Source: a virus (taxonomy: Duplodnaviria > Caudoviricetes). From it: 28,426 nt of DNA. Numbering within the stretch: position 1 is the stretch's first letter; each line of letters starts with the position of its first letter. The notes below the pieces were generated by a model. The model did no database searches, was not told the DNA's origin, and was given only the letters and a program-made list of their open reading frames with translations. The stretch covers positions 1 to 28,426 of IMG/VR virus record IMGVR_UViG_3300045000_000073. One strand, written 5' to 3'. The position numbers and the translations under genes are program-made. Positions 1 through 28,426 of the stretch are shown here, in pieces.

Positions 1-2
1 CG

Positions 3-236
3 CTGGCTGCCGCCCGTCCAGGCTTCGCCACCTACTCGCCGGAGCCGACGGTGGTCAAGCGGTTCGCGGGGCTCGACGACGACAAGGCCCGCGACGAGAT
101 CCTTCGGCGGTGGGCCGGAGACCCGTTCGACCGGCCATGGGTTGGTGTCGAGCCGGCCCTTCCGGTTGCCGACTACGACGATCGGCGCCCGCCTCGTTGG
201 TACCGACGGTTGTTTACCCGAAGGAGTGACAGTTGA
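3..236 (+). CDS. Hypothetical protein, 5'-truncated
   Basis: Frame is open from position 3 (LAAARPGFATYSPEPTVVKRF...). Stop overlaps the next start (TTGA). Confidence 0.55.
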   Translation: MAAARPGFATYSPEPTVVKRFAGLDDDKARDEILRRWAGDPFDRPWVGVEPALPVADYDDRRPPRWYRRLFTRRSDS

Positions 237-532
237 TCGAGCGCTTCCGTAAGCGGCCCATCGTCGTGGAGACGATCCTTTGGGACGGCACCCCCGAACG
301 AGCCGAAGAGATCCGCAACTGGATCGGCGACGGCCTCGAAGGTGAGTCCCTGTTCCTGGCGCCCGAGGAGATGTCTGGCGTCAACGAGCACGCCCGGGTC
401 TGGAACGACCAGGAACACTGCTGGATCCCGGTGCCGCTCGGCCACCGGGTCGTGAAGGGCGCATTGGGTGAGCTGTACCCGATCAGCCCGGCTGCGTTGG
501 TAGAGACATTCGAATCGGCGGAGGCGGCATGA
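233..532 (+). CDS. Conserved small phage protein (RKRP-vv-E-i-W ... KG..GELYP type, PGDYG-like)
   Basis: SD AGGAG upstream of TTG. Motifs RFRKRPIVVETILWDG and VVKGALGELYPI resemble a common phage family. Confidence 0.8.
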   Translation: MIERFRKRPIVVETILWDGTPERAEEIRNWIGDGLEGESLFLAPEEMSGVNEHARVWNDQEHCWIPVPLGHRVVKGALGELYPISPAALVETFESAEAA

Positions 533-657
533 CCGCGGACTACATCGTCGGCGACTTCGAACGTCAGGTGCGCCGGGCAGCGGTCGCCGCGAGGGTGCGG
601 CGCCGCTTCCGTCGGCGCGCCTTGTCGAGGCCGATACCGGGCTGGTGGTGCAGGTGA
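529..657 (+). CDS. Small Arg-rich hypothetical protein, 42 aa (MTADYIVGDFERQVRRAAV...WWCR)
   Basis: Not in the ORF track. ATGA overlap with the upstream stop and GTGA overlap with the downstream start; it fills the gap exactly. Confidence 0.6.
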   Translation: MTADYIVGDFERQVRRAAVAARVRRRFRRRALSRPIPGWWCR

Positions 658-1031
658 CCGAGAACCTGTCCGGCCGGGTACGCCACCGTAACGGCCCAGA
701 GTCCGACGACTACTGGCCGGCCATCCATCCGGCGGTAGAGGCAGGCGTCGAAGCGCTTGCGGCACATCCGACCTGCCCGCATGTCGCCATGGTGACGGTG
801 ACCCAGTCGGCCCGGTGCGACGAGTGCACCGCTGGCATCGTCGCCCAATCCACGCTGGACTGGGCGGTCAAGGAACTGCTGCCGGTCGGCCTTGACGACA
901 CCATGACCTGGCTCCGCGAGCACGGCAGGTCAACTACGCCCGATGTGGGTCTCGTGCTGGCCGATGTGGCAGTCGACCTCATGCGGGCTGCCAGCGAGAT
1001 CGAGCGGGCAGGGGGCGACCATGACCGGTGA
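654..1031 (+). CDS. Hypothetical protein with CPH and CDEC motifs
   Basis: GTG at 654 is coupled to the preceding stop; high GC3. Confidence 0.7.
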   Translation: MTENLSGRVRHRNGPESDDYWPAIHPAVEAGVEALAAHPTCPHVAMVTVTQSARCDECTAGIVAQSTLDWAVKELLPVGLDDTMTWLREHGRSTTPDVGLVLADVAVDLMRAASEIERAGGDHDR

Positions 1032-1425
1032 CCCGCAGACCCCGGCCGAGGTGCTCGACGAGGCGATCCTCGCGGCTGCCCGCGCTTGGTGCGAGACCCG
1101 CTTCGACTACGACGGGCCGTACCTCGCGGAGGACCTGGAGCGCGACGTGATCCGCACAGCCGAGGACCCGGCACTGCAGTCCGCGGTCGCCTTCGCCGCG
1201 CCGATCTTGTTCGCCGCCGGACTTGACGCCGGGCACACCCAGGCCGCGTCGCTCGACTCCGCGATGCATTCGGTGTGGCTGCACGGCAACTGGCGCTGGC
1301 TCACCGAGAACATGACCACGCCAGAGAAGGAGGCCGCAGCGGACGCCGTCGACCGGTACGGGGCGACGTGGCCGCCCGAGGATCGGGGGTTTCCTGTCGA
1401 GCGTTGGTGGCGCGACGATGCCTGA
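1021..1425 (+). CDS. Hypothetical phage protein (SVWLHGNWRWLT motif)
   Basis: ATG 1021 with a G-rich SD; overlaps both neighbours; high GC3. Confidence 0.75.
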   Translation: MTGDPQTPAEVLDEAILAAARAWCETRFDYDGPYLAEDLERDVIRTAEDPALQSAVAFAAPILFAAGLDAGHTQAASLDSAMHSVWLHGNWRWLTENMTTPEKEAAADAVDRYGATWPPEDRGFPVERWWRDDA

Positions 1426-1621
1426 CCTCACCTCCGAGGAGAAGCGCTTCCTGCTCCGCCTTGCCCTCGGCACCTTCGACTCCCGCACGGAGTGCAGGCT
1501 CCGGCACCGCCACACCGGGGAGACTCTTTCCTTCCTCGATCTCCGGATTCACGAGCTCGCCGAATGGGAGACCGAGGACCGACTGGTCATCGAAACCGCG
1601 TGGAGGCCAAGCCGTGCCTGA
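1418..1621 (+). CDS. Hypothetical protein
   Basis: Overlapping operon arrangement and good codon usage. Confidence 0.65.
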   Translation: MPDLTSEEKRFLLRLALGTFDSRTECRLRHRHTGETLSFLDLRIHELAEWETEDRLVIETAWRPSRA

Positions 1622-1988
1622 CCCTGTCCAGTTGCCTTGCTGCGAAGGCTTATCCATGGAGTGTGAGCGGGGTGCCTGCTCCGGCTGCGACGGCCGTTGC
1701 GCCGGCCGGGGAGACAAGCCGTGCGCCTGCCTAATCCAGGGCTGCCACACCACCCCCGCCCGAATCGCCGGGGCGCCCGGCGAGCCGCTGGCCACCATGG
1801 ACCGCGGTCAACTCGTCGCGGAGGTTCAACGGGCCAAGCGTCGCCTCTACGCCCGCATCATTGCCAGCGCACACCTACTGGACCAACCGTTCAGCAACGC
1901 GCCCGACCAGTCGCCCTGGACGCACATCAAGGCGGACATGGCTGCACTGGACCGCGCGCTGGCAGATGTGGGGTCCACCAGTGACTGA
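1614..1988 (+). CDS. Hypothetical protein with a Cys-rich N-terminus
   Basis: GTG 1614 with SD GGAGG. N-terminus reads CCEGLSMECERGACSGCDGRCAGRGDKPCACLIQGCH. Confidence 0.65.
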   Translation: MPDPVQLPCCEGLSMECERGACSGCDGRCAGRGDKPCACLIQGCHTTPARIAGAPGEPLATMDRGQLVAEVQRAKRRLYARIIASAHLLDQPFSNAPDQSPWTHIKADMAALDRALADVGSTSD

Positions 1989-2406
1989 CCACGAGCAGAT
2001 CCTCAAGGACATCGGTGCCCGCATCCGGGAAGCCCGCAAGGCCGCGAAGATGAGCCAGGACGTGCTCGCCGGTAAGTCGGGCATCCCCCGGACGTCGCTG
2101 TCCACGATCGAGACCGCCAAGCAGGCCGATGTCGGGATCACTGTGCTACTCGGGCTCGCCGAAGCTCTGGGCACCACGCTCGCGCACCTCGTCTACGGCG
2201 ACGACACGACCGCCCAGCCGGCCGAACATGTCGCCACCGCAGAGACGCCACCACAGGTAGAGGTGATCCTCGCGATCCCCAACCACTCGATCACCCTGAA
2301 GGGGTCCGGCTCCAACCGGGATGTCATTGCGGACGCCGTCTGGGCGCTCGGTGAAGCGACCGCGATGGTTCGCGGCACCGAGGCGCGGATCGGACAGCAC
2401 CTGTGA
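1981..2406 (+). CDS. XRE/Cro-C1 family helix-turn-helix regulator with an extra C-terminal domain
   Basis: IGARIREARKAAKMSQDVLAGKSGIPRTSLSTIETAK...LLGLAEALGTTLAHLV is a classic HTH_3 pattern. Confidence 0.88.
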   Translation: MTDHEQILKDIGARIREARKAAKMSQDVLAGKSGIPRTSLSTIETAKQADVGITVLLGLAEALGTTLAHLVYGDDTTAQPAEHVATAETPPQVEVILAIPNHSITLKGSGSNRDVIADAVWALGEATAMVRGTEARIGQHL

Positions 2407-2564
2407 GCGGCCACGAACCGGAGCTCTACCGAGCACGCCGTCTCGGCTCCTGGTGCGTCTGCACCTGCGGGCGGTGGAGGTCGGGGTCGTACACGACGGT
2501 TACCGGCGCCCACCTTGCTTTCGGTGAGCACCTGCTCCGGGAGGCGAACCGTGGACGCCGCTGA
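2403..2564 (+). CDS. Small putative Zn-finger protein, 53 aa
   Basis: Not in the ORF track. GTGA coupling; translates as MSGHEPELYRARRLGSWCVCTCGRWRSGSYTTVTGAHLAFGEHLLREANRGRR (CxCG...H...H). Confidence 0.6.
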   Translation: MSGHEPELYRARRLGSWCVCTCGRWRSGSYTTVTGAHLAFGEHLLREANRGRR

Positions 2565-2802
2565 ACACCGGCACCTGTTCCGGGCGCTACGACGAGCAGG
2601 GTGGACGGTCAAGTTGGCCGGCGGCCACTACCACCTGCGTGACGACGCGGATCGGCTGATTACTACCGTCTCGGGCTCGTCCTCGGACCGGCGGGCTCGC
2701 CAGAACCTGCATGCTGACCTACGGCGAGCGGGTTTTGAGTGGCCACGGCAGCACCGAAGACGGGGCCGAAAGAAGGCGCGGCCCACGCCCGGTAGCCGTT
2801 AG
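2551..2802 (+). CDS. HicA-like (dsRBD-fold mRNA interferase) protein
   Basis: SD GGGAGG. LRRAGWTVKLAGGHYHL...TVSGSSSDRRARQNLHADLRRAG matches the actinophage HicA-like pattern, including the GGH catalytic His. Confidence 0.75.
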   Translation: MDAAEHRHLFRALRRAGWTVKLAGGHYHLRDDADRLITTVSGSSSDRRARQNLHADLRRAGFEWPRQHRRRGRKKARPTPGSR

Positions 2803-2902
2803 CTGGGTCAGGCTTGCGGCGGCACCATCCTATGCGGATACGCTCTGACCAGCGCCGACGTTGATCGAAGTTACCAATGCCCACCGGCGGGAAAGAGGGA
2901 TC

Positions 2903-3124
2903 ATGGGCAACCCGAACGCACTACGCGACGAGATCGTCGGGACCATCGATGGCCACGAGGTCCGCTGCGATGGTTGCCGCAACTACGTGGATCCCTGCAA
3001 GCCGTGCGACGTCGAGGCGATGCTGGGCTTGTTCGTCGTCAGCCGCGAATACCCGGACCCGGCACCTACTGACGGTTCGGGCGGACGTTGGGTGCTGCGG
3101 ACCCTCGCCGAAGTGGCGCCATGA
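2903..3124 (+). CDS. Hypothetical protein with two CxxC motifs
   Basis: SD AGAGGG before ATG 2903; CDGC...CKPC. Confidence 0.65.
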   Translation: MGNPNALRDEIVGTIDGHEVRCDGCRNYVDPCKPCDVEAMLGLFVVSREYPDPAPTDGSGGRWVLRTLAEVAP

Positions 3125-3306
3125 ACCGCCACGACATGCAGACCCGGGTGCCGTGCGGGGTGTGCCTGCGCACGATCTTCCAGTGGTTTCCGCTGAACGG
3201 GCAGTGGGTCACCGACTGCGGGCACACCGAGCAGGCCATCCTTGCCATGTCCGAGGTCGCCGCACGCGTCGAGTTCGGGCAGTACGCGGAAAGCGAGGCG
3301 GCGTGA
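3121..3306 (+). CDS. Small Zn-ribbon-like protein
   Basis: ATGA coupling; CGVC...CGH. Confidence 0.65.
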   Translation: MNRHDMQTRVPCGVCLRTIFQWFPLNGQWVTDCGHTEQAILAMSEVAARVEFGQYAESEAA

Positions 3307-3702
3307 CGGACGGACGCGACGTTGTGGCGCTGCCCCAGCGAGGACCAGACGTGAAGGCGCACCGGGCATCAAATGGCAACCTTCACCTGAGCGTGCCACT
3401 ACACACGGGTCGGCGCCGACGAAGACTCGGTGCGGGCGACGCTTCACGAGGTGCTACGGGAGATCCGGGGAGCCGGGTGGGAGCCTCCCCGGCCCGGGCG
3501 GTCAGTCCAGGCGGACCCAGCCCTGCTACGCCCACCGAGCCGGGTTCATGGTTCATACCACTTCGACCTGTCGGTGCGCGCGGTGACGGCCAGCCCCGAA
3601 TCGCGCTACACCCTCGCCGAGGCGCGCCAAGAACTGGCTGCCCAGCTGTGCATGGTTCTCGGCCACGACATGGTCACCGCCTACCATGAGGGGCGTTGGT
3701 GA
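3303..3702 (+). pseudogene. Hypothetical gene apparently split by a 1-nt frameshift near 3407-3409
   Basis: GTGA-coupled start at 3303 (MTDGRDVVALPQ...LHT). GC3 bias switches at CACACGGGTC to the frame ending at 3702 (VGADEDSVRATLHEVL...). Confidence 0.5.
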
Positions 3703-3706
3703 CTGA

Positions 3707-4354
3707 ATGCCTGACCCGATCCACCTGCGCGAGCTCACTATGACCCACGCCCCGGAGACCCGGGGCGTGGTCGTGACCATTCTGGTCGAGCGCGCCGACC
3801 AGACCCACCGCTACCGGTACACCGGGTACGCCGTCAGCGGCCCGCCGAGCTTCACCGCCACTGAGTCGTTCGAGCCGACGCCGGGCGTGCCGTTCAACGC
3901 CTCCCACGCCGTGCGCTGCGGGCCGATGACCCAGCAAATCGGGTTGGACGTGACGCTGGAGGCGTGCGAATCGATGGTCGAGGTCATACCGCCGAGGCAT
4001 GCCCAATCCGACGACATTCCGAAGCGCTGGGAGCACCGCGCGTTCGGTGGCGCGCCCACCACCGACGACCTCCTCGACCGGCATCTGCGGCGAACCGGCG
4101 CCCGCGAAGCCGCCCTTCAGGACCCGGCCGCTCACCTACAGGTTGCGATGCTGCGGGACTTCCTGCGCATGCTGCAGGCGGCGCTCGACGACGAACACGT
4201 CGAGTCTGACGTTGTGCGGCGCATAGTCGAGCGGGTCATGTACGGTGCCGTACCGCATCCGGCCGAGGTTGAGCGGCGGCTCGCCATTCAGCAGCGATGG
4301 ATCGACGACCTCGGCAGTCGTTCGGTCACGCACCTCGGGCAGGTGCTGCCATGA
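3707..4354 (+). CDS. Hypothetical protein
   Basis: 215-aa ORF with high GC3, coupled to the next gene by ATGA. Confidence 0.7.
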   Translation: MPDPIHLRELTMTHAPETRGVVVTILVERADQTHRYRYTGYAVSGPPSFTATESFEPTPGVPFNASHAVRCGPMTQQIGLDVTLEACESMVEVIPPRHAQSDDIPKRWEHRAFGGAPTTDDLLDRHLRRTGAREAALQDPAAHLQVAMLRDFLRMLQAALDDEHVESDVVRRIVERVMYGAVPHPAEVERRLAIQQRWIDDLGSRSVTHLGQVLP

Positions 4355-4620
4355 GCGACAATCCGGCCGAGGGGCGAACGAGGGCCGTCTACGTCCCCGA
4401 ACTCCTCCATTTTTGCGGACCGAACAGGTACGGCATCTGGCTAGAGGCGACATTCGACGCCGAGGGCACGGTGCGCAAATGCGAGTGCGGCAAGACCTGG
4501 GTCGCATACAGAGATCATCACTACGTCGGCTACATGGGCGTGCTGTGGCGACGAGAGACCTGGTGGGCTCGCCGCCGACGGCAACGAAAGCAAGGTAAGT
4601 GCCCAACCGCAGGCACCTGA
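4351..4620 (+). CDS. Small actinophage protein with HxC...CECG motif and basic Trp-rich tail
   Basis: ATGA coupling; HFCG...RKCECGKTW...WRRETWWARRRR. Confidence 0.7.
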   Translation: MSDNPAEGRTRAVYVPELLHFCGPNRYGIWLEATFDAEGTVRKCECGKTWVAYRDHHYVGYMGVLWRRETWWARRRRQRKQGKCPTAGT

Positions 4621-4734
4621 ATCCGGCGGACCCGGAGCCCCCACGACCCCGGGCCACGCCCACCACCAACCCGACGACCCCATGTCGAGATCTCCAGACC
4701 ATACCCGCTGACCAGCGGAAAAGGAGATCACGCC

Positions 4735-5493
4735 ATGCACCCTGAGGATCCGCCGAACGGCTCATACTGCCTGTCAGGTGACCGATGCAAGGACTACAAC
4801 CACCTTGCCAAGCACTCTGCCGACATCCCCTCCACTGCCGCCCTCTGCAACACGTGCCTGACCGTGGCCGAGCGGGACATCCGGTCCCTCGTCTTCGACT
4901 ATTTCGACCTGGAACAGCTTCAGATCCCGGCCCTGTCGCAGGCACTCGACACCCAGCCGACCGGCAAACCCGGACCACCCATGCCGCTCTCGGGTGCACC
5001 AGAAGCCCTGCAGGCCGAGATCCTGCACGTTTCGACCACCTGGGAGATCGAGGTCCGCGCCCACGCTCGGCTTTCCGAACCGACCCTGGAGAAGCTGCGT
5101 GGCGCCGCCGTACAGCGGGCGGTCACAGTCATCGCCACCCATGTCGCCACCCTGGCCCGGTTTGAACCCACCGCCGTGTTCCCGACCGGCTGCGAAGACG
5201 ACCCAGCAGACGTCGCCGGCTGGGAAGCGATCCACCACCTGCAGCACCTCCACCAGCGCGCCCGGGGCATGCTCGGCCGCACCCACCGAACCAGTGTTGT
5301 GCCCGGCACCTGTTCCGGCTCCGACACCCGCCCCGACTGCGCGGCACCCCTCTACCGGGACGAGCCGCGCTTCGCCGAAGACCCCTGCCCGGTCTACTGC
5401 TCCGACGCCCGTTGCACCGCCCGGTGGACCACCGAGGAGTACGAGCGTTTCGTCGGCCTCACCGTCGCGGCCCTTACCCGGTCCGGGGTGTGA
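4735..5493 (+). CDS. Zn-finger protein, putative late-transcription regulator
   Basis: SD AAGGAG. N-terminal C..C..CxxC and C-terminal C...C...C...C clusters. Lies at the end of the middle region, before the packaging genes. Function is inferred from position. Confidence 0.7.
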   Translation: MHPEDPPNGSYCLSGDRCKDYNHLAKHSADIPSTAALCNTCLTVAERDIRSLVFDYFDLEQLQIPALSQALDTQPTGKPGPPMPLSGAPEALQAEILHVSTTWEIEVRAHARLSEPTLEKLRGAAVQRAVTVIATHVATLARFEPTAVFPTGCEDDPADVAGWEAIHHLQHLHQRARGMLGRTHRTSVVPGTCSGSDTRPDCAAPLYRDEPRFAEDPCPVYCSDARCTARWTTEEYERFVGLTVAALTRSGV

Positions 5494-5906
5494 CCGACCG
5501 GCAGCCGTGGCCGCACCCCGGCGACACCCTGCTGCAACGTGCGCGCCGTATCGCCGCCGCCTACCGCCAACACCTACGGGTCGCCAACCCGGATGTCTGC
5601 GCGGCGCTGGACGACATGGCCCGCAGCTTCGGTGAGGACTGGGTCTGCGAACAACTGGTGACCACGCCCGAGAACGCGATGCTCACCACGCCTGACGCCG
5701 CCGAGCTCGCAGGTGTTGACCAGGACACCATCCATAGTTGGCGCCGCCGGGGGATCGTCGACGAACAGGGTGTCCGCCACCACCTGCAGAAGCGGGGGCT
5801 GAGCGAGCGAGGCTGGCCCATGTTCCTGGCCAGCGAGGTGTTGTGGTTCGCAGCGACCACCCGCCGTAGGCGTATCAGACGGAAGGTTGACGGCCGTCCT
5901 GGGTAG
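5490..5906 (+). CDS. MerR/Xis-like helix-turn-helix DNA-binding protein
   Basis: GTGA coupling. WPHPGDTLLQRARRIA N-terminus and LTTPDAAELAGVDQDTIHSWRRRG HTH. Confidence 0.8.
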   Translation: MTDRQPWPHPGDTLLQRARRIAAAYRQHLRVANPDVCAALDDMARSFGEDWVCEQLVTTPENAMLTTPDAAELAGVDQDTIHSWRRRGIVDEQGVRHHLQKRGLSERGWPMFLASEVLWFAATTRRRRIRRKVDGRPG

Positions 5907-5911
5907 TGCTG

Positions 5912-5920
5912 TGGTAACTT
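5912..5920 (+). promoter_or_regulatory. Candidate extended -10 promoter (TGgTAACTT) for late genes
   Basis: TGn-TANNNT just after the HTH gene stop in an otherwise GC-rich context. Confidence 0.4.
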
Positions 5921-5949
5921 GCGCAGCAGGCGGATTCTGTCCGCCGCCC

Positions 5950-5973
5950 GCCCGGCCGACGTGCCGGGCTTTT
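5950..5973 (+). terminator. Intrinsic terminator
   Basis: GCCCGGC-cgacgt-GCCGGGC followed by TTTT; preceded by a second hairpin GGCGGA-ttctg-TCCGCC at 5929-5945. Confidence 0.7.
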
Positions 5974-6048
5974 GCGTGCCCGCCGTGGCGTGATGCCCGG
6001 CGCCTTCTTGCCCGTGATGGGCAATCTTTCCGTGACTGGAGTACCACC

Positions 6049-6309
6049 ATGCCCAAGACCAACATCTACGAGTCCGCCCCGTCCATCGACCAGCAACGCA
6101 CCCGCGTGTCCGTCGGCTGGGCCCACGAACGGGACGTCCAGATCGGTGTACTTCACCTTCAGGACGGCGCCGACCGGGACCGGGAGTACGGGGACGACGG
6201 CGAGTTGAACTGGCAAGGCTGGTGGATGGACCTCACCCGTCCGCAGGTCAATCACCTGATCCAGGAGTTGCGCAAGGCCCGCGACGACGCGTTCGGCCGC
6301 GACGCCTGA
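6049..6309 (+). CDS. Conserved-looking actinophage hypothetical protein
   Basis: SD GGAG before ATG 6049; C-terminal LTRPQVNHLIQELRKARDDAFGRDA. Confidence 0.75.
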   Translation: MPKTNIYESAPSIDQQRTRVSVGWAHERDVQIGVLHLQDGADRDREYGDDGELNWQGWWMDLTRPQVNHLIQELRKARDDAFGRDA

Positions 6310-6361
6310 CCAACTGCCCCGTTGGCACCTCGCGACTCGCACGACATTGAGGGAGGTGCCC

Positions 6362-6415
6362 ATGGTTACCCTGCTCGCCGTGCTCCACGCCATTCTGGCC
6401 ATCCGGATCTTCTGA
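6362..6415 (+). CDS. 17-aa hydrophobic mini-protein MVTLLAVLHAILAIRIF
   Basis: Strong SD GGGAGGTG at 6351-6358; mostly G/C third positions; fills an intergenic gap. Confidence 0.45.
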   Translation: MVTLLAVLHAILAIRIF

Positions 6416-6464
6416 CCGTCCAGCAGCACCCTCTTGCCCGCCCAACGAACTGGCGGTGACCGGC

Positions 6465-6776
6465 ATGTTCTCGCGAGCCCTCGTCGCCACCCTGACCGCC
6501 ATGAACCTGCGACTCGGGCGTATCGAACGTGCCCTGCGCATCATCGAAAGTGAAGAGGAGACCGAAATGGCCACCCTTGCCGACCTCACCACCGTCACCA
6601 CGCAACTGAGCGCCACCGTTCAGCGCGTCGCGACCGACCTCGCCGCGCTGAAGGCCGGCGGGAACCTGACTGCGGAGCAGCAGGCCACCCTGGACAAGGC
6701 CGTCGCCGACCTGACCGGCGACGAGACCACCCTGACGACCGCCGACCCGGCGCCAGCACCCGCCCCGGGCGCCTAG
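6465..6776 (+). CDS. Coiled-coil protein with a second in-frame start at 6567
   Basis: Heptad-like MATLADLTTVTTQLSATVQRVATDLAAL; internal SD GAGGAG before ATG 6567; PA-rich tail. Confidence 0.7.
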   Translation: MFSRALVATLTAMNLRLGRIERALRIIESEEETEMATLADLTTVTTQLSATVQRVATDLAALKAGGNLTAEQQATLDKAVADLTGDETTLTTADPAPAPAPGA

Positions 6777-6815
6777 GACCGACCCGCACCAGGCCCTGCG
6801 GGAGGTGAACGCGTC

Positions 6816-6965
6816 TTGTCGCTTCAGGCCGTCTTCTACCTGCTCGGCACGATCCTTCTGGTGCTCGAAGCCGTCGGCATTCGCCCGCCCCGGGTCTCGT
6901 TGGGCTGGCTTGGGCTGGCGTGCTGGCTGTTCGCGTTCGGTGTTCTACCCGCCATCCGGTCGTGA
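6816..6965 (+). CDS. Small two-TM membrane protein, 49 aa
   Basis: Not in the ORF track. SD GGAGGTG before TTG 6816; MSLQAVFYLLGTILLVLEAVGIRPPRVSLGWLGLACWLFAFGVLPAIRS. Confidence 0.7.
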   Translation: MSLQAVFYLLGTILLVLEAVGIRPPRVSLGWLGLACWLFAFGVLPAIRS

Positions 6966-7145
6966 CCCCGACGCAGGCGTCCCCCGGTACGGCGGAAGCC
7001 CGCCAGCCGTCTCTACCGCCGCGATCAACTGCCGTAGCAGGGCGTTCGTCGCCTGCTGCTCGGTCACCAACCGTTCCAGGATTGCCCGCTCGGCTTCCTG
7101 GTTCTTCCGTACCTGGCGTAGGTGCTCGGTCTCGTTGAGTCCCAT
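6945..7145 (-). CDS. Small antisense coiled-coil protein, 66 aa
   Basis: MGLNETEHLRQVRKNQEAERAILERLVTEQQATNALLRQLI; fills a gap that has no credible + strand gene. Confidence 0.55.
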   Translation of the reverse strand: MGLNETEHLRQVRKNQEAERAILERLVTEQQATNALLRQLIAAVETAGGLPPYRGTPASGSRPDGG

Positions 7146-7202
7146 CCCGACACGAGACCACCTGTCGACTGCCAGTCGAACCGACCGAACGGGGGAGGCG
7201 TG

Positions 7203-7457
7203 GTGTCCGACGAGTCGTACGGCAACGTGACCTGCCACCGGTTGAGTGACGGCACGGTCGTCATCACCGAAGCCGGCGACCTCGTCAAGATCGGTCTTGG
7301 CTTCCTGGTCGCAGCGAATCCCGCGCTCGTGCGCATCGAGGACCGGGCGATCGTTCTCAACGGTCAGGTCTGGTATGAGCCGGTCGCCTTCGATTCAACC
7401 CTGCTGGTCCTGAACTGCCGCAAGGTCCGCGACGACCGTCCGGAGTCCACCAGATGA
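7203..7457 (+). CDS. Hypothetical protein
   Basis: SD GGGGGAGG before GTG 7200/7203; ATGA coupling to the next gene. Confidence 0.7.
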   Translation: MSDESYGNVTCHRLSDGTVVITEAGDLVKIGLGFLVAANPALVRIEDRAIVLNGQVWYEPVAFDSTLLVLNCRKVRDDRPESTR

Positions 7458-7867
7458 CCGCCGCCCACGACCAGGCCGTCACCCACCACTACCTGATGCA
7501 CTTCCCGGAACATCCAGCAAGGGCCGACGACCCGCACTACAAGGACTTCGAAGCCTTCCGACGTCGCACCGAGGCCACGGCCCGATGCCAGTTCGTGGCC
7601 GACACCGGCATCGACACCGAATGCGTCGGCGGGCTGGAGCTCCACCACACGCACATCGAGTTCAGCCTCCAAAACGGGGTAGACCTCGCGGTACTGGAGC
7701 GTTACTACCCGGGCGTCTCGAACGCCGACGAGGTGGGCACCTGGGTTGAGTCCGCCGACAACTTGACGTGGTACTGCGCAGGGCATCACCGCGGCCACGG
7801 CGGCATCCATACGGCGGCTGCGGCGGACTTCGAGGCGCAGAAGTTCGTGCGCGGGCTGATCTCGTAA
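7454..7867 (+). CDS. HNH-like endonuclease (terminase-adjacent)
   Basis: C...C..LELHH...NL.WYCAGHHRG..GIH His-Me finger pattern, directly upstream of TerS. Confidence 0.65.
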   Translation: MTAAHDQAVTHHYLMHFPEHPARADDPHYKDFEAFRRRTEATARCQFVADTGIDTECVGGLELHHTHIEFSLQNGVDLAVLERYYPGVSNADEVGTWVESADNLTWYCAGHHRGHGGIHTAAAADFEAQKFVRGLIS

Positions 7868-7931
7868 CGCTGAAGTGACAGGCGACCGTCGACGTAGCGT
7901 GACGGCCAGTGCCAGAATTCCCGGTCCTAGA

Positions 7932-7976
7932 CCAGTACTGGGCGGTAACTATCTACAGACAGTAACGCGGCCCAGT
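7932..7976. repeat. Palindrome and imperfect inverted repeat upstream of terS
   Basis: CCAGTACTGG at 7932-7941; arms ACTGGGCGGTAACTATCT / AGACAGTAACGCGGCCCAGT at 7937-7976. Confidence 0.5.
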
Positions 7977-8008
7977 CGGGCGACCCTCCGAATCGAAGGA
8001 GGACGACC

Positions 8009-8542
8009 ATGGTGACATCAGACCCGGGCGTCAACCATCGACCACGATCGGGTAAGGGTCGATTCGTTCGCCGACCCGCCACTGCTCAGCGCGACGCCGC
8101 CGCCGCAGAACTACGTGCCGACGGCAAGACCTACCAGCAGATCGCCGACGAGCTCCACTTCAGTCATCGAGACCTTGCCCGCCGCGCCGTCGAGCGAGCC
8201 TTGGCCGCGACGGTCCGCGAGCCGGCAGCCGAACTGCGGCAGTTGGAGCTAATCCGCCTCGACTCCTTGTGGATGCAGGCCATGGGAGTACTCACCCGCG
8301 ACCACTTGACGGTATCGAACGGCAGGGTCGTCGAACTCAATGGCGAACCGGTCAAGGACGATGCCCCGATCCTCAACGCCATCGACCGACTCCTGAAGAT
8401 CATGGAGCGGCGGGCGAAGCTGACCGGTCTTGACGCCCCGGCCAAGGTCGAGGTGATGACCCTTGAGTCGATCGACGCTGAGATCGCCAAGCTCTCCCAG
8501 GAGCTTGGCGGAACTGAAACTCCAGAAGCTCCGGGAGCTTAA
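8009..8542 (+). CDS. terS: Terminase small subunit
   Basis: SD AAGGAGG. HTH AAELRADGKTYQQIADEL, helical middle, LKIMERRAKLTGLDAP C-terminus; overlaps terL. Confidence 0.85.
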   Translation: MVTSDPGVNHRPRSGKGRFVRRPATAQRDAAAAELRADGKTYQQIADELHFSHRDLARRAVERALAATVREPAAELRQLELIRLDSLWMQAMGVLTRDHLTVSNGRVVELNGEPVKDDAPILNAIDRLLKIMERRAKLTGLDAPAKVEVMTLESIDAEIAKLSQELGGTETPEAPGA

Positions 8543-10055
8543 GGCCCTTCGCGCCGAGAAGGGGCGCCGCGAGTCCGCTGCGCTGGCGGACGTTGATGTT
8601 TTCGCGATCCTCGGCTACGAGCCGCACCCCAAGCAGCGCGAGTTCCACTCGGCGACCGAGTTCGACGTGCTGTACGGGGGCAGTGCCGGCGGCGGCAAAT
8701 CGTTTGCGATCGTCGCTGAGGGCGTCAAGAACGCCGCCCGCTACCCGGGCATGCGGGTTCTGGTGGTGCGGCGAACCTACGACGAGCTCAACGAGTCGAT
8801 CTTTCCGGCCCTGAGGAAGTTCGACTACGCGAAAGCGCTTGGCGCCACCTGGAACGGCAGCGAACGGGAACTGCGCTTCCCCAACGGCAGCGTGATCCGG
8901 TTTCGGTACCTGGAGACCCTTGACGACGCATCCCGGCGCCAGGGCGGCGAGTACCAGCTCCTCCTTGTCGACGAAGCGACGCTCATGCCACCGGGCGTGG
9001 TGGACATCCTCCGCTACGAGCGGCTGCGCTCCTCCGGCGACATTCCGATCATCGGGGTGCGCTCAACGACCAACCCGGGCGGCCCCTCGCACGGCGAGGT
9101 CAAGAAGCGCTACATCGAGGCCACCGACCACGGCGCTATGGTCGCCACCGACGACAATGGGTTGACGGTCCGCTTCATCCAGGCGAGGGCCACCGACAAT
9201 CCCCACCTCGATGAGGGCTACCACCGCCGCCTGGACGCCATCCCAGATCCGCAGCGGCGGGCCGCGATGCGGGACGGGGACTGGGGCCAGTTTTCCGGGC
9301 AGATGTTCACCGAGTTCCGTTGGGACCGGCACGTCATCGACCCGATCACACTGCCGGCCCAGTGGAAGCGGTACAACGGCGTCGACTGGGGCTACACCAA
9401 GCCGTGGGCGGTCCTGTGGGCTGCGATCGACGAAGACACGCGGCTGTGGTTCTACCGGGAAATCTACGAGACGCAGGTCGGTGAAGCCGAGCAGGCCAGG
9501 ATGATCCTGGCCGCCGAAGCTGCCGGCGAGCAGGTGTCGGGCCGGTTCGCCGACGACGCGATGTGGGCGACCCGTGGGGATGCGAAGCCGATCGCGGACA
9601 TCTACAGCGAAAACGGGGTGTGGCTGACCGCGGCCGGCAAGGGTCCGGGCAGCCGGGTCGCGGGCTGGCAGCGCTGGCACTCATATCTCGCCGAGGGTCC
9701 TGCCTGCCCACATCACCGCGCGATGGGCTGGCCGACTTGTCCCCGCGTGCACATCTTCCGCACCTGTCCGAAGCTGCTTTTCGAGCTGGAGAATCTTCCG
9801 TACGCCACCAAGGGCGCCAACCCGGAGGACGCAGACACTCACGCACCCGACCATGCCATGGACGCCGGTCGATACCTCCTTTTGAACGTGGGCAGCGAAC
9901 CGGGCTGGGTGTTTCCGTCGGAGATGCCGGCCGACGCGCTCGACGGGCCGCCCGATCCGAACGCAGTCGACCCCGCAGCCGCCGTGCCCGCCGTGCCGAA
10001 CATCGGCGGCTTCCCGATCCTGCACGGCAACAGCCCGTGGGGTGCCGCGTACTGA
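8463..10055 (+). CDS. terL: Terminase large subunit
   Basis: Q motif PHPKQ, Walker A GGSAGGGKS, Walker B LLLVDEA, coupling motif TTNPGG, nuclease GVDWG...DHAMDAGRY. Start could be 8463 or 8505. Confidence 0.95.
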   Translation: MSRSTLRSPSSPRSLAELKLQKLRELKALRAEKGRRESAALADVDVFAILGYEPHPKQREFHSATEFDVLYGGSAGGGKSFAIVAEGVKNAARYPGMRVLVVRRTYDELNESIFPALRKFDYAKALGATWNGSERELRFPNGSVIRFRYLETLDDASRRQGGEYQLLLVDEATLMPPGVVDILRYERLRSSGDIPIIGVRSTTNPGGPSHGEVKKRYIEATDHGAMVATDDNGLTVRFIQARATDNPHLDEGYHRRLDAIPDPQRRAAMRDGDWGQFSGQMFTEFRWDRHVIDPITLPAQWKRYNGVDWGYTKPWAVLWAAIDEDTRLWFYREIYETQVGEAEQARMILAAEAAGEQVSGRFADDAMWATRGDAKPIADIYSENGVWLTAAGKGPGSRVAGWQRWHSYLAEGPACPHHRAMGWPTCPRVHIFRTCPKLLFELENLPYATKGANPEDADTHAPDHAMDAGRYLLLNVGSEPGWVFPSEMPADALDGPPDPNAVDPAAAVPAVPNIGGFPILHGNSPWGAAY

Positions 10056-10076
10056 CGAGCCCGCGGAGGTGTCCCC

Positions 10077-12263
10077 GTGGGTGTTGGTAGCCGCATCCGC
10101 GAGGCATTCCGCAGCGCTTTCAGGTCTTCGGTAGCCGAGGCGTCGCAGCCGGCGCCATCACTGGAGCCGCCAAAGCCGGAGCAGGTCCGTCGGGCCGGCT
10201 TCGAGTACGGCATTCCGTTCGGTGGGGCCGCAGTTTCGCAGCAGGTCGCGAACTCCCAAGAACGCGTCCAGATTCTCACCCAACTCCATCAGGCATACCT
10301 GACGTGCCCGTGGGTGTCGGCACCGATCGACCTGATCGCCCGCACCATCACTGCCGGCGGCGTGCAGATCGTCACCGACGACGAGGTGGCCGACGGCGAG
10401 GAACCGTTCGAGCCGGACGAGCTGACCCGGTTGCGTCGACTGCTTCGGTTCACCAACCCGCACGAAGACCTGGTCCAACTGCTCCGCAACGTATGCACGG
10501 ATCTGATGCTGTTCGGGGATGCGTTCATCGAAGTCGTCTTCTTGTTGGGCGAACCGGTCGCCTTGTACATGCTCGACGCGACCACGATGACGGTCATCTG
10601 CGACGCGCACGGCGAGGTCACCGGATACCACCAGCAGACCGACACCGGCAAGCAGGCGGAGTTCAGCCTCACTGAGGTTATCCACATCTCCCTCGACGCG
10701 CCTCGGGGCGGCATCTACGGGGTCAGCCCCGCCCAGAAGGCCATGCTGCCGATCACAGCGTGGCTGTTCTGCGAGGCGACGATCAAGGAATGCTTCCGGC
10801 GCGGCGACCCGGAGAGCATGCACGTCGATTTGGCCGGGTACACCGAAACCGAGGCGCAGACGTGGCTTGAGAAGTACAAGGTGTTCAACCTCGGGCCGAA
10901 GGCCGTCGGCACGCCGGTCGTCACCCGCAACGGCTCCCAGGTGAAGTCGCTTAACCCGCGCAAGGTCACCGACTACCTCGACACCTCGCGGCAGCTTCGC
11001 GACGAAATAATTGCCACATTTGGTGTACCGCCAGCCAAGTTGGGCATCATCGAGACCGGCAACCTCGGTGGCGGCAGCGGCGAGTCGCAGAACAAGACCC
11101 TGCGGATCAACACGGTCATCCCGTTGCAGTCCTTGGTGCTGGAGAAGCTCAACTACCACCTGCTCCAGGTCGGCTTCAAAATTACCGGCTGGCACCTAGA
11201 ATTCGATGAGATCGACTACCGAGACAGTGACGTGGTGGAGAAGATCCGCGACATGCGGATCCGCAACGGACTTTATGTGCTCAACCGCGGTCGTGACGAA
11301 ATCAACGAACCACCGGTTGAGGGCGGCGACGAGGCCGTCATCATCGAGCGGGAGAACATCACCCGCTGGCGGGATGTCGAAGCCGCGTCGCAGGCCGGGA
11401 TCGCCTCGAAGTTGAAGGGCACCGCACTGGAGCCGGGCCAGCCGAAGCCCGGCGAGGCCGTGGCCGTAGAGAAACCCGAACCGGCTCCGACCCCACCGCA
11501 GTTGGCGGCGTTCACTGGCGAGCAGCCGAACCCCGACGCGCCGGGCCAGAAGTTGGACGGAGCGGGCAAGACTCCGCCGCCGGCCGAACCGTTCCCGAGC
11601 AAGGATCGGCCCGGCGGTCCCGACGACGCCACACAGGGCAAGGCGCCACGGGAGAACCGCTACGACAGGGACTTCCGGCGCCTGTCCGAATCGTGGCAGC
11701 ACGCCTACCGGGCCCGCCGCAAGATGGCGCTGGCCGGGCTGCCCACCTTCGACGAACAGACGCCCGAGCCGAAGCCGCAAGATTCCTTGCCGGTCGACCC
11801 GTACTGGGATGCCGGGCAGCATACCCACAACGACCGGCCTGACTACACCCCCCAGGATCTGGGTGTGCCCAACCTGGAGCGGGTCATCGTCGACCCGCGT
11901 GACGTGCACGTGGACCACGCCTACCAGCGGCCCCGCCAGGAAGTACTGGTGCGCCACTACGCGGATGAGCCACGACAGCGGCTCGCCGAACGTGTCGGGC
12001 TGCTCGCGCAACGGCCGGACGGAACGCTGTGGGTCATCGACGGCCAGCACCACAGCGCTGCCGCGATCGATGTTGGTATCACCGCGCTGACATACCAGCA
12101 GTTCGCTTCCAGCGGCCCAGTCATGGAGGCGCGCATCTACGCAGCCCTGCGGCTGTGGCATGGCCGACACCACGAGGACGAGCGCAGCAAGGCCACCAAG
12201 CCGGGACCGAAGACCCGAGTTCCCGGGATGCCCCAAGACCACACGGTCGCCGTCGGCAGGTAG
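10077..12263 (+). CDS. Portal protein with a Pro-rich linker and C-terminal ParB/DGQHR-like domain
   Basis: Follows terL. DLMLFGDAFIEV, GIYGVSP and IIATFGVPPAKLG are HK97-type portal motifs. Tail region has VDHAYQR...RPDGTLWVIDGQHH. Confidence 0.92.
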   Translation: MGVGSRIREAFRSAFRSSVAEASQPAPSLEPPKPEQVRRAGFEYGIPFGGAAVSQQVANSQERVQILTQLHQAYLTCPWVSAPIDLIARTITAGGVQIVTDDEVADGEEPFEPDELTRLRRLLRFTNPHEDLVQLLRNVCTDLMLFGDAFIEVVFLLGEPVALYMLDATTMTVICDAHGEVTGYHQQTDTGKQAEFSLTEVIHISLDAPRGGIYGVSPAQKAMLPITAWLFCEATIKECFRRGDPESMHVDLAGYTETEAQTWLEKYKVFNLGPKAVGTPVVTRNGSQVKSLNPRKVTDYLDTSRQLRDEIIATFGVPPAKLGIIETGNLGGGSGESQNKTLRINTVIPLQSLVLEKLNYHLLQVGFKITGWHLEFDEIDYRDSDVVEKIRDMRIRNGLYVLNRGRDEINEPPVEGGDEAVIIERENITRWRDVEAASQAGIASKLKGTALEPGQPKPGEAVAVEKPEPAPTPPQLAAFTGEQPNPDAPGQKLDGAGKTPPPAEPFPSKDRPGGPDDATQGKAPRENRYDRDFRRLSESWQHAYRARRKMALAGLPTFDEQTPEPKPQDSLPVDPYWDAGQHTHNDRPDYTPQDLGVPNLERVIVDPRDVHVDHAYQRPRQEVLVRHYADEPRQRLAERVGLLAQRPDGTLWVIDGQHHSAAAIDVGITALTYQQFASSGPVMEARIYAALRLWHGRHHEDERSKATKPGPKTRVPGMPQDHTVAVGR

Positions 12264-12277
12264 GGGAGGTGACCATC

Positions 12278-12343
12278 ATGAACCCCGGACACCCGACCCG
12301 CGCTGAAGATGTTGCGCCGCTGATCCAGAAGGTCATCGGCTGA
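12278..12343 (+). CDS. 21-aa mini-protein MNPGHPTRAEDVAPLIQKVIG, sharing PLIQKVI with the major capsid N-terminus
   Basis: SD GGGGAGGTG 6 nt before the ATG; occupies the portal-MuF gap. Confidence 0.6.
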   Translation: MNPGHPTRAEDVAPLIQKVIG

Positions 12344-12360
12344 GCGGGGCGGGAGGCGCG

Positions 12361-13356
12361 GTGCACCCGATCGTGCCTTTCGCCCGCACCGCCTACGCCC
12401 AAGGTTTCGCCGCATCGGGTGGCCCGCTCACCGAGCAGGTCAAAGCCGGCTGCCTCGCCGCCGTCGAACTCGCGGTAGCGCGCGCCGACGACCCGTACGT
12501 GCTGGAGGCCACGCTTCAGCTCGGGGCGCTGGAAGGAACCTGGGCGGCCGTCTACCAGCGCCGCGAGCAGATCCACAACAGCAACGAGCAGACCGTCCTC
12601 GCGGCATGGAAAGCGCTCGGGTTGGCGTCCCAGGCCGGCGAACTCGTCACCGCAGTACGGCAACAAGCGGGACTGACCGAAGCACTGCGGGACAAGGCGC
12701 ACGGCGTCGCCGATTGGGTTACCGCGCTGATCCGTCGCCTCTTCTCTTCTCGCGTCACAGTTGACGGCTGGCATCGCCTGACGGACGCGGTCACCTCCGC
12801 CTTGAACAAGGCCCGCGCCGAAGGCCAAGCTGCCGCGCTGGGCCTGGCCGCCAACCAGCAGGGCGTGATCGGGTTTTCCTTCACCATCGCGTTCGAGGAC
12901 GCCTATCGGGCGCTGGAAAACGCCTCCACGCTCACCGGCGCGGCCGAGGCTGACGGCTGGCTTTCGCGGATCGTCGGCGGCGTCGCCGAGGAGGTAGGCG
13001 CCCGGCTGGCCACCCTCACCCGAAACGGCGCCTCGTACGACGACATGATCGCCGTCGTCTCTGACCTCCTTGACGGCACCACGAGCCGATCCGTTCAGGC
13101 GGCGGTCGACCTGCTCACGTCCCGGGCGATGTCCCAGGGCGCCCTGGACCTGTACCGGTCCGAAGGCGTGACGCACGTCGACTTTTTCGATGCAGGCGAC
13201 GGCAGGGTCTGTCCGACTTGCTCGAAGGCTGCGTCAGCCAGCCCGTATTCGATTGCCGACGCGCCGCGTCCGGGTCTACACCCACGTTGTCGCTGCTGCG
13301 TAGTGGCAGCTGCGGACCTATCCCCGGACCTACTGGCGCGCTACGTCGTCGCCTGA
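12361..13356 (+). CDS. MuF/SPP1 gp7-like minor head protein
   Basis: SD GGGAGG; C-terminal DGRVCPTC...PGLHPRCRC signature; located after the portal. Confidence 0.88.
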   Translation: MHPIVPFARTAYAQGFAASGGPLTEQVKAGCLAAVELAVARADDPYVLEATLQLGALEGTWAAVYQRREQIHNSNEQTVLAAWKALGLASQAGELVTAVRQQAGLTEALRDKAHGVADWVTALIRRLFSSRVTVDGWHRLTDAVTSALNKARAEGQAAALGLAANQQGVIGFSFTIAFEDAYRALENASTLTGAAEADGWLSRIVGGVAEEVGARLATLTRNGASYDDMIAVVSDLLDGTTSRSVQAAVDLLTSRAMSQGALDLYRSEGVTHVDFFDAGDGRVCPTCSKAASASPYSIADAPRPGLHPRCRCCVVAAADLSPDLLARYVVA

Positions 13357-14180
13357 ATTCGGGCGTACACGAGAGCGCTGACATCAATCGCCTCCTGGAT
13401 CGCTAACTCGGGTAGGCGAACAACCCGCCAACCGGCAGCCGTCAGGTGACCGTCCCTTCGAGCGTCACGCTCGACGGTTCGCTTGTGCCAGTAGTCACCG
13501 TCAACCTCAATGGCGATGCGTTGGCTCGGCAGCGCAAAGTCAATGCTCCAGCGTCCGAACTTGTACTCTTGCTCAAAGTCAAGCCCGAGGCCGTCAAGCG
13601 CGGCTCGCACGGTGGCCTCAAGGCGGTTCTCTCCTCGATGGCGCCGATAGCATGCGAGCGAACAAAACTGGCGCCTCTTGGCGTCCGCGGGTGTCCTTCG
13701 GGCGACCTTGCTGCAGGTACGGCAGGTAATTGTCACAGGGGGACGGCGACAGGTTTCGGAGCAATAGTGTCGGTTGAGGTGCTTCTCTGCACGAAACCGG
13801 ACGCCGCAACGGATGCAGTCGACGTACTTGGTGTCGCGGGTCTTGCAGGCTACCGAGCAGGTGCGATACCGATCTGCGGTCGCTCCCTTGGAAATCGTGA
13901 ACTCCCGACCGCAGGCTGGACAAGTCTTCGTGACCGGGTTGGCGCGGCTAGCCTCATAGCACTCACGCCTACAGAACATGCGGTGTCGGTTGCCCGGCTC
14001 CCCAACGCTTCCGGTCTTTGGGTCAAAGCTGATGCCACATTGGCGGCAGGTGCGCTCCGGGATGGCGATTCTCTTTGCTAGTCCATAGCACACACGAGAA
14101 CAGAAGACGCGCTTTAGGGCCGCGCGGCTTTTGCGCCTGACTTTCTGACCACATTGGGCACACGTGAAGTCGAACGGCAC
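13341..14180 (-). CDS. Multi-Zn-finger protein with a C-terminal Vsr/DUF559-like endonuclease domain
   Basis: Five CxxC...CSxxC units, then LE...LGLDFEQEY...IDFALP...IAIEVDGDYWH...RRD..L...GWRVVRL. Confidence 0.85.
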   Translation of the reverse strand: MPFDFTCAQCGQKVRRKSRAALKRVFCSRVCYGLAKRIAIPERTCRQCGISFDPKTGSVGEPGNRHRMFCRRECYEASRANPVTKTCPACGREFTISKGATADRYRTCSVACKTRDTKYVDCIRCGVRFRAEKHLNRHYCSETCRRPPVTITCRTCSKVARRTPADAKRRQFCSLACYRRHRGENRLEATVRAALDGLGLDFEQEYKFGRWSIDFALPSQRIAIEVDGDYWHKRTVERDARRDGHLTAAGWRVVRLPELAIQEAIDVSALVYARIQATT

Positions 14181-14243
14181 GGTACCTGGGGTTCCCCTCT
14201 AGACTCATCTGTCACCGGTCGTAACAGCATCTATCTTAGCGGA

Positions 14244-14264
14244 ATTCCTTGCCGGGCAAGGAAT
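14244..14264. promoter_or_regulatory. Operator-like palindrome between divergent genes
   Basis: ATTCCTTGCC-G-GGCAAGGAAT: perfect 10-bp arms with a 1-nt spacer. Confidence 0.5.
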
Positions 14265-14332
14265 CCAGCGACTCAGCAACCAACATCCACGGCCGGCAGG
14301 TGTCGGCGCAACCAACCCCGCAAGGAGACAAC

Positions 14333-14716
14333 GTGCCCGCCTACACCCCGACCCAGATCGCCCAGCTACGAGACTCCTCCGTCAGCGTCCAGGCCGGCGG
14401 TGTCGCCACCGCCCCGACCGCGGGCACGGCGATCGCCACTGCAACCATCACCACGCCCGGCCTGTACGAGGTGACCGTCACCTACGCGCTCGGCGCCGGC
14501 ACCCCCGTCATCGGCGACGTCGGAAATATGAACGTCAAGCAGAACACCGTCGCGAAGACCGTTCTGCCGGTGCCGATCTCCGGCAACAACGCGCCCGTCA
14601 CGCTGCTCCTGCAGTGCGCTGTCAACGACACCGTCTCGGTGACTGCCGTCGCGAACGCGACCTCGGGTGTCGGCTACACGGCGGCGATCGTGGCCCGGCT
14701 CCTTGCCCCCGCCTGA
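14333..14716 (+). CDS. Beta-rich virion protein, possible head decoration
   Basis: SD AAGGAG before GTG 14333; T/V/A/G-rich beta-sandwich-like sequence in the head module. Confidence 0.7.
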   Translation: MPAYTPTQIAQLRDSSVSVQAGGVATAPTAGTAIATATITTPGLYEVTVTYALGAGTPVIGDVGNMNVKQNTVAKTVLPVPISGNNAPVTLLLQCAVNDTVSVTAVANATSGVGYTAAIVARLLAPA

Positions 14717-14759
14717 GCCCCCATTTCCGGTGTCGGCCCAGCGAGGGAAGGGATAGCTC

Positions 14760-15203
14760 GTGGCCGTGACGTTGCAGTTGCCTCCTACCTACCCGCTGGG
14801 TTCCGCGCCGGTCCACGACATGGGGCTGGTGTTGTCCGCCGCCGCCCGGACAACAGGTCAGAGCACTCCCGACATTCAGGGCACCAACTTCAAGGGCATC
14901 ACCGTCGTCTTGGACATGACCGCAGCCGGCAGCGGGTCGGTGTTCCTGACCATCGAGGGCAAGGACACGGCCAGCGGGAAGTACTTTCCGATCCTGGCCG
15001 GCGACGGTACCCATGCGATCGCCGTAAACGGCACCTTCGTGTACACGGTGTATCCGGGCATCACCGCCGTGGTGCCGCCGCTCACCGCATCGGCGGGTAG
15101 CGCCTCGGCGTCCGGAATCCTGCCCGCCACGTTTCGGATCACAGTATCGGCGGTCAACGCAAACGCGACTACGTACACAGTGGGGGCGGTGTTGACCACG
15201 TGA
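14760..15203 (+). CDS. Beta-sandwich virion protein, possible head decoration
   Basis: KGITVVLDMTAAGSGSVFLTIEGKDTASGKYF...YTVYPG; GTGA-coupled to the protease gene. Confidence 0.7.
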   Translation: MAVTLQLPPTYPLGSAPVHDMGLVLSAAARTTGQSTPDIQGTNFKGITVVLDMTAAGSGSVFLTIEGKDTASGKYFPILAGDGTHAIAVNGTFVYTVYPGITAVVPPLTASAGSASASGILPATFRITVSAVNANATTYTVGAVLTT

Positions 15204-17053
15204 CCACCGCGACCAAACCGTTGGCCACCATCGACGGGGTGATGCTCACCCCCGGCGTGTCGAAGAACAACCGGCTGTACACGCGGGATGCGATCGGCCG
15301 GGCCGTGGCCCGAATGCGGGAACGGCTACAAGACCCGACAGGCCTGCCGATCGTGATGCGCACCCACCACGAAGCCGGGGACAACTCCCGGCTCATCGTC
15401 GGCCGGATCACCGACGTCACCCAACAGCCGGACGGATCGGCCGCCTACAAGGCGCACCTGTACAACACGGACGCCGGACGAGACATCGGAACCCTCATCG
15501 ACCCTAAGGCACCCGCCCTGAAGTCGACGAGCGTCCACGGCTACTGGATCGGACCGATCGAACGGCACCGGCAGGGCGCGGACACGATCGAGACCGCCGA
15601 CGACCTGGAGGTGGACGCCATCGACTTCACCGCCTCGCCGGGCGTTACGGGGGCACAGATCCGGAGTGTGGCGTTCGAGTCCGTGTCCAAGAGTGCGGCC
15701 GACGGTGCGGCGATCACCGAAACCGCCGACGCCACTGTCACCCTCGACGCGGACGTCCTGACCGAGGTCGCGGACGAACCCAATCCGATCTTCGAGAAAT
15801 ACAGTGCCGCGCAGCGCAAGTCCATGGCCGCGAAAGGTCAAGCCATGACCAACGGGTCGTATCCGATCGCCAACAAGGGCGACGTGCGTAAGGCGATCCG
15901 GGCCGTCGGTCGTGGCGGCGCCGACCACGACGCGATCCGCAAACACATCATCGCCCGCGCGAAGGCCCTCGGGTTCGCATCAATGATTCCCGACACCTGG
16001 GCCAACGACGGATCCATGAAGGAAACGGCACCGACAGTGCCGGCCGAACCTGACATGACGCCGATCGACGAGGCGTACGTGCTGGTCTGCGTCGGCGACG
16101 ACAGTGGGCCGCTCGTCTCGGTCCGCTCCAGCAACGTGGACCCGGGCGACGTCAAGAAGGCCGCCAAGCAGGCAGCGAAGATAGCCGCCCGCGCCATCAA
16201 AAACGCCCCCGACGAGCCAGCCCCTGCCGAGCCGGACGACGGCACCTACGACACCGCCTACAGCGGCGAAACCCACACCCCGGAGGGAACTGTGGCGCAA
16301 ACCTGGACCGTCAGCGTCAACGGCAAAGAGATGGACGCCGACGAGGCCAAGGCCATCGTCGCCGCAGCTGTCGCTGAGACCGCACCCAAGACCCCCGCCC
16401 CGGCGGTGGAACCCGCTCCAACCCCCGCCGCAGCCCCGGCTGTGGTCGAACAGAAGGAGGTCGCCGTGAGCGACACCGCCAAGGTCGTCGAGCAGGCGAC
16501 TCCCGTTCCCGCGCCGGTAGCCCCTGCGGCAACCGACCTGCCTGCCCTCATCGCTGCGGCCGTCAACGTCGCGGTGACCTCCGCCGTGGCGGAGGCGCTG
16601 CCGAAGGCCGTCAAGAAGGCCCTCAAGGAGCGGAAGCCCGACAAGGCCAGTCAAGGTGTCCAGCAGGCTGCCGCGCCCGCGGTGATCCCGCCGGCCGCCG
16701 CACCCGCAACCGAGACCGCCCCTGTCACCCCGACTGCCACCGCCGAGAGCACCACGAAGGCGGGCACAACCCAGGTGACCGAAGCGGCCCCGGCAGAGGC
16801 CGGCATCACCGCCGCGCAGCTCAAGGAGGCGCTGGAGGCGGAGCGGACCAAGACGATTGCGGAGGTCCGCACCCAGCTGCTTAACGAGAACGGGGTGCCC
16901 GGCCGCAAGGGCTACCGGGTCAACGAGTCGGACGGCAAGTCCGAGGCCACCGGCGACGACCTGTGGGACCGGCGTTCCGAGGTGTGGAGCCAGGTCTTCC
17001 CGTCGCAAATGTCACCCGCCCCCGCCCCGGCCGTCGCTGCGACTGCGGCGTAG
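15200..17053 (+). CDS. Prohead protease-scaffold fusion
   Basis: GVSKNNRLY, THH...IVGRI, TSVHG, IDFTASPGV.GA resemble a herpes/T4 gp21-like protease fold. Ala/Pro/Glu-rich C-terminal half. Directly precedes the capsid gene. Confidence 0.85.
   Translation: MTTATKPLATIDGVMLTPGVSKNNRLYTRDAIGRAVARMRERLQDPTGLPIVMRTHHEAGDNSRLIVGRITDVTQQPDGSAAYKAHLYNTDAGRDIGTLIDPKAPALKSTSVHGYWIGPIERHRQGADTIETADDLEVDAIDFTASPGVTGAQIRSVAFESVSKSAADGAAITETADATVTLDADVLTEVADEPNPIFEKYSAAQRKSMAAKGQAMTNGSYPIANKGDVRKAIRAVGRGGADHDAIRKHIIARAKALGFASMIPDTWANDGSMKETAPTVPAEPDMTPIDEAYVLVCVGDDSGPLVSVRSSNVDPGDVKKAAKQAAKIAARAIKNAPDEPAPAEPDDGTYDTAYSGETHTPEGTVAQTWTVSVNGKEMDADEAKAIVAAAVAETAPKTPAPAVEPAPTPAAAPAVVEQKEVAVSDTAKVVEQATPVPAPVAPAATDLPALIAAAVNVAVTSAVAEALPKAVKKALKERKPDKASQGVQQAAAPAVIPPAAAPATETAPVTPTATAESTTKAGTTQVTEAAPAEAGITAAQLKEALEAERTKTIAEVRTQLLNENGVPGRKGYRVNESDGKSEATGDDLWDRRSEVWSQVFPSQMSPAPAPAVAATAA
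16466..17053 (+). CDS. Putative nested in-frame scaffolding protein, 195 aa
   Basis: Strong internal SD AGAAGGAGG 5 nt before an in-frame GTG (MSDTAKVVEQ...). Confidence 0.6.
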   Translation: MSDTAKVVEQATPVPAPVAPAATDLPALIAAAVNVAVTSAVAEALPKAVKKALKERKPDKASQGVQQAAAPAVIPPAAAPATETAPVTPTATAESTTKAGTTQVTEAAPAEAGITAAQLKEALEAERTKTIAEVRTQLLNENGVPGRKGYRVNESDGKSEATGDDLWDRRSEVWSQVFPSQMSPAPAPAVAATAA

Positions 17054-17096
17054 CGACCTCGCAGCACCTGCTCCACCTTCCCCTACGCCAATCCCG

Positions 17097-17128
17097 AGCC
17101 CCACCAGGAGTGACTGGTGGGGCTTCTT
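17097..17128 (+). terminator. Terminator-like hairpin before the capsid gene
   Basis: AGCCCCACCAG-gagtga-CTGGTGGGGCT followed by TCTT. Confidence 0.6.
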
Positions 17129-17145
17129 CGTGCCTGGAGGCACTT

Positions 17146-18528
17146 GTGCCCACCGAACTGCAGGAGGCCCTGACGGTCGCCTCGGCCGTCACGCCGCTCA
17201 TTCAGAAGGTCATCGATCCGCTGCTTCTGGAGTACCAGCGCCGGTACTCCCCGCTGCTGGCGATGATGCCCAGCAAGCAGTGGAGCTCCACCCAGTACTT
17301 CTTCAATCGCAGGACAGCGCGTCCTGACGCCGGTGGCGTGGTTGACGGTGGTGCCCGGCCGATCGGCAACTCCACCTACGAGCAGGCCGTGTTCAACATT
17401 CGCCTGCTTCAGGCGGTCGGCAGTGTGACCGGATTCGCGCAGACCGTCACCAGGGACCTGATCGGTGACCTGCGGCAGATGGAAATCGACGGCACCGTCA
17501 CCTCCCTCATGTACACGATGGAGTGTGACGCCATCTGGGGTCACGATGGAGCTACGGCCAATGGTGCGTACCCGATCTTCTCTGGCTTCGACTACCTGGT
17601 CAGCAACTGGGCCGCAGGGTCGGGCAGCAACGCGTACATCAACGCCTTCGACGTGAACAACTCGTTCACGATCGCCCGGCTGGACGAGCTGATCGACCTG
17701 GTGGAGGCCAACGCGGCGATGCCGCTGAACTCCAACTACATGTTCGTAATGTCGTCGCGGATGGCGTCGGCCGTGTCCCAGGCCGCGTTCCCGCAGCAGC
17801 GTTTCGACAGCCGCAACGAGATGCAGATCGCCGGTCTGACGGTGCCCTCGTACCGGGGCATCCCGATCAGCAAGTCCTCGTTCGTGTCGCCGCGCTCCAC
17901 CCAGATGGGCACGGTCACCTCGGCGACGGCGGCGACCGCTGGCACCCTGGCCCAGAACACCAACTACAAGTACTACGTGTCCGCGGTCATCGCCCGGTTC
18001 GGGGAGACCCAGGTGTCCGGTGAGGTCAGCCAGACGACTGGTAACACGACCGCCACGAACACGATCACGCTGACCGTGGCGGCACCGGCGAACATGCCCG
18101 ACGGCGCCGGGCCGATCCTGTACAAGGTGTACCGCACGGCCGGTGCTGGTGCGTCGGGCTCAGAGTCGCTGCTCGGCGTCGTGGACGCGTTCGACACCAC
18201 CGGTGCGGCGGTGACCAGCATCATCGACAACGGCACGAACCTGCTCACCAACTCCGGCGCCAACACGGGTCCGACTGCCTACCAGGGTGGCAACGCGGGC
18301 GCCCTGCCGCGCGGTGTCGGCGGCGTGGCGCACGAGGACATCTACCTCGTGCCCCGCGACCCCAATTTCCTGGTCCGGCCGTACACCCGCGACGTGCAGG
18401 TGATCCCGCTCGCCCCGACGGTGACGAGCCCAGATTCTTTGCCGTTCGCGCTCGTGAGTGACACCACGGTCGCTGTGCGTGCACCGAAGTACGTGGGTCG
18501 GCTCAGTCGCGTCGTGGCCAACATCTAG
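17146..18528 (+). CDS. Major capsid protein (HK97 fold, SU10-like) with an inserted FN3/Ig-like domain
   Basis: SD GGAGG before GTG 17146. VGSVTGFAQ, E.DAIWG, FSGFD and YRGIPI motifs, and position after the scaffold. Confidence 0.9.
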   Translation: MPTELQEALTVASAVTPLIQKVIDPLLLEYQRRYSPLLAMMPSKQWSSTQYFFNRRTARPDAGGVVDGGARPIGNSTYEQAVFNIRLLQAVGSVTGFAQTVTRDLIGDLRQMEIDGTVTSLMYTMECDAIWGHDGATANGAYPIFSGFDYLVSNWAAGSGSNAYINAFDVNNSFTIARLDELIDLVEANAAMPLNSNYMFVMSSRMASAVSQAAFPQQRFDSRNEMQIAGLTVPSYRGIPISKSSFVSPRSTQMGTVTSATAATAGTLAQNTNYKYYVSAVIARFGETQVSGEVSQTTGNTTATNTITLTVAAPANMPDGAGPILYKVYRTAGAGASGSESLLGVVDAFDTTGAAVTSIIDNGTNLLTNSGANTGPTAYQGGNAGALPRGVGGVAHEDIYLVPRDPNFLVRPYTRDVQVIPLAPTVTSPDSLPFALVSDTTVAVRAPKYVGRLSRVVANI

Positions 18529-18544
18529 TCCAATCGATGTCCCA

Positions 18545-18597
18545 AGTCCGTTCCTTCGGTCTGGATTCCATCGTGGACCAGTCCGAAGGGACGGGCT
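18545..18597 (+). other. Long RNA stem-loop downstream of the capsid gene
   Basis: AGUCCGUUCCUUCGG pairs with CCGAAGGGACGGGCU (15 bp, two G-U pairs), extended by CUGG/CCAG and UCCA/UGGA. No U-tract. Confidence 0.65.
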
Positions 18598-18624
18598 ATC
18601 ACTCCACAGAAGGGGATCGGGCGC

Positions 18625-19035
18625 ATGCATGTACGCAAGGGAAAGGCCGGCGCCTCGTCAACCGGCCACACCTGGGAGCACGACGGCGCCGTGGTTGAAG
18701 TCCCCGATCACGTCGGCGGCGAACTGCTCCTCCACGCACCGGCCGAGTTTGCCGACGTCACCGCCGAACACCTGGCAGCCGAGCCCTCGACCGAAGCCGA
18801 GGACAACCCTCAAGGCGAAGACCCGGCCGGTCGGGAAAAAGAGCAGGAACAGGAATTCGCCGACGAGGCGGGCGCACCGGAGGGCGGGGACGCACTCGTC
18901 GACGATGCGCCCGAACAGTCCGACGACGCTGACGCGACCGCCGACGACACAACGTCGGCCGAGCAGGCCGACGTGCCCGAGACCGCGGACAAGCCGAAGC
19001 GGAAGTACACCCGCCGTACGCCGATCAGTGACTGA
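18625..19035 (+). CDS. Highly acidic head-module protein with a basic KPKRKYTRR tail
   Basis: SD AAGGGG; D/E-rich low-complexity body; typical post-capsid position. Confidence 0.75.
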   Translation: MHVRKGKAGASSTGHTWEHDGAVVEVPDHVGGELLLHAPAEFADVTAEHLAAEPSTEAEDNPQGEDPAGREKEQEQEFADEAGAPEGGDALVDDAPEQSDDADATADDTTSAEQADVPETADKPKRKYTRRTPISD

Positions 19036-19054
19036 CCTGACGGAGGGGTGAGGG

Positions 19055-19714
19055 ATGCCCGCCGACTCCGCCACCCCACTGTGTAACTGGCAGCAGTTCA
19101 CCTCCGGCGCATTCGCGGACCTGGCAAAGAACTACTCCACTCCCGACCTACAGACCGCGCTGCTACTGGAGTCCACCCGGATGTGCGAGACGGTGTGCGA
19201 TCGCCGGCTGGCGCCGTTCACGGATCTGGTGGAGACGCAACGCGCGAACGCTCTCGACGTCGAGGATGCCCTCGACGCGTATGTGCCGCTGGATCCGACG
19301 TCGCAGCTCGGCTTCTCCCGCGCCCAGTCGTTGGGCTCGACGTTGCTGGTTCGGCATTTCTGGCTACGCGAGGCGCCGCCCCGGTATCAGGAGTTCTGGA
19401 CCGGCTCGATCACCTCGATCAAGCTGAAACGGTCGTTCTCCGGGACGCAGGATGTCGCTATCTCCGGCATCCAGTACGAGGTCGACACGGGACATGTCCG
19501 CTTCCAGTTGGGGACGTTCGTGCCGGCCGGAACAACCATCGTGGCCATCTACTCGGGCGGCTACACGACGACGCCCGCCGACCTGGTGCGGGCCGGAAAG
19601 TTGATGACGGCCTCGCTGGTGCTGCGGGAGTTGCAGCCTTCCCAACAGACCCGCGACCCAGATCTGTTGCACGCCGAGGCCGTCGCCCTACTGGCCGGCT
19701 ACACCCGCCAGTAG
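19055..19714 (+). CDS. Head-tail connector/adaptor
   Basis: ALLLESTRMCETVCDR...YSGGYTTTPADLVRA...LLAGY matches a gp6/gp15-like adaptor pattern. Confidence 0.78.
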   Translation: MPADSATPLCNWQQFTSGAFADLAKNYSTPDLQTALLLESTRMCETVCDRRLAPFTDLVETQRANALDVEDALDAYVPLDPTSQLGFSRAQSLGSTLLVRHFWLREAPPRYQEFWTGSITSIKLKRSFSGTQDVAISGIQYEVDTGHVRFQLGTFVPAGTTIVAIYSGGYTTTPADLVRAGKLMTASLVLRELQPSQQTRDPDLLHAEAVALLAGYTRQ

Positions 19715-19725
19715 GGGGTTGGGTC

Positions 19726-20220
19726 ATGGTCGCTACTCACACCGAGGATGCGGTAGCCCGCGAAGCGGCGTGGCTACGGACCGCCAACGACGGACTCCCG
19801 GCGCTCCTGGCTACTGCGGGCGGGCCGTGGAACAACGTGCAGGCATACCGGCCCCGAACTCCATACGACGAGCAGCGTTCGATCTTCGTGTTGCGGCACA
19901 GGATCACCCAGAAACGGTTCGCTACCCAGCGGGTCATGCACACCTACCCGTTTCGGCTGATCCTGTGGTGGCCGATACTGGCCGTTAACGGGAGCGCCGA
20001 AGACGAGGAGGCGGCGTTCGACGTCGCAATCGACCTGCTGCTGCAGCGCATTCTCGGCCCACTCGGCGACAAAACCCATGGCGGCAGGTTCCTGTCCGTC
20101 GGCGAGAACGGGCCGATTGTGGACGTCGACTACGCCGACCCGGAGCAGACGATTCCTGTCCTGGGTGGGCTGCGGGCCGAGGTGACGTACTCGGCCGACG
20201 ACCGGGAAATCAACGCATGA
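19726..20220 (+). CDS. Putative tail terminator/completion protein
   Basis: ATG 19726 with a G-rich SD; DAVAREAAWL...GDKTHGGRF; neck-module position. Confidence 0.65.
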   Translation: MVATHTEDAVAREAAWLRTANDGLPALLATAGGPWNNVQAYRPRTPYDEQRSIFVLRHRITQKRFATQRVMHTYPFRLILWWPILAVNGSAEDEEAAFDVAIDLLLQRILGPLGDKTHGGRFLSVGENGPIVDVDYADPEQTIPVLGGLRAEVTYSADDREINA

Positions 20221-20759
20221 CGAGCCGGCGCGGGCATCACCTGTCGGCTGCCGCCCGCGCCAAAATCTCGCAGCGTCTGAAGGGCAAGCATCACCCGCAC
20301 AAGGGTCATGCGATGTCCCCGGCCGCGCGACGCAAGATCGCCGCGCGGCTCAAGGGCAGGCACCACAAAGGGCACAAGCTGTCCGCCGTAGCGCGGGCGA
20401 AGATCTCCGCCAAACTGAAGGGCCGTCACCACAAGGGGCACCCCATGTCGGCGTCGGCGCGCGCCAAACTGTCGGCAAAGCTCAAAGGCCGGCATCACAA
20501 AGGCCATCCGGTGTCCGCAACGACCCGAGCCAAACTGTCGGCGGCAACGAGGGCCCGGCATCCGGCGAAGTTGAAGGCGGTGGCGAAGGGCAAGCTGGCC
20601 GCGCACCTGCGCAAGCAGCACCCGTACCGTCCCGTTCAGATCCGCCACCGGCATGCGCTCGCCCGGCACGGGTTCCATCGGCCACGCCCACGCCGTCACG
20701 GCATCACCCGTCAGCACTGGAGACGCCACCACCGTCGCCGTCCCCGCCGGCCCCGCTAG
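20217..20759 (+). CDS. Extremely basic His/Lys/Arg tandem-repeat protein (NUMOD3-like repeats)
   Basis: ATGA coupling. Five units resembling GHxxSaxaRAKiSAkLKGRHHK. No Asp or Glu in 180 aa. Confidence 0.8.
   Translation: MTSRRGHHLSAAARAKISQRLKGKHHPHKGHAMSPAARRKIAARLKGRHHKGHKLSAVARAKISAKLKGRHHKGHPMSASARAKLSAKLKGRHHKGHPVSATTRAKLSAATRARHPAKLKAVAKGKLAAHLRKQHPYRPVQIRHRHALARHGFHRPRPRRHGITRQHWRRHHRRRPRRPR
20232..20561 (+). repeat. Coding tandem repeat, 66-nt period
   Basis: CACAARGG at 20298, 20364, 20430 and 20496, with synonymous variation between units. Confidence 0.85.
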
Positions 20760-20828
20760 ACCCCAACTCCGATCGTCTACCCGTCGCCTGCGCGCCGGGC
20801 CTCAACCGTGCCCAACAGGGAGTTGCCC

Positions 20829-21047
20829 GTGCGCCAGCGCAACGACAACCCGTACCCGCTGACCGTTCATACCGACCCGCCGCAGGTCGTCGAACCCGGC
20901 GACGTCATCGACTACGACGACCCGATCGTCGGGCTGACCGTCCTTGACGAACCGGAGCCGGACGCCCAGGCGGCCACAGAGCCGGCCGGCAAAACCACAA
21001 CCAAGCCGACCAAGGCCGATAGCGGAGACAAGGAGGCCACGAAGTGA
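20829..21047 (+). CDS. Small acidic hypothetical protein preceding the tail tube gene
   Basis: SD GGGAG before GTG 20829 (alternative start 20808); GTGA coupling to the tail tube gene. Confidence 0.65.
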   Translation: MRQRNDNPYPLTVHTDPPQVVEPGDVIDYDDPIVGLTVLDEPEPDAQAATEPAGKTTTKPTKADSGDKEATK

Positions 21048-22204
21048 CCCTGCTCTCGCGCGGCTCAATCCTGGCCATGGCCCGCGAGTCGGTCTCGGGC
21101 ACCTACCTCGCACCCACGTTCACCATCCCATTTACCGCCGCTAGCTACGACACGGTCTACACCCCACTGTGGGATCAGTCGATTCGCAACAACGACGCCG
21201 TCAAGCAAGGCCTGTATCAGGGTCCGGGCGATTCGACGTGGGACATGACGTTCCACGCCTACCCCGACATCGCCGGGAACTTCCTGCGCATGGTCGGCAC
21301 CGACACGGTGACCGCGGCGACCGCCACGACCCTGTCGTCGTCGTCGATCGCGACCGCGACATCCATTTCGACGGTGGCAACAATCCCTGCCGGCTCGACT
21401 ATCCGGATCGACACGGCAGCGAACATTGAGTACGCCGTGACCGGTACGCCGACGGGTGTCGGGCCGTTCGCGATCCCATTGTTGACGTCGGTTGGCGGCC
21501 CGTCGCTCGCACTGACGCTGCCGCACAGCTCAGGTGTCGCGGTCACCACCACGACGACGCACACGTTCAAGCAGAACGTTCCGGCGACTCGTCCGCCGTC
21601 GTGGTCGATTTCCACCTATGAGGGTGTCGACTACCGGGGCTGGGCGGGCTGCCAGATGTCGGAACTTGCCATCAAGATCGACCCAAAGGCGACGATTACT
21701 TTTCAGGCGAAGTTCGCCGGCTTTCCGGAGGCCAGCGTGTCGTCGTTTGTCTACGCGGGCTCGACGATCCAGCCGAACCTGGGCTGGGGCTGGAATATGA
21801 CCAACGCGGGCGGCGCGAGCACCCGGGGTCTGACGTACGACCTGACTCTGAAGCGGGCTACCGACGCCATCCATTCCAGTGACGGAATTCAGGCTCCCCG
21901 TGAGGTGTTTCCGGGTGCCTTGGAGTTGGACGGCGCCTACAAGGCGATCTTCGAAAACACCACGGACTACAACCTGTACATCAACAACACCCAGTCGGTG
22001 ACCACCGCGACGCTGGCGAAGGCGATCTCGTTCGGCGGTGAGTCCCTGGCGATCACCATGTCCCAGTCGGGTTGGAGCAAGGGCACCCGAAACCTGTCGG
22101 GCACCTATGTGGACGCCACGTTTTCCCTGTCGGGCATCTACAACGCCACCGACTCCGGCATCGGCCAGATCATATTGAAGAACTTCACGACGGCCAGTTA
22201 CTGA
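21044..22204 (+). CDS. Major tail tube protein with an internal beta-rich insertion
   Basis: SD AAGGAGG. LAMARESVSGT, THTF, GCQMSELAI motifs; precedes the chaperones and tape measure. Confidence 0.85.
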   Translation: MTLLSRGSILAMARESVSGTYLAPTFTIPFTAASYDTVYTPLWDQSIRNNDAVKQGLYQGPGDSTWDMTFHAYPDIAGNFLRMVGTDTVTAATATTLSSSSIATATSISTVATIPAGSTIRIDTAANIEYAVTGTPTGVGPFAIPLLTSVGGPSLALTLPHSSGVAVTTTTTHTFKQNVPATRPPSWSISTYEGVDYRGWAGCQMSELAIKIDPKATITFQAKFAGFPEASVSSFVYAGSTIQPNLGWGWNMTNAGGASTRGLTYDLTLKRATDAIHSSDGIQAPREVFPGALELDGAYKAIFENTTDYNLYINNTQSVTTATLAKAISFGGESLAITMSQSGWSKGTRNLSGTYVDATFSLSGIYNATDSGIGQIILKNFTTASY

Positions 22205-22295
22205 TCTTGGAGATAGTTGAGCGCTCGGCGCAATATGACCAGGTCGTCACGAAGCTCGTTCCTGTCCGCCTACTGAAGAGAGGCCATACCCCGTC

Positions 22296-22673
22296 ATGGC
22301 TGGCTACCTCAACCGCTTCATCGACCTCGAATTCCCCGAACTCGGCGGCACCGACGACGAAGGCAAAGCCATCGTGTGGGTGCAGATCCGCAACCCGCGC
22401 CTCATGCCCGCCGACCACCTGCTGTCCACCTCCACCTCCACCAAGATCAAGGTAGGACCGGACGGGAAGCCCGTCGAGGTCGACACGAAGATCGAGGACA
22501 CCTACGGCTGGGTAGCCAAGATCGTTGTCGACGGCTATGTGTGGGACGCCTTGTCCCTCGACGATGAGGCACCCCTCATTGCCATGCCACCCAAGGTTGA
22601 CGACATTCGCAAGTTCCCGATCGGGATTCTCAACCGCATCGGCGAAGAGGTGTCCAAGGCAAACCCTCGCTAG
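22296..22673 (+). CDS. Tail assembly chaperone (gpG-like)
   Basis: Position after the tail tube; ends in ANPR at a slippery heptamer. Confidence 0.75.
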   Translation: MAGYLNRFIDLEFPELGGTDDEGKAIVWVQIRNPRLMPADHLLSTSTSTKIKVGPDGKPVEVDTKIEDTYGWVAKIVVDGYVWDALSLDDEAPLIAMPPKVDDIRKFPIGILNRIGEEVSKANPR

Positions 22674-22939
22674 AGCCCGGCTCCCCGTACTACGAGGATG
22701 TACTGCTCCCGATCGAGTCCATCTTCGACGGTACGTGGGCGTCCGGGCCGCCGCCTGACGAGCTGGTCGTCGCCGACACCCTGCTGGAAACGGGATGGAC
22801 GTGGCGGGACTGGTGCGACACGCCTCCCTACATCCGGCGGGTGATGGTGGACGTCATCAACGCCCGCCGCGAAGCCCAACAGCGGCACGCCGAGCAGCAG
22901 CAGCGAGAACAAGAGGCGGCGGTACGGCATGGCCACTGA
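22661..22939 (+). CDS. gpT-like extension reached by -1 ribosomal frameshift (G-T fusion 22296-22939)
   Basis: A AAC CCT heptamer at 22661-22667. The -1 frame is open with no usable start and reads ...SLEPGSPYYEDVLLPIESIFDGTW...GWTWRDWCDTPPYIRR...RHGH. Confidence 0.75.
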   Translation, partial: KPSLEPGSPYYEDVLLPIESIFDGTWASGPPPDELVVADTLLETGWTWRDWCDTPPYIRRVMVDVINARREAQQRHAEQQQREQEAAVRHGH

Positions 22940-23393
22940 GATCCGACCCGGCGTGTTCGGTGCCCTGTTCGGCCGGCTGGCGGCGAAGAGTGAGGCCGCC
23001 GGGCCGATGATGCTCACACCGCTGGCGTTGGCGATCGAGCGGCAGGCGAAACTCAACCTCGGGCAGTCCAGCCACCCGTACGGCACACCAACCCCGGCGT
23101 TCGCGGGCGGACCTCCGGCGATGATTTCCGGGACCGGCCGACGGTCCATCACCCACACCCGACCAACCCCGACCGGCGGAGGCTGGGAAAGCAGGGTTGG
23201 TGTGGCGACGGGCTTCTACCCGCCGTACGGGCGCGGCAAGCGGACCCCGTCGTCGAAGTACCTGTACTACCTGGAGACCGGGAACACCCGCAATGGTGCC
23301 GCGTACCCGTTCCTGATTCCGGCGTTTGACACGGTGGTGCATTCGACGAGTTCGGCGGCGATCGCCCGCTGGATCGCCATCGACTGGCACTAG
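22929..23393 (+). CDS. HK97 gp10-like tail completion protein
   Basis: P..SGTGRRSI...KYLYYLETG...YPFLIPAF pattern. Confidence 0.7.
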   Translation: MATEIRPGVFGALFGRLAAKSEAAGPMMLTPLALAIERQAKLNLGQSSHPYGTPTPAFAGGPPAMISGTGRRSITHTRPTPTGGGWESRVGVATGFYPPYGRGKRTPSSKYLYYLETGNTRNGAAYPFLIPAFDTVVHSTSSAAIARWIAIDWH

Positions 23394-23435
23394 CCCACCC
23401 GACCCGAGCCGCACCCTTTCGACCCAGGTCGGGGG

Positions 23436-26400
23436 GTGGGGCTCGTGGCCGAGATCGACGACCTGTACCTGATCCTGCGAGCCCAGACCGCCCCTCTGAC
23501 GGAGGGCTTCCTCACCGCCGGCACCGCTGGCGAGGAACTGGCCGCGAACCTGTCGGCGGCGATGACGGAGATCACCGTCGCCGTCGACCGGATGGCCACC
23601 AACGTCAGGGTGGCGTCGGGGTCGATCGACGAAATGGCCTTGAAGGGCCGCATCGAGTACGACCGGCTGGCCGCCTCGGCAACGGCCGCGTCGGTCAAGA
23701 TGGAAGCCGCCACCGCGAAAGCCGCAGCGTCAAATGAGGCGCTCGGCGTGTCCATGGCGGCCACGCCGGTCAGGGCTGGCCCTTCGGCGAAAGCCCTCGG
23801 CCTGGTTGCGTTGGCGGCGGCGGCCGGTGGTGTCGAACTGGTCAAGATGGCCGGGAACTTCGAATCGGCCACCGTCCGGCTCGTTACGTCGGCCGGTGAA
23901 ACCAACGCCAACCTGGACCTGGTGCGGCAGGGCATCCTGCACATGGCCGGCGACGTGGGCACTTCCGCCGACGACTTGGCCCGCGCCATGTACACGATCG
24001 AGTCCGGCGGCCAGCACGGCGCCGAAGGCCTCAAGGTGCTGCGGGCCGCAGCCGAGGGCGCCAAGACCGAGAACGCGGACCTGAGAACCGTCGCCGACGC
24101 GGTCACCAGCGTTCTGCAGGACTACCACCTGAAAGCCGACGCGGCGGCCACGGTCACCTCGAAACTCGTGGCGGCGGTCGGTGCCGGCAAGACGACGTTC
24201 CAGGAGTTAACTGGGTCGTTGCACAGCGTGCTGCCGATCGCCTCGTCGGCGGGCATTTCCCTGGAGGACATCACCGGCGCCCTCGCGAGCATGACGGTGC
24301 ACGGCATGTCCGCCGACCAGGCGGCCCAAAACCTCGCCGACACGATCAAGCACATGGTCGCGCCCACGACGGTGCAGACCAAAGAACTCGGCCAACTGGG
24401 CATGTCGTCGAGCGAGTTGGCCGACAAGCTCGGCAAGCGCGGCCTCACCGGCACCCTGCAAGACCTGTCACAGTTGATCCTGTCGCACATGGGACCGTCC
24501 GGCAGGGTCCTCATGTCGGCGTTCAGCCAGTCGAAAGACGCCGCCCGCGACGCCAACGTGATGATCGCGGCCATGCCGAAATCGTTGCAGGACATGGCGC
24601 GGGGCTACCAGGCCGGCACCATGTCCCTGGGTGACTGGCGCAAGGAACTCAAGGGACTGCCACCCGAGCAGGCCAACCTGTTGGCCCAGTTCGCCGCGTT
24701 GCAGAACAGGGCATCCGGGTTCAACGACCTACTCAAGTCGGGGTCACCGTCGGCTCAGACCTACCAGGACGCCCTTCGCCGGGTCACCGGCGACGCCACC
24801 GGCCTGACCACGGCACTGATGCTGACCGGCGAAAACACCGGCTACGTCAACGACGCCGTCAAGAAGGTGTCCACCACAACCACCGAGGCCGGCGGGCACG
24901 TCAAGGGCTGGAGCGAAATTCAGGGCACCTTCAACCAGAAGTTGGCCGACGCCAAGTCCGGTCTGGGCGCGCTGGGGATCGAGGTTGGTACGAAGCTGCT
25001 ACCGGCGGTGACAAAGCTTGTTGAGGGTCTCGCCGACGCCGCCAAGTGGCTGTCCAGGCATCAGACGATCGCGACGCTTCTGGCCATAGCCCTCGGTGTC
25101 CTCGCCGTCGGGTTCACCGTCGCCGCGATCGCGGTGTGGGCCATGAACTCGGCGCTGCTCGCCAACCCGATCACCTGGATTGTGATCGCCATCGTCGCCG
25201 CCATCGCGATCCTGGTCATCGGCATCTACGAACTGGTGAAGCACTGGAAGACGGTGTGGGGCTTCATCAAAGATATTGCCATGGATGTGTGGCATTTCTT
25301 GGTAGACGTGTGGCACGCCATTGCGAAGGAAGCCGCGAAGATCTGGAACGACGACATCGTGGGTCCGATCAAAACGGCCTGGGACACGGTCGGCCACTGG
25401 CTTGACAACGCGGTGGATTTCTTCAAGAAGCTACCCGGTCGTATCGTCACCGCCTTGACGGAACTTCCCGGCAAGCTCGCCACGGCTGCCCAGAAGGCCA
25501 TGGACGCCTTGCTGTATGCGATCGGGTACGGCATCGGCATGGTCATCAAGGAGTGGATGGACCTGCCCGGCCAGGTGTGGAGCATCCTCAAGTCGCTGTG
25601 GTCCGGCGCCACGACCATCTTCAGCAAGGGCGTGGACGCGGTCGTCGGGTTCTTTGTCGGCCTCAAAAACACGCTGCTCAACGTGACCAAAGAGCTTTGG
25701 TCCACAGTCACTTCCGCGTTCTCCACCGGCATTTCAAAGGCCGTCGGGTTCGTGCAGGCGCTACCAGGCCGGATCGCCTCGTTCTTCAACACCGCCAAGA
25801 CGACGGCCATCAACACCGCCAGCGCCCTCATCAACGGTGTCATCGACTTCTTCAAGCAGCTTCCCGGGCGGACCGCCAGCGCGATCAGCGGCCTACCCGG
25901 TGCGATCAAAAAGGTCCTGTCGGGGGCCGGGGACTGGCTGTACTCCACCGGCCAGGACATCATCCACGGCCTCATCAACGGTGTCATGGACGCGGTTGGT
26001 GGGGCGATCGACGCGGCCAAACACGCAATTGGCCAGATCCTGCAGGGCGCGAAGGACGCGATCGGCGTCCACAGCCCGTCCACGAAGTTCCGCGACGAGG
26101 TGGGGCATTGGATTCCGCACGGTATCGCCGCCGGCATTGATGCGGCCAGTGGTGTCGCCGTGGACGCGGTGGCGAAGCTGGCTGGGGCGATGGCCGGCTC
26201 GGTGGCACTGAAGGTTCCCGTCGGAGTTGCCGCCGCCGGGACCATGACCGGTTCCAGTTGGGGCAGCACCCTCGCCGTCGCCCCATCATCGGGCAGGACC
26301 GTCGGAGTTCCGTCGCCCACCGGTGGCGGGAAGGTTGTTGTCGAAAACCACACCCACGTGTACATCGGTGACCGGGAAATCCAGGAGTACGCGATCCGGT

Positions 26401-26447
26401 CTGCGCAGCGCACCAAACTCCGCAACGGCAACAGCCTGCTGACCTGA
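23436..26447 (+). CDS. Tape measure protein
   Basis: 1003-aa Ala-rich helical protein with a TP901-type core, hydrophobic NPITWIVIAI segment, W/F periodic repeats and IGVHSPS motif. Start is 23436 or 23445. Confidence 0.95.
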   Translation: MGLVAEIDDLYLILRAQTAPLTEGFLTAGTAGEELAANLSAAMTEITVAVDRMATNVRVASGSIDEMALKGRIEYDRLAASATAASVKMEAATAKAAASNEALGVSMAATPVRAGPSAKALGLVALAAAAGGVELVKMAGNFESATVRLVTSAGETNANLDLVRQGILHMAGDVGTSADDLARAMYTIESGGQHGAEGLKVLRAAAEGAKTENADLRTVADAVTSVLQDYHLKADAAATVTSKLVAAVGAGKTTFQELTGSLHSVLPIASSAGISLEDITGALASMTVHGMSADQAAQNLADTIKHMVAPTTVQTKELGQLGMSSSELADKLGKRGLTGTLQDLSQLILSHMGPSGRVLMSAFSQSKDAARDANVMIAAMPKSLQDMARGYQAGTMSLGDWRKELKGLPPEQANLLAQFAALQNRASGFNDLLKSGSPSAQTYQDALRRVTGDATGLTTALMLTGENTGYVNDAVKKVSTTTTEAGGHVKGWSEIQGTFNQKLADAKSGLGALGIEVGTKLLPAVTKLVEGLADAAKWLSRHQTIATLLAIALGVLAVGFTVAAIAVWAMNSALLANPITWIVIAIVAAIAILVIGIYELVKHWKTVWGFIKDIAMDVWHFLVDVWHAIAKEAAKIWNDDIVGPIKTAWDTVGHWLDNAVDFFKKLPGRIVTALTELPGKLATAAQKAMDALLYAIGYGIGMVIKEWMDLPGQVWSILKSLWSGATTIFSKGVDAVVGFFVGLKNTLLNVTKELWSTVTSAFSTGISKAVGFVQALPGRIASFFNTAKTTAINTASALINGVIDFFKQLPGRTASAISGLPGAIKKVLSGAGDWLYSTGQDIIHGLINGVMDAVGGAIDAAKHAIGQILQGAKDAIGVHSPSTKFRDEVGHWIPHGIAAGIDAASGVAVDAVAKLAGAMAGSVALKVPVGVAAAGTMTGSSWGSTLAVAPSSGRTVGVPSPTGGGKVVVENHTHVYIGDREIQEYAIRSAQRTKLRNGNSLLT

Positions 26448-26450
26448 GCC

Positions 26451-26487
26451 CCGCCGGGCGTGCCTCGACGGGGAGGCCGCCCGGCGG
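26451..26487 (+). terminator. GC-rich hairpin after the tape measure gene
   Basis: CCGCCGGGCG-t-GCCTC-gacggg-GAGGC-CGCCCGGCGG; no U-tract. Confidence 0.45.
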
Positions 26488-26528
26488 TCAGGTAACCCAC
26501 CGGTCCACGTTGGGAGGTTGGTGTTGCC

Positions 26529-28426
26529 GTGGCGACGAATTTGAACTGGCCGATGATGGCCCTCCAGTTCGGGTTCAACGTTGGCGTCAACCCGACCATC
26601 ACACCCCTGTGGACGGACCTGACCCCACGCATGTGGTCCCTGTCGTGTGGGCGGGGCCGGCAGTACGAGTTGGACCAGAACCAGGCCGGCCAGGGCGGCA
26701 TTGTTCTGGCAGACAAGGATGAGGCACTTAACCCGTCCAACCCACAAAGCCCGTTCTGGCCGAATGTGAAACCGTACCGGCAGGTCATGACCCAGGCGAT
26801 GTGGCCACCGGTGCCGGTCGGCGCGGCCACGAACCTGCTGGCCGGGCAGACCGGGACGGCCATCGACCCGTCGTTCGAGTCGTACGCCAACGGCGCCACG
26901 GTGTCGTGGATCCTGACCACCGGTGCCGGCGTCTCCCCAACGGTTACGACCACGAACCCGCAGCAGGGAACGAAGAGCCTCACCTACAACGTGACCGCCG
27001 GTGCCGGCACGAGTGGTGTAGGTTTGACGATCAACTGCATTCCCGGCCGGCAGTACACGTCCAGCCTGTACGTACGGCAAACCGTCGCGAACACGACCTT
27101 GATCTTCATTACCGGCGGGGCCAGTGGGACCTCCACGGCGTCGACCGGCTCCTATGTGCGGTTGACGTTGACGTGGACCGCCACCCAACCCACCCACCAA
27201 CTGTGGGTGGCGTCGTCCACCACCGGCAGTTCGGGCACCGTGAACGTGGACGCCATCCAAACCGAGCCGGGCGTGGTTCTCAACGCCAACCCGTCGTTTG
27301 AGGCCGGCCTGACCGGATGGAACGCCAATGGTGGCACCATCGCCTCGTCGACCACATTTCCGCACCTCGGCCAGTACTCCTGCCAGCTCACCCCGAACGG
27401 CATAGCTTCCGCCACATTCGTTGAGGCCGACCAGGTGGCGGTCACCGTCGGAACCAGCTATGTGGCGTTGGGCTGGCTGTACTCCGTCACGGGTACCGGT
27501 GCCAGCAACTGCGGGATCCGGGTCAACTGGTACGACGCCGGGCACACATACCTGTCAACGAGCAGCGTCTCAGAAAGCCCCCTTGCGGCCGGCACGTGGA
27601 CGTTTCGCAACAACACGTTCACCGCCCCAGCCAGTGCGGCGTTCGCGGGTGTCCACGCCATCATTGGCGGCACTGCCGCGACGTCGAATGTCATCTACGC
27701 CGACGACGTGTCGCTGATGTCGACGACACCGACCGCGTTTGCCACCGCAGGCCCGATCATCTACGGCGTGCACCGGGGTTTCGTCGAGCGGTGGCCGACA
27801 AACTGGAAACACCAGGGCATGTATGGCTATGCCCAGATCACCAGCGTGGACGGCTTTGCGGCGTTGGCGGCCCGCAAGCTACACACCGAATACGTCGGCG
27901 CATTGATGGCAAAGGCGCCGACCTACTACTGGCGACTCAACGAACCGCAGACTGCGACCGTATTTGCCGAGTCCAGCGGCAACAACGGTCCGCCGTTGCG
28001 TCGCCTGGACTCCAAATACGGGGCGGCCCCCATCTACACGCCGGGTACGGAGACCCACATCGCAGGAGACCCCTCCGGTGTGGGTGCGGCCATCAGCGGC
28101 GCGGCTACGCCACCCTTCACCGCCCCACTGACAGTGCTCCAGACCGGTATTGCCGTGACGCCCGGGATCAACCTCGGCAGCGGCAACACCCTGGCACTGA
28201 CGCTCGCCGCGTGGGCCACCCACACAACCCTGGCGGCCAACAACGGCTCCTGGATTACGGTCAGCGACGCCGGCTTCCGCAACCGGCTCAGGCTGTCATG
28301 GAATTCCTCCCCGTCCCCCGTGTTGCAGGCCCAGTTCCTGTCCGGCGCGGGCCTGTTCACCTCCGCTGCGGACGCGTGGGCCGGCACCACCCCGCACCTG
28401 TATGTGGCGGTACTGACCATCGACGC
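26529..28426 (+). CDS. Minor tail/baseplate protein with two CBM4/9-like modules and a LamG-like domain, 3'-truncated
   Basis: Not in the ORF track because it has no stop in the window. SD GGGAGG; MATNLNWP...WTDLT...RGRQYELDQ...; DPSFE and NANPSFEAGLTGW CBM starts; YYWRLNE LamG start. Confidence 0.88.
   Translation, partial: MATNLNWPMMALQFGFNVGVNPTITPLWTDLTPRMWSLSCGRGRQYELDQNQAGQGGIVLADKDEALNPSNPQSPFWPNVKPYRQVMTQAMWPPVPVGAATNLLAGQTGTAIDPSFESYANGATVSWILTTGAGVSPTVTTTNPQQGTKSLTYNVTAGAGTSGVGLTINCIPGRQYTSSLYVRQTVANTTLIFITGGASGTSTASTGSYVRLTLTWTATQPTHQLWVASSTTGSSGTVNVDAIQTEPGVVLNANPSFEAGLTGWNANGGTIASSTTFPHLGQYSCQLTPNGIASATFVEADQVAVTVGTSYVALGWLYSVTGTGASNCGIRVNWYDAGHTYLSTSSVSESPLAAGTWTFRNNTFTAPASAAFAGVHAIIGGTAATSNVIYADDVSLMSTTPTAFATAGPIIYGVHRGFVERWPTNWKHQGMYGYAQITSVDGFAALAARKLHTEYVGALMAKAPTYYWRLNEPQTATVFAESSGNNGPPLRRLDSKYGAAPIYTPGTETHIAGDPSGVGAAISGAATPPFTAPLTVLQTGIAVTPGINLGSGNTLALTLAAWATHTTLAANNGSWITVSDAGFRNRLRLSWNSSPSPVLQAQFLSGAGLFTSAADAWAGTTPHLYVAVLTID

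Follow-up and report, generated by a model that had tools for sequence, protein, structure and literature searches.

A portal-adjacent micro-gene encodes a peptide resembling the N-terminal arm of the phage's own major capsid protein

The window, which is the whole 28,426-base stretch analysed here, carries a siphophage-like structural module that extends from the terminase through the tail tube and tape measure. The genes and sites that surround the micro-gene described below, together with its own parts, are listed in Table 1.

Table 1. Features of the head module and of the micro-gene in the window
Feature	Coordinates	Strand	Remarks
Portal protein, 728 aa, long C-terminal extension	10077..12263	+	PF04860, phrog_12
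Shine-Dalgarno (SD) site	12263..12272	+	GGGGAGGTGA; GGGGAGGTG at 12263-12271
Micro-gene	12278..12343	+	21 aa, MNPGHPTRAEDVAPLIQKVIG; ATG at 12278, TGA at 12341-12343
Capsid-arm-like segment, 15 residues of the micro-gene peptide	12296..12340	+	
MuF-like minor head protein	12361..13356	+	phrog_115, phrog_4728
Protease-scaffold fusion, probable	15200..17053	+	weak phrog_207 match, E 0.011; gene position
Major capsid protein, 460 aa	17146..18528	+	phrog_752 major head protein, E 2e-21
Capsid L5-Q6-E7-A8, possible maturation cleavage site (between E and A)	17158..17169	+	putative
Capsid residues 10-24, matched N-terminal arm	17173..17217	+	low model confidence; helix follows from residue 24

The portal protein runs for about 300 residues past position 430 (11367-12263), against 78-230 residues in the relatives listed, and the extension has a weak ParB-like match (phrog_1033, E 5e-4). 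The 331-aa MuF-like protein of the window is without a 2H phosphoesterase domain, which occupies the N-terminus of the MuF-like gene products of some relatives (L018:1959-3458, L052:5936-7468 and L059:6133-7425; PF13563 above cut-off). In these relatives the domain bears a weak, below-cut-off likeness to the anti-CBASS protein Acb1 (PF23474), and a MuF-borne 2H phosphoesterase could be a virion-carried counter-defence enzyme. Within the head module, a cysteine-rich DUF559/Vsr-like endonuclease gene is found on the minus strand (13341-14180) and is probably a mobile endonuclease. In the neck-tail region, a gene at 20217-20759 encodes a basic protein with a NUMOD3 motif and repeated Lys/His-rich segments, and similar segments also occur in L007 and L037.

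The predicted structures of the window capsid protein and of that of a relative both have the HK97 fold, and the closest solved structure is the SPO1 capsid (9vel). The monomer model of the relative's capsid has a mean pLDDT of 92, with only residues 1-21 under 50; the stretch that the micro-gene copies is poorly placed in this model, as would be expected for an arm that binds other subunits. Proteases of the T4 gp21 type cleave after hydrophobic-x-Glu. By analogy with T4 gp21, the hydrophobic-x-E-A motif preceding the capsid arm is a candidate maturation cleavage site, and L5, E7 and A8 are invariant in 58 close capsids. Sites of the hydrophobic-x-Glu type number six in the protease-scaffold protein, four in the portal, three in the terminase, two each in MuF and the capsid, and zero in the tape measure and tube. 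The accessible part of one source describes the protease removing the N-terminal 65 residues of the capsid protein (PMC9958956).

The micro-gene directly follows the portal gene, and its SD site begins on the final base of the portal stop TAG (12261-12263). An earlier sequence-only reading had described an SD site, an ATG and a short peptide between portal and MuF, and direct reading of the window finds all three as described. The same reading had reported a match to the capsid N-terminus at eight of nine residues; this match is in fact longer, as the last 15 residues of the peptide (TRAEDVAPLIQKVIG) are identical to capsid residues 10-24 (TVASAVTPLIQKVID) at 10 of 15 positions. The reading had placed PLIQKVI correctly at the start of the capsid protein, but the capsid gene starts with the GTG at 17146 and not with an ATG. 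The DNA encoding PLIQKVI begins at 12317 in the micro-gene and at 17194 in the capsid gene, and the two stretches do differ, as had been stated, at only two positions, both synonymous third positions. The selection on the peptide that was read from this is a weak argument on its own, because the peptide and arm use identical codons at 5 of their 10 shared residues, where 6.7 are expected from codon usage. From the window alone the match to the capsid is marginal (p ~0.06), because 130 of 20000 shuffled peptides did equally well against the 7203 residues of window proteins and because nine SD-led ORFs of 15-40 aa on the plus strand could have been selected. It is the evidence from the family, not from the window alone, that settles the reality of the match.

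Loci retrieved with capsid alignments yielded 37 motif hits, of which 26 are non-identical close copies; the search pattern fixed the H, P, R, D and K residues and left the codons free. Three more divergent copies were recovered by profile. The 26 close copies encode 20-25 residues and vary in both their start codons (ATG in 20, GTG in six) and their stop codons (TGA in 20, TAG in four and TAA in two), and all six arginine codons are used at the core arginine. An SD match of at least five bases precedes 24 of the 26, whereas such a match precedes 7% of all ATG/GTG codons. The pN/pS ratio is 0.32 in frame, compared with 1.3 and 1.8 in the other plus-strand frames and 0.54-2.1 on the reverse strand. 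A degenerate DNA pattern matched 33 stretches in IMG/VR, every one of them in the head module of the micro-gene family, and a stop immediately follows the motif in 32. The free choice among six arginine codons and three stops, along with the in-frame pN/pS, upholds the earlier proposal that selection acts at the level of the protein and not merely of the nucleotides.

A reading without any protein gene, in which the locus holds a DNA or RNA element, a frameshift tail of the portal or a chance ORF, could draw on the marginal probability obtained from the window and on the frame being open back to the portal stop in all 39 adjacent cases. It has to contend with the codon-level selection and with a gene that has its own SD site and start. 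A structured RNA or DNA repeat was rejected on the codon-level selection, on a folding z-score of -0.07, which indicates no unusual fold in the micro-gene region, and on the lack of any Rfam match to this region. A portal frameshift tail was rejected as a conserved feature because the micro-gene does not keep a constant frame relative to the portal (the 39 cases divide into 23, 14 and 2). We consider a non-gene origin scarcely credible. On this comparative evidence, the 21-codon ORF is a real protein-coding micro-gene that belongs to an overlooked family. The peptides tested match no family in Pfam or PHROG, a search of the ESM Atlas gave no usable match, and a sequence search of solved structures gave no match. 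All named homologues are annotated as hypothetical, and seven of the ten members looked up, that of the window among them, are absent as exact sequences from a collection of 15 billion proteins.

The motif is widespread among related head modules. In the two nearer capsid groups, 93 loci span both portal and capsid; the motif lies at the end of an ORF in 86 of these and is followed by extra residues (nine in L249) in four more, so that 90 of the 93 carry a motif-bearing micro-gene. Together with the SD sites before the close copies, this answers in the affirmative the check proposed earlier, whether an SD-led micro-ORF is conserved in relatives. The three loci without it are L053 (a Catenulispora MAG), L258 and L259; in L053 the protease gene directly follows the portal and MuF is absent too. 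In the most distant capsid group the motif was found in 0 of 19 loci, also when these were searched with their own arms. The 93- and 19-locus counts treat two loci as one only where 300 capsid bases are identical, so near-twins are counted separately. Because it is absent from three of the 93 related and all 19 distant loci, the micro-gene is not required by every such capsid. Relatives occur in Streptomyces, Kitasatospora, Amycolatopsis, Streptacidiphilus and Catenulispora genomes, and the prophage carriers include soil strains such as Streptomyces olivoverticillatus CECT 3266, S. yunnanensis CGMCC 4.3555 and Kitasatospora humi RB6PN24. Among 50,697 INPHARED phage records there was no cultured close relative, and only four distant Leptospira phage records matched.

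Of 70 loci, 69 have the micro-gene downstream of the portal stop, and in 38 the distance is at most 200 nt. Dependence on MuF was rejected, as 20 loci with the micro-gene have no detectable MuF. Members found with the distant capsid alignments, for one of which the best 80 of 262 matches were used, are longer; most have about 27-50 residues, in which a leader rich in Pro and acidic residues precedes a C-terminal motif, and their start positions are less certain. Directly after the portal of L161 (5356-5697), a 113-aa protein combines a fibronectin III domain (PF00041 above cut-off) with a C-terminal arm motif. In L154 (6661-6804) and L225 (near 6167) a CxxC-type segment is fused to the motif, and it resembles a small CxxC...ARDCE..H frame that follows the portal stop in L015, L017, L049, L051 and L059 and has no Pfam match. 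Longer fused forms were not found among 8000 candidates, which is weak evidence. One apparent fusion, the 598-aa cluster member P0280, is actually an unrelated protein, and an arm-like match in L197 sits within an unrelated 191-aa ORF. In L027, the intact gene is preceded, at a distance of about 100 bases, by a partial second copy of the first half of the micro-gene (5074-5240).

The likeness to the phage's own capsid arm was measured with profiles blind to the capsid. Scored with a profile of the close-group peptides only, residues 7-24 of the phage's own capsid ranked in the top three among all other six-frame windows in each of 29 loci, and came first in 26. None of 20000 column-shuffled profiles scored as high as the family did at any position of the capsid alignment. 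With leave-one-out profiles, the own arm came first in 75 of 75 loci (median 37,810 windows); in distant loci the ORF chosen was the one ranked top by the capsid-blind profile. Loci with too little sequence upstream of the capsid gene were left out of the pairs, and four L239-type loci that were found later also lie outside the 75. Identity between peptide and own arm averages 7.5 of 15 residues over the 75 pairs (range 3 to 13) and is only 3-4 of 15 in eight loci. In 73 of the 75, the stop comes directly after the motif, at the point corresponding to the start of the first confident helix of the capsid. The micro-gene also has residues of its own that differ from the arm, an R in 43 of 75 and a D in 49 of 75. 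These comparisons bear out the proposed resemblance to the capsid N-terminus and place the likeness to the phage's own N-terminal segment far beyond chance.

The match starts immediately behind the capsid's invariant L-x-E-A, a position that would suit a peptide that mimics the capsid cleavage region and acts on the prohead protease as decoy or regulator. All 75 capsids have the hydrophobic-x-E-A motif just ahead of the arm, but E-A occurs in only one of 75 peptides, and conservation of the micro-gene motif is strongest 8-15 residues beyond the predicted cut. Because the residues preceding the predicted cut are not copied, we regard a protease decoy as very improbable.

The sequence-only reading had raised co-variation with each phage's own capsid as a check on the peptide, and this was assessed in several ways. 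A naive permutation that ignores kinship was highly significant, with 449 observed identities versus 354 +/- 11 for 59 pairs. On a capsid tree built without the arm (a quick tree, with changes placed by parsimony), changes on the same branch, in the same column and to the same residue amounted to 12.2, compared with 4.4 +/- 2.0 expected; one of 6000 null draws, in which changes were re-dealt over the branches, reached 12.2, and mismatched columns gave 1.4 co-changes. Ten co-change events are unambiguous. They include L to T and A to P at the base of the 28-member group to which the window belongs, both A to P and L to F within a clade of eight members, and a change of Q to V on the branch of the window itself. 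Independent pairs gave 5 vs 5 for all pairs in 59 loci, 7 vs 2 for the informative ones (p 0.09), and a median of 10 vs 3 in 75 loci (p ~0.05, range 0.006-0.19); the pair tests omit L004, a repeat of L002, and L219, L231 and L251, repeats of L172, L118 and L166. In 10 of 75 capsids the arm lysine is replaced by threonine while the micro-gene peptide is unchanged. The co-variation thus holds on the tree and at the protein level, but is modest at the tips and is not followed by one clade. Of the outcomes that the sequence-only reading had listed as refuting its proposal, those open to sequence analysis were not observed.

Recent gene conversion or DNA copying was rejected as the source of the likeness, because peptide and arm use the same codon at only 271 of 563 shared residues, where 352 are expected. 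An old duplicate of the capsid start that has since taken an unrelated job, or convergence on a shared partner such as the scaffold, would be in keeping with the peptide's own conserved R and D and with the clade that does not track its capsid. Against this explanation, peptide and arm changed to the same residue more often than under the null, and the own arm took first rank in all 75 loci, which makes it very doubtful. As for origin, an old duplication followed by co-evolution would seem more likely than convergence. By the same comparisons, the eight-of-nine match in the window combines a pattern shared by the whole family with at least one co-change specific to its lineage, and the statistical relation of the family to the own capsid arm is solid.

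The preferred interpretation is that the peptide binds where a capsid N-arm would bind and supplies the partner arm missing at the portal vertex. The peptide would be made together with the portal, probably in small amounts. If the capsid is cut after LQE, before the A, the matched segment would become the mature N-terminus and would bind neighbouring subunits, as HK97-fold N-arms do. For R4C, penton-hexon contacts are described as mainly two antiparallel N-arms (PMC10276861), and the account of P74-26 states that the hexons around the portal vertex have to make up for the absent penton (PMC12407722). The missing penton would leave about five sites without a partner arm, and the peptide would fill these, while its specific H-P-x-R-A-x-D residues would contact something that the capsid arm never meets, such as the portal or DNA. 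We put the probability at about 50% that a free copy of the own arm, encoded next to the portal gene, fills the vertex gap in this manner and has co-evolved across lineages whose capsids are 40-60% identical, with an FN3 or metal-finger tether in some members. The portal vertex is the best guess for the site, at similar odds, on the basis of gene position. A complex prediction with two arm-less capsid subunits (residues 24-462) and 30 residues of the 41-aa member from L156 scored 0.02 in a run without controls, and weighs neither for nor against binding. The mechanism is plausible and unproven.

The same arm match and co-change would be predicted for an assembly factor that is not part of the virion, a transient occupant of the arm groove that times nucleation on the portal, or expansion, or disturbs the assembly of related phages. 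Copying of the predicted mature arm and not of the propeptide accords with such a factor, and the portal linkage would fit nucleation. In its weapon version the peptide should diverge from its own capsid or track foreign ones; instead it tracks its own. We rate an assembly factor as unlikely, though deserving of weight. An arm-mimic retained in the virion could alternatively occupy arm-type sites elsewhere on the shell, as a cement or cargo tether that is not specific to the portal. The motif ends the FN3 protein of L161, for which surface display fits at least as well, as well as the CxxC-type small proteins of L154 and L225, and many members have Pro- and acid-rich leaders; a corresponding design is seen in phage Milano, where an arm-plus-Ig form (LP1) and an arm-only form (LP2) coexist, according to the available text (PMC10491603). 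Arm sites beyond the portal vertex should, however, already hold the capsid's own arms, most members have no domain, and the gene adjoins the portal rather than the capsid gene. A shell-wide role seems unlikely on balance.

Among known systems, the nearest likeness to the proposed spare arm at the portal vertex is in LP2 (gp128) of the Agrobacterium phage Milano, a 38-residue capsid protein that was missed by annotation and closely resembles the N-terminal strand of another virion protein, LP1, as the accessible text describes it (PMC10491603). In that account (PMC10491603) LP2 copies the arm of LP1 and not that of the major capsid protein, sits on both pentamers and hexamers, and is anchored by disulfides; unlike the cross-linking LP1 and LP2, the micro-gene motif has no conserved cysteine. 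The crAss001 protein gp57 is a small protein present only at the portal vertex, where it substitutes for gp36 at places occluded by the portal; it replaces an auxiliary protein and not a capsid arm, forms a disulfide-linked dimer, and is reported without any capsid-protein likeness in the part of the source available (PMC10172136). The PVP (gp34) of the Oshimavirus P74-26 is found in five copies at the aperture, and at the site of the missing penton its arm joins a beta-sheet in the P-domain of the capsid. This protein is globular, resembles T7 gp2 and a crAss001 auxiliary protein, and is not described as a copy of a capsid arm in the available text (PMC12407722). A globular domain like that of gp57 or PVP is ruled out for the micro-gene peptide by its length of 21 aa. 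The actinophage accessory protein gp4 of Patience and Adjutor (54-102 aa) is disordered when free and fills an inter-subunit gap; it differs in bridging split hexamers across the shell, and no capsid-arm likeness is described in the accessible text (PMC11965321). In known capsids of the HK97 fold the arm belongs to the capsid chain itself, whereas the micro-gene separately encodes an additional, free copy.

A search of the full-text literature, largely restricted to papers outside subscription, turned up no case in which the arm of a major capsid protein exists as a separate copy. The earlier statement that there is no described equivalent therefore stands for the copying of the capsid's own arm, which is the new element, but not more widely, since an arm-only microprotein in Milano and accessory proteins at portal vertices are known. 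The micro-gene peptide may work like the small capsid accessory proteins while lying, by sequence, outside their families.

How an icosahedral shell accommodates the vertex where a portal takes the place of five subunits has so far been answered phage by phage with cryo-EM. Here the sequence alone points to a simple candidate for that vertex, a separately encoded spare capsid arm, which would predict a copy number near five, density with five-fold symmetry at a single vertex, and rescue that depends on matching alleles. Peptides able to occupy arm sites could also become tools for labelling capsid assembly, or interfering with it, in actinomycete phages studied in the laboratory. Short head genes of this type are likely being missed, because no Pfam or PHROG model covers them and most of the members looked up are absent from the large protein collection. 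If the spare-arm interpretation is true, it would be a case of self-mimicry that genome-wide scans could detect by matching the small ORFs of each phage to the N-terminus of its own capsid protein.
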